Below, piece by piece: positions 1 to 55,323 of a stretch of 55,323 nucleotides of DNA. How positions within the stretch are numbered: position 1 is the stretch's first letter; each line of letters begins with the position of its first letter. The stretch is from an uncultured Anaerolineaceae bacterium (GTDB taxonomy: Bacteria > Chloroflexota > Limnocylindria > Limnocylindrales > CSP1-4), in assembly GCA_964610835.1 (NCBI GenBank), contig CAZSWK010000005.1, forward strand, positions 1 through 55,323, written 5' to 3'. The position numbers were made by a program, and so were the translations under genes. The notes beneath the pieces were generated by a model. It made no database searches. It was not told the DNA's origin and saw only the letters and a program-made list of their open reading frames with translations.

Positions 1-1128
1 CTGCTCGACTCAGACGGCCGGCGCGTGACAATCCAGGACTCGAGCGGCGCCATCCTGGTCCGGCTGCCGGACAACGAGTCGACGGCGGTCGGTGACCGGA
101 TCCGGGTGAGCGGCGTCGTGGGCACCTACTACGGCGCGCCGCAGCTCGCCGCCGACAGCCTGCGCGGCCTCTCGCGCACGAAGCTCAGCGCCCTCGTCGT
201 GCGCTCGGCTCCGCTGACGACCGCGCTCGAGTGGCGGCTGGTGACGGTCACGGGGGAGATCGGCTCGGTCAGCCGCGACGGCGACACCTGGCACGCCGAA
301 CTCATGCTTGACGGCGGCTCGATCCCGGTGAGCGGCCTGAGTCGCAGCGGCATCCCGGCGACGGCCGTGGAGGAGGGCCGGAGCGCAACCGTCACCGGCC
401 TGGTGAAGCGCGCCTATCCAACCGCGAGCGACCAGCGCTTCGCACTGGTGCCGCGTGGGCCGAGCGACGTCGTGCTCGGAGAAGCCGTGGCGCCGCAGGG
501 TTCGCCTTCGCCGTCCGCGGCGCCGCCGGGCGACGCTCCGCCTCAATCGAGCGATTCGCCAGCTCCACTGGACACCGCCACCGGCACGGGCGGGCTGACC
601 GACATCGCACTTGCCGATCTGGGCGCGTACCTGGGTGACACGGTCACGGTGGGCGGCCGAGTCGTGGCGGTGGGCCGCGACGCGATCATGATCAGCGACG
701 AGAGCGGCAGCGCCACGCTGCTGCTCGGCGGGCCGGCTGCCGATCTGGCCGCCGCCTTCATCCCGGGCGATCTCCTGAACGCGACGGGCATCGTCGTCGA
801 CGGGCCGGACGGATTGCCGGCGATCGCGGTCGCCGACCCGGCTGCCATCACGCGCCTTGTGCAGGTGGCCGCAACATTGCCAGTCCCCACGCAGTCGCCA
901 GCGCCGTCTTCGTGGCCGGTCGCAGTGGCCTCCGGGCCCGCCGTGGACTCCCCTGACTCGCCCGGACCGCTGTCGCTGGTGCTGCTCGTCGCGCTTATGC
1001 TCGGCGGCGCCGGGCTAATGGCCATTGCCCATCCGCGAGTCCGAGCCGCCGCTGTGCGGCGCGTGACCGGCACCCGGGTGCACCTTTCCATGCCGCGCAG
1101 GCCGCACCCGAAACGTGACTCCGGTTGA
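1..1128 (+). CDS. Membrane-anchored protein with repeated OB-fold-like segments (5'-truncated)
   Basis: Frame is open from base 1 (LLDSDGRRVTIQDSSG...). Repeated 'V.V.G.V' beta motifs (GDRIRVSGVV, LVTVTGEI, GDTVTVGGRV), Pro/Ser linkers, C-terminal hydrophobic helix followed by basic residues. Confidence 0.65.
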   Translation: MLDSDGRRVTIQDSSGAILVRLPDNESTAVGDRIRVSGVVGTYYGAPQLAADSLRGLSRTKLSALVVRSAPLTTALEWRLVTVTGEIGSVSRDGDTWHAELMLDGGSIPVSGLSRSGIPATAVEEGRSATVTGLVKRAYPTASDQRFALVPRGPSDVVLGEAVAPQGSPSPSAAPPGDAPPQSSDSPAPLDTATGTGGLTDIALADLGAYLGDTVTVGGRVVAVGRDAIMISDESGSATLLLGGPAADLAAAFIPGDLLNATGIVVDGPDGLPAIAVADPAAITRLVQVAATLPVPTQSPAPSSWPVAVASGPAVDSPDSPGPLSLVLLVALMLGGAGLMAIAHPRVRAAAVRRVTGTRVHLSMPRRPHPKRDSG

Positions 1129-1221
1129 CGGGACAAAGAAAGCCGGCGTTCTGATCACACTGGGCCGGGGGCGGCAGGGTGCGACATTTGGGTACCCCTT
1201 ATCTCTTATCCCCCGGCACGG

Positions 1222-1251
1222 TTGACGCTCGCGCCACGCACGGCCTATGGT
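1222..1251 (+). promoter_or_regulatory. Sigma70-type promoter for the nucleoside phosphorylase gene
   Basis: TTGACG (1222-1227), 18-nt spacer, TATGGT (1246-1251); SD GAGGAGG before GTG 1298. Confidence 0.55.
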
Positions 1252-1297
1252 CGCGCGCACCTTCGCTCCGGCGTGGAGCGTTCAGCGAGGAGGGCCT

Positions 1298-2152
1298 GTG
1301 CCGACCGCCGACCGCCGCATGGCAGTGCCCGATACCGACCGGCAGTACCACATCGATCTCGGGCCGGGCGAGTTGGCCGAGTACATCCTGCTGCCCGGCG
1401 ATCCAGACCGGACGGCCAGGGTCGCCGCACGCTTCGACGAGGTGGAGTTCGAGAAGCGCCACCGCGAATTCGCCTCGGCCACCGGCAGCTTCCACGGCCG
1501 GCGCATGTCCGTCGTTTCCACCGGCATCGGCGCCGACAACATCGAAATCGTTCTGGCCGAGATCCTCGCGCTCACCAGCCATCCGACGCTCATCCGCGTC
1601 GGATCGTCCGGTGTCCTGCGCGACGACATCGGGCTGGGGGACCTGGTTATCACGACCGGTGCGGTGCGTCTGGAGACGACGACCAACTACTTCGTCCACG
1701 AGGGCTACCCGGCGGTCGCCCACTACGAGGCCGTGGCCGCGCTGGTGGAGGCGGCGCACAGACTGGGCCGGCGCGCGCACCTCGGCATCACCGCCACGGC
1801 GCCCGGGTTCTACGGGGCGCAGGCGAGGCCGATCCCGCAACTGCCCATCCGGTTTCCCGGGCTCGCCGACGAGATGGCGCGCCAGGGCGTGCTCAACTTC
1901 GAAATGGAAGCTTCAGCCCTGCTCGTGCTCGCCACGTTGGCAAGATGCCGTGCGGGAGTCGTCTGTTCCGCGTACGCTCAACGCGTGAGTGGTGCGTTCG
2001 CCTCGCAAGAGCAGCGCGAGCAAGCCGATACTGCGTGCGTCGAGGTCGGCCTGGAGGCTCTCAGCCTCCTGGCGGAGATGGAAGACGCGGTGCGCGCCGC
2101 TGGTGAGTTGCACTGGCGGCCCTCACTGTGGGTGCCGGTAATGGCATCCTGA
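1298..2152 (+). CDS. udp: Uridine phosphorylase / PNP-UDP-1 family nucleoside phosphorylase
   Basis: Motifs LLPGDPDR, HREF, STGIG, IRVGSSG, NFEMEAS; GTG start after GAGGAGG. Confidence 0.85.
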   Translation: MPTADRRMAVPDTDRQYHIDLGPGELAEYILLPGDPDRTARVAARFDEVEFEKRHREFASATGSFHGRRMSVVSTGIGADNIEIVLAEILALTSHPTLIRVGSSGVLRDDIGLGDLVITTGAVRLETTTNYFVHEGYPAVAHYEAVAALVEAAHRLGRRAHLGITATAPGFYGAQARPIPQLPIRFPGLADEMARQGVLNFEMEASALLVLATLARCRAGVVCSAYAQRVSGAFASQEQREQADTACVEVGLEALSLLAEMEDAVRAAGELHWRPSLWVPVMAS

Positions 2153-2219
2153 TGTATGACGGTGGAGCGGCACCAGCCCGACTCGCCGGCAAAACCCGAC
2201 CCTAGGGGAAGGAGGAGAG

Positions 2220-2360
2220 GTGGCTGAAGCCTATTGCGTCAGGGACAAGATGAAGGTGGAGATCCAGAACCCGCAGAAGATCACGATGAAGAATGGCAAG
2301 CCGGCCATTAAAGGCACGTGTCCGAAGTGCGGTAACAGCGTCTTCCGCATCGGCGCCTGA
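2220..2360 (+). CDS. 46-aa zinc-ribbon-like small protein (DUF5679-like), absent from the ORF track
   Basis: MAEAYCVRDKMKVEIQNPQKITMKNGKPAIKGTCPKCGNSVFRIGA; SD AGGAGG, GTG start, followed by a terminator. Confidence 0.85.
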   Translation: MAEAYCVRDKMKVEIQNPQKITMKNGKPAIKGTCPKCGNSVFRIGA

Positions 2361-2384
2361 CGGCATCGAAGTCAGGTTCCTGAC

Positions 2385-2413
2385 AAAGGCCCCGGCCCAC
2401 GCCGGGGCCTTTT
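2385..2413 (+). terminator. Intrinsic terminator
   Basis: AAAGGCCCCGGC-ccac-GCCGGGGCCTTTT perfect stem with T-tract. Confidence 0.85.
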
Positions 2414-2458
2414 CGCTACCCGTCGGGAGCCCTGCCGGTCATCAATACAATCGATTCT

Positions 2459-3502
2459 GTGACCGTCGCGCCTGACCCCGGCGACCTCGCCCGGCCGGTC
2501 CTGGCGCTCGACCTGGGCGGTACCCAGCTGCGCACCGCGCTGGTGCTGGCCGACGGGCGCCTCGTCGCTCGCCGCGCCGTCGCGACACCGCGTGCCGATG
2601 CCGAGGCAATCACCGCCGCCTGCGTCGACGCCCTGTCGGCGACGCTGCATCAGGCGGCCGCAGCGGGCGCCGGACCGCCGCGCGCTCTCGGCATCTCGGC
2701 CCCCGGGCCGCTCGATCCTTTTTCCGGAGTGCTGCTCGACCCGCCAAACCTCGATCGCAGCCTGTGGGACTTTCCGCTGGCGTCGCGCCTGGGCGCGGCG
2801 CTCGAGCTGACCGCGGTGATGGCGCTCGATGTGCATGCCGCGGCTCTTGCCGAGGGACGTTTTGGAGCCGCGCGCGGCCTGACTGACTACGTCTACCTGA
2901 CGATTTCGACCGGCGTGGGCGGCGCTGTGGTCACCGGCGGGCGGCTGATGCGCGGTCCGGACGGCGTAGCCGGCGAGCTCGGTCACCTGACGATCGACAT
3001 CGACGGACCGCCATGCGGCTGCGGCGCGCGCGGCCATCTCGAGGCCATCGCGTCGGGGACGGGCATCGCCAGAGCCGCGCGCGAGCTCGGCCTTGGTGAT
3101 ATCGACGCCGCCGCGGTCGCGGCGGCTGAGGAGCGCGGTGATGCCATTGCCGAGCGGATCATGGGACGCGCGCGCGACGCGTTCGCCGCGGCACTGATAA
3201 CGATCGTCGACGTCTTCAATCCGCAGCGCGTGATCGTTGGCGGTGGCATCGCGCTGGGGCAGGGCGATCGGTTGCTGGAGCCCGCCCGCGAGGCTGTGCG
3301 CAGGGTCGCCTATCGGCGCCAGGCCCAGCGGGTCGAGGTCGTTCCGGCCGCGCTCGGTGACGACGTCGGGCTGATCGGCACGCTGGCGATCGCCGATCTT
3401 GATCCCGTGGGCGATCATGGAAGAAGTCAGGAGGTTGTATCGGGAGCGGGCCATGTGGCCCTACCAGCAGCACCGTCTGCTGCGGACGATGACCCGGTAT
3501 AG
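2459..3502 (+). CDS. ROK family sugar kinase (glucokinase-like)
   Basis: DLGGT, GISAPG, TISTGVGG, GELGH, CGCGARGHLE motifs; TACAAT 7 nt before the GTG. Confidence 0.9.
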   Translation: MTVAPDPGDLARPVLALDLGGTQLRTALVLADGRLVARRAVATPRADAEAITAACVDALSATLHQAAAAGAGPPRALGISAPGPLDPFSGVLLDPPNLDRSLWDFPLASRLGAALELTAVMALDVHAAALAEGRFGAARGLTDYVYLTISTGVGGAVVTGGRLMRGPDGVAGELGHLTIDIDGPPCGCGARGHLEAIASGTGIARAARELGLGDIDAAAVAAAEERGDAIAERIMGRARDAFAAALITIVDVFNPQRVIVGGGIALGQGDRLLEPAREAVRRVAYRRQAQRVEVVPAALGDDVGLIGTLAIADLDPVGDHGRSQEVVSGAGHVALPAAPSAADDDPV

Positions 3503-3581
3503 AGAACGATCGATCACACGCTGCGGCTCCTTCTGAGGGCCGTGCGTTGACCAGCCGCGAATCGACGACAAGGAGTTGGCA

Positions 3582-4616
3582 ATGACTGTTCGTGTGGGCA
3601 TCAACGGCTTCGGGCGTATCGGCCGGCAATCGCTCAAGGCAATTCTCGAGCGCACTACGGGCATCGACGTCGTTGCCATCAACGATCTCGTCGACACCGA
3701 GATGAACGCGCTCCTCTTCCGCTACGACTCCACGTACGGCCGCTACTCCGGCACCGTCGAGCACACGGATGACTCGCTGATCATCGACGGCCGCCAGATC
3801 AAGGTGCTCAAGGAGAAGGACCCCGCCGCACTCCCGTGGAAGGAACTGGGGGTCGACGTGGTGATCGAGTCGACGGGCCTGTTCACCGATGCCGACAAGG
3901 CGCGCGCACATCTACAGGCCGGTGCGCGCAAGGTGATCATCAGCGCGCCAGCCAAGCACGAGGACGTGACCATCGTGCTCGGGGTCAACGAGAAGATGTA
4001 TGACCCCGACAAGCACGACGTGATCAGCAACGCGAGCTGCACGACTAACTGCCTGGCGCCGGTCGCCAAGGTGGTCCAGGACGAGTTCGGCATCGTGCGC
4101 GGCCTGATGACGACAATTCACTCGTACACCAACGACCAGCGCGTGCTGGACGTGGTCCACAAGGACCCGCGGCGAGCGAGATCGGCCGGCCAGAACATCA
4201 TCCCCACGACCACCGGCGCGGCGCGCGCGCTGGCCCTCGTGATCCCCGAGCTCAAGGGCAAGTTCGACGGCTTTTCCCTGCGTGTTCCGACGCCCACGGT
4301 GAGCGTCGTCGACTTCACCGCCCAGCTCCAGCGCGAGGCGACCGTCGAGGCGCTGAACGACGCTTTCCGCAGCGTCGCGGCAGGGGCGATGGAGGGCGTC
4401 CTGGGCGTCACCGATGAGCCGCTCGTGTCGATGGACTTCAAGGGCGACAGCCGCTCCTCGATCGTCGATGCGCGCTCGACGATGGTCATCGGCGACCTGG
4501 TCAAGGTCATTGCCTGGTACGACAACGAGTGGGGCTACAGCTGCCGCGTGGCGGACCTGACCGCCTATGTCGGCGAACGACTGCCCGAACGCGAGATGGC
4601 TTCGGCGGGCGCCTGA
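3582..4616 (+). CDS. gap: Type I glyceraldehyde-3-phosphate dehydrogenase
   Basis: [30 protein letters not shown]. Confidence 0.98.
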
Positions 4617-4655
4617 CCCGCTCGCTGCCAGGCCACTCAAGAGCGAGTTCCAGCC

Positions 4656-4682
4656 GCGGGCGCCCGGCCGCCGGGCGTCCGC
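4656..4682 (+). other. Strong intergenic hairpin between gap and pgk
   Basis: GCGGGCGCCCGG-ccg-CCGGGCGTCCGC, 12 bp with one G-U, no U-tract. Confidence 0.5.
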
Positions 4683-4707
4683 CGACAAACCACGAAGGCA
4701 GGGTGCA

Positions 4708-7804
<3,097 letters not shown>

Positions 7805-7812
7805 CGGATCAC

Positions 7813-7832
7813 CGCCGCGCAGGTACGCGGCG
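7813..7832. terminator. Hairpin between convergent genes (possible terminator)
   Basis: CGCCGCG-caggta-CGCGGCG; no T-tract. Confidence 0.35.
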
Positions 7833-7871
7833 CCCGCCGATGGCGCGGGGCACTGCTTGGCGCAAAAGGAA

Positions 7872-8537
7872 CTACTTGGCGCGCGAGCGCGATGCCTTGG
7901 GGGCCTTCTCCTGGTCGGCCGTGGCGGCCTTCTTGCGGGCAGCAGTCTTGGCTGCCGGCTTGCCGGTGGCCTTCGCCGCCGATTTGGCGCTGCTGGCGCG
8001 CGTGCGCGGCTTCTCTTCGACCGCAGGCTCGGCTTTGGCCGCCGCGGCCGCGCGCGGCTTGGCCGCAGCGGCGCGGGTGCTGCGGGCGAGGGCGGCACGT
8101 GCCTTGCCGGCAGCGGTCTGCTCGCCCTTGGCCTTGCTCGCCTTCGAGGCGGCGATCCGTGCGCGCGCCTGCTTGGCCGACTGAGCCTTGCTCGTGGAGC
8201 GCGCCTGGGCCGGCACCGCCGCGATCTCGCCGCCGAGCGCGGCATTGACCTTGAGCATCAGCCGGCTCTTGCGGCGACTGGCTGCGTTGGCGTGAATCGC
8301 ACCGATCTTGGCGGCGCGGTCGAGAGCCGAAACGGCACGCTGTACGGAAGCCTGTACCTCCTGCGCGTCGCCGCCATTGCTGGCTGCCTCCGCTGCGCTG
8401 GCCAACGCTCGAGCGACGAGTGTCTTGGCCGCAGTGCGCCGTGGCTGGTTGATGGCGCGCCGCCGCTGCGCCTGGCGGACGTTCTTGATGGCCGATGGAG
8501 TGCGGGCGCCGGTCCAACCGCGCGGTGAATGAGCCAA
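7872..8537 (-). CDS. rpsT: 30S ribosomal protein S20 with long Ala/Lys/Arg-rich C-terminal tail
   Basis: SAIKNVRQAQRRRAIN...LDRAAKIGAIHANAASRRKSRL core; TTG start after GAGGA; 221 aa, of which about 118 aa are low-complexity tail. Confidence 0.9.
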   Translation of the reverse strand: MAHSPRGWTGARTPSAIKNVRQAQRRRAINQPRRTAAKTLVARALASAAEAASNGGDAQEVQASVQRAVSALDRAAKIGAIHANAASRRKSRLMLKVNAALGGEIAAVPAQARSTSKAQSAKQARARIAASKASKAKGEQTAAGKARAALARSTRAAAAKPRAAAAAKAEPAVEEKPRTRASSAKSAAKATGKPAAKTAARKKAATADQEKAPKASRSRAK

Positions 8538-8787
8538 GTTCGTCAGTCCTCGGGTGAAGTCGCTGTTGCCTGAAAGCGCCGGTTTCACAGGATCAGGCCC
8601 TGGACCGGGCGCGACGAGTGATGGTAACACCCGTGCCGGACGGCCGCCCTTCTTCGTGTCACGGGCGGAGCATTCCATGTGCTAACCTGCCGCGCGCCTT
8701 GAGGCTATGGTGCGGAGGACCGGTGGGCGACGCCGGGCATGCAATGAGGTGCATCCTCCTTCTAACCAGCGAGGCGATCGAACGAGC

Positions 8788-9825
8788 ATGCGGATACTGC
8801 TGACAGGACACGAGGGCTATATCGGTGCCGTGATGGCGCCACAGCTCGAGGCGGCCGGGCACGATGTGGTGGGACTCGACAGTGGCCTGTTCGCCCAGTG
8901 CACGTTCGGCCAAGAGCCCAGGCCCATCCCCTCGCTGGCCAAGGACGTGCGCGACGTCGTCGCCGCGGACCTGCGCGGTTTCGACGCCGTGCTGCACCTC
9001 GCCGGCCTCTCGAATGACCCGCTGGGTGACCTGAACCCGGCACTCACGTACGAGATCAACCACCATGCTTCGGTGCGCCTGGCCGAGCTCGCCAAGCAGG
9101 CGGGCGTGAGGCGTTACCTGTTCTCCTCGTCATGCAGCAACTACGGTGCGGCAGGCGTCGCCTACCGCACCGAGGAGTCCGAGCTGGCGCCGTTGACGCC
9201 CTACGCGGTATCGAAGGTTCGGGTCGAACGCGACGTCGCGAAGCTGGCCGACGACAACTTCAGTCCGGTCTTCCTGCGCAACGCGACGGCCTACGGCGTG
9301 TCGCCCCGAATGCGCTTCGACATCGTGCTCAACAACCTGGTTGCGTGGGCCTACACCACCGGCCGTGTACTGCTCAAGAGCGATGGCACTCCGTGGCGGC
9401 CCATCGTCCACATCGAGGACATCGGCCGCGCATTTCTGGCCGTGCTCGACGCTCCACGCGAGGTCACGCACAACCAGGCGCTCAATGTGGGCTCGACGGC
9501 CGAGAACTACCAGATTCGCCAGCTGGCCGAGATAGTGCGCGAAACCGTCCCCGGCTCGAGCGTGGAGCTCGCCGAGGGCGCCAGCCCCGACCCGCGCAAC
9601 TACCGCGTGGATTTCGCGAAAATCGAGAAGCTGCTGCCAGGCTTCCAGCCGCAGTGGACCGCCCGCCGCGGTGCCCGCGAGCTGGTCGATGCCTATCGGT
9701 CGATCGGCCTGGGCCGGGACGAATATGAAGGCCCGCGCTACAAGCGCATCGCGCACCTGGAACGCATGATGGCCGAAGGCGAGATCGATGCGAACCTGCG
9801 CTGGCGGCACAAGCAGGTGGCCTGA
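8788..9825 (+). CDS. NAD-dependent epimerase/dehydratase (extended SDR)
   Basis: [36 protein letters not shown]. Confidence 0.9.
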
Positions 9826-9831
9826 GGTCCG

Positions 9832-11061
9832 ATGAGTGCCTGTCGATTCTGTAGCGCGCCGCTGACCCGCACCCTGGTCGATCTCGGCATGTCGCCACTG
9901 TGCGAGAGCTTCGTGGCGCCCGAGGACGAGAACAAGGTGGAGGCCTTCTACCCGCTGCACGCCCGCGTCTGCGACGTGTGCTTCCTGGTGCAGGTCGACG
10001 AATTCGTCCGCCCCGACAACATCTTCACCGAGTACGCCTACTTCTCGTCCTTCTCCGACAGCTGGCTGGCGCACGCCAGGCGCTACGTCGACATGGTCAC
10101 GGACCGCCTATCCCTCGGTCCGTCGAGCAAGGTCGTGGAGCTGGCCAGCAACGATGGCTACCTGCTGCAGTACTTCGTCCAGAAGGGCATTCCCACGCTG
10201 GGCATCGATCCCGCGCTCAACTGCGCCGAGGCAGCACTGGCGAAGGGGGTCGAGACGCTGACCATCATGTTCGGGCGCGACACTGCGCCAGAGGTGGTGG
10301 CCGAGCATGGCCACGCCGACCTCCTCATCGGCAACAACGTGCTGGCGCAGGTGCCCGACCTGAACGGTTTCGTCGCCGGCATGAAGATCCTGCTTGCGCC
10401 ACACGGCGTGGTGACCATGGAGTTCCCCCACCTGCAGCGCCTAATGGATGAGAACCAGTTCGACACCATCTACCACGAGCACTTTTCGTATTTCTCGCTG
10501 CTCACCGTGGAACAGGTCTTCGCCGCGCACGGGCTGGTGCTGTTCGATGTCGAGGAGATACCGACACACGGCGGCTCCTTGCGTATCTGGGCGCGTCACG
10601 CCGAGGACGGCAGCAGGCCGGTTGGCCCCCGCGTGCACGAGCTGCGCGCCCGTGAGGAAGCGGCCGGCTTTCGCGATCCGGCACGCTACGCCTCGTTCAC
10701 CGAGCAGGTCCGCGAGACCAAGCGGCGGGTGCTCGAGTTCCTCATCGACGCTCGTCGGGGCGGTAAATCTGTCGCCGGTTACGGGGCGCCGGGCAAGGGC
10801 AACACGCTGCTCAACTACTGCGGCATCCGCACCGATTTCCTCGACTACACGGTCGATCGCAACCCGTACAAGCACGGTCGCTTTACGCCCGGCACGCACA
10901 TCCCCATCTACCCGCCCGAGCGCATTTTCGAGACGAAGCCCGATTACCTGTTCATCCTGCCGTGGAACCTCAAGGACGAGATCATCGAGCAGATGGCGGG
11001 CATTCGTGCCTGGGGCGGACGGTTCGTGGTGCCCATCCCAGAACTGCGAGTCTACGAATGA
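9832..11061 (+). CDS. NDP-hexose C-methyltransferase family SAM methyltransferase
   Basis: N-terminal CRFC...CDVC zinc motifs, ELASNDG, IYHEHFSY, GYGAPGKGNTLLN, LPWN. Confidence 0.9.
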   Translation: MSACRFCSAPLTRTLVDLGMSPLCESFVAPEDENKVEAFYPLHARVCDVCFLVQVDEFVRPDNIFTEYAYFSSFSDSWLAHARRYVDMVTDRLSLGPSSKVVELASNDGYLLQYFVQKGIPTLGIDPALNCAEAALAKGVETLTIMFGRDTAPEVVAEHGHADLLIGNNVLAQVPDLNGFVAGMKILLAPHGVVTMEFPHLQRLMDENQFDTIYHEHFSYFSLLTVEQVFAAHGLVLFDVEEIPTHGGSLRIWARHAEDGSRPVGPRVHELRAREEAAGFRDPARYASFTEQVRETKRRVLEFLIDARRGGKSVAGYGAPGKGNTLLNYCGIRTDFLDYTVDRNPYKHGRFTPGTHIPIYPPERIFETKPDYLFILPWNLKDEIIEQMAGIRAWGGRFVVPIPELRVYE

Positions 11062-11603
11062 TCTTCGTGCCGACCGCCCTGCCCGGGGCGTTCGTCATCG
11101 AACTCGAGAAGACGGAGGACGAGCGCGGATTCTTCGCCCGCACGTGGAGCGCGCAGGAATTCGCGGCACACGGCCTGAACGCCCGCCTGGTCCAGTGCAG
11201 CACCTCCTTCAACAGCCGCACGGGAACGCTGCGCGGCATGCACTGGCAGTCGGCGCCATTCGAGGAGGCAAAGCTGGTGCGCTGCACCGCTGGCGCAATC
11301 CATGATGTCGTGCTGGATCTGCGGCCAGACTCACCCGCCTACCTGCAGCACCTGGCAATCGAGTTGAGCGCCGCCAACCGGCGCATGCTGTACGTGCCCG
11401 AAGGCTGCGCCCACGGGTTCCAGACGCTGGCCGACGATACCGAGGTCTTCTACCAGATGACCCAGGTCTACTCGGCGGACCACGCACGCGGTGTCCGCTG
11501 GGACGACCCGGCGTTTGGGCTGCCCTGGCCCCCTGGCGAACGGATCATGAACGACCGCGACCGCCTCTACCCGGACTACGCCGGCCCGGCGAGGCGCTCT
11601 TGA
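11058..11603 (+). CDS. rfbC: dTDP-4-dehydrorhamnose 3,5-epimerase family cupin
   Basis: DERGFF, GTLRGMH, KLVRC, GCAHGFQTL, RWDDP. Confidence 0.92.
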   Translation: MIFVPTALPGAFVIELEKTEDERGFFARTWSAQEFAAHGLNARLVQCSTSFNSRTGTLRGMHWQSAPFEEAKLVRCTAGAIHDVVLDLRPDSPAYLQHLAIELSAANRRMLYVPEGCAHGFQTLADDTEVFYQMTQVYSADHARGVRWDDPAFGLPWPPGERIMNDRDRLYPDYAGPARRS

Positions 11604-12916
11604 CGCTCGCCGACGTCCGTCGCAACTTCGACGCCGCAGCCATCGGCCACGAGATGCATGGCCTCGTCGCCGAGCTTTATCCAATCTGCCGAAGCATCAC
11701 CGGCGCCGGCGTGCGCGATACGCTGGCGCGGCTGCGGCGCCAGGTGCCGCTCGAAGTGCACGAGGTGCCGAGTGGCACGGCGGTCCTCGACTGGACGGTC
11801 CCGCCCGAATGGAACATCCGCGACGCGTGGGTGAAGAACGCGGCGGGGGAGCGGGTCGTTGACTTCGGGGAGTCGAACCTGCACGTTCTCAACTACAGCG
11901 TCCCGGTGCATGCGCGCATGACCCTCGACGAGTTGCGGCCGCACCTCTATACCCTGCCCGATCATCCCGACTGGATCCCGTATCGCACGTCGTACTACCA
12001 GGAACGGTGGGGCTTCTGCATGCGCCAGCGCGAACTCGACGAGCTGCCCGAGGGTGAGTACGAGGTTCGCGTCGATTCGACGCTCGAGCCGGGGCACCTC
12101 ACCTACGGTGAATATCTGCTCCCGGGTCGGACGCGAGGCGAGGTCCTGCTCTCGTCCCACGTCTGCCATCCGTCGCTCGCCAACGACAACCTGTCGGGCG
12201 TGGTGGTCGCCCTCTTCCTGGCGCAGATGCTGCGCGGGCTCGAGCTGCGCAATTCGTATCGCTTCCTGTTCATCCCGGGAACGATCGGCTCGATTACCTG
12301 GCTCGCCTCGCATCAGGATGACGTCCAGCGGATCCGGGCCGGACTTGTGCTGGCCTGCCTCGGCGACCCTGGGCCGCCGACCTACAAGCGCAGCCGCCGC
12401 GGCGACACGCTGATCGACAGGGCCGCCGAACGCGTGCTGCGCGCCCGTGGCGGCGAGCCGCGCCTGCGCGAGTTCACTCCCTACGGCTATGACGAGCGCC
12501 AGTACTGCTCGCCTGGTTTCGATCTGCCGGTAGGCAGTCTCTCGCGGACGCCACACGCCGAGTTCCCCGAGTACCACACCTCGGCCGACGACCTGGATCT
12601 CGTGCGCCCGGAGGCGCTGGCCAACTCGCTGGCGCTCGTGCTCGAGATCGTCGCCGCGCTCGAGGCCGACCGGACGTATCTCAACCTGAGCCCGAATGGC
12701 GAGCCACAACTCGGCCGGCGGGGCCTGTACCGCAGCCTGGGCGGGCTGAAGGATGCCGGCGTGGATGAGATGGCCATGCTCTGGGTGCTAAACCTTTCGG
12801 ACGGGCGGCACGGCATTCTCGAGATCGCCGAGCGGTCCGGATATCCGCTCGAGGCGATCGAGAGCACGGTCGCGATGCTGATCGAGAACGGCCTCCTCGC
12901 TGAGGCCACCGAGTGA
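11600..12916 (+). CDS. DUF4910 family aminopeptidase-like protein with C-terminal winged helix
   Basis: YPICRSITG, DWTVPPEWNI, PYRTSYY, HVCHPSLANDNLSG, DERQYCSPG, YHTSAD, GEPQLGRRGLY. Confidence 0.85.
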   Translation: MTLADVRRNFDAAAIGHEMHGLVAELYPICRSITGAGVRDTLARLRRQVPLEVHEVPSGTAVLDWTVPPEWNIRDAWVKNAAGERVVDFGESNLHVLNYSVPVHARMTLDELRPHLYTLPDHPDWIPYRTSYYQERWGFCMRQRELDELPEGEYEVRVDSTLEPGHLTYGEYLLPGRTRGEVLLSSHVCHPSLANDNLSGVVVALFLAQMLRGLELRNSYRFLFIPGTIGSITWLASHQDDVQRIRAGLVLACLGDPGPPTYKRSRRGDTLIDRAAERVLRARGGEPRLREFTPYGYDERQYCSPGFDLPVGSLSRTPHAEFPEYHTSADDLDLVRPEALANSLALVLEIVAALEADRTYLNLSPNGEPQLGRRGLYRSLGGLKDAGVDEMAMLWVLNLSDGRHGILEIAERSGYPLEAIESTVAMLIENGLLAEATE

Positions 12917-13704
12917 GCGGCCGTGCCGTTTCGCCTCCTGCGCGTCACAGCGCCCAGGAGCAGGACACTACGACCGACCAGCCGCTGGCCGGCAACGTCG
13001 CCGTCGTTACCGGCGCGAGCAGCGGAATCGGGCGGGCCGTCGCTTTCGCGTTGGCCGGGCAGGGAGCTGCAATCTGCCTGGTCGGACGAGATCGGCCGCG
13101 GCTCGAAGAGACTGCCCGGCAGGCCGCGAGCACGTCGCCGCGGACGACCATCGAGCAGGCCGACTTCGAGTCGGATGCGAGCGTGGACGACCTCGCCCGC
13201 CGTCTGGTGGGAAACCTGCCACGGATCGACGTGCTGGTGCACGCAGCGGGTCTCATCCGGATTGGTGCTTTGGCCCAGAGCGACGTCCAGGACCTCGACG
13301 CCCAGTACCGGGTCAACGTGCGTGCGCCGGTCCGGCTGACGCAGGCGCTGCTGCCGATGCTGCGCGCGAGCCAGGGGGACGTCGTTTTCGTGAACTCGAG
13401 CGCCGGTCATCGCGTGGGGCGCGCGAACGGCTTCTACGCCTCAACCAAACACGCGTTACGCGCGCTGGCAGACAACCTGAGGGACGAGGTGAATGAAGAT
13501 GGCGTGCGCGTGACGAGCGTGTATCCCGGGCGCGTTGCCACTCCGCTGCAGCAGCGGCTCAGTGCCATCGAGGGAAGGGAGTACGAACCCGAGAGGCTCC
13601 TGCAACCCGATGACGTGGCCGCAGTCATCCTGGCGGCCATTCGCCTGCCGCGTACCGGGGAGGTGACTGACATCAACATCCGGCCCGCGTTGAAACCACG
13701 GTGA
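12913..13704 (+). CDS. SDR family oxidoreductase
   Basis: VTGASSGIG, NSSAG, YASTK. Confidence 0.88.
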   Translation: MSGRAVSPPARHSAQEQDTTTDQPLAGNVAVVTGASSGIGRAVAFALAGQGAAICLVGRDRPRLEETARQAASTSPRTTIEQADFESDASVDDLARRLVGNLPRIDVLVHAAGLIRIGALAQSDVQDLDAQYRVNVRAPVRLTQALLPMLRASQGDVVFVNSSAGHRVGRANGFYASTKHALRALADNLRDEVNEDGVRVTSVYPGRVATPLQQRLSAIEGREYEPERLLQPDDVAAVILAAIRLPRTGEVTDINIRPALKPR

Positions 13705-13789
13705 AACTATCCGCGACCATCAGCGGCACGCGGCATAGCCGATCGTTTGGCTTTCCTGCACGTCGGCGCCGAGTAAGGTTGACGTCGAG

Positions 13790-14611
13790 ATGAAGGTCGT
13801 GCTGTTCTGCGGGGGCCTGGGAACCCGGATTCGCGACTACTCCGACAGCATTCCCAAGCCCATGGTGCCCATCGGCTACCGACCGATCCTGTGGCACCTG
13901 ATGAAGTACTACGCGCACTTTGGCCACCGCGACTTCATCCTCTGCCTGGGTTACCGCGGCGACGTGATCAAGAAGTATTTCCTCGAGTACGAGGAAACCC
14001 TGACGAACGACTTCTCCCTGTCCGACGGCGGTCGCTCGATCGAGCTCTACAGCCGCGACATGGACGATTGGCGCATCACCTTCGTCGAGACCGGGCTGCA
14101 TTCCAACATCGGCCAGCGACTCAAGGCCGTTGAGGGCTACCTGGGCGACGACGAGATGTTCCTGGCGAACTATGCCGACGGGCTGACCGACATGGATCTG
14201 AACGAGTACCTCCACGCGTTCCGGCAACACAAGTGCGTGGCCAGCTTCCTGTGCGTGCGTCCCAGCCAGACGTTCCACATTGTCTCGACCGACGATGGCG
14301 GCATCGTGCGTGACATTCGCCACGTCTCGAAGGCCGACTTCTGGATCAATGGCGGCTTTTTCGCGTTCCAGCGGAACATCTTCGACTACATCCGCGATGG
14401 CGAGGACCTGGTGGATGAGCCGTTCCAGCGCCTGATCGCGGAAGATCGCCTGCTCGCGTATCGCGCGCCCGCCTGGTGGCAGTGCATGGACACGTTCCGC
14501 GACCGCGAGGCCCTCGAGGACCTCTACTCGCTCGGCGACCCGCCGTGGGAGGTGTGGAAGGGCCCGCGCGGGCAGAAGCCACGGCCGGTTTCTTCGGACG
14601 CGGGCGGCTAG
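13790..14611 (+). CDS. rfbF: Glucose-1-phosphate cytidylyltransferase family nucleotidyltransferase
   Basis: LFCGGLGTR, PKPMV, CLGYRG, NYADG, INGGFF, WQCMDTFRD. Confidence 0.85.
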   Translation: MKVVLFCGGLGTRIRDYSDSIPKPMVPIGYRPILWHLMKYYAHFGHRDFILCLGYRGDVIKKYFLEYEETLTNDFSLSDGGRSIELYSRDMDDWRITFVETGLHSNIGQRLKAVEGYLGDDEMFLANYADGLTDMDLNEYLHAFRQHKCVASFLCVRPSQTFHIVSTDDGGIVRDIRHVSKADFWINGGFFAFQRNIFDYIRDGEDLVDEPFQRLIAEDRLLAYRAPAWWQCMDTFRDREALEDLYSLGDPPWEVWKGPRGQKPRPVSSDAGG

Positions 14612-14613
14612 CC

Positions 14614-15270
14614 ATGCTCACCTTCGACCTGGGCCACGCGCGGCCGCCGCTGGCGCACGTGCTGTGCCTTGGTGCGCACGCCGACGACATCGAGATCGGC
14701 TGTGGCGGCACACTACTTGCGCTGCTCGCCGCGCACCCTTCGCTGTCGGTGACCTGGGTCGTCTTCAGCGCCTCCGGGGAGCGAGCGGACGAGGCGCGGC
14801 AGAGCGCAGCGAGCTTCCTGGCGGGTGCCGGCAGCCGCACGGTGCACATCCACGAGTTCCGCGATGGCTTCTTCCCGCATGAATGGCCGCGCATCAAGGA
14901 GACGTTTGAGCAACTCAAGGCCGAACTCGCGCCGGACCTGGTATTCACCCACTACGGCGATGACCGTCACCAGGATCACCGGGCGCTTGCCGAGCTGACC
15001 TGGAATACCTTCCGTGACCATCTTGTGCTCGAGTACGAGATCCCCAAGTACGACGGCGACATGGGCTCGCCGAACGTGTTCGTCCCGCTCGACGAGACGT
15101 TCGTCAGCCGCAAGATCGAAGCGCTCATGGCGCACTTTGCGAGCCAGCGCGCGAAGCGCTGGTTCACGGAGGACCTGTTCCGAGCGCTGATGCGGCTGCG
15201 CGGTATGGAGTGCAATGCGGCTACCGGCCACGCCGAGGCCTTCTACGCGCGCAAGCTGGTGCTCGGCTAG
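14614..15270 (+). CDS. PIG-L/LmbE family deacetylase
   Basis: GAHADDIEIGCGG, HQDH, YEIPKYDGD. Confidence 0.88.
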   Translation: MLTFDLGHARPPLAHVLCLGAHADDIEIGCGGTLLALLAAHPSLSVTWVVFSASGERADEARQSAASFLAGAGSRTVHIHEFRDGFFPHEWPRIKETFEQLKAELAPDLVFTHYGDDRHQDHRALAELTWNTFRDHLVLEYEIPKYDGDMGSPNVFVPLDETFVSRKIEALMAHFASQRAKRWFTEDLFRALMRLRGMECNAATGHAEAFYARKLVLG

Positions 15271-15288
15271 GCGACATATCCTCACCGC

Positions 15289-17103
15289 GTGGCAATACCG
15301 CAGGCGCGCATCCGCAACTTCTCGATCATCGCCCACGTCGACCACGGCAAGTCCACGCTCGCCGACCGCCTGCTCGAGCTGACACACACCATCGACGCGC
15401 GGCAGATGACCAGCCAGGTGCTCGATTCGATGGAGCTCGAGCGTGAGCACGGCATCACCATCAAGGCACGTGCCGTGCGCCTCGAATACGACGCGCAAGA
15501 CGGCCAGCGCTACGGGCTGAACCTGATCGACACCCCCGGCCACGTCGACTTCTCGTACGAGGTCAGCCGCAGCCTGCAGGCATGTGACGGCGCGATCCTG
15601 GTCGTCGACGCCGCCCAGGGCATCGAGGCACAGACGCTGGCCAACGTCCATCTGGCACTTGCCCAGGGCCTGATCATCGTGCCCGTGATCAACAAGATCG
15701 ACCTTCCCTCGGCACAGCCGCAGGTCGTCATCGAGGAGCTGGAGAGTGTGCTGGCCATCCCGCGCGAGGAGGTGGTCCTGGTATCGGCCAAGGACGGCAC
15801 CGGAGTGCCGGACGTGCTGGAGGCCATCGTCACGCGCATCCCGCCACCGAAGGGCGATCCCGACGCGCCGCTCCAGGGCCTGATCTTCGACTCGCATTAC
15901 GACTCCTACAAGGGCGTTGTCGCCTATGTCCGACTCTTCGCGGGCCGGCTGCGCCAGCACGAACAGGTGCGACTGATGGCCTCGGGCGCGCAGAGCGAGA
16001 TCCTCGAGCTGGGTGTCTTCCGCCCCCAGCAGGTGCCCGTGTCCGAGCTCGTGGCGGGCGAGGTCGGCTACGTGGCCACCGGCTTGAAGAGCGTGCGCGA
16101 CTGCCAGGTGGGCGACACGCTGAGCAGTGCCGAGCGACCCGCGGAACACCCGCTGCCCGGCTACAAACCCGCCAAGCCACTGGTGTTCGCAGGCATCTAC
16201 CCGGTTCTCGGCGAGCAGTACCCGGAGTTGCGCGATGCCCTCGAGAAGCTCCACCTGAACGATGCCTCGATCACTTTCCAGCCGGAAACCTCGGTTGCCC
16301 TGGGGACCGGATTCCGCTGCGGCTTCCTGGGCCTGCTGCACATGGAGATCGTCCAGGAACGGCTAGAGCGCGAGTTCGACCTGGACCTGATCGCCTCGGC
16401 GCCGTCGGTCGAGTACGAGGTCACGCTGCTGGCCGGGCGCGGGCGGGTGAAGGTCGACAATCCGGCACGCCTCCCGCCGGCCGGCGAGTTCGAGTCGATT
16501 GCCGAGCCGTGGGTCAAGGCGAGTGTGGTGACCCCGGGCCGCTACATTGGCACGCTGATCGAGCTCGCAACCGGCCGGCGCGGCACGTTCCAAACGATGG
16601 AGTATCTCGATCCCGACCGCGTGCTGCTCACCTTCGAGCTGCCCCTCGCCGAGGTGATCGTCGACTTCTACGATCAGCTCAAGAGTCGCAGTCAGGGCTA
16701 CGCCTCGCTCGACTACGAGGAGGTCGGCTACCGGCCGGGCGACCTGGTCAAGCTGGACGTGCTGGTTGCCGGCGAGCCGGTCGATGCCCTGTCGCTGATC
16801 ACTCATCGCTCGCGTGCGCAGGGGGAGGGCAGGGCGCTCGTCGAGCGGCTCAAGCAGCTCATCCCGCGACAGATGTTCGAGGTGCCGCTACAGGCGGCTA
16901 TTGGCTCGAACGTGATCGCCCGCGAAACTATCCGCGCCATGCGCAAGAACGTCCTGGCCAAGTGTTACGGCGGCGACGTGACGCGCAAGCGCAAGCTGCT
17001 TGAGAAGCAGCGGGCGGGCAAGGCGCGTATGAAGCGCGTCGGCAGCGTCGAGATTCCGCAGGAGGCCTTCCTGGCCGTGCTGCGCTCGAGCGAGGTCGGC
17101 TAG
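15289..17103 (+). CDS. lepA: Translation elongation factor 4 (LepA)
   Basis: [44 protein letters not shown]. Confidence 0.98.
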
Positions 17104-17106
17104 CCC

Positions 17107-17883
17107 ATGGCCGACCCGCTGGCGACGCTGGTCCTGCTCGGCGCCGTGGCGCTGCTCATCCTGCTGCGCCTGGACGCGCGCCGTTTTGGGGCGGCCGAGT
17201 ACGACGATGAGGAAGCGCCCGGCGGCGTTGGAGCGTGGGCACGCCGACTGTCCTGGTATCTGTTCGGGTTGCTGCTCATCGTCCTGGTGTACTTCCTGTA
17301 TCCGCAGCCCCTGACGGTCCTCCACCTGCAGGTTGGCGACGCACGTGGGACGGCCCTGCTCGCCGGCCTGGCCCTGGGCACCATCGGCACTGCGGCCGCC
17401 TTCGCTTACGCCTGGCTGCATCTTGGCGGGGCGCAGCTGCCCAGCGCGCGACGGTATCCGGCGGGCCTGCTGAACAGTGTCCTGACCGCGTTCATCGACG
17501 AGGCTGCCTTCCGCGGCATCGTGCTCGGACTGCTGCTGGCAGCCGAATGGCCGACCGACCTGGCGATCGTCTTTCAGGCGGTGCTCTACACGCTGGCGAC
17601 GCGCATCGCGGCAACCGGCCGGCCACGCGGGCCGATGTTCATGACCCTTGGTCTGGGTCTGGTCGCGGGCTGGCTGACCGTGCAGACCGCCGGCATCGGC
17701 GCTGCGTTGCTGGGCCATGGCCTGACGCGCCTGGCGGTCTTCGTTTCGACGGGCCACGCGGGGGCGATGCGCACATCGCCCGCGCAGGAGGAGGCCCGGC
17801 TGGCCGAGCCCGCGGCGCTGGCGCCGGCTGGCTGGGAGGTCGTCCCCGATCACGAGCCGAGCCTCCCGCAGGCGCCGCATTGA
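17107..17883 (+). CDS. CPBP/Abi (CAAX-protease-like) membrane protein with degenerate motifs
   Basis: Multi-TM; IDEAAFRG resembles EExxFRG; late His in LLGHG. Confidence 0.65.
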   Translation: MADPLATLVLLGAVALLILLRLDARRFGAAEYDDEEAPGGVGAWARRLSWYLFGLLLIVLVYFLYPQPLTVLHLQVGDARGTALLAGLALGTIGTAAAFAYAWLHLGGAQLPSARRYPAGLLNSVLTAFIDEAAFRGIVLGLLLAAEWPTDLAIVFQAVLYTLATRIAATGRPRGPMFMTLGLGLVAGWLTVQTAGIGAALLGHGLTRLAVFVSTGHAGAMRTSPAQEEARLAEPAALAPAGWEVVPDHEPSLPQAPH

Positions 17884-19058
17884 GATTCACGCCCGCGGGC
17901 CTGTACATCCACTTGCCGTTCTGCCTGTCGATCTGCCCGTACTGCGACTTCGTCGTCTACGCCGGCCACGCCGCACGTGGCCCCGGCAATGGCATCGCTC
18001 GCCTCGTCGATGCGCTCGTCACCGAAATCACTTTGCGCGGCCGGCGATCGAGCTTGGCCAGCGTCTATCTCGGGGGCGGAACCCCGGCGTTGCTGTCGGC
18101 GGGCCAGGTCGCCCGCCTGCTGGCGGCCGCGGACGGGGCGTTCGGCCTGGCCCGCGATGCAGAAGTGACGATCGAGGTCAATCCAGGGCCCCAAGAGCAC
18201 GGCGACCTGGCCGGCTTCCGGGCTGCCGGTGTGAATCGCGTCAGCGTGGGCGCCCAGAGCTTCGATGCCGGGCAACTGCGCCGGCTCGGTCGCAGACACA
18301 CTCCTGACGACAACCGTGCGGCTGTCGCGCTGGCGCGCTTGGCCGGCTTCGACAACGTCAGCCTGGACCTGCTCTACGACGTGCCGGGGCAGACGCTCGA
18401 TTCCTGGCGTGCCACGCTGCACGCCGCCCTGAGCCTGCCACTCGACCATGTGTCGGCCTATTCGCTGACGCTCGACGACCCCGACGCCGAGGGCCTGACC
18501 GGCCCGCGCGGCGATCACCTGCCCGTGCGGCACGGAGCGCGGCAGTGGCGCGCGCGAGCTCGGGCCGAACAGGATCCCGACCGTGCGGCGGCCATGTACG
18601 AGCTGGCCGAGGATGAGCTCGCGCGCGCCGGGCTGCACTGGTACGAGATCTCCAACTGGGCACGGCCCGGCAGGGAGAGCCGCCACAACCTCGCCTACTG
18701 GCAGGGCCGGGCATGGGAGGCGGTGGGACCGGGCGCCCATCGCTACGACGGCGTCCGCACCCGCAGCTGGAATGCAGCGCGCCTGGCCGGCTACCTGGCC
18801 GCGCTCGAGTCCGGCCACCTGCCACCCGGTGGCCGGGAGGTGAGTGACGCGGGCACCGCGCGTGCCGAGCTGGCGATGCTTCGTTTGCGCACCGCCGCGG
18901 GGCTGTCGGCCCGATTGGCGCGCCGGGCCGATCTGGCACCCGCACTGCGCTGGGCGCGCGGCAACGGACTGATCGAGGACGCACCTGACCTCGTCCGCCT
19001 GTCGCTGCGCGGAAGACTGCTGGCCAACGAGATCATGGGGCGCCTGTTGCCCACGTGA
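17880..19058 (+). CDS. hemW: Radical SAM heme chaperone HemW (HemN-like)
   Basis: YIHLPFCLSICPYCDF (CxxxCxxC), YLGGGTP, RVSVGAQS, YEISNW, HNLAYW; TTGA overlap with upstream gene; lepA-hemW-hrcA synteny. Confidence 0.9.
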   Translation: MRFTPAGLYIHLPFCLSICPYCDFVVYAGHAARGPGNGIARLVDALVTEITLRGRRSSLASVYLGGGTPALLSAGQVARLLAAADGAFGLARDAEVTIEVNPGPQEHGDLAGFRAAGVNRVSVGAQSFDAGQLRRLGRRHTPDDNRAAVALARLAGFDNVSLDLLYDVPGQTLDSWRATLHAALSLPLDHVSAYSLTLDDPDAEGLTGPRGDHLPVRHGARQWRARARAEQDPDRAAAMYELAEDELARAGLHWYEISNWARPGRESRHNLAYWQGRAWEAVGPGAHRYDGVRTRSWNAARLAGYLAALESGHLPPGGREVSDAGTARAELAMLRLRTAAGLSARLARRADLAPALRWARGNGLIEDAPDLVRLSLRGRLLANEIMGRLLPT

Positions 19059-19203
19059 TCGCGCACGCGGCCGGCCGGGGTCCAGCCCCCGGGACGAAGT
19101 CTGCAGTGTCGCTAAGGTAAGCGTCTCGCCACGTGGTGGTCATGCCGTGGACGCCACGCCGAGGCCGTGTTAACCGTGCGAGGCCGCGTTGAGGCAGGTG
19201 GAT

Positions 19204-20301
19204 ATGACGCGCAATTCGATGACCAGTCGCCCGCTCGTTCTTGCCGTGGTGCTGCTCCTGACCACGCTGCTGTCCCCTCCGGCAGCCGCGGCGAGCCGGC
19301 CCCCTCTGGGGCCGCCGACGCCTCCGCGGTCCGCGTTCGGGTCGCCGCTCGACGTTGCCGGTGGATCGGTTTCGCCGGGATCCGTGTCGGCCGTCGCCGG
19401 CGGGTACTTTCCCGGCGGCCTGCTCATCGCCGACCGGCGCAACCGACGGCTGATCGTGGTCGACGATGCCGGAAATATCCTGTGGCGCTTCCCGGCCAGC
19501 GGCAGCCAGCCGCTGGCCCAGACATTCGCCGCCGACGACGCGTTCGTCTCCCCCGATGGCAAGTCGATCGTCGCCAGCGAGGAGGGGAAGCAGGTCATCG
19601 TGCGCATCGACATAGCCACGCAACAGATCGTCTGGGAGTACGGCACCTATGGCGTGGCGGGCTCCGGCCCCGGCCAGCTATCGCACCCCGATGATGCGTA
19701 CCCACTGGCCAACGGCAACATCCTGGTCGCCGACATCCGCAATTGCCGCATCCTCGAGATCGCGCCGAGCAAGGACATCGTGCAGCAGTGGGGAACCACC
19801 GGCGTGTGCAAAGACCAGCCGCCCACCTACCTCGGGCATCCGAACGGAGACACGCCGCTGCCCGACGGGGGCATGCTGGTGACCGAGATCAACCGGTCGC
19901 GCGTGGTGCGCCTGTCCGCCACCGGTGACGTGGTATTCGACATACACGTCCCCGTGCATTACCCCTCGGACGCGCAGTTGATGCCCAACGGCGACGTCCT
20001 GGTGGTCGACTGGTACAGACCCGGGGCGATTGTGATCGTCGACCCCACAACGGACGCGGTCGTGTTTCGCTACCGGCGCCGCCGGGGCCCCGGCCGGCTC
20101 AATCATCCGAGCATCGCCCTGCCGCTGGCCAACGGCATGATTGTCGTGAGCGACGACCAGCGAGATCGGGTCGTGGTCATCGACCCGGCCACCAAGCGGA
20201 TCGTGTGGCAGTACGGCCACACGGGTCAGCCTTCCGCGGCCGACGGCTACCTCTACGTGCCCGACGGGCTCGACGTCCTGCCGCCCGGCATCTTCCAGTA
20301 G
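19204..20301 (+). CDS. Secreted beta-propeller repeat protein (PQQ/NHL-like)
   Basis: Signal peptide; repeats P.DA..L.NG..LV.D and 'IVW.YG..G'; start codon uncertain (19189/19204/19219). Confidence 0.75.
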   Translation: MTRNSMTSRPLVLAVVLLLTTLLSPPAAAASRPPLGPPTPPRSAFGSPLDVAGGSVSPGSVSAVAGGYFPGGLLIADRRNRRLIVVDDAGNILWRFPASGSQPLAQTFAADDAFVSPDGKSIVASEEGKQVIVRIDIATQQIVWEYGTYGVAGSGPGQLSHPDDAYPLANGNILVADIRNCRILEIAPSKDIVQQWGTTGVCKDQPPTYLGHPNGDTPLPDGGMLVTEINRSRVVRLSATGDVVFDIHVPVHYPSDAQLMPNGDVLVVDWYRPGAIVIVDPTTDAVVFRYRRRRGPGRLNHPSIALPLANGMIVVSDDQRDRVVVIDPATKRIVWQYGHTGQPSAADGYLYVPDGLDVLPPGIFQ

Positions 20302-20331
20302 GAGCAGTCGGTCGGCCTGCCCGCGCCCTCG

Positions 20332-20360
20332 TTGACCAGTCGAGCCTCGACTGCTACCAT
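20332..20360 (+). promoter_or_regulatory. Sigma70-type promoter of the hrcA-grpE-dnaK operon
   Basis: TTGACC, 17-nt spacer, TACCAT, directly upstream of CIRCE. Confidence 0.8.
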
Positions 20361-20373
20361 CGGCTCCACGGCG

Positions 20374-20400
20374 TTAGCACTCCGGCTGGGAGAGTGCTAA
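20374..20400. promoter_or_regulatory. CIRCE operator (HrcA binding site)
   Basis: TTAGCACTC-cggctggga-GAGTGCTAA, exact 9-9-9 consensus. Confidence 0.98.
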
Positions 20401-20425
20401 CCAACCCGCACACGAAGTGAGGCTG

Positions 20426-21490
20426 ATGGCGCGTCGCAAGGATCGACCTGCCGGCCCGCTGGACCCCCGTTCTCAGGCGATCCTGCGGGCAGTGATCGAG
20501 GAATATGTCGCATCCGCCGAGCCGGTCGGCAGCCAGGCGCTGGTCGACCGCTATCGGTTCGATGTCAGTTCGGCCACGGTGCGCAACGTGATGGCCGAGT
20601 TGGAGCTGGCCGGCTATCTGACCCATCCGCACACGTCCGCCGGCCGTGTGCCGACCGACGCGGGCTACCGACTGTACGTCGAGGCCATCGCGCCGCGGAT
20701 GAACATCGCGCCGGTCGAGCGCCTGATGATTCGCCACCAGTTCGGACAGGTCGAGTTTGCCAGCGAGCAATGGTTCCGGCTGGCGGCAACGACGATCGCC
20801 GGACTGACGCACGGCGCCGGCTTGGCCACGCCGGCCAAGCCACGCGCCTGCCGCCTGCGCCACCTCGACCTGGTGGCCACCAGCCCGAGTACGGCAAGCC
20901 TGGTGGTGGTGCTCGCCGAGGGCGCGGTCAAGCAGGAACTCGTGCCGCTCGATGACGGCTATGACCAGGGTGAGCTGGATGACGTTTCGCGCTTGCTCAA
21001 CGAGCATCTCGACGGTTGCTCGGCGCGGCAGATTGCCCGCCGCGTCGGAGAGCTCGAAGACGATGCGGGGGCACCGGCGCTGGCCGTACGCGTCGCGCAG
21101 CGGGTTGCGCACATCCTGCATGAAACGGACGCGGCGACCGTCGAGGACATCTTCTCCGACGGGCTGCTGAACGTGATGGACGAGCCCGAGTTCGAGCAAA
21201 GCGAGAAGCTCCGCCGCGTGTTCGGTGTGCTCCAGAACCGTGATTACCTGGGCTCGCTGGTGCGGCAGCTTGCCAGTGCAACCGACGTCCAGGTGCTCAT
21301 CGGGGCGGAGAACGAGCCACCGGAGATGCACGACGTTTCGCTCGTCCTCGCCTCGTACGGCCACCCCGGCCGGGCCGTGGGCGTGGTGGGCGTGCTGGGC
21401 CCGACGCGGATGGCCTACCCGCAGGCCATCGGGACCGTTCGCTACGTGAGCGGGCTGATGAATGAACTCGTGGAGCAGCTGTATCGATGA
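20426..21490 (+). CDS. hrcA: Heat-inducible transcription repressor HrcA
   Basis: EPVGS, SSATVRNVM, HPHTSAGRVPT, GVLGPTRM; downstream of CIRCE. Confidence 0.97.
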   Translation: MARRKDRPAGPLDPRSQAILRAVIEEYVASAEPVGSQALVDRYRFDVSSATVRNVMAELELAGYLTHPHTSAGRVPTDAGYRLYVEAIAPRMNIAPVERLMIRHQFGQVEFASEQWFRLAATTIAGLTHGAGLATPAKPRACRLRHLDLVATSPSTASLVVVLAEGAVKQELVPLDDGYDQGELDDVSRLLNEHLDGCSARQIARRVGELEDDAGAPALAVRVAQRVAHILHETDAATVEDIFSDGLLNVMDEPEFEQSEKLRRVFGVLQNRDYLGSLVRQLASATDVQVLIGAENEPPEMHDVSLVLASYGHPGRAVGVVGVLGPTRMAYPQAIGTVRYVSGLMNELVEQLYR

Positions 21491-22071
21491 CCGAACACCG
21501 GCGCCGGACGCGCGCGGAGGAGCGCATAGCAGGACTCGACGTATCGCCACAGAAATTGGCAGCAGAGGTCGAGGAGATGCGCGCGCAACTTGCCGAGGCG
21601 CAGCAGGAGGCTGCCGAGAGCAAGGCGGGCTGGCAGCGAATTGCGGCCGATTTCGCCAACTTTCGCCGGCGCACCGAGCAGGACCGCGAGCAAACGCTCG
21701 GACTGGCGAGCGAGGCGCTGCTGGCCAAGCTGCTGACCATCGTCGACGACTTCGACCGCGCCCTGGCGAACATGCCCGCCGAGACCCAGCATGCTGCCTG
21801 GCTCGATGGCATCGTCGCCATCGATCGCAAGCTGCGCCAGCTGCTCGACTCGGAGGGCCTGACGCCGATCGACGCGCTCGGCCAGCCGTTCAATCCACAT
21901 GAGCACGAAGCGGTCGTGCAGGAGGAGACGACCAACGTGCCGGAAGGCACGGTGACGGCGGAGCTCCAGCGCGGTTACCGCATCAGGGACCGGGTCCTGC
22001 GGCCAGCCATGGTCGCCGTGGCCAAGAGTCCCGGCCACTCGAACCCAACCAATCCCGGAGGAACGAACTGA
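21487..22071 (+). CDS. grpE: Nucleotide exchange factor GrpE
   Basis: [33 protein letters not shown]. Confidence 0.96.
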
Positions 22072-22073
22072 CA

Positions 22074-24002
<1,929 letters not shown>

Positions 24003-24005
<3 letters not shown>

Positions 24006-24320
24006 CCGCACTCAGCGGCGGGTCCTGCCGGCGGGTGTCGGCCGAGGCTCGGGCCTGCCGCTGCGCGTCCTGACGGCCACTCGCCCCGGCGCGGCCACTC
24101 GCCGTCACCCGCCGCGCCCACGGCCGCATGCCGCGCCAGGTGCGGCAGTGAGCCGGGAATCGCATTATTCGGCCGTCGGAGCCGGCCGCGCGGTGCCCTT
24201 TCCTGCCGATTTCGCATCAGGCGCGTGCTTCTGGCCGCAGCTGGCCAGTGATCCGCCTGGCCGGGGAAGTGCCGTTCGCCGATTGGCGCTCAGTGACCGC
24301 ACCGGGTGCGGAATCGGGGT
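24003..24320. repeat. Palindromic intergenic repeat, copy A
   Basis: Shares with copy B: AGCGGCGGGTCCTGCC (24014-24029), a 36-nt block 24128-24163 (34/36 identical) and a 37-nt block 24283-24319 (32/37) containing the palindrome CCGCACC-N-GGTGCGG. Confidence 0.8.
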
Positions 24321-24558
24321 CGGAGTCGCGTGGGCCGCGGTTATGGCCCGGGTAAAGCGACTTAACCCAGGCGCTGGTTTCTTCATCAACCTCTCAGCGG
24401 GCTCATAACCGACCGCCCATATGGTCATCCCCGGCACGCGTCGGGGAGACGGCGCGGCCACCCAGCAGGGGTTCGCGCCAGGGGAGCTGAGCTACGCCGG
24501 AGGGCAGAGCCGGCGTACCGGGGGCGGCGGCCCGCGGCGTGACCCGAGGAGGTGGGTC

Positions 24559-26148
24559 ATGTTCGCGCCCGTCCGAGCGTTCGTCGCACTGTGCTCGTGT
24601 CTGCTCCTGGTGGCCTGCTCGGGTGTTGCCGGACCAACCGGTGGTCCGGTCCAGCCCCCACAGCACGGTGGCTGGACGCCACCGCCGGCTCGCGTGCCAC
24701 CGGCGCCGACATCGGCACCCTGGCCCGGCCAGAGTTGGGCGGCGCCGACCAGCGCGCCCTATCCGGGCACCAACTTCCAGGACAGCGGCGTCAACCCGTT
24801 CATCGATCCGGCCAGCGATCCCTACTCGACGTTCGCCATGGACGTTGACACAGCTTCGTACTCGGTTGCTCGCAGCTACCTGGCCGACGGCAACCTCCCC
24901 GACCGCAACAGCGTGCGTGTCGAGGAGTTCGTCAACGCCTTCGACTACGGCTACCCGGCGCCAGTCAACGACACGTTCGCGATCAGCATCGACGGCGGCC
25001 CGTCGCCCTTCGTCGGCCGGCGCGCGCTCGAGCTGCGCATCGGTATCCAGGCGCGCCTCGTCTCGAGCGAGGCACGACCGCCGGTGTCGCTCACGTTCGT
25101 CATCGACACCTCCGGATCGATGGGCATCGACAACCGGCTCGGGCTGGTCAAGGCGGCCCTCGATCTGCTCGTGTCGCGTCTCCAGCCCGACGACTCGGTA
25201 GCCATCGTTCGTTTTGGGTCTGACGCCAGCGTGGTCCTGCCGCCCACGTCGGCGGCCGAACCGCAGGTCATCGAGGACGCCATCGCACAGCTGTCACCCG
25301 GCGGCTCGACCAACGCCCAGGCGGGCCTCGAGCTTGGCTATGACCTCGCCGCCGCGGCTCGCCGCCCGCGCGCGACGGATCGCGTTGTCCTCGCGTCGGA
25401 CGGCGTGGCCAACGTCGGGCTGACCGATGCCAACTCCATCCTGGCGCGCATCGACCGCCAGGTCGACGCCGGCGTGGAGCTGGTGTCGATCGGCGTGGGC
25501 ATGGGCAATTTCAACGACGTCCTGCTCGAGCAGCTGGCCGACCGCGGCAACGGCTTCTACGCGTACATCAATGATCGGTCGGACGCGGAGCGGGTGTTCG
25601 GTTCGCAACTGACGGGGACCCTGGTCACGGTGGCGCAGGACGCGCGCGTGCAGGTCACCTTTGACCCCGCAGCCGTGTCGCGCTACCGGCTACTGGGCTA
25701 CGAGAACCGGCAGATGGCCGACTCCGACTTCAACAACCCGGCGGCGGACGCGGGCGAGGTCGGCGCCGGGCACAGCGTCACCGCGCTCTACGAGGTCGAG
25801 CCCGACTGGAACCGGGCGCCGACCCTGGGCACGGTCAGCCTGCACTGGATCGATCCCGACACGGGCGCTCGGCGCGAGCTGACGCGCACGATCGACCTGG
25901 GCAATCTCAGCGCCGACTACCGCAGCACCAGCGCCGGCTTCCACCTGGCGGCAACCGTCGCCGGCCTGGCCGAGCTGTTGCGCGACAGTCCCTACGCGAC
26001 TGAGTTCAACCTTGCTGACGTGGCATCGCAGGCCGAATCGCTGCCCACCTACTTCCCTGGCAATCGCGACGTGGCCGATTTCGCCGGCATGGCCGCGACG
26101 GCGGCACGCATCAGCCAGAACAACTCCGCCTCGAGCTGGGGCTGGTAG
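24559..26148 (+). CDS. VWA-domain lipoprotein (YfbK-like: vWF_A + VWA + DUF3520-type C-terminus)
   Basis: SD GAGGAGG; lipobox LVAC; STFAMDVDTASY, VEEFVNAF, MIDAS DTSGSM, GGSTN, SDGVANVG, YRLLGYENR, GEVGAGHSVTALYE. Confidence 0.9.
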   Translation: MFAPVRAFVALCSCLLLVACSGVAGPTGGPVQPPQHGGWTPPPARVPPAPTSAPWPGQSWAAPTSAPYPGTNFQDSGVNPFIDPASDPYSTFAMDVDTASYSVARSYLADGNLPDRNSVRVEEFVNAFDYGYPAPVNDTFAISIDGGPSPFVGRRALELRIGIQARLVSSEARPPVSLTFVIDTSGSMGIDNRLGLVKAALDLLVSRLQPDDSVAIVRFGSDASVVLPPTSAAEPQVIEDAIAQLSPGGSTNAQAGLELGYDLAAAARRPRATDRVVLASDGVANVGLTDANSILARIDRQVDAGVELVSIGVGMGNFNDVLLEQLADRGNGFYAYINDRSDAERVFGSQLTGTLVTVAQDARVQVTFDPAAVSRYRLLGYENRQMADSDFNNPAADAGEVGAGHSVTALYEVEPDWNRAPTLGTVSLHWIDPDTGARRELTRTIDLGNLSADYRSTSAGFHLAATVAGLAELLRDSPYATEFNLADVASQAESLPTYFPGNRDVADFAGMAATAARISQNNSASSWGW

Positions 26149-26576
26149 CCGCGACGGGTAGCGGCGGGTCCTGCCCGGCGGTCGCGACCTCCGCCGGGTG
26201 GCGACTGCGCTGCGCGCAAAGCCACCCTCCTGCGGCGCGGCGACCGCCGGTCACCGCCGCACGCGCCGAAATGAATGTCCCGCCACCACACTGACAGGGC
26301 GCCGCACGACTAGCCGCAAGCGGAGCGGTGGCTGACGACGATCTCCGGGAACGAGCAGTCCGGACCCGCGTCTGACCCGGAGCGATGCCGCGCCAGGTGC
26401 GGCAGTCAGCCGGAAATCGCTGCGTTGGCCGGAGAGGAGCGTGGCGCAACGACGTTTGCCGCCGATTCCGCACTGCGCACGTGTCGTGTGCCGCAGTTTG
26501 CAGCTGGCTCGTCGCGTCCGGTGTGTCACCCCGCCCAGTTAGCGCCCAGTGACCGCACCCGGTGCGGACTCGGGAC
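26146..26576. repeat. Palindromic intergenic repeat, copy B (about 115-nt insertion relative to A)
   Basis: Blocks at 26160-26175, 26385-26420 and 26539-26575 match copy A in the same order and orientation. Confidence 0.8.
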
Positions 26577-26615
26577 CGAACGTCTGGCCGCGAGGCGTCA
26601 CGCGACGAATGGCCC

Positions 26616-26673
26616 TTGACAGGCCTGATACCCACCATATCTACTAAGTCCGGTAACTTAGTGGAATTAGTAG
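26616..26673 (+). promoter_or_regulatory. Promoter -35 and candidate repressor operator upstream of the ABC importer
   Basis: TTGACA 26616-26621; ACTAAGT-N6-ACTTAGT inverted repeat (26643-26662) nested in CTACTAA-N19-TTAGTAG; AT-rich island in GC-rich DNA; -10 not clean. Confidence 0.7.
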
Positions 26674-26688
26674 CGAAGTGGTGGCGAA

Positions 26689-27720
26689 ATGGCGCGCGCG
26701 TGGTGGCCCGGTCTAGCGGCGGTGGTCGTGGCGATGGTTGTCGGCTGCAGCGCGGCTGCGGCCCCGACGTCGGCACCGGTGGTGACGCACCTGGGTTACT
26801 TCCCCAACATCACCCATGCAGCGGCGATCGTCGGCGTGGAGAAGGGCTACTTCGCAGATGCCCAGCAGGGCATGTCGGATATCGAGACGCTGACGTTCAA
26901 CGCCGGCCCCGACGCGGTGACCGCGATCCTGGCCGGCAGCCTTGATGCCAGCTTTGTCGGGCCCAACCCGGCCGTCAATGCCTTCGTCAAATCGCGCGGC
27001 GAGGCAATCCGCATAGTGTCCGGCGCGACTTCCGGCGGCGCCTTTTTCGTCGTTCGCGACGGCATCAATTGCGTCGAGGACCTCAAGGGCAAGAAGATCG
27101 CCACGCCGCAGCTGGGCAATACCCAGGACGTGGCGCTGCGCGCCTGGCTGAGCGCCAACGGGTTGACCGCCGACGCTCAGGGCGGCGGCGATGTCTCCAT
27201 CGTGCCGCAGTCCAACTCGCAGACGCTGCAGACGTTCCAGTCCGGCGAGATCGACGGCGCGTGGGTGCCCGAGCCGTGGGCCACGCGCATGATCACCGAG
27301 GGTGGCGCGCACGTGCTCGTCGACGAGCGTGACCTGTGGCCGGACGGCCAGTACGTGACCACCTTGCTGATGGTCCGCACCGATTTCCTGGCTCAGCACC
27401 GCGACGTGGTCAAGCACCTCATCGAGGGCCTGCTGAAGGCAACCGACTACGTCAACGATCAGCCGGCCGACGCGCAGGTCACGGTCGGCACTCAGTTGAC
27501 GCAGCTCACGGGCACGTTGCTGCCGGGCGGCGTCCTCGGAAGCGCATGGGGCAACCTGACCTTCACCATGGACCCGATCGCCGCGTCGCTCCAGACGTCG
27601 GCCGACGAGGCCCAGGCGCTTGGCTTTCTCGACTCGTCTGACCTGACCGGCATCTTCGATCTGTCGGTGCTCAACGAGGTATTGAGCGAGGCCGGCCGGC
27701 CCACGGTGGCGCTGCCGTGA
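26689..27720 (+). CDS. ABC substrate-binding lipoprotein, SsuA/TauA/NMT1 family
   Basis: Lipobox VVGC; LGYFPNITHA, FNAGP, GPNPAVN, TPQLGNTQDVALR, WVPEPWA. Confidence 0.88.
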   Translation: MARAWWPGLAAVVVAMVVGCSAAAAPTSAPVVTHLGYFPNITHAAAIVGVEKGYFADAQQGMSDIETLTFNAGPDAVTAILAGSLDASFVGPNPAVNAFVKSRGEAIRIVSGATSGGAFFVVRDGINCVEDLKGKKIATPQLGNTQDVALRAWLSANGLTADAQGGGDVSIVPQSNSQTLQTFQSGEIDGAWVPEPWATRMITEGGAHVLVDERDLWPDGQYVTTLLMVRTDFLAQHRDVVKHLIEGLLKATDYVNDQPADAQVTVGTQLTQLTGTLLPGGVLGSAWGNLTFTMDPIAASLQTSADEAQALGFLDSSDLTGIFDLSVLNEVLSEAGRPTVALP

Positions 27721-28514
27721 GCGCGGTCGCCCTTCCGCGGCCGTCAGGTAACGCCGAGCCGCTCGTCGCGGACACCGTGTTGTCCGTACGCGACGTGCGG
27801 AAGTCCTACGGCCCGGCCGGCAACAACGTGCTGGCACTCGATGGCATCTCGCTGGACGTGTCTCGCGGCGAGTTCGTGTGCCTGGTCGGCGCGTCCGGCT
27901 GTGGCAAGACGACGCTGCTCAACCTGGTCAGCGGCCTCGACGGACAGACGCGCGGTGAGATCGCGATCAACGGCCGCACGACGCTGCTCTTCCAGGAAGC
28001 CGCGCTCTTTCCGTGGCTCACCGCCGCCGCGAACATCGAGCTGCCGCTTACTCTCGCCAGGGCGCCGAAGAGCGAGCGCCGCGCCGAGGTGGAGCAGCTG
28101 CTCCGGCTGGTGCACCTCGACGGCTTCGGCGACAAGCGCCCGCACGAGCTCTCGGGCGGCATGCGTCAACGCGTGGCCCTTGCGCGTGCCTTCGCGCAGC
28201 ACGCCGACGTGCTGCTCATGGACGAGCCGTTCGGGGCCCTCGACGCCATGACGCGCGACCTGCTCCACGACGAGCTCGAGCGGATCTGGCGCGAAACACG
28301 CGTGACCATCGTCTTCGTCACCCACAACGTGCGCGAGGCGGTGCGCCTGGGCGACCGCATCGTCGTGCTCACCAGCCGGCCGGGCAGGGTAGCCGGGGAG
28401 TTCCGGGTGGACCTGCCGCGGCCACGGAACATCTCGGGGCCTGACGTGGCCGAGCTGGCCTACACAGTCACCGAGCGGCTGCGCGAGGAAGTCAGGCGGC
28501 ACGCCGATGGCTGA
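27717..28514 (+). CDS. ABC ATP-binding protein (SsuB/TauB-like)
   Basis: GASGCGKT, LSGGM, LMDEPFGALD, VTH. Confidence 0.93.
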   Translation: MSAVALPRPSGNAEPLVADTVLSVRDVRKSYGPAGNNVLALDGISLDVSRGEFVCLVGASGCGKTTLLNLVSGLDGQTRGEIAINGRTTLLFQEAALFPWLTAAANIELPLTLARAPKSERRAEVEQLLRLVHLDGFGDKRPHELSGGMRQRVALARAFAQHADVLLMDEPFGALDAMTRDLLHDELERIWRETRVTIVFVTHNVREAVRLGDRIVVLTSRPGRVAGEFRVDLPRPRNISGPDVAELAYTVTERLREEVRRHADG

Positions 28515-29382
28515 CATCGCGCGCCTGCCCGGGCGGCGGCTCGAAGACGAGCTGCGCGGTCTCGACGCACTCGACCTGCCGCTCCGCCCCGCGGCCGATC
28601 GGCTGCGCTCGATCTGGTCCGGCCTGTGGCCCAAGCTGGCCGCGGTTGGCATCGTGCTGCTCATCTGGCAGCTCGCGGTCTGGGCGAAGTTCCGGCCCGA
28701 CTACATCCTTCCCGGGCCGCTGACGGTCTTCGGCCAGTTCGGCGACCAGGTCTTCGTCAGGGACCTGCCCGACGCGACGCTGATCACGCTGCAGCGCGCT
28801 GCTCTCGGCTTTGGCCTGGCGCTCGCCATCGGCTCGCTGCTCGGCCTGGCGATCGTCCGTTCGCGCCTGCTGCGCACGGCCGTCGCCTCGCTGATCACCG
28901 GGCTGCAGACCATGCCCTCGATCGCCTGGTTCCCGCTGGCGATCCTCATCTTCGGCCTCAACGAGGCGGCCATCCTGTTTGTGGTGATCCTGGGCGCTGC
29001 GCCGTCGATCGCCAACGGCCTGATTGCCGGCGTCGACCAGATCCCGCGCATCCTGCTGCGCGCCGGCCAGGTGATGGGTGCGCACGGCCTCGCGCGCTAC
29101 CGCCATGTCGTCATGCCGGCGGCCCTGCCCGCGTTCGTGGGCGGGCTCAAGCAGGGTTGGGCGTTCGCCTGGCGCAGCCTGATGGCCGGTGAACTGCTGG
29201 TCATCATCGCCAACCAACCGTCGATCGGGGTGAAGCTGAACTACGCTCGCGAGATGTCAAATGCGCCCGCGCTGCTGGCGACGATGATCGTCATTCTGTT
29301 CGTCGGCATCGTGGTCGACCTGGTCTTCTTCGGGACGCTCGACCGGGCCATCCGGCGGCGCTGGGGGCTGATCGAAGGCTGA
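28507..29382 (+). CDS. ABC permease (SsuC/TauC-like)
   Basis: LQTMPSIAWFPL, GLKQGWAFAWRSLMAGE. Confidence 0.92.
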   Translation: MADIARLPGRRLEDELRGLDALDLPLRPAADRLRSIWSGLWPKLAAVGIVLLIWQLAVWAKFRPDYILPGPLTVFGQFGDQVFVRDLPDATLITLQRAALGFGLALAIGSLLGLAIVRSRLLRTAVASLITGLQTMPSIAWFPLAILIFGLNEAAILFVVILGAAPSIANGLIAGVDQIPRILLRAGQVMGAHGLARYRHVVMPAALPAFVGGLKQGWAFAWRSLMAGELLVIIANQPSIGVKLNYAREMSNAPALLATMIVILFVGIVVDLVFFGTLDRAIRRRWGLIEG

Positions 29383-29871
29383 TCAGGTCGTGCGGCCGGC
29401 GCCCCGAACGCGGCTGAGCGAGGTCCATGCCTCGGGGTCGGCCGTCAACCGCCGCACTGCGTCGGGCAGCGTGTCGTCGACCAGGTCCTGCAGGCTGGTC
29501 CCTTCGAGCACCTCGCGCAGGCTCGCGCGCACGGCTACCCAGACATCGCGCAAGGCCTGCGCGGCGCCCACGTACTCGACGTTCTCGACGCGCTCGCCGC
29601 GAACGTACGCGAGCGGGCCGTCGACGGCACGGATGACGTCGGCCACGCTGATGTCAGTCGCGGGCCGCGCCAACGCATAACCTCCCTCGGCACCGCGCGT
29701 GCTCTTGACGATGCCCGTGTGCTTGAGGTCGAGCATGATCGTCTCGAGGAACTTGGAGGGAATGCTCTGCGCGTCGGAGATCTGGTCGCGCTTGAGCGGC
29801 CGGCCGTCGGGTGAGGCAGCCAGCTCGGCGGCTGCGCGGACGGCGTAGTCGGCCTTGGCGGAGACGCGCAT
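29383..29871 (-). CDS. Rrf2 family transcriptional regulator, Cys-free (CymR-like)
   Basis: MRVSAKADYAVRA, FLETI, STRGAEGGYALARPA, VIRAVDGPL; no Cys in the protein; start placed at ATG 29871. Confidence 0.92.
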   Translation of the reverse strand: MRVSAKADYAVRAAAELAASPDGRPLKRDQISDAQSIPSKFLETIMLDLKHTGIVKSTRGAEGGYALARPATDISVADVIRAVDGPLAYVRGERVENVEYVGAAQALRDVWVAVRASLREVLEGTSLQDLVDDTLPDAVRRLTADPEAWTSLSRVRGAGRTT

Positions 29872-29983
29872 GGGCTCATTGTCGGTTATCGGCAGCGCCC
29901 GTTTTGACGAGTTGTCACCCGATCGATAGTCCGCGTGAAATCTCTTGATCAGTCGTGCACGAGACGCGAGCGAAAGTGGCGTC

Positions 29984-31120
29984 ATGGACGACAAGGCAAC
30001 CTCCCGCCGACGGCCGCGCGGCATATTCGCGGTGACAGTATTCAGCGTGCTTGCTCTGGCCGCAGCGGCGTGCGGTAGCGGTGCGAGCGCCACGCCAACG
30101 CCGACCGCGCCGCTCGTCAGCTCCGCCTCGCCGCTTGCCTCGAGTGCGCCTGTTGCGTCGACCGCACCGCCGCCGTCATCGTCGCCCATGCTCAGCCCGT
30201 CGCCGGCCACGACGGCGTACCCGGATCCGTTCGCCAGCGTGGTCGATATCGTCAACAACGTCCAGCCGTCGGTCGTCACCGTGCTGGTCGACAACGGGCT
30301 GGGCAGCGGCATCATCTACGACAGCAACGGCGACATCGTGACCAACAATCACGTGGTTGCCGGCAGCCTGCACTACACCGTCGCGCTCACCACCGGCGCG
30401 CGGCTCACGGCTACTCTCGTCGGCACCGACCCGCAGACCGACATTGCCGTCCTGCATGTCAACCGCACCGGCTTGCCCGCGGCGACGTTTGCGACCAGCC
30501 TGCCGCCGGTTGGTTCACTCGCCGTGGCCATCGGCAGCCCGCTTGGCTTCCAGGAAACCGTCACCGCCGGCGTCATCTCCGGGGTCGGGCGCGAGATCCC
30601 CGGGTCGGCCTCGCAGGGCACGCCGCTGGTCGACCTCATCCAGACCGACGCGGCCATCTCGCCCGGCAATTCGGGCGGGGCGCTGGTCGACGCGGCCGAG
30701 AAGGTCGTGGGCATGAACGAGGCCTATATTCCGCCCAGTACCGGGGCCGTATCGCTCGGCTTCGCCATTCCGGCGTCGACGGTCACCAGCGTCGCCGACG
30801 AGCTGATCGCCGGCCAGCCGGTCCAGCACACGTACCTGGGCATTCGCTACGGCGCGGTAACGACGCAGGTGGCCCAGCAGTACGGCCTGGCGGTTGATCA
30901 CGGCCTGTACGTGGTCGACGTCTCGTCCGGTAGCCCGGCGGCCGCGGCGGGCCTCATGCCGGGAGACGTGATCGTGCAGGTCGACGGCCAGTCGATGTAC
31001 CAGGTGGAAGACCTGCTCACCCTGCTCCGTCAGCACACTGCCGGGGACACGATCTCGGTTACGATCGTGCGCAACGGCAAGCAAGAGACGCTCAGCGTGA
31101 CGCTCGGCGAGCACGCCTAG
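29984..31120 (+). CDS. HtrA/DegP-like S1C serine protease with one PDZ domain (probable lipoprotein)
   Basis: TNNHVV, DIAVL, GNSGG triad; LAAAAC lipobox-like; C-terminal PDZ (SPAAAAGL..GDVI). Confidence 0.92.
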   Translation: MDDKATSRRRPRGIFAVTVFSVLALAAAACGSGASATPTPTAPLVSSASPLASSAPVASTAPPPSSSPMLSPSPATTAYPDPFASVVDIVNNVQPSVVTVLVDNGLGSGIIYDSNGDIVTNNHVVAGSLHYTVALTTGARLTATLVGTDPQTDIAVLHVNRTGLPAATFATSLPPVGSLAVAIGSPLGFQETVTAGVISGVGREIPGSASQGTPLVDLIQTDAAISPGNSGGALVDAAEKVVGMNEAYIPPSTGAVSLGFAIPASTVTSVADELIAGQPVQHTYLGIRYGAVTTQVAQQYGLAVDHGLYVVDVSSGSPAAAAGLMPGDVIVQVDGQSMYQVEDLLTLLRQHTAGDTISVTIVRNGKQETLSVTLGEHA

Positions 31121-31177
31121 ACCCGCCGATCGAGGACTCCGGCGGCGGCTCCGATGGTCCGCCGCTAACATCGCCGG

Positions 31178-32119
31178 GTGCCCGATCCCTACGGCGACCA
31201 GCCGCTCATCCATGCCCGCCAGCTGACCAAGCGCTTCGGCACGTTCACGGCCGTCGACGCCGTCGACTTCGACGTGGCGCGCGGCGAGTCGTTCGGCTTC
31301 CTGGGGCCGAACGGGGCCGGCAAGACCTCGACGATGCGCATGATCGGCTGCACCTCGCCGGTGACCGATGGCGCGCTCGACGTGCTGGGCATGGACCCAC
31401 GTCACGATGGAGCGCGCATCCGCTCGCGGCTCGGCGTCGTGCCCCAGGAGGACACGCTCGACAACGAGCTGACGGTGCGCGAGAACCTGCTCATCTACGG
31501 GCGCTACTTCGGGCTGTCGCGGGCTGAGTGCGGTAAGCGAGCGGACGAACTGCTCGAGTTCGTCCAGCTGACCGATCGCGGCCGCGACCTGGTCGAGCCC
31601 CTGTCCGGTGGCATGAAGCGGCGCCTGACCATCGCCCGCTCGCTGATCAACGAGCCCGACCTGATGCTCCTCGACGAGCCGACCACCGGCCTCGATCCGC
31701 AGGCGCGCCACCTGCTCTGGGACCGCCTCTACCGCCTGAAGCAGCGTGGCGTGACACTGGTGCTCACCACGCACTACATGGACGAGGCGGAGCAGCTGTG
31801 TGACCGGCTGGTGGTCATGGACAAGGCGCGCATCGTGGCCGAGGGCACGCCGCTCGAGCTCATCGCGCAGTACTCGTCGCGCGAGGTGGCGGAGTTGCGC
31901 TTCCCGCCCGGCGTCCAGGACACGCTCGACGGCAGCTTCGACGGGCTGGCCGATCGCGTTGAATGGCTGCCCGATCGCGTCCTGCTCTACGCCGAAGATG
32001 GTGACCGCGTGGTGGCGGCCTCACGCGACCGGGGCCTCCAGCCGCTGACCGTGCTCGTGCGCCGTTCGACTCTCGAGGATGTCTTCCTGCGTCTGACCGG
32101 TCGCTCGCTGATCGAGTAG
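31178..32119 (+). CDS. ABC-2 exporter ATP-binding protein (NodI/DrrA-like)
   Basis: GPNGAGKT, LSGGMKRR, LDEPTTGLDP, TTHYM. Confidence 0.93.
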   Translation: MPDPYGDQPLIHARQLTKRFGTFTAVDAVDFDVARGESFGFLGPNGAGKTSTMRMIGCTSPVTDGALDVLGMDPRHDGARIRSRLGVVPQEDTLDNELTVRENLLIYGRYFGLSRAECGKRADELLEFVQLTDRGRDLVEPLSGGMKRRLTIARSLINEPDLMLLDEPTTGLDPQARHLLWDRLYRLKQRGVTLVLTTHYMDEAEQLCDRLVVMDKARIVAEGTPLELIAQYSSREVAELRFPPGVQDTLDGSFDGLADRVEWLPDRVLLYAEDGDRVVAASRDRGLQPLTVLVRRSTLEDVFLRLTGRSLIE

Positions 32120-32128
32120 GGACGGCCA

Positions 32129-32968
32129 GTGGCAACGCTCGCTCGTGAACGACTGCTGCCGGTGCCGCCGGCCGCAGAGGCGCCCACCTGGTGGACCATG
32201 GCGCGCGTTCTCGAGCATCGCGCCCTGCAGTACCGGCGAACCTTTCGCGCCTCGATCTTCGGCTCGTTCGTGACCCCGGCCCTATTCCTGACGGCCATGG
32301 GCGTGGGCCTGGGCGCGTATGTCAACCAGGGTGCGACTGCCGCGCTGGGCGGCGCAAGCTACCTCCAGTTCCTGGCGCCGGGGCTGCTGGCCGCGTCGCT
32401 GATGCAGACCGCGTCCTTCGAGTCGATGTTCCCGATCCTGGGCGGGCTGCAGTGGAACCGCATTTTCCACGCCATGTACGCGACGCCCATTCGGCCGCGC
32501 GACATCGCGTTCGGCAACATCGCGTGGATCGTGCTGCGCCTGACGCTCGTGGGCACGGTGTTCGCCGCGGTCATCGTGGCCTTCGGCGCCGCCACCTCGC
32601 CGTTGATCGTGCTGGCCGTGCCTGCGGCCGTGCTGACCGGCATGGCCTTCTCGACACCCATCATCGCGTTCTCCGCGACCCAGCGGCGGCCGGACACGTT
32701 TTCGAGCATCTTCCGCTTCGGCATCACGCCGCTGTTCCTGTTCAGCGGCACGTTCTTCCCGATCTCCAACCTGCCGCCCATCATCCAGCCCATCGCCTGG
32801 CTCTCGCCGTTGTGGCATGGGGTTGACCTGTGCCGCGCGTTGATGCTCGGGACGATTGGCGCCGATCCACTGCTGGCGCTCATCCACGTGGCGGTGCTGT
32901 CGACGATCGCCGTCGTCGGCGCGCGGGTGGCGGTACACACGATGACCGCGCGGCTGGTGCGCGGATGA
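32129..32968 (+). CDS. ABC-2 permease (NodJ-like)
   Basis: YLQFLAPGL, YATPI, LFLFSGTFFP, PLWHG. Confidence 0.9.
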   Translation: MATLARERLLPVPPAAEAPTWWTMARVLEHRALQYRRTFRASIFGSFVTPALFLTAMGVGLGAYVNQGATAALGGASYLQFLAPGLLAASLMQTASFESMFPILGGLQWNRIFHAMYATPIRPRDIAFGNIAWIVLRLTLVGTVFAAVIVAFGAATSPLIVLAVPAAVLTGMAFSTPIIAFSATQRRPDTFSSIFRFGITPLFLFSGTFFPISNLPPIIQPIAWLSPLWHGVDLCRALMLGTIGADPLLALIHVAVLSTIAVVGARVAVHTMTARLVRG

Positions 32969-32991
32969 CCGTCCGGGTGCGCGGATGACCG
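32956..32991 (+). repeat. Tandem duplication (16-nt identity, 20-nt period) at the permease-permease junction
   Basis: GGTGCGCGGATGACCG at 32956-32971 and 32976-32991. Confidence 0.85.
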
Positions 32992-33779
32992 CCCTACGTC
33001 TGACGCCGATCCTGATCGGCAGCCGCTGGCCGCGCATGGTCGAACGCAACCTGCTCGTCTACAAGCACGGCTGGCTGGTGCTCTTCTCGGGCTTCTTCGA
33101 GCCGCTCTTCTACCTGCTGGGCATCGGCTTTGGCCTCGGCCAGATGGTCGGCACCGTGCCCGGGCCCGATGGCAACCCCATCTCGTACGCGCTGTTCATC
33201 GCGCCGGCCCTGCTCGCCGCCTCGTCGATGAACGGCGCCATCACCGAGAGCACCTTCAACTTCTTCTTCAAGCTGAACTACGACAAGACGTTCGCCTCGA
33301 TCCTGACCACGCCCATGTCGCCGGCCGACATCTCGATCGGCGAGCTGGTCTGGGCGCTCATCCGCGGCCTGCTGTACGTGATCGGCTTCCTGGTCGTCAT
33401 CGTCATGCTCGGCCTGGTCCGCTCGCCGCTGGTCATCCTGACCGTCCCGGGCGCGTTGCTGATCGGTTTTGCCTTCGCCTCGGTGGGCATGGCTGCGACC
33501 TCGTTCATGCGCACCTGGCAGGATTTCGACCTGATCCAGCTGGTGGTGCTGCCCATGTTCCTGTTCAGCGGCACCTTCTTCCCGCTCGAGCGCTACCCGG
33601 ACGCGGTGCGTTTGCTGGTCGAATTCACCCCCCTGTACCAGGGCGTCGATCTGTTGCGCGGCCTGTCACTGGGCATCGTCGGCCCGGCGACGCTGGTCCA
33701 CATCGCCTACCTGACGATCATGGGCATCGCCGGCCTGGCAGTCGTCTCGCGCCGCCTCGATCGCCTGCTGCTGCGCTGA
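32985..33779 (+). CDS. ABC-2 permease (NodJ-like), second subunit
   Basis: FFEPLFYL, FIAPAL, LPMFLFSGTFFP. Confidence 0.9.
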   Translation: MTALRLTPILIGSRWPRMVERNLLVYKHGWLVLFSGFFEPLFYLLGIGFGLGQMVGTVPGPDGNPISYALFIAPALLAASSMNGAITESTFNFFFKLNYDKTFASILTTPMSPADISIGELVWALIRGLLYVIGFLVVIVMLGLVRSPLVILTVPGALLIGFAFASVGMAATSFMRTWQDFDLIQLVVLPMFLFSGTFFPLERYPDAVRLLVEFTPLYQGVDLLRGLSLGIVGPATLVHIAYLTIMGIAGLAVVSRRLDRLLLR

Positions 33780-33783
33780 CTCA

Positions 33784-34806
33784 CTACATCACCGCCAGCG
33801 CGCGCTCGACGGCCAGGTCCGCGCGGAACGCGCGATCAACCAGCGCACGAATCCGATACGCGACCGCTACGCCCTTGTCGTCGAGCGTGGCCGGCGCGTC
33901 TCCCGGAATCGGAACCCGAACCGTGACGCCTTCGCGGAAGGCCTCCGGGTCGAGCGTCGTCGAAAACAGGACGAGGTCGTTCAGGCTCACCGGCGCCTTG
34001 ATGTCTGCCTGGAGCTCGAGCCGCGCTGCGCGACCAGACCCGGCGCTCGGCCAGGTCACCGTCACCTCAGTCTCTGCCCCGGCGACGACGGGCGGCAGCG
34101 GCTTGACGGCGATCGTGGCATCGCCGGCCTGCCAGACATCGAACAGGGCACCGGAGTCCAGTCGAACTGCGCCCGAGCGCAGGTAGTCGATGTTCTGCCT
34201 GACGTCGACCAGCGCCGCGACCCGCTCGTCGCCGTGCATCGCGATGTCCCAGCGAGCGTCGAGTGCCCAGGCGAGGATGGCGCTGCCGAGGTGGGCGGTC
34301 ACCGGTCCCAGGCGCGGGGCTGGCAGGTTGAAGTCGGACTCGAATACCTGTCCTGCGGCCAGCGTGGCCGGCAGGACCGGCTCGGTGAACGGCAGTTCCT
34401 CGAACAATTTGCCGCTGACCTCGACCCAGTCCTCCCGGTTCGTGACACGGCCCTGGCCGTCACGATCCTCCCGTGACTTGGCGCGCTCGGCCAGCAATGC
34501 GCCAACCAGGCGCAGGTTAGCTGAGCGCGCGTTTATGTCACGCCGCGCCGTCACCCGGATGTGTCCGCCCAGCCCCTCACCGATGCGCACCGGACCGTTG
34601 ATGGTGATCTCTCCAGCGAGTCCACCGGTTGTCGTGCGCACCAGCTCACCCACGTCGATCGCCGCCAGCGGGTGGCTGTTCTGTGGGCCTGCGAGGCGAC
34701 CGCCGTCGACCGCGTCGAACGGCGTCGGTGCACTGCCCGACTTACCGAACACGCTCCAGGACTGGGAGCCGCTGGCCAGCACTGCCGCACGGAATCCGTC
34801 GGCCAT
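33784..34806 (-). CDS. Hypothetical protein, possibly arrestin/Spo0M-like beta-sandwich
   Basis: Two beta-rich halves; F.LPAP..GP-type segment and 'VAYRIRALVDRAFRADL' C-terminus; SD within the end of the upstream gene, 3-nt gap. Confidence 0.55.
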   Translation of the reverse strand: MADGFRAAVLASGSQSWSVFGKSGSAPTPFDAVDGGRLAGPQNSHPLAAIDVGELVRTTTGGLAGEITINGPVRIGEGLGGHIRVTARRDINARSANLRLVGALLAERAKSREDRDGQGRVTNREDWVEVSGKLFEELPFTEPVLPATLAAGQVFESDFNLPAPRLGPVTAHLGSAILAWALDARWDIAMHGDERVAALVDVRQNIDYLRSGAVRLDSGALFDVWQAGDATIAVKPLPPVVAGAETEVTVTWPSAGSGRAARLELQADIKAPVSLNDLVLFSTTLDPEAFREGVTVRVPIPGDAPATLDDKGVAVAYRIRALVDRAFRADLAVERALAVM

Positions 34807-34809
34807 GGG

Positions 34810-36096
34810 TCACCCTCCTTTGCTTATCGTCGCTCGCAGCCGACCGACGAGTCGGCCAGCCGGCGCCGCGGCCGGTGCCCACTCGATCGACTGCGCGCCA
34901 ACGAATATCAGGTACTCGCGCAGCGCCTCGCGCAGCGCGCTCACGAAGCCCTCCGCCCGCCGGGGCGCAAAGCCGTTCTCCCAGGACATGCTCAACACAT
35001 GCAGCACCTTCGCCTTGCGGTCGAGGCGCGGTTCGATGCGCCCGACCAGCCGCTCGCCGAATAGGATCGGCAGCACGTAGTAGCCCCAGCGGCGCCTGGG
35101 TTCGGGTACGTAGACCTCCCAGATGTACTCGAAGTCCCAGAGTTCTCTGAGCAGCCGCCGGTCCCACATCAGCGGATCGAGCGGGGCGATGAAGGCCACC
35201 GACGGGTGGGCGAAGGCGGCATACGACGGGTCGGCCGCCCGGGCCAGGTGAGGAAGGTCGCTGGCCAGGACATACCGACCGTTGCGCAGGCCTTCGACCT
35301 CGACGGGCACCAGCTCACCGCGTTCGACCAGCTCCGCCGTCCGGCGGCGGCGCTCGGCGGCGTTGCCGGTGCCGTACATGAGCTCGGCCGGTGCCGACGG
35401 TGACGTCAGTCCGGCCGCGCGGAAACGCGAAAGGAGCCGGTGCAGCGTGGCGTCCTCTTCGCTCTCGCGGCGCAGCAGCACCTCTTCCGGCACGAGCCGC
35501 TCGATCAGGTCGTAGAAGCGGCGATTGCCCTCGCGCCGCGCCACGCCGACGCGGCCGGACACGAACAGTGCCTCGAGCACCGCACGGGCGACGCGGGTGG
35601 GCGCCCACCACCAGTCGATGGCGTGGTCGTGCTCTGCGAATGCGGCCGTCGACAGTGGCCCCTCGGCGGCGATGCGCTGCAAGATCGAATGCGCCACCTC
35701 CGCCTGCTCGCGCAGGATGCCGTCGGCGTAGCGCTCGGCGTAGTGCTGCCAGCTGATGCGGTAGTGCGGCAACTCGTCGAGCGGCACGATGTTGAGGCTC
35801 TTGTTGTAGATCTCGAACAGCCGCCGCTCATCGCCGTACAGCCAGCGCTCGCACCACTCGCGCCGGTAGCCGGCGATGCGCGCGTGGAGGGCCAGGTCAT
35901 GGTTGCGCGCGCCCGTCACTTCGAGCGGATCGAACTGGAGCAGGCCCAGCCGCGCAATGGCGGCGAGCACGCTGCCGGGCTGCGCGGGCAGCGCGCGTGC
36001 CGGTGCCAGGCCGTGACGCAGGACCATGAAGCGGCGCGCGGTTGCGCGGTCGATCTGCGCGATCTGTTCGGCCTGCCTGGCGGGTGACGCGTCCAT
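34810..36096 (-). CDS. YcaQ/AlkZ family winged-helix DNA glycosylase (HTH_42)
   Basis: LQFDPL (QxD-type motif), LFEIY, RFYDLIER, FIAPLDPLMWDR, WEVYVPEPRRRWGYYVLPILFGERLVGRIE. Confidence 0.9.
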   Translation of the reverse strand: MDASPARQAEQIAQIDRATARRFMVLRHGLAPARALPAQPGSVLAAIARLGLLQFDPLEVTGARNHDLALHARIAGYRREWCERWLYGDERRLFEIYNKSLNIVPLDELPHYRISWQHYAERYADGILREQAEVAHSILQRIAAEGPLSTAAFAEHDHAIDWWWAPTRVARAVLEALFVSGRVGVARREGNRRFYDLIERLVPEEVLLRRESEEDATLHRLLSRFRAAGLTSPSAPAELMYGTGNAAERRRRTAELVERGELVPVEVEGLRNGRYVLASDLPHLARAADPSYAAFAHPSVAFIAPLDPLMWDRRLLRELWDFEYIWEVYVPEPRRRWGYYVLPILFGERLVGRIEPRLDRKAKVLHVLSMSWENGFAPRRAEGFVSALREALREYLIFVGAQSIEWAPAAAPAGRLVGRLRATISKGG

Positions 36097-36118
36097 CCTT
36101 ACCTATACTCGATTACGA

Positions 36119-37330
36119 ATGGCAACCACGCGCGACTACTACGAAATCCTGGGCGTGGCTCGCGGTGCGACCGACGAAGAGATCAAGCGCTCCTTCCGCA
36201 AGCTGGCCCAGCAATGGCATCCCGACGTGAACACCTCGACCGAGGCGGACGTGCGGTTCAAGGAGATCAACGAGGCCTACCAGGTGCTGTCCGACCCGCA
36301 GCGCCGGCAGGCCTACGACATGTTCGGGCATGCCGGCGTGGGCGGTGCCGGCGAGGGCTTTGATCCTTTCGGCGGATTCGGCGGCCAGGCCGGCTTCGGT
36401 GGCTTCGGTGACCTGTTCGACGCGTTCTTTGGCGGCGCCGCCGGTGGCATGGGCCGCCGTCAACGCGTCCCCACCGGCGCGGACCTGCGTTACGACCTGC
36501 GCCTGACCTTTGCCGAGTCGATCAACGGCGCGGAGAAGGAGATCGAGTTCACCGCCCTGGCGCGCTGCGAGACGTGCGACGGCAGCGGCGCCGAGCCCGG
36601 CACCCAGCCGGTCACCTGCACGCGCTGCGGCGGCAGCGGCGAACTGCGGGCGGTGCGTTCGACGATGCTCGGCCAGATCGTCAACGTGACCGTGTGCGAC
36701 CGCTGCCACGGGACGGGCAAGTTGGTCGAGACCCCCTGCCATACCTGCCGCGGCGACGGCCGCGTCGAACGCAAGCGACACCTGCGCGTAACCGTGCCCG
36801 CGGGTATCGACGATGGGCACCAGATCCGCCTCACCGGCGAGGGCGAGGCTGCCCCGCGCGGCGGAGTTCCCGGCAACCTGTACGTGGTCGCCCATGTTGC
36901 CGCGCACCCGGCGCTGCGCCGGCAGGATACGGAGCTGTACTACGAGCTGTCGCTGTCCATCACCCAGGCCGCCCTGGGTGCGAGCGTACGCGTACCCACC
37001 GCCGACGGCGAGGAGACCGTCGATATTCGACCGGGTACCCAGGCCGGCAGTGAGATACGGCTGCGTGGTCGCGGCGTCCCGCACCTCCGCCGGGCGGGCG
37101 TGCGTGGCGATGTCCACGTGCTGGTCGATGTCCGGGTGCCCACCCGCCTGTCCAGCCGCCAGCGGGAGCTGCTCGAGCAGCTGGCCGCGGAGATGGGCGA
37201 GGCCGACGAGACGGCCGACGGGAAGGCGCCGGGGGACGGCGCCGCGGGTGCCGCTCGCCGCAAGCGGGCCACGAACCGGCGCGGTCGGGGACCGGGTATC
37301 CGCGATCGCCTGCGGGACGCGATCAGCTGA
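36119..37330 (+). CDS. dnaJ: Chaperone DnaJ
   Basis: DYYEILG, WHPD, G/F-rich region, four CxxCxGxG repeats; ATG 36119 after TATACT. Confidence 0.98.
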   Translation: MATTRDYYEILGVARGATDEEIKRSFRKLAQQWHPDVNTSTEADVRFKEINEAYQVLSDPQRRQAYDMFGHAGVGGAGEGFDPFGGFGGQAGFGGFGDLFDAFFGGAAGGMGRRQRVPTGADLRYDLRLTFAESINGAEKEIEFTALARCETCDGSGAEPGTQPVTCTRCGGSGELRAVRSTMLGQIVNVTVCDRCHGTGKLVETPCHTCRGDGRVERKRHLRVTVPAGIDDGHQIRLTGEGEAAPRGGVPGNLYVVAHVAAHPALRRQDTELYYELSLSITQAALGASVRVPTADGEETVDIRPGTQAGSEIRLRGRGVPHLRRAGVRGDVHVLVDVRVPTRLSSRQRELLEQLAAEMGEADETADGKAPGDGAAGAARRKRATNRRGRGPGIRDRLRDAIS

Positions 37331-38292
37331 GCGAAGAGGGCGCGAGCGCCGGCGGCAGCTGGATCGAGCTCTCGGTCAGCGCCGACAGCGAGGCGGTCGA
37401 ACAGGTGAGCGAGATCGTCGCCCGCGTGTGCTCCGGCGGGGTGGCGGTCGAGGCGCCCTTCGAAACGATTGAGGAGGGCCTCGCGGCGCGTGTCGACACG
37501 ACCCGGCCCGCAGTCGTCCGCGGCTACGTGCCGGCGCTCGACCGCCGTGCAGCAGACGCGGCGGTTGACGAGGTGCGCCGCGCCCTGGGCCATCTGCAGG
37601 CATTTGAGCTGCGGCCGATCGGTGAACTGCAAACGCGAGTGGTCCACGAGGAAGACTGGGCAGAGGCGTGGAAGGGGCACTTCCCGGTGCTGCGCGTCGG
37701 TCGTCGGTTGGTCATCCGGCCGACTTGGCGGGAACACCAGGCGCACCACGGCGAAGTGGTCATCTCGCTTGATCCGGGCATGGCCTTTGGCACCGGCTTG
37801 CATCCCACCACGCGCCTGTGCCTGGCCGGCCTGGAGACGTGGGCCGACGCCGGCCTGGTGGCCGGCGCGCAGGTGCTCGACGTGGGCAGCGGATCGGGCA
37901 TCCTGGCCATCGCCGCGGGCTTGTTCGGGGCGTCATCAGTGCTGGCGGTCGACACCGACCCGCTGGCGGTCGAGATCGGCCGGCGCAACGCGGAGCTCAA
38001 TCGACTGGGCCACGTCGTCCAGGTCCGACGCGGCAGTCTGCCCTTGGCCGAGCCGGCGACGTTCAGGCTGGTCCTCGCCAACCTGATCGCCGGCCTGTTG
38101 GTCGACCTCGCTTCCGAACTGGCAAAGGTCGTCGCGCCGGGCGGTCGGCTGCTGGCCGGCGGCATCTTTCACGAGCGCGAAGCGGACGTGCGGTCTGCGT
38201 TCGACGGCGCGGGACTGCAGGTGGTGGCGCGTTTCGTCGAGGACGATTGGGTCGCGCTCGACTGCACCGCTGGCGAAGCCGATGCTGGCTGA
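37327..38292 (+). CDS. prmA: Ribosomal protein L11 methyltransferase (start probably upstream of the tracked GTG 37405)
   Basis: EEDWAEAWK, DPGMAFGTGLHPTT, LDVGSGSGIL, ANL. In-frame WIELSVSADSEAVEQV lies upstream of 37405; CTG 37327 overlaps the dnaJ stop. Confidence 0.9.
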   Translation: MSEEGASAGGSWIELSVSADSEAVEQVSEIVARVCSGGVAVEAPFETIEEGLAARVDTTRPAVVRGYVPALDRRAADAAVDEVRRALGHLQAFELRPIGELQTRVVHEEDWAEAWKGHFPVLRVGRRLVIRPTWREHQAHHGEVVISLDPGMAFGTGLHPTTRLCLAGLETWADAGLVAGAQVLDVGSGSGILAIAAGLFGASSVLAVDTDPLAVEIGRRNAELNRLGHVVQVRRGSLPLAEPATFRLVLANLIAGLLVDLASELAKVVAPGGRLLAGGIFHEREADVRSAFDGAGLQVVARFVEDDWVALDCTAGEADAG

Positions 38293-38755
38293 CCTGCTGC
38301 CGGCGTTGATCGCCGCGCACGTGCTGCTGGCCGTGTCGCTCGTTCTGCCGAGCATCCTGCTGCCCTTCGGCATGCGGCTCCGGCGTGCATCGTCGACGCC
38401 GATCGAACCGGGCCGGATCTCGCGCGCCCTGTACCGGCTTCAGCGCCACGCGTCGCTGTGGATCGGCGGTGGGCTGGCCGTCACCGGCGGCCTGCTGGTG
38501 CTCGCCATCGGCGAGCACGTTCTGGCCCAGCCCTGGCTGCTGCTGGCGCTGGTCCTGTACGCGATCGATCTGCTGGTGGCGCTTTTCATCCAGCGCCCGG
38601 CGCTGGCCCGCCTGTTGGGCCTGCGCCCGGGAACGAGCCAGGCCGACAGGGAGCGCTGGCTGGGCTGGGCGCGCCGGCAGCGCTACGTGAGCTACCTGAT
38701 GGCGCTGCTGGTCGGTGTCATCGCCATGCTGATGATGGCCAAGCCCCAGCTGTAG
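38282..38755 (+). CDS. DUF2269-like 4-TM membrane protein
   Basis: HVLLAV, TGGLLV, PWLLLALVLY, LMMAKP C-terminus. Confidence 0.7.
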   Translation: MLADLLPALIAAHVLLAVSLVLPSILLPFGMRLRRASSTPIEPGRISRALYRLQRHASLWIGGGLAVTGGLLVLAIGEHVLAQPWLLLALVLYAIDLLVALFIQRPALARLLGLRPGTSQADRERWLGWARRQRYVSYLMALLVGVIAMLMMAKPQL

Positions 38756-38789
38756 CGCCCAGCCCGCTCGCCGGCCTTAAGATCGCGCC

Positions 38790-39140
38790 ATGGCCGACAC
38801 GGATTGCCTCTTCTGCCTTATCGCCCGGGGCGAGATCCCGGCCGACGTGGTGCATCGCGACGACGACGTCGTTGCGTTTCGCGACATCAACCCGCGGGCA
38901 CCCACGCACATCCTGATCGTGCCGATCCGTCACATCGAGTCCGCGGCCGAGCTCACCGAAGCGGAAGGTCCGCTGCTCGGTCGCCTGTTCGCGGTCGCCG
39001 CACAGATCGCGCGCGACGCGGGCGTCGCCGAGCACGGCTACCGGCTGGTCACCAATTCCGGGCCCGCTGCGGGTCAGACGGTGCCGCACCTGCACTTCCA
39101 CCTGATGGGCGGCCGATCGATGGGCTGGCCACCCGGCTAA
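38790..39140 (+). CDS. Histidine triad (HIT) nucleotide-binding protein
   Basis: CLFC, FRDINPRAPTH, GQTVPHLHFH. Confidence 0.95.
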   Translation: MADTDCLFCLIARGEIPADVVHRDDDVVAFRDINPRAPTHILIVPIRHIESAAELTEAEGPLLGRLFAVAAQIARDAGVAEHGYRLVTNSGPAAGQTVPHLHFHLMGGRSMGWPPG

Positions 39141-40879
39141 CCATCCTGCTCGACCAGCGCGAGGGGCGCCTGCACGTCGGCCCAGCGCTGGATTTCGGAG
39201 CGCCTGATCTTGAGCGTGTGCGTGCGCGGGAAGTCGGCCTCCGGCCAGATCCGGAAGTCGGCTACGCGCTGGTGGACGGCCAGGCGAGCGTTGGCTGAGC
39301 GAATGAGCGGCTCGATCCGTGCTCTCAGCGCGGCCTCCTCCTCGGGCGTCGCTGGAGGTGGAGGCGCCGGTGAGTTGGGCGTGATCAGCGGCGGGGCGTC
39401 CGGTGACAGCACGACGACCTCGATGCGCCCGGGTGATGTCTCGATGACGACGGCCTGCTCGAGACCGGCATCGGCCAGGACGTTTTCGATGTCCTCGGGG
39501 TACACGTTCAGGCCGCTGGGCAGCACGATGATGTTCTTCGTCCGTCCGAGCAGGACGAGGTTGCCGCGCTCGTTGAAGCGACCCACGTCGCCGGTCCGGT
39601 ACCAGCCGTCATCGGTCTTGGCCGCGGCAGTGGCCGCCTCGTCCTGCCAATAGCCCTGGAAGATCGTGGCGCCGCCGATCAGTATCTCGCCCGTCTCCGG
39701 GGCGAGGCGCAGCTGGACCGGCTCGGTGACTTTGCCCACGGTGTCGGTCGGGTGGTCGCTCTCGCGCGTCGCCGCGACCGGCCCGCACTCGGTGGCCCCG
39801 TAGCCCTGGAGCACGACCACGCCGAGCGCCTGCCAGTTCTCCTGCAGCGCGGGCGGCAGGTAGGCGCCGGCACTCACCATCAGCCGCAGCGCGCCACCAA
39901 GTTGGCGATGCACCTGGCGAAACAGCAGCCGCCGCGCCCAGTAGGGCAGCCAGCGGGCGATATTGAGGGCACGCCGGAAGGTCTTCTCGCGGCCCTGGCG
40001 CTTGACTTCGCGCTCGAGGCCCAGCCAGAAGATCTCGAGCAGTTGGGGCACGAGGACCATCGTGGTCACGCGCTCCTCGCGCAGCGCATCGAAGATCACG
40101 CGCGGAGTGCGCGAGCGAACCCACCTGATGTGGGCCCCGATCATCGTCCCGTACATGATGATCGGCGCCTGCTCGAAGAGGTGCGAGGCGGGCAGCAGGC
40201 TCACCGTGCGGTGCTCGCGCGGCGGCAGGATCTTATCGATCGCCTCGAGGGTGGCCAGGATATTGCCGTGGGTCAGCATCACGCCCTTCGGCACACCGGT
40301 CGTGCCCGACGTGTAGATGACCTCGAACAGACTCTCGCGGGTGGGCTGCGGCCAGGCATCGACCTGGGACTCCCAGTCGGCCGGGAAAGAGGCCGGGGCG
40401 CCTTCGTCGGTGCCTGCTGCGTTCTCGTGCGACGGTTCCGAGGCGAGCCACTCGACGGTGTGGATGCTCAGGTGTTCGAGGCCCGAGCCCTGCGCTTCCG
40501 GAGCGTCGAACCCGGTGCCGATCGCCAGAAAGCGCGCGCCGGCGCTGTCGGCGATGCGTTTGAGGACCTCGGGCGCCATGCGCAGGTCGAGCGGAACGAT
40601 GACGACGCCCGCGCGCATCGCCCCGAAGTAGACGGCCGGCAGCGCGGGCGTCGAGGGGCTCCAGGTGAGCAGCCGGTCGCCATTCTTCAAGCCCAGCTCG
40701 CGTAGCCGCCAGGCGACCAGCTTCGAGTGATAGACCACGTCCTGCGCCGCCCATGGCAGCTGGCTCCCCTCGTCCGTATGCAGGACCATCTGCTCGCGAC
40801 CGTGCCACCGCTGCGCCGCGTCCTCGATCAGGTCGAGCAGCGAGTCGAACTTGTGCGGGTCGGGTACCGGCCAGGCCAT
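39137..40879 (-). CDS. AMP-binding enzyme (long-chain acyl-CoA synthetase-like)
   Basis: YTSGTTGVPKG, QGYGATE, WYRTGD, GRTKNII; start MAWPVPD placed 8 nt after TAGACT. Confidence 0.92.
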   Translation of the reverse strand: MAWPVPDPHKFDSLLDLIEDAAQRWHGREQMVLHTDEGSQLPWAAQDVVYHSKLVAWRLRELGLKNGDRLLTWSPSTPALPAVYFGAMRAGVVIVPLDLRMAPEVLKRIADSAGARFLAIGTGFDAPEAQGSGLEHLSIHTVEWLASEPSHENAAGTDEGAPASFPADWESQVDAWPQPTRESLFEVIYTSGTTGVPKGVMLTHGNILATLEAIDKILPPREHRTVSLLPASHLFEQAPIIMYGTMIGAHIRWVRSRTPRVIFDALREERVTTMVLVPQLLEIFWLGLEREVKRQGREKTFRRALNIARWLPYWARRLLFRQVHRQLGGALRLMVSAGAYLPPALQENWQALGVVVLQGYGATECGPVAATRESDHPTDTVGKVTEPVQLRLAPETGEILIGGATIFQGYWQDEAATAAAKTDDGWYRTGDVGRFNERGNLVLLGRTKNIIVLPSGLNVYPEDIENVLADAGLEQAVVIETSPGRIEVVVLSPDAPPLITPNSPAPPPPATPEEEAALRARIEPLIRSANARLAVHQRVADFRIWPEADFPRTHTLKIRRSEIQRWADVQAPLALVEQDG

Positions 40880-40957
40880 TGCCGGCGAGTCTATTGCCGC
40901 GCGGGCCTGCTCCGGGCGGCAGCCTGCCACGTCCGGCTGCCCTTGGCCCGCGCTGAA

Positions 40958-41012
40958 CCGGCCGGGGCTTCCAGCCAAGACGCCGGCCGGGGCTTCCAGC
41001 CAAGACGCCGGC
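40958..41012. repeat. 25-nt perfect tandem repeat (2 copies plus 5 nt)
   Basis: CCGGCCGGGGCTTCCAGCCAAGACG at 40958-40982 and 40983-41007. Confidence 0.9.
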
Positions 41013-41391
41013 TGGACACTCCGCCGCCGACTATCTGTGCTAACTACAGTCAGGGCACCGTTATCTAGGTGGCGCGCCTGCCTTTCTCAGCTAACTCGGT
41101 GTATTTCGCCAGTAAGGCCAGTTGCCGCGGCCGTCTCACGCTTGGCGCACGGCTATCCTCCGCTGCCCAGTCGGACAACGGTGCCCACGGCGCAGTTAGC
41201 CGAAGTAGCCGTGGTCTGTCCATCACGTTCAACTTCGCCGGCTGTCGTTGCGCCAAACGCACGCCTCGTCCGCATACCGGCCATCCAGGGCTTGAAAAGC
41301 GGCATCCTGCTGCCGGAGCAACGTTTCCAGCGGGCGTGCAGGAGGCTCGGTGCAATGGCACCACCGATTCGCCTCGTGGCGTGAGCCCTGC
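41013..41391 (-). ncRNA. Candidate large structured RNA; 3' part RNase P RNA-like but non-canonical
   Basis: Many helices with G-U pairs that work only on the minus strand, a cUUCGg loop, a 10-bp long-range complement (41053-41062 with 41177-41186), and collinear RNase P-like landmarks; no convincing ORF. Confidence 0.55.
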
Positions 41392-41398
41392 GCCGGCC

Positions 41399-41448
41399 CA
41401 CCACGTGTCTTTCGGGTCTGATCACATCGCAAAGTGGGACACGTGGTG
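41399..41448. repeat. Inverted repeat / hairpin
   Basis: CACCACGTGTC (41399-41409) and GACACGTGGTG (41438-41448), perfect 11 bp. Confidence 0.75.
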
Positions 41449-41501
41449 CGCCTGGCGCAAGTGGCGGGTCCTCGTCGCGGCCACGCGCGAAGTACGGGCG
41501 A

Positions 41502-41531
41502 TTGCGGTTTGACGCCTACTCGCGGTAGACT
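41502..41531 (+). promoter_or_regulatory. Candidate promoter for rpsU-yqeY
   Basis: TTGCGG, 18-nt spacer, TAGACT. Confidence 0.45.
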
Positions 41532-41661
41532 GCGGCGGCCCGTGGCGCGGGTGATGGCGACGTCTATCTCGACTTCGCTCCGCGCAGACCATGGATCGGG
41601 ATCCGGCGCCGAGACATAGAAGATGGGCGTGCAGTCGTGCCGGCGGGAGGTGATACCGGAA

Positions 41662-41841
41662 TTGGCTGAAGTCCGCGTAGGCGAAAACGAGTCCTTCGAG
41701 AGCGCCCTGCGACGCTTCAATAAGAAGATCCAGCAGAGCGGCATTCTCGCGGAGGCTCGCCGACGCGAGCACTACGAGAAGCCCAGCGTCAAGCGCAAGC
41801 GCAAGGAAGCAAAGCGCAAGAAGGCCGCCCGCTCGGAGTAG
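41662..41841 (+). CDS. rpsU: 30S ribosomal protein S21
   Basis: [30 protein letters not shown]; SD GGGAGGTG, TTG start. Confidence 0.97.
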
Positions 41842-41933
41842 TCGTCGCGCCGATTGGCCAGTGGTCAGTCAGCGGGCTCCACTCCCAGCCGGCCCGGCCC
41901 CGGGCCCAGCAGGCCCCGAGGAACGCTAAACCG

Positions 41934-42404
41934 GTGTCGCTCTCAAGTAGGCTCCAGCAGGATCTCACCGACGCCATGCGCAGTCGCGACGAGTTGCGCC
42001 GCGAAACGCTGCGCATGGCGATTGCTGCTGCCTACAACACGCAGAAGCAGGCCGGTCGTGAACTGACCGACGACGAGGTGGTGCAGGTCCTGGGCCGCGA
42101 GATCAAGAAGCGTCGCGAGGCAATCGACGCATATCGCGGGGCAGGCCGCGAGGACGCCGCCGAACGCGAACAGGCCGAGGCCGAGATCCTGGCTGGTTAC
42201 ATGCCCGAACAGCTCGACGAGGCCGAGCTCGGCCAGATGGTGGCGCAGGCCATCGCCCAGGTTTCCGCCGAGTCGCCCCGCGACATGGGCAAGGTCATGG
42301 CCGCTTTAATGCCGCTGGTTCGCGGCCGAGCGGACGGCAAGCAGGTCAGCGCGCTGGTAGCGCGCCAGCTGGCGCAGCGCGATCTCGCGCTGCACCAGCA
42401 CTGA
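41934..42404 (+). CDS. GatB/YqeY domain protein
   Basis: DAMRSRD, EIKKRREA, EAEIL..YMP.QL, DMGKVMA, GRADGK. Confidence 0.93.
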   Translation: MSLSSRLQQDLTDAMRSRDELRRETLRMAIAAAYNTQKQAGRELTDDEVVQVLGREIKKRREAIDAYRGAGREDAAEREQAEAEILAGYMPEQLDEAELGQMVAQAIAQVSAESPRDMGKVMAALMPLVRGRADGKQVSALVARQLAQRDLALHQH

Positions 42405-42419
42405 GCGGAGGCCGTCCGC

Positions 42420-44519
42420 ATGCTTGCGCGTTCTGCGCCGCTCCATCACTTCAACCGGCCCGACTTGCGCCGCTTCGTGCTGTTCGGCCTGGGCCTGTCG
42501 CTCGCGCTGGGAGCAGTTCTCGCGCTGGGTGCTCTGCCGGTGCCCTTCAGCGGTGGCAACCCGGTCGTCAACGGCGTGGCCACGGTCGACATCCGCGCGC
42601 CGCGGGCACTCACCTACGAGAGCACGGCGGCCACCCAGGCGGCGCGCGACGAGGCGAGCGCCCAGGTACCGCCGCAGTACAACTACAACAGCGACCGTGC
42701 CCAGCTGATCGCGCAGCAGCAACTCAATGTGCTGCAGGACAAGCTTGCTCCCGTCGACGCGGCGTTCGCCGCCGTGCTCACCGACGCCGAACGTCAGCAG
42801 GCGCTGCGGCTCGCCATTCCGACCCTCACCAATGGCGCTAAGTCGACGCTTGCGAGCCTCACGTCGGACGAATGGGATGCGCTGCGCGCCGAGATCGTGA
42901 ACGTGCTCGGGACCGTCGAACGGCAGGAGGTGCGCGACACGCTGCTCTCCGACGTGCGTAGCGGCATCGGCGATCGGGTAAGCACGACGTTTCCTGCGGC
43001 CCAGCGCGTGCTGGCGGCCGAGATAATCGCCCCGCTGCTGGTGGCCAACTCGACATTCGATGCACAGGCCACCGCCACGGCGAAGCTCGAGGCTGCCAAC
43101 GCCGTCGCGCCCGTGCTCTTCAGCTTCCGGAAGGGCGAGATCATCGTCCAGGCGGGTGAGCGCCTCGATGCTGTTGCACGCGAGAAGCTCGATCAGTTCG
43201 GCCTGCTCAACCCGCAGCCTGATGCGGCGCGTGCTGCTGGCTGGCTGGCCCTGGCCGCTCTGGCCGTCGTGCTCCTGCTCGCCTGGCTGTGGCGCTTCCG
43301 GCCCAACATCTGGCATCGCAATACGGCGCTGCTGCTGATCGCGCTGCTGATGGTCGGCGTGGCACTCGCGCTGAAGGTGACCGGCGACCGTTCGGTCCTG
43401 CCGTTTGTCGTGCCCACGGCCGCAGCCGGCCTGCTGCTGGCGGTGCTGCTCGATGCCGGCGTCGCGCTGATGGTCACCGCCGTCCTCGCGCTGATGGCCG
43501 GCGCGATCGTGGGTTCCGTTGAGTTCGCGGCCTACGTCCTGCTCGGCGGGGCGGCCGGCATCATCGCCGTCCGTCGCGGCGAACGCTTCAGCAACTTCGT
43601 CCAGGCAGCGGTCGCAATCGCCGCCGCGGAAGTGGCGGTGGTCGGCATATTCACCCTGCTTGGGGACCGCGACATGACCGGTCTGCTGGAGCTCGCGGGC
43701 GCCAGCCTTGCCGCCGGCACCGGCTCGGCCCTGGCGGCGGTCGGCTCGTTCCTGCTCGTCGGCAACGTGTTCGGCATCACCACCTCATTCCAGCTGCTCG
43801 AGCTCGCCAATCCGTCACAGACGCTGTTGCGCCGACTGCTGCTCGAGGCGCCCGGTACCTACCACCACTCACTGATGGTCGGCAACCTGGCTGAGCGGGC
43901 CGCGGAGGCGATCGGCGCCGATCCGCTGGTGGCGCGCGTCGCGGCCTACTACCACGACGTTGGCAAGCTGGCCAACCCGCTCGCGTACATCGAGAACCAG
44001 ACCGGCGAGAACATCCACGACGAGCTGACGCCCGAGCAGTCGGTGTCGCTGCTGAAGGCCCACGTGGCCAACGGCATCGACCTCGCCTACCAGTACAAGC
44101 TGCCCAAGCCGATCATCGCGTTCATACCCCAGCACCACGGCACCGCGCTGATGAGCTACTTCTACCATCGTGCGAAGGAGCAGGCAGGCGCGGACGAAAA
44201 GGTCGATGAGGCGCGTTACCGTCACTCGGGGCCAAAGCCGCAGTCCCGCGAGGCCGCCATCCTCATGCTGGCTGACAGTGTCGAGGCATCGGTCCGCTCG
44301 CTGAGTGCGCACGACGAAGCTTCGATCAGGGCCATGGTCGCGCGCATCATTCGCGAGCGACTCGAGGACGGTCAGTTCGACGAGTGCGACCTGACGCTGC
44401 GCGACCTGGAACGGATCCGCGAGGCGTTCGTGGCCCAGTTGCTGGGCATGTACCACCGCCGCATCGAGTATCCACAGAACAAGATCGTGGAGATCGAGTC
44501 GCGGCGCGCCGCCGGCTAA
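42420..44519 (+). CDS. 7TM-HDIG phosphohydrolase (PgpH/YqfF family)
   Basis: Extracytoplasmic domain, multi-TM block, APGTYHHS, YYHDVGK, QHHGT, GPKPQSRE, LADSVEA. Confidence 0.92.
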   Translation: MLARSAPLHHFNRPDLRRFVLFGLGLSLALGAVLALGALPVPFSGGNPVVNGVATVDIRAPRALTYESTAATQAARDEASAQVPPQYNYNSDRAQLIAQQQLNVLQDKLAPVDAAFAAVLTDAERQQALRLAIPTLTNGAKSTLASLTSDEWDALRAEIVNVLGTVERQEVRDTLLSDVRSGIGDRVSTTFPAAQRVLAAEIIAPLLVANSTFDAQATATAKLEAANAVAPVLFSFRKGEIIVQAGERLDAVAREKLDQFGLLNPQPDAARAAGWLALAALAVVLLLAWLWRFRPNIWHRNTALLLIALLMVGVALALKVTGDRSVLPFVVPTAAAGLLLAVLLDAGVALMVTAVLALMAGAIVGSVEFAAYVLLGGAAGIIAVRRGERFSNFVQAAVAIAAAEVAVVGIFTLLGDRDMTGLLELAGASLAAGTGSALAAVGSFLLVGNVFGITTSFQLLELANPSQTLLRRLLLEAPGTYHHSLMVGNLAERAAEAIGADPLVARVAAYYHDVGKLANPLAYIENQTGENIHDELTPEQSVSLLKAHVANGIDLAYQYKLPKPIIAFIPQHHGTALMSYFYHRAKEQAGADEKVDEARYRHSGPKPQSREAAILMLADSVEASVRSLSAHDEASIRAMVARIIRERLEDGQFDECDLTLRDLERIREAFVAQLLGMYHRRIEYPQNKIVEIESRRAAG

Positions 44520-44537
44520 GGGCGTAGCGGCTGACAT

Positions 44538-44780
44538 ATGAGTGCACACGAAGACGAAAGGCACGAGCTGCTGTTGACGGAAACCCAGCTCGAGCTGGTC
44601 CGGGAGGGCCTGGGCCTGCTCGAGGCGGCGCTGAGCCGCGACGAATCCGACCAGATCGAGCAGATTCAGGCGATCCTCGCGCAACTGGAACGGTCGGCCG
44701 GCGCGTCCGGCCAGGACCAGCCGTCCGAGCCCGGCCAGCCGACAACCAACGCCGAGCAGCAGCGAGGGCCCGGCAAGTAG
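44538..44780 (+). CDS. Small acidic hypothetical protein (80 aa)
   Basis: Fills the gap between the HDIG gene and ybeY; GC-rich third positions; amphipathic helices. Confidence 0.6.
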   Translation: MSAHEDERHELLLTETQLELVREGLGLLEAALSRDESDQIEQIQAILAQLERSAGASGQDQPSEPGQPTTNAEQQRGPGK

Positions 44781-44818
44781 CGTCGATCTACCTGCCGCCC
44801 TGGCGCATCGACGTCACC

Positions 44819-45355
44819 GTGCGGCCCGGTGTCGCGCGCTTGCTTCCCGTCGCCCGTGCTGAGCTGGCCCGTCGCGCGGCCGCTGCCCTGGCTGCCGCCG
44901 GGGCACCGCCGCCCGCGTCACTGGGGCTGATCCTGTCCGACGATCGTGAGCTGGCCGAGCTCAATCTTGCGCACCTGGGCCACCAGGGCCCGACCGATGT
45001 CCTTTCCTTCCCGATGCTGCCACCGGCCGCCTTTCCGCCCCACGGTGGCCAGGACCCAGACGCTCACCGCCAGGGCGCGTCGGTCATACCCGGGCGGCAA
45101 TTTCGTCTGCCACCGGGCCGGCGCACGCACCTGGGTGACGTGATCGTCTCGGTCGAGCGGGCGATCGACCAGGCGGGCGAAGGCCGTGGCGGGCAGACAG
45201 GAGACGTGGCCTGGTCGGCGCGCCACGAGCTGCGGCTGCTGGTGGTGCACGGCACTCTCCACATCTGCGGGTGGGACCACGCCGACGTCGACGAGCGCGA
45301 TGCGATGCGCGCACTGGAGGACGCCCTCATGGACGAGGTATCAGCGGGGTCATGA
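44819..45355 (+). CDS. ybeY: rRNA maturation endoribonuclease YbeY (start uncertain, may extend about 13 codons upstream)
   Basis: LN.....GPTDVLSFP, LGDVIVS, HGTLHICGWDH zinc motif. Confidence 0.92.
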   Translation: MRPGVARLLPVARAELARRAAAALAAAGAPPPASLGLILSDDRELAELNLAHLGHQGPTDVLSFPMLPPAAFPPHGGQDPDAHRQGASVIPGRQFRLPPGRRTHLGDVIVSVERAIDQAGEGRGGQTGDVAWSARHELRLLVVHGTLHICGWDHADVDERDAMRALEDALMDEVSAGS

Positions 45356-46032
45356 CCTCAGAAACGCCCGACTCCGAGCACTGGCGTCGCTATTACGAAG
45401 TGACCGTCGACCGGCCCGCTTGGGAGACCGTCCGGATCGCGATCGCCAACTTCGCCCTTGAGGAACCATCGGCCGGTCGATTTGCAGTCGATCTGGGCTG
45501 CGGCGCCGGACGCGATGCCGGCGAGCTGCTGCGTGCTGGCTGGCGTGTGCTCGCGGTCGACCGGGAATTGAGCGGCTTGCGCATTCTCGAGGAGCGCACG
45601 CCCGCCGAGATGCGTGAACTTCTGGCCACCCACGCCGCCGAGCTGGTCAGCTTTGAGGTTCCGGCAGCCGACCTCGTCAACGCAAGCCTGAGCTTGCCGT
45701 TCCTTCCCGAGCAGCAGTTCTGGCGGGTATGGCAGCGGCTTCTGGCGGCCATTCAGCCCGGCGGTCGCGTCTCGGCGATGGTCTTCGGCGACCGCGACGA
45801 GGGCGTGGGTGATGCCCAGATGACCTTCGTCAGCCCACCGGCATTCCGCGCCTCTCTCGAGCCGGAGTTCGAGGTCGAGCATTGGGTTGATCTCCAGGAG
45901 GACACCACGATGGCGCTCGGCCAGCCACACCACATGCACAGGATTGACGTCGTCGCCCGGCGCGTTCGTTCACGGCGCGGCCCGACTGCTCTAGTACCAT
46001 CGACGCCCAAGCGGACTGGGACCGACACGTGA
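45352..46032 (+). CDS. Class I SAM-dependent methyltransferase
   Basis: VDLGCGAGRD, VLAVD, DLVNASLSLPF; ATGA overlap with ybeY. Confidence 0.85.
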   Translation: MTSETPDSEHWRRYYEVTVDRPAWETVRIAIANFALEEPSAGRFAVDLGCGAGRDAGELLRAGWRVLAVDRELSGLRILEERTPAEMRELLATHAAELVSFEVPAADLVNASLSLPFLPEQQFWRVWQRLLAAIQPGGRVSAMVFGDRDEGVGDAQMTFVSPPAFRASLEPEFEVEHWVDLQEDTTMALGQPHHMHRIDVVARRVRSRRGPTALVPSTPKRTGTDT

Positions 46033-46634
46033 ACGACGAACACGACCATCACCACGAAGAGCACGAGCATCACCACCAGCCGTACGACTGGAGCGCCGAC
46101 CTGCTCGCGCTGCGCGAGGCCGCCAGCCACTACTATCGTCACCAGTTCGACTATCACGGCCATTTGCCGCCGGACGGCTGGGATGGGCCGCGCTACTACC
46201 CACCTGCCGAGGATTGGCGCCTGACCTCGCGGCTGGACCGCGACGTGCCGGGCACCGGTCAGGCGGTCCGGTTGGCAACCTCGACCGGGCAGCTGCGCGA
46301 TATGGCGGTCGCAGGCCAGCTGGTGTTCGAGGCCGGTGGCGGTGAGCAGCGGCTGACGGCCTTCCTGAGTCACGATGCACGTGGGTACGAGGTGCTGTTC
46401 GTGCCCTTCCGCGACGAGACGTCGGGCAACGAGACGTACGGCGCCGGCCGCTATGTCGAGGTGCCCTACGAACCCGACATGGACGATTTCGAGCTCGACT
46501 TCAATTTCGCCTACAACCCGTCATGCGCCTACTCGCCGGCCTACGACTGTCCCTACCCGCCGCCCGCCAACCGCCTGGCGATCCCGGTGACGGCCGGTGA
46601 GAAGCTGCCGTTCGAGGGCGACCTCGCCCACTGA
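46029..46634 (+). CDS. DUF1684 family protein with His-rich N-terminus
   Basis: FVPFRDETSGNETYGAGRY, LDFNFAYNPSCAYS...CP.PP..N.L. Confidence 0.88.
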   Translation: MNDEHDHHHEEHEHHHQPYDWSADLLALREAASHYYRHQFDYHGHLPPDGWDGPRYYPPAEDWRLTSRLDRDVPGTGQAVRLATSTGQLRDMAVAGQLVFEAGGGEQRLTAFLSHDARGYEVLFVPFRDETSGNETYGAGRYVEVPYEPDMDDFELDFNFAYNPSCAYSPAYDCPYPPPANRLAIPVTAGEKLPFEGDLAH

Positions 46635-46674
46635 GCCCAACCGCGCGCAGGCGGCGCGGTAGCATCTGAGCGCC

Positions 46675-46702
46675 GGCCGGTCGAGGTTGCGACCGGCCTA
46701 TT
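46675..46702 (+). terminator. Probable intrinsic terminator
   Basis: GGCCGGTCG-aggttg-CGACCGGCC followed by TATT. Confidence 0.55.
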
Positions 46703-46733
46703 GGCGTGCGCCGCCGCCGATTAGGGACTCGAG

Positions 46734-47450
46734 ATGAAGATCGTGGTGGGCCTGGGGAACCCAGGCAAGCAGTACGAACACACACGCCATAACGTGGGCT
46801 GGATGGTGCTCGACCGGCTGGCCGAGCGGGCCGGCTCGACCGGGCGTGCCCGCGCTCGGGACGCCGCGGCGAGCGTGCACGGCCGTTACCGGGGGCTTGA
46901 CCTGATGCTGGTCAAGCCGACCACCTACATGAACATGTCGGGCATCGCCGTGCGCAAGGTGCTCGCTCGTCAGCGCGCGCCACTTGCCGATCTGCTCGTC
47001 GTGGTCGACGACTTCGACCTGCCACTCGGTCGCATCCGGCTGCGCGCCGAGGGGAGTGCCGGCACGCACAATGGGCTGCGTTCGATCGTCGGCGAGCTGA
47101 GCACCCAGAAGTTCGCACGGTTGCGCGTGGGCATTGGCGAACCCTCCCGGGCGGCCATCGACCATGTGCTCAGCGGCTTCACGGCGGCCGAACAGAAGGT
47201 GCTCGACCAGGTCCTCGAGGCTGCCGCGGACGCCGTCGAAGAGTGGGCGCGCGAGGGGCCGGCGCGCGCCGCCAACCGCTGGAACGCGTGGTCCGCCGAT
47301 CAGGCGCCGGAACAGGTGCCGCCGGCGCCGCCCGACGACCTTCGTTCCGCAGGCCGGCCCGTCGGCCGCCAACCCGCCGACCGCCAGCCCGCCGAGCCGC
47401 AGATCGTCCGTCACGCGACCGGCTGGCGGAGGTTGCTGCGTCGTGGCTGA
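46734..47450 (+). CDS. pth: Peptidyl-tRNA hydrolase with C-terminal Pro-rich extension
   Basis: GLGNPG, TRHNVGW, KPTTYMN.SG, VDDFDL, GTHNGL, RLRVGIG. Confidence 0.96.
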   Translation: MKIVVGLGNPGKQYEHTRHNVGWMVLDRLAERAGSTGRARARDAAASVHGRYRGLDLMLVKPTTYMNMSGIAVRKVLARQRAPLADLLVVVDDFDLPLGRIRLRAEGSAGTHNGLRSIVGELSTQKFARLRVGIGEPSRAAIDHVLSGFTAAEQKVLDQVLEAAADAVEEWAREGPARAANRWNAWSADQAPEQVPPAPPDDLRSAGRPVGRQPADRQPAEPQIVRHATGWRRLLRRG

Positions 47451-50400
47451 GCCATCAGTTCGCGCGCGCGGCCGGACCACGCGTGAACGGCGGCTGGCCG
47501 AGCAGGTCGCAACCGAGCACGCTCAGCGGGGGCACGCGCAGGCGGAGGGGGCCAATCCCCGCGGCCGGCTGCCCAACCTGTCGCCACTGCCCGACATGCT
47601 GGCGCGCTCAGCCGAGCTGCAGGATCTTGCGCAGCGCTACCGGACGGTGCGCGAGGGCCGCGTCGGCCAGGCGCTGCGCCATGTCACCTACGCAGCGATG
47701 CCCCACGGCGCGAAGTCGTTCCTGGCTGCGGGCCTGGCTGTCGCGAGCGCCGAGCGCCTGATTTGGATCGCCCGCGATGCCGAGATCGCCGCCCGCGTGG
47801 CCGAGGAGCTCGCCGCGTGGCTGGGCGACGCCGAGTCGGTAGTCGTGCTCGAGCCACGGACGGCGCTCGCGTATGAGCGCTCGGAACTGGTGCGCGACGA
47901 GAGCGCCGCGCGAGTTGCCGCCCTCGCCGCGTGGCGCTCCGGGTCGCCGAGAGTGCTCGTGGCCAGCGTCCAGGCACTCTTCCAGCACACTCTGGCACCG
48001 GATGCATTGCCCGCCCAGCCCCTGACGCTGAGCGCCGGCCAGCGTGTCGCCCAGGAGCGCGTATTGCGCGAGCTCGTTGGACTCGGCTACGAGGCCCTGC
48101 CGGAAGTGGCCGGGCGCGGCGAGTTCGCCCGCCGCGGCGGCATCGTCGACGTCTTTCCGGCCGGCCAGCAGCTGCCCATCCGGCTCGAGTGGTTCGGCGA
48201 TGAGATCGAGTCGCTGCGCGCATTCGACCCGGCCAACCAGCGTGGCGTCCGGCCGATCACGACGGTCAGCCTGCTGCCGGCGAGCGAGTTCCTGCTCGGC
48301 CCGGGCGCGGGCGACCGCCTGCGCGAGCGGCTGGGCAGAGCGTCCGGCAGGCTGTCGGCAGAACTGTCGGCCGACCTCGCCCACCTCGAGAACGGCCAGC
48401 TGGCCGATGCCGCCGAGATTTGGGCCGGCCACCTCGCGCCGACTACCGGCCTCGACCACCTTGCCGACGAGATCTGGGTCATCGATGAGCCGGAGGACAT
48501 CAACGCGGCCGCCGAATTCCTGTGGTCGCAGGCCGACGAGCGGCGCGCCGAGCTCGAGAAGTCGGGGGTGCTGCCGCGCGGCTGGCCGGAACCGTATCCG
48601 GCGCGCCGCGAGTGGAAGCAACACCTCAACGCAGCCAGGACACTGGAGCTCACCTGGGAGAGCGAGGCAGCCGGGGCGCCACCCGGCGGCAACCCGTTTG
48701 GCTGGCACGAGCCGGTGCTGCCGCCGCAGGCGATCCGCGACCTGGCCGAGACAATCGCGCGCTGGCGACGCGAGGGCGCGCGGGTTGTCCTGGCGTCGGA
48801 CCAGTCGGCGCGCCTGTCGGAGCTGCTGGGCGAGGCGGACATCATCGCCGCGCCCATCGTCACGCTGGGCGAGGCACCACCCCCGGGTGGGCTGGCGCTG
48901 ATCGATCGTAGCCTCAACTCGGGCTTCGCCGGCGGTCCGGAGGGCGTCGTCCTGGTGACCGATCGTGAGCTCTTCGGTGCGGTCCGCGTGCGCCGCCCGC
49001 GCGTCCTGCGCCGGGCCGTGCCGCGCGACGTGCTCGAGCGACTGCAACCGGGCGAGCTGGTGGTCCATATCGACCACGGCATCGCCCGCTACGCGGGTAT
49101 GACGCGCCGCTCGGCGGGCGGCGACGGTGCCGAGGAGCGCGACTTCCTGGAGCTGCACTTTGCCGAGGGCGGGCGGATGTGGGTGCCGGTCGAGCAGATC
49201 GAGCGCGTGTCGCGTTACGCCGGCGGCGAGAACCCACACCTGTCGCGGCTCGGCGGTGGCGAGTGGCTGCGCACCAAGACGCGTGTGCGCAAGGCGGTCA
49301 ACGACCTGGCCGAGGAACTGCTGGCGCTCTACACGGCACGCGAGCGAGCCGAGGGCCGCCCCGTCAGTGAAGACACCCCCTGGCAGCAGGAGCTGGAGGC
49401 GGCGTTCCCGTACGAGGAGACGCTCGACCAGCTACGCGCCACGGCCGAGGCGAAGTCGGACCTCGAGCGCGGCCGGCCGATGGACCGCCTGGTGGTCGGC
49501 GACGTGGGCTACGGCAAGACCGAGGTCGCGTTGCGGGCGGCGTTCAAGGTCATCGCCGACGGGATGCAGGTGGCCGTCCTGGTGCCCACGACCGTGCTCG
49601 CGGCGCAGCACCATGAGACGTTCCGCCAGCGTTTTGCCGCCTACCCGTTCACGGTGCGCATGCTCAGCCGGTTTGTTGATCCCGGTCATCAGCGCGAGAT
49701 CCTCGCCGGGCTGGCAGCGGGGTCGGTGGACCTGGTGATCGGCACGCACCGGCTGTTGTCGAAGGACGTCCGCTTCCGCAACCTTGGCCTGGTCGTGGTC
49801 GATGAGGAGCAGCGTTTCGGCGTGGCGCACAAGGAGCGGCTCAAGCAGCTGCGCACGGAGGTGCACGTGCTGACCCTGTCGGCGACGCCCATCCCGCGCA
49901 CGCTCAACCTGGCTCTTGCCGGGGTGCGCGACATGAGCGTCATCGAGACGCCGCCCGAGGACCGGCTGCCCATCCAGACACGTGTCGCGGAGGCCAGCGC
50001 CGGACTGGTGCGCGACGCGCTGCTGCGCGAGATCGACCGCGGCGGCCAGGCGTTCTTCGTCCACAATCGGGTCGAGACGATCGAGGCACAGGCCGAGCAG
50101 CTGCGCCAGTTGCTGCCGCACGCGCGGGTCGCGGTGGCTCACGGCCAGATGGCCGAGGGCGCCCTCGAGCGCGTGATGCTCGCCTTCGCGCGCGGTGAAT
50201 TCGACGTGCTGGTGTGCACCACGATTATCGAGTCGGGGCTGGACATCCCCAACGCCAACACGATCGTCATCGACCGCGCCGACGCACTCGGCCTGGCGCA
50301 GCTCTACCAGCTGCGCGGTCGCGTGGGTCGCGCGAGCCGGCGGGCATACGCGTACCTGCTCTATCGGCGCCGCGGCCAGCTCTCGGACATCGCGCGCAAG

Positions 50401-51090
50401 CGGCTGCAGGCCATCTTCAACGCGAGCGAATTGGGCGCCGGCTTCCAGATCGCCCTGTCCGATCTCGAGATTCGTGGCGCCGGCAACATCCTTGGCGCCG
50501 AGCAGCACGGTCACCTTGCGGCGGTCGGCTTCGACCTGTACACGCGCCTGCTGGCGGAGGCCGTCGAAGAGCGACGTGCCCTGCTCGAGCAGCGCTCGCC
50601 GGTCAGGCCGCGCGCGCAGACCGTCATCGATCTGCCGGTCGACGCCTACCTGCCCGACGATTACGTGGCCGACGAGCCGATGAAGCTGGAGCTGTATCGC
50701 CGGCTGGGCCGCACGGCCACCGACGCCGAGGTCGAGACGATCCGTACCGAGCTGGTCGATCGCTTCGGGGCGCTGCCGGCACCGGTCGAGCGGCTGCTCG
50801 AGGTCGCGCGGGTGCGCATCGCGGCGGAGACGGCGGGCATCGGCTCGTTGACGCGCGAAGGCCACGACCTGGTGATCAGGTTCGGTTCCGACTGGTCACG
50901 CTCCGCCACCGTCCGCGCGATGGCGCCCACTTCCCTGTCCGATCGCGTGCCGGGCATCGCCCCCGGCGCCATCCACTACGGCTCGAACCAGATGCGCATC
51001 CGCCTCGACCGTTCGCCCGATGCCGCGTGGCAGACCACCCGGGCCGTCGTCAAACGCCTGGCCACACGCCTCGAACAGCCGGCAGCCTAG
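47443..51090 (+). CDS. mfd: Transcription-repair coupling factor
   Basis: RRGGIVDVF, VHIDHGIARY, GDVGYGKT, DEEQRFG, SATPIPRT, QLRGRVGR, DLEIRGAGN; GTG 47443 overlaps the pth end. Confidence 0.97.
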   Translation: MAEPSVRARGRTTRERRLAEQVATEHAQRGHAQAEGANPRGRLPNLSPLPDMLARSAELQDLAQRYRTVREGRVGQALRHVTYAAMPHGAKSFLAAGLAVASAERLIWIARDAEIAARVAEELAAWLGDAESVVVLEPRTALAYERSELVRDESAARVAALAAWRSGSPRVLVASVQALFQHTLAPDALPAQPLTLSAGQRVAQERVLRELVGLGYEALPEVAGRGEFARRGGIVDVFPAGQQLPIRLEWFGDEIESLRAFDPANQRGVRPITTVSLLPASEFLLGPGAGDRLRERLGRASGRLSAELSADLAHLENGQLADAAEIWAGHLAPTTGLDHLADEIWVIDEPEDINAAAEFLWSQADERRAELEKSGVLPRGWPEPYPARREWKQHLNAARTLELTWESEAAGAPPGGNPFGWHEPVLPPQAIRDLAETIARWRREGARVVLASDQSARLSELLGEADIIAAPIVTLGEAPPPGGLALIDRSLNSGFAGGPEGVVLVTDRELFGAVRVRRPRVLRRAVPRDVLERLQPGELVVHIDHGIARYAGMTRRSAGGDGAEERDFLELHFAEGGRMWVPVEQIERVSRYAGGENPHLSRLGGGEWLRTKTRVRKAVNDLAEELLALYTARERAEGRPVSEDTPWQQELEAAFPYEETLDQLRATAEAKSDLERGRPMDRLVVGDVGYGKTEVALRAAFKVIADGMQVAVLVPTTVLAAQHHETFRQRFAAYPFTVRMLSRFVDPGHQREILAGLAAGSVDLVIGTHRLLSKDVRFRNLGLVVVDEEQRFGVAHKERLKQLRTEVHVLTLSATPIPRTLNLALAGVRDMSVIETPPEDRLPIQTRVAEASAGLVRDALLREIDRGGQAFFVHNRVETIEAQAEQLRQLLPHARVAVAHGQMAEGALERVMLAFARGEFDVLVCTTIIESGLDIPNANTIVIDRADALGLAQLYQLRGRVGRASRRAYAYLLYRRRGQLSDIARKRLQAIFNASELGAGFQIALSDLEIRGAGNILGAEQHGHLAAVGFDLYTRLLAEAVEERRALLEQRSPVRPRAQTVIDLPVDAYLPDDYVADEPMKLELYRRLGRTATDAEVETIRTELVDRFGALPAPVERLLEVARVRIAAETAGIGSLTREGHDLVIRFGSDWSRSATVRAMAPTSLSDRVPGIAPGAIHYGSNQMRIRLDRSPDAAWQTTRAVVKRLATRLEQPAA

Positions 51091-51092
51091 CC

Positions 51093-51150
51093 GCCGTTCA
51101 GAAGCACGCTGCCGTGCCACGGTACTCCCGTGCTGTTCTGGGGCAACGGC
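51093..51150. other. Long imperfect hairpin after mfd
   Basis: GCCGTT/AACGGC, CAGAA/TTCTG and GCACG/CGTGC nested arms. Confidence 0.5.
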
Positions 51151-51214
51151 ACGCTGCGCTAGACTGACCGGGGCCGCCCAGCATCCGGGGCCCTACACGA
51201 GGGACAGCCAGCAC

Positions 51215-51736
51215 GTGTCTGCAGACGATCTGCGCGCGAAGATCCGTGAGATCCCCGACTTTCCCAAGCCGGGCATCCTGTTCTACGACATAACCACGCT
51301 GCTGAAGGACGCCGGCGCGTTTCGCGAGGCGATTCAGCTGATGCTCGAGCCTTTCCGCGACCGGAAGATCGATGCGGTGGTCGGCATGGAATCGCGTGGC
51401 TTCATCTTCAGCGCGCCGATGGCCATCGAACTGAACGCCGCCTTCGTGCCGGTACGCAAGCTGGGCAAGCTGCCGGCGGAAACTGCCAGCGTCGAGTACG
51501 CACTGGAGTACGGGACGAACACGCTCGAGATACACAAGGACGCGCTTCAGCCCGGGCAGCAGGTGCTGATCGTCGACGACCTGCTGGCGACCGGCGGCAC
51601 GGTGCTGGGCACGATCGAGCTGGTCAAGATGCTCAAGGCGGATGTCGTGGGCCTGGCGTTCCTCGTCGAACTGCTTTTCCTCAACGGCCGTGAACGGCTG
51701 GACGACTACGAGATCCACAGCGTCGTCCAGTACTGA
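51215..51736 (+). CDS. apt: Adenine phosphoribosyltransferase
   Basis: IPDFPKPGILFYDIT, ESRGF, RKLGKLP, LEYG, VDDLLATGGT; TAGACT at 51160-51165. Confidence 0.97.
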   Translation: MSADDLRAKIREIPDFPKPGILFYDITTLLKDAGAFREAIQLMLEPFRDRKIDAVVGMESRGFIFSAPMAIELNAAFVPVRKLGKLPAETASVEYALEYGTNTLEIHKDALQPGQQVLIVDDLLATGGTVLGTIELVKMLKADVVGLAFLVELLFLNGRERLDDYEIHSVVQY

Positions 51737-51751
51737 TCCGGTGCATCGCTG

Positions 51752-53065
51752 ATGCCTGCCGCAGACGACGATCGGGCGCGCGATCCCTCGCGTCGCGAGT
51801 TCTTCAGGACGTTCAGTCGCGACGCTGTGCGCAGCCTGGGCACGGCCGTGGGTGCGGCTGCCGAATTGCGCCGGAGCAGCACCGCCGCGGCCCGTGAGCT
51901 GCTCGACATGGGCACGATCGCCATGCGCCCCGAGGCCAGCGCCGAGCGGCTCCTGGCCACTCCCGCAGTCGAGGAGCAACGCCTGCCGGCGACCAGCGAG
52001 GCGACCTTCCGAAGCCCGTACCGTTACACCGGGCAGGAGTTGGTCCTCCTTGACCAGCGACGCCTGCCCGGTGCCGTGACGACGTTCGCGTGCGCCGACG
52101 CGAGCCAGGTTGCCTCGGCCATCCGCGATGGCGCAGTCAACCGCGGGCCGGTGCTCGCCGAGGTGGCGGCTTACACGCTGGCGGTGGCCGCGTGGGCGGC
52201 GACCGGACGGCCTCAGCCAAGCCTGGATCAGCACTTCAAGGCAGCGGCGAACACCCTGCGCGGGGCTCGCGCCGACGTGCACGCGCTGGCCTATGGCATC
52301 GAGCGCAGCGAAGCGCGCTATCGAGCGCACGCCGGCGACGAGGTCAGCGCCGAGCAGATGCGCGAGGAATTGAAACAAGAGGCCGACGAGATCGCCGCCG
52401 AGGCGACCACCGCGCATGCGCGCATCGGACAGCGTGCTGCCGCCGCGATCGTCGAGCTGGTCGCCGACTCTCAGCCGCCGGCCGGCGCCGCGGACGGTGT
52501 CCTACACGTATTGATGCATGGCGACATGGGGCCGCTCAGCTGTGGCCTGATTGGCACCGGGACCGCCGCGCTGGTGACCCTGATCGGCGCCGGGCGGCGC
52601 GTGCACGTTTGGCTGACCGAGGCCGGCCCGGGCAACGAGGGCGCCCGCATCGCCGCGCTGCAGCTCACCCAGCTCGATGTGCCACACACCATCGTCAGTG
52701 ACTCGGCGGTTGGTTGGGTACTGGCCAACCGGCCAGTCGCGGCGGTCATGCTGCGGGCGGACGTTGTATGTGCCAACGGCGACGTCGGCACGATCGTGGG
52801 TGGTGCCAACGTTGCCCAGCTGGCCGCGGCGACGTCGGTGCCCGTTGTCGTCCTGGCGCCGCGCTCTGCGTTCGATCCGGCAGCGGCCGATGGATCGGCT
52901 CTCACGGTCGAGACGCGGTCGGCATCCGAGAAGATCGTCGCGGGCGACGCTACGGATCTGGCGGACGGCCGCCCATCGGTCATCTTCGGGGTGCGGCTTG
53001 ATCCTCGCTCGGACGTGGTGCGGGCGGAGCTGGTCGGTCGCCTGATCAGTGAAGGGCCTGCCTGA
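51752..53065 (+). CDS. Divergent MtnA/eIF-2B-like protein (probable pseudo-isomerase)
   Basis: LVLLDQRRLP, IRDGAVNRGP, V.LTEAGP..EG, ADVVCANGD, DVVRAELV. Fold motifs are present but the canonical HCN, RP..QG and NKIG residues are altered. Confidence 0.8.
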   Translation: MPAADDDRARDPSRREFFRTFSRDAVRSLGTAVGAAAELRRSSTAAARELLDMGTIAMRPEASAERLLATPAVEEQRLPATSEATFRSPYRYTGQELVLLDQRRLPGAVTTFACADASQVASAIRDGAVNRGPVLAEVAAYTLAVAAWAATGRPQPSLDQHFKAAANTLRGARADVHALAYGIERSEARYRAHAGDEVSAEQMREELKQEADEIAAEATTAHARIGQRAAAAIVELVADSQPPAGAADGVLHVLMHGDMGPLSCGLIGTGTAALVTLIGAGRRVHVWLTEAGPGNEGARIAALQLTQLDVPHTIVSDSAVGWVLANRPVAAVMLRADVVCANGDVGTIVGGANVAQLAAATSVPVVVLAPRSAFDPAAADGSALTVETRSASEKIVAGDATDLADGRPSVIFGVRLDPRSDVVRAELVGRLISEGPA

Positions 53066-53067
53066 CC

Positions 53068-53943
53068 GTGTCTGCCACCACGCGCTCCGACACCGCCACG
53101 GCGCAGCGCACGCTGCGCATCAGCCCCACGCGCGATCGCGAGCTGCTGCGCGACTTCCTTGAGGGTGACCGCCTGCGTGCTGCGTACGCGCTGTGTGACC
53201 TCGAGGACCGCGAGTTCGCGCGGACCAAATGGGGCGTGGCCTTCGATGGCGACGAGCCGGTTGCAGTCGCGCTCGAGTACGGCGGGCTGACTCCCCAGCC
53301 GCTCTTTGTCATGGGCGATGGCGAAGCGATTCTGGCCGTGCTACGCGAGGTGATCCACCCACGCATCGTCTATCTCGCCGCCGATGAGTCGCTCCTGCCC
53401 ATGATCGGACGCGTGTATCGCATAGATCCAGGGCCGCAGATGATGCGCATGTGGGTCAGCCGCGACACCTTCCAGCCGCCTAAGGGCGTCGCCGCGCGGC
53501 TGGCGCCTGCGGACATCGTCGATCTCAACCGTCTGTACGGCCTCGGCTTCTCGGGCTGGCTGCCGGCCGAGTCGATCGCCCAGGGCGTGTATTACGGGGT
53601 GCGCGTCGGCGGCCGGCTGGTCGCCGCGGCGGGTACGCACGTCATCAGTCCACAGGCACGCCTCGGCGTCGTCGGCAATGTCCTGACCAGCGCCGATTTC
53701 CGCAACCGCGGCTTTGCCAAGCTGACCACCGGCGAGGTGACGCGCGAACTGCTGCGCACGTGCGATGAGGTGGTGCTGAACGTGCGTGCCGACAACCCGC
53801 CGGCCATTGCCGCGTACGAGGCGCTTGGCTACCGAGAGTACTGCCGCTTCGAGGAACGTCTGGCGCATCGTCGTGGAGCGCCCTGGGATAGCATCGTTGC
53901 CCAGCTGGGCCGGTTGTTGGTGCGCAACCGCCAGCCCACATGA
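53068..53943 (+). CDS. GNAT acetyltransferase (FR47-like C-terminal domain)
   Basis: LVAAAGTH, VGNVLTSADFRNRGFA, LNVRADNPPAIAAYEALGY. Confidence 0.9.
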   Translation: MSATTRSDTATAQRTLRISPTRDRELLRDFLEGDRLRAAYALCDLEDREFARTKWGVAFDGDEPVAVALEYGGLTPQPLFVMGDGEAILAVLREVIHPRIVYLAADESLLPMIGRVYRIDPGPQMMRMWVSRDTFQPPKGVAARLAPADIVDLNRLYGLGFSGWLPAESIAQGVYYGVRVGGRLVAAAGTHVISPQARLGVVGNVLTSADFRNRGFAKLTTGEVTRELLRTCDEVVLNVRADNPPAIAAYEALGYREYCRFEERLAHRRGAPWDSIVAQLGRLLVRNRQPT

Positions 53944-54019
53944 CGGCACCATGGCGCGGCCGCAGCCGGCTCCGGCTGGTACCTGCGCGGAGCCGGGGCT
54001 TCAGAAATAGGGAGTGATT

Positions 54020-55323
54020 GTGACAACTACGAACCTGGCGGACACCGCGGGCGCTGCGCGCCCCGGCACCGGCCAACCGGCCCACGACGTGGCCGACCTC
54101 GCGCTCGCCGGTGAGGGCAGGCGGCGGATCGAGTGGGCCGAGCGAGAGATGCCTGTGCTGCGCCTGATCCGCGAGCGCTTCGAACGTGAACGCCCACTCG
54201 ACGGCCTGCGCATCGGTGCCTGCCTGCACGTGACCACGGAGACGGCGAACCTGATGCGCACCCTCGCGGCGGGCGGCGCGAGCGTCGCGCTGTGCGCGTC
54301 CAACCCACTGTCCACCCAGGACGACGCCGCGGCGGCGCTCGTGGCGGAGTACGGGATCAGTACCTATGCCCGGCGCGGCGTGGACCGCGATGGCTACTAC
54401 GCTCACCTGAACGCCGTTGCCGACACGCAGCCGCAGCTGACCATGGACGACGGCTGCGACCTCGTCACGCTGCTGCACAAGGAGCGACCCGCCGATCTGG
54501 CCGGCGTGATGGCCGGCACCGAGGAGACGACGACTGGGGTCATCCGGCTGCGCGCGATGGCCGCCGACGGCGCGCTGCGCTTCCCGGTCGTGGCGGTCAA
54601 CGAGGCGCTCACCAAGCATCTCTTCGACAATCGCTACGGCACCGGCCAGTCCACTGTCGACGGCATCCTGCGGGCCACGAATATCCTGCTTGCGGGGCGG
54701 CGCGTGGTGGTGGCCGGCTACGGCTGGGTGGGCCGCGGCATAGCTACAAGGATGCGCGGCATGGGTGCGCAGGTGACGGTGGTCGAGGTCGATCCCGTGC
54801 GCGCCATCGAGGCGCTCATGGACGGCTTCCTGGTGATGACCTCGCTTGAGGCCGCCGCCTGGGGCGACGTCTTCGTGACGGCCACCGGCAACCTCAACGT
54901 CTTCCGCGCCGAGCACTTCAAGCTCATGCACGATGGCGCAATCCTGGCCAACAGCGGTCACTTCGACGCCGAGCTCCAGCTGCCGGCGCTGCACGAGATG
55001 GCCGGCGGCCGTATTCGCGAGGCACGCCGCAGCGTGCAGGAGTACGACCTGGGCGACAAGCGCCTGTACGTGCTGGGCGAGGGCCGGCTGGTGAACCTGG
55101 CCGCGGCCGAGGGACATCCGGCGGCAGTCATGGACATGAGCTTCGCCAACCAGGCACTTTCGGCCGAGTACGTCGCGCAACACCACGCCGAGCTCACGCC
55201 ACAGGTCTATGTCGTGCCCGAGGACATCGACCGCGAGGTGGCGCGTCTGAAGCTCGCGTCGCTGGGGATCAAGATCGATGAGATGACTGCCGAACAGGCA
55301 GCCTACGTCAGCTCATGGCAGCA
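54020..55323 (+). CDS. ahcY: Adenosylhomocysteinase (runs off the window end; absent from the ORF track)
   Basis: GTG after GGGAG; [59 protein letters not shown]. Confidence 0.97.

What the first reader, a model, noticed from the sequence alone, without database searches (positions are those of the whole stretch)
24003..26576. Two diverged copies of a 320-430-nt palindromic element bracket the VWA lipoprotein gene
Both copies start at the upstream gene's TAG (TAGCCGC...AGCGGCGGGTCCTGCC) and keep the same ordered blocks: 24128-24163 vs 26385-26420 (34/36), GCCGATT(T/C)CGCA, GCCGCAG..CTGGC, and 24283-24319 vs 26539-26575 (32/37) with the perfect palindrome CCGCACC-N-GGTGCGG. CCAGGTGCGGC (24136-24146) can pair with GCCGCAGCTGG (24234-24244). 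Conserved blocks separated by divergent spacers imply selection on structure or binding sites. Possible identities are a REP/MITE-like non-autonomous element, an attenuator family or an ncRNA. Direct orientation could allow recombinational insertion or excision of the VWA gene at the dnaK 3' end.
Basis: partly seen in the sequence, partly recalled or inferred. Interest (0 to 1): 0.62.

Follow-up and report, generated by a model that had tools for sequence, protein, structure and literature searches.

The report
Two small dispersed repeats flanking VWA
The two look-alike stretches on either side of the VWA gene are real. Each joins two small, non-coding, scattered repeat elements of a narrow group of uncultured soil Chloroflexota, an ordinary kind of bacterial "junk-like" repeat, and they did not bring the VWA gene in or take it out.

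Summary
Each copy (A 24006-24326, B 26149-26580) is a composite of two unrelated repeat families.

- **M1** is a ~110-nt GC-rich hairpin that starts just after the stop codon. This genome has 3 copies, and 9 of 25 genomes of the genus (this one included) have 1-4. Compensatory changes support the hairpin.
- **M2** is a ~190-bp unit ended by two 15-bp palindromes (CCGCRCC-N-GGTGCGG) that form ~24-bp imperfect terminal inverted repeats. This genome has at least 9 copies. The family is confined to about five sister species.

Sister genomes have empty sites at three places: polA 3', the rho/S9-peptidase spacer and dnaK 3'. No copy matches Rfam, none shows a coding signal, and M2 shows no RNA covariation. 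No Y1, TnpB, IS110 or IS4/5 transposase was found.

The best reading is orphan MITE/REP-like elements, with B an old local duplicate of the composite. The VWA gene is ancestral at dnaK 3'. Relatives lost it by internal deletions that kept its leader and, in one species, a gene remnant, not by recombination between the repeats.

Two points remain odd:
- Orthologous copies are conserved far above neutral sites.
- M2 lengths come in ~10-bp steps.

The parts
24003..24005 (+). dnaK stop codon TAG. Copy A begins directly after it.
   Evidence: ORF 22074-24005 is HSP70 (E 1.7e-268). Sequence read.
24010..24120 (+). M1a: the divergent copy of the ~110-nt GC-rich long hairpin. Its ends are conserved. 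Its 75-nt centre is only about 45% identical to the other copies but still pairs.
   Evidence: Covariance model R2 hit at 61.9 bits. Fold. Pair counts. Mosaic table.
24122..24324 (+). M2a: the ~190-bp repeat unit, of the dnaK-site type. It is 90.7% identical to the orthologous copy in sister genome G006.
   Evidence: Model R1 hit, E 9.6e-37. nhmmer. Identity matrix.
24131..24145 (.). 5' terminal palindrome of M2a, CCGCGCCAGGTGCGG, followed by CAGTGA.
24297..24311 (.). 3' terminal palindrome of M2a, CCGCACCGGGTGCGG, preceded by CAGTGA. Its centre lies 166 bp from the centre of the 5' palindrome.
   Evidence: Inverted repeat I6. Distances.
24333..24463 (+). X: the native 5' leader or promoter region of the VWA gene. 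It is not part of the repeat. It travels with VWA in other species and survives in relatives that lost VWA.
   Evidence: BLASTN hits at 75-79% directly upstream of VWA in G020, G014, G018 and G001. Sequences. Retained in G013 and G006.
24559..26148 (+). VWA/YfbK-type lipoprotein gene, ancestral at this locus.
   Evidence: Pfam domains vWF_A, VWA and YfbK_C. Orthologues at 58-66% amino-acid identity lie next to dnaK in G014, G015, G018, G020 and G024.
26156..26265 (+). M1b: the conserved-type copy of the long hairpin. It is 98% identical to the hairpin after dnaK in G013 and 93% identical to the one in G006.
   Evidence: R2 hit at 103.5 bits. Fold z-scores of -2.6 and -3.0.
26266..26382 (+). 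Spacer between M1b and M2b, with no similarity elsewhere in the genome.
   Evidence: No BLAST hits for B positions 113-236. Alignment.
26383..26580 (+). M2b: an old paralogue of the dnaK-site M2, 68-70% identical to M2a and to the G006 and G013 copies. Its terminal palindromes are at 26388-26402 and 26553-26567, 165 bp apart.
   Evidence: R1 hit, E 1.8e-32..
26604..26688 (+). P: the promoter/operator region of the NMT1-type ABC transporter operon (TTGACA at 26616 and an AT-rich palindrome CTACTAAGT..ACTTAGT). It is not part of the repeat and is 87-93% conserved in G006 and G013.

Best explanation
Each copy is a composite of two unrelated small non-coding repeat elements. Both are specific to one lineage of a Limnocylindria (Chloroflexota) genus.

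**M1.** M1 is a ~110-nt GC-rich imperfect palindrome that sits a few bases after a stop codon. I infer that it acts as a 3'-end hairpin in the transcript, either a terminator or a block to 3' exonucleases, as REP sequences do.

**M2.** M2 is a ~145-195-bp MITE-like DNA element. Its two ends each carry the palindrome CCGCRCC-N-GGTGCGG. Together with the adjacent CAGTGA they form imperfect terminal inverted repeats of about 24 bp. M2 entered new intergenic sites during the divergence of these species; this is shown by empty sites. I infer that an enzyme bound both ends to move it. No such enzyme is encoded in these genomes any more, so the copies are orphans. Some of them are now kept by selection.

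**History of the pair.** The M1+M2 composite was inserted between the dnaK stop and the native VWA leader in the ancestor of three species. Copy B is an old local duplicate of that composite placed after VWA. One possible route is a tandem duplication of [M1-M2-X-VWA] joined at TAG|CCGC, followed by loss of the second X-VWA. This route is inferred.

**The VWA gene.** VWA is ancestral. The repeats neither delivered it nor removed it.
For: **Copy number and spread.**
- M2 has at least 9 copies in this genome, three of them cut by contig ends.
- Sister genomes have 4, 3, 1 and 1 copies, and the other 36 relatives have none.
- Whole-collection pattern scans found only this clade.
- M1 has 3 copies here and 1-4 copies in 9 of 25 genus genomes, this one included.
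- Most copies lie at non-orthologous sites: only the element is shared, not the flanks.

**Empty sites in relatives.**
- polA 3' spacer: 9-40 nt in G006 and G016, against about 385 nt here.
- rho/S9-peptidase spacer: about 50 nt in G006, against about 480 nt here.
- dnaK 3': G020 reads dnaK-TAG, small terminator hairpin, X, VWA, with no M1 or M2.

**Ends of M2.**
- In the better-preserved copies the 5' end matches the reverse complement of the 3' end at 18-22 of 23-26 positions; other copies match over only 5-19 nt.
- 82% of cells are complementary against 27-42% in slid controls, and there is no covariation. This fits conserved DNA ends rather than an RNA stem.

**M1 hairpin.** 91.6% of cells are paired. 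13 pairs carry compensatory changes against 4.2 in shuffles (0/500).

**Not coding and not a known RNA.**

**B as a paralogue of the dnaK-site composite.**
- The modules are in the same order and the TAG|CCGC junction is the same.
- M2b's nearest relatives are the dnaK-site copies (68-70% against at most 64% to others).

**VWA is ancestral.**
Against: - No target-site duplication could be defined, because the flanks of filled and empty sites have diverged too far.
- No autonomous partner was found. Y1 (PF01797), TnpB (PF07282), IS110 (PF01548) and IS4/5 DDE (PF01609) are all absent from 8 genomes. Other transposase families were not tested, and the genomes are at most 90% complete.
- Copy numbers are very low for a MITE or REP family.
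- Orthologous copies are far more conserved than neutral sites: M2 at 86-91% and M1 at 93-98%, against 61-67% at four-fold sites. A purely selfish relic would not behave this way.
- The inserted segments at polA and rho are about 350-430 nt. That is longer than M2, and their tails are not shared between copies.
- The M1 history is mosaic and unresolved. At the dnaK site the relatives carry a B-like hairpin centre (72-74 of 75 positions) inside A-like flanks.
Confidence: 0.6

Rival explanations
1. M2 is a domesticated DNA module bridged by a protein, not a selfish relic. An unidentified dimeric DNA-binding protein binds both terminal palindromes and loops the 93-167 bp between them, with an architectural or regulatory role at about 10 loci.
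For: - Centre-to-centre distances between the two palindromes fall into classes of 93, 145-146, 155-157 and 165-167 bp. At 10.4-10.5 bp per turn these are near-integral numbers of helical turns (about 9, 14, 15, 16). This holds in all 16 copies, and in a further metagenome copy, even where interiors are only 52-60% identical.
- Orthologous copies are 86-91% identical against 61-67% at four-fold sites.
- Internal blocks are conserved across subfamilies.
- The palindrome is found essentially only as pairs inside M2. Solo sites occur at background frequency.
Against: - The length classes may reflect only about three indel events inherited by descent.
- Helical phasing of the ends is equally expected if a transposase had to bring together the ends of an element shorter than the DNA persistence length.
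- No candidate binding protein was identified.
- The copies sit in unrelated contexts and in either orientation.
- The empty sites show recent gain, which a conserved regulon would not.
Confidence: 0.17
2. M1 and/or M2 are transcribed structured RNAs whose function lies in the RNA: an sRNA family, a 3'-UTR-derived RNA of dnaK, or a leader/attenuator for the downstream genes.
For: - The M1 hairpin has strong compensatory support and is 93-98% conserved directly after dnaK or VWA.
- Copies A and B both lie between co-oriented genes.
- RNAalifold with ribosum scoring gives M2 a terminal stem.
Against: - There is no Rfam match at E<=1 for any copy.
- M2 lies sense, antisense, between divergent genes and between convergent genes.
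- There is no conserved promoter or U-tract terminator.
- Length steps of 10 bp have no meaning for an RNA.
- M1's compensatory changes are mostly Watson-Crick to Watson-Crick, so both strands fold equally well.
Confidence: 0.12
3. The two copies are only a local segmental duplication or decayed coding sequence with no wider family, and they serve as recombination substrates that excise or insert VWA.
For: - A and B are in direct orientation around one gene.
- Relatives lacking VWA have a single composite copy with mosaic similarity to A and B.
Against: - Both modules have further copies at unrelated loci.
- There is no coding signal.
- Relatives retain X, and G006 retains a VWA remnant, downstream of M2. 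A crossover between A and B would have removed both.
- The longest perfect A/B match is only 22 nt (24128-24149 against 26385-26406).
Confidence: 0.04

Closest known systems
Bacterial MITEs, for example Correia/CREE of Neisseria, ERIC/IRU and the enterobacterial RU-1/2/3 elements (reviews PMC3184786, PMC10969869, PMC2229807)
   Same: M2 is 120-195 bp long and non-coding, and it has imperfect terminal inverted repeats. It is intergenic and dispersed at unrelated loci. It is present or absent at the same site in sister species.
   Different: - No target-site duplication could be defined.
- No parent IS or transposase was found.
- There are only about 1-10 copies per genome.
- Each end is itself a palindrome, so the ends read as both direct and inverted repeats.
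- Lengths are quantised in ~10-bp steps.
- Orthologous copies are conserved above neutral sites.
REP / REPIN elements mobilised by RAYT tyrosine transposases (PMC3116915, PMC3337134)
   Same: M1 is a GC-rich extragenic palindrome placed just after stop codons. It is a ~100-nt long hairpin, like a REPIN (two inverted REPs plus a spacer). Its pairing is kept through compensatory change. A role in stabilising or terminating the upstream mRNA is plausible; this last point rests on my own knowledge of REP function.
   Different: - No RAYT or Y1 transposase is present in any of 8 genomes tested.
- There are 1-4 copies per genome, not tens to hundreds.
- There is no conserved GTAG-type head.
BIMEs of E. 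coli: mosaic elements made of REP units plus other short motifs (my own knowledge, not checked here)
   Same: A and B are composites of a palindromic unit and a second conserved motif block, in a fixed order, lying between genes.
   Different: The sequences are unrelated. No binding of IHF, gyrase or Pol I is known or testable here.
Small repeats found in frame inside genes: enterobacterial RU elements (PMC2759123), Coxiella MITEs (PMC5896051), and Rickettsia palindromic elements (my own knowledge)
   Same: One M1 copy lies in frame inside the disordered linker of LigD (C11:9514-9632). The orthologous position in G006 also carries it.
   Different: There is only this one case. The LigD linker varies in length in all relatives, so a clean empty site was not shown.

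Membership tests
MITE (miniature inverted-repeat transposable element) | Short non-coding unit with terminal inverted repeats | tested here: met
   M2 is 120-194 bp long. In the better-preserved copies the 5' end matches the reverse complement of the 3' end at 18-22 of 23-26 positions; other copies match over shorter stretches. 82% of cells are complementary against 27-42% in slid controls. There is no coding signal.
MITE (miniature inverted-repeat transposable element) | Multiple dispersed copies, with presence/absence at the same site in relatives | tested here: met
   This genome has at least 9 copies. Empty sites exist at polA, rho/S9-peptidase and dnaK 3'.
MITE (miniature inverted-repeat transposable element) | Target-site duplication flanking the insert | tested here: inconclusive
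   The filled and empty alleles are about 20% diverged, and the inserted segments are longer than M2. No duplication could be read.
MITE (miniature inverted-repeat transposable element) | A related autonomous IS or transposase with the same ends | tested here: not met
   PF01797, PF07282, PF01548 and PF01609 are absent from 8 genomes, while the controls were positive. This genome has no pair of end motifs a few kb apart. Other transposase families were not tested, and the genomes are at most 90% complete.
REP/REPIN-RAYT system | A RAYT (Y1 tyrosine transposase) gene in the genome | tested here: not met
   PF01797 gave 0 of 8 genomes and 6 of 14 control genomes.
REP/REPIN-RAYT system | Tens to hundreds of near-identical palindromic units | tested here: not met
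   M1 has 1-4 copies per genome. M2 has 1-9 copies, 52-91% identical to each other.
IS200/IS605-derived palindrome-associated elements or TnpB guide-RNA remnants | TnpA(Y1) or TnpB present, with sub-terminal hairpins | tested here: not met
   Terminal hairpins are present. Neither Y1 nor TnpB is present.
Any curated RNA family (Rfam 15) | Covariance-model match | tested here: not met
   No match at E<=1 covers any M1 or M2 copy in the window or in 7 other loci.
Integron attC gene-cassette sites | Imperfect palindrome after a cassette ORF, with GTTRRRY/RYYYAAC core sites and a nearby integrase | tested here: not met
   M1 is an imperfect palindrome after ORFs with a variable centre. Its ends read AGCGGCGGG...CCCGCCGC, not the attC core sites. 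One copy lies inside a gene. The neighbouring genes are ordinary chromosomal genes. A search for an integrase was not run.

The most novel reading that the evidence does not exclude
M2 may be a small protein-DNA looping module rather than a transposon relic. Two CCGCRCC-N-GGTGCGG palindromes are held an integral number of helical turns apart (about 9, 14, 15 or 16). The copies are kept under purifying selection at about 10 loci of a few Limnocylindria species, and the binding protein is not yet identified. M1 would be a selected 3'-end hairpin of the dnaK heat-shock transcript.
Probability: 0.15. Interest if true: 0.55.

Novelty: new member of a known kind. Interest (0 to 1): 0.3.

Why it matters
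- **Annotation.** The result explains two odd 540-550-nt gaps in a heat-shock locus. It separates the repeat DNA from two real regulatory regions: the VWA leader X and the transporter promoter/operator P.
- **A correction.** The VWA gene was not carried by the repeats.
- **Uncultured Chloroflexota.** The work documents two lineage-specific small repeat families in genomes where none of four major transposase families was found. It also shows that the region after dnaK is a hotspot of gene gain and loss.
- **Open leads.** The ~10-bp length steps of M2 and the near-identity of M1 between species are cheap to test. If either reflects function, it would point to an unknown DNA-binding protein or to a 3'-end element of the dnaK operon.

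Tried and rejected
- **Rfam** on the window region and on 7 other copies found nothing.
- **Coding reading.** The third-position GC test calls no gene inside A or B. Six overlapping ORFs have no Pfam match below E 0.05.
- **RNA structure for M2.**
  - The RNAalifold covariation term is +0.53.
- **A long hairpin as an obligatory upstream partner of every M2** is not general.
- **Consensus promoter and terminator scan** gave nothing above shuffles.
- **Transposase partners** Y1, TnpB, IS110 and IS4/5 DDE are absent.
- **A regulon of solo palindromes.** Solo sites occur at background frequency.
- **The previously reported inverted-repeat element at about 41.2 kb** of this window is unrelated by BLAST.
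- **A clean empty site for the M1 copy in LigD.** The linker length varies in all relatives, so this is inconclusive.
- **Deletion of VWA by a crossover between A and B** is rejected, because the relatives keep X and a VWA remnant.
- **Wider family members.** The genome contigs and metagenome-contig scans returned only this clade and this population.
Full report
**Context.** The window is contig C5 of a 2.5-Mb, 68% G+C, 152-contig genome about 90% complete. Its close relatives are soil MAGs labelled 'uncultured Chloroflexia bacterium'. Earlier notes of this scan place the genome in Limnocylindria.

The local gene order is as follows:

| Gene | Coordinates |
|---|---|
| hrcA | 20417-21490 |
| grpE | 21487-22071 |
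| dnaK | 22074-24005 |
| VWA/YfbK-type lipoprotein | 24559-26148 |
| NMT1-type binding protein | 26689-27720 |
| ABC ATPase | 27717-28514 |
| permease | 28507-29382 |
| Rrf2 regulator (minus strand) | 29383-30315 |

The two spacers of interest are A (24006-24558) and B (26149-26688).

A and B share two collinear stretches.
- The first is 69.7% identical over 195 nt (E 2e-10).
- The second is 73% identical over 108 nt.
- The quoted blocks are 34/36 and 32/36, and the perfect 15-nt palindrome is confirmed.
- Both copies start at TAG followed by CCGC.
- No ORF in either spacer shows the third-position G+C bias of real genes in this genome, and none has a Pfam match.
- Rfam finds nothing.

**Each copy is two modules.**

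*M1* lies at 24010-24120 and 26156-26265.
- It folds into a long hairpin.
- nhmmer finds exactly three copies in this genome. The third is at C11:9514-9632.
- A covariance model finds 1-4 copies in 9 of the 25 genomes of the genus, this one included. Most are at sites that share only the element.
- Across six copies, 91.6% of the 214 pair cells are standard pairs.
- 13 of 36 pairs carry changes on both sides, against 4.2 in shuffles (0/500) and 1-4 in slid controls. The hairpin itself is therefore maintained.

*M2* lies at 24122-24324 and 26383-26580.
- Iterated nhmmer finds further copies at C2:66086-66268(-), C10:43490-43674(-), C4:50487-50671(+), C117:2493-2672(+) and C8:857-1023(-).
- It also finds three partial copies cut by contig ends.
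- A sequence-only model finds 9 hits here, 4 in G013, 3 in G006, and 1 each in G019 and G011. The other 36 relatives have none.
- A pattern joining both ends found only G006 and G013 among 185,579 species genomes.
- In JGI metagenomes the same pattern found only this population plus one new copy.

**Anatomy of M2.** All copies begin with a palindrome CCGCRCC-N-GGTGCGG followed by CAGT(GA). They end with CAGTGA followed by the same palindrome.
- In the better-preserved copies the 5' end matches the reverse complement of the 3' end at 18-22 of 23-26 positions; other copies match over shorter stretches. These are imperfect terminal inverted repeats.
- Conserved blocks lie in between: TTTGCNGCCGATTNCGCAC, CGTGC and GCCGCA/CAATTT. 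They are separated by variable sequence.
- Pairing of the two ends is 82% against 27-42% in slid controls. It shows no covariation (96/500 shuffles do as well).
- The default RNAalifold covariation term is +0.53.
- Orientation relative to neighbouring genes is mixed:
  - sense between co-oriented genes (A and B);
  - antisense between co-oriented genes (C10 and C117);
  - between divergent genes (C2 and C8);
  - between convergent genes (C4).
- These facts fit a DNA-level repeat, not a cis-regulatory RNA.

**Gain and loss of copies.**
- At polA 3', G006 and G016 have 9-40 nt where this genome has about 385 nt that include M2.
- In the rho/S9-peptidase spacer, G006 has about 50 nt where this genome has about 480 nt.
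- At dnaK 3', G020 reads dnaK-TAG, a small terminator hairpin, and then the VWA leader X, with no M1 or M2. Copy A is therefore itself an insertion.
- The C117 copy is orthologous in G013: the flanks are 82% identical over 3.2 kb and the element is 86% identical.
- One subfamily comprises C2, C10 and C4 in this genome and C3 in G013. Its members are 77-82% identical at four unrelated loci.
- I could not read a target-site duplication.
- The inserted segments are longer than M2, and their tails are not shared.

**No mobilising enzyme found.** Y1/RAYT (PF01797), TnpB (PF07282), IS110 (PF01548) and IS4/5-type DDE (PF01609) are absent from this genome and seven relatives. The control genomes were positive in each search. 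No pair of M2 end motifs lies a few kb apart in this genome. Other transposase families were not tested.

**The VWA gene is ancestral and was not moved by the repeats.**
- VWA orthologues at 58-66% identity lie next to dnaK in G014, G015, G018, G020 and G024.
- G001 has the order dnaK-ABC operon-VWA.
- The leader X (24333-24463) accompanies VWA in those species.
- G006 and G013 lack VWA but read dnaK-M1-M2-X-...-P-NMT1.
- G006 also keeps a remnant of VWA residues ~452-505 (FNVADLASEAESLP..., E 3e-6 to 8e-7) between X and P.
- G019 has a similar remnant.
- A crossover between A and B would have removed X and the remnant. The losses were therefore internal deletions.
- Today the longest perfect A/B match is 22 nt. 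From general knowledge of RecA-dependent recombination, that is a poor substrate.
- The stretch between dnaK and the Rrf2 gene is a hotspot of gene gain and loss across the genus.

**Relation of A to B.**
- Both have M1 then M2, both start at TAG|CCGC, and both M2 copies belong to the 192-194-nt class.
- M2b is closest to the dnaK-site copies (68-70%) and further from all others (at most 64%). B is therefore an old paralogue of the dnaK-site composite.
- A tandem duplication of [M1-M2-X-VWA] joined at TAG|CCGC, followed by loss of the second X-VWA, would give this layout. This is inference.
- One feature remains unexplained. The single composite of G006 and G013 is A-like in the leader after TAG (24/24 for G013), in the 3' end of M1 and in X. 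G006 is also A-like in M2, while G013's M2 is about equally distant from A and B. Yet the 75-nt hairpin centre of both relatives is B-like (72-74 of 75 positions, against 33-35 of 75 for A).
- Gene conversion between hairpins, or remodelling of the palindrome in copy A, could account for this. I cannot decide between them.

**Signs of constraint.**
- Four-fold degenerate sites of five flanking genes are 54-74% identical, mostly 61-67%, between this genome and G006 or G013.
- Against that, M1b is 98% identical to the G013 hairpin and 93% identical to the G006 hairpin.
- Orthologous M2 pairs are 86-91% identical.
- The distance between the centres of the two M2 palindromes takes only the values 93, 145-146, 155-157 and 165-167 bp in 16 copies, and 156 bp in a further metagenome copy.
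- At 10.4-10.5 bp per turn these distances are near-integral numbers of helical turns. This holds even where interiors are only 52-60% identical.
- The pattern suggests that a protein must bring the two ends together on one face of the DNA. That could be a transposase acting on a very short element, or a looping DNA-binding protein.
- The pattern might also rest on only about three indel events, so I treat it as suggestive.
- Solo palindromes are not enriched elsewhere in the genome.

**Verdict.**
- The finding is real, and the 'REP/MITE-like element' reading is right in kind.
- Membership of the REP/RAYT and IS200/IS605 systems fails on the missing enzyme.
- MITE membership is met for ends, dispersal and insertion polymorphism. 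It is not met for a partner transposase, and a target-site duplication is undetermined.
- The attenuator/ncRNA reading and the 'VWA cassette' reading are not supported.
- This is a new, low-copy, clade-restricted member of a known kind of bacterial repeat, with two open oddities: conservation above neutral sites and the length steps.

Noticed in passing
G000 contig C11:9514-9632 (locus L050:1514-1632); orthologue at G006:C5:58841-58954 (L099): A third M1 hairpin copy lies in frame inside the disordered linker (residues ~544-584) between the ligase and polymerase domains of a 900-aa LigD gene. The G006 LigD orthologue carries it at the same place. Other species have linkers of different length and sequence there.
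   Followed up: partly
window 24333-24463: The VWA leader X is conserved upstream of VWA across the genus, even where VWA sits after the ABC operon (G001). It carries a motif TAACG..CTTAACC-N10-12-TTTCTTCA and a hairpin GCACGCGTCGGGGAGACGGCGCG that is identical in G020. It is a candidate promoter or 5'-UTR regulatory element of the VWA lipoprotein gene.
   Followed up: partly
window 26604-26688: TTGACA at 26616 is followed by an AT-rich palindrome, CTACTAAGTCCGGTAACTTAGTGGAATTAGTAG. The stretch is 87-93% conserved in G006 and G013, and 24 nt are conserved in G016. It is a likely promoter plus operator of the NMT1/ABC operon, perhaps for the adjacent Rrf2 regulator.
   Followed up: partly
window 24006-30315, compared with loci L027-L044: The stretch between dnaK and the Rrf2 gene varies strongly within the genus. 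VWA is present or absent, the NMT1-ABC operon is present or absent, the order is swapped in G001, other DNA of 1-2.7 kb is inserted in G014, G015, G016 and G011, and VWA remnants remain in G006 and G019.
   Followed up: partly
L040 (G015:C2:75588-81388), reverse strand, about 485-745 nt after the start of the fetched stretch: The 770-nt dnaK-VWA spacer of G015 holds four copies of a different palindrome, TTGTGGG(A/C)A(T/A)(T/G/A)CCCACA. This is another local repeat family, unrelated to M1 and M2.
   Followed up: no
G000 contig C2, about 66333-66432: A run of 100 N is flanked on both sides by the same 55 nt (GCATCGGCCATGCATCTAGCGACATC...). This is a scaffolding-gap artefact right next to an M2 copy.
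   Followed up: yes
L018 (G006), about 8105-8160: Directly upstream of the G006 dnaK-site M2, its first ~17 nt are partly duplicated in tandem (GCATGGCCGCGCCAGGT CGCATGCCGCGCCGGGT).
   Followed up: no
G000 contig C8:1092-1998: An MscS-like channel gene next to an M2 copy appears split over two overlapping frames (1092-1457 and 1372-1998). This is either a frameshift or an assembly error.
   Followed up: no
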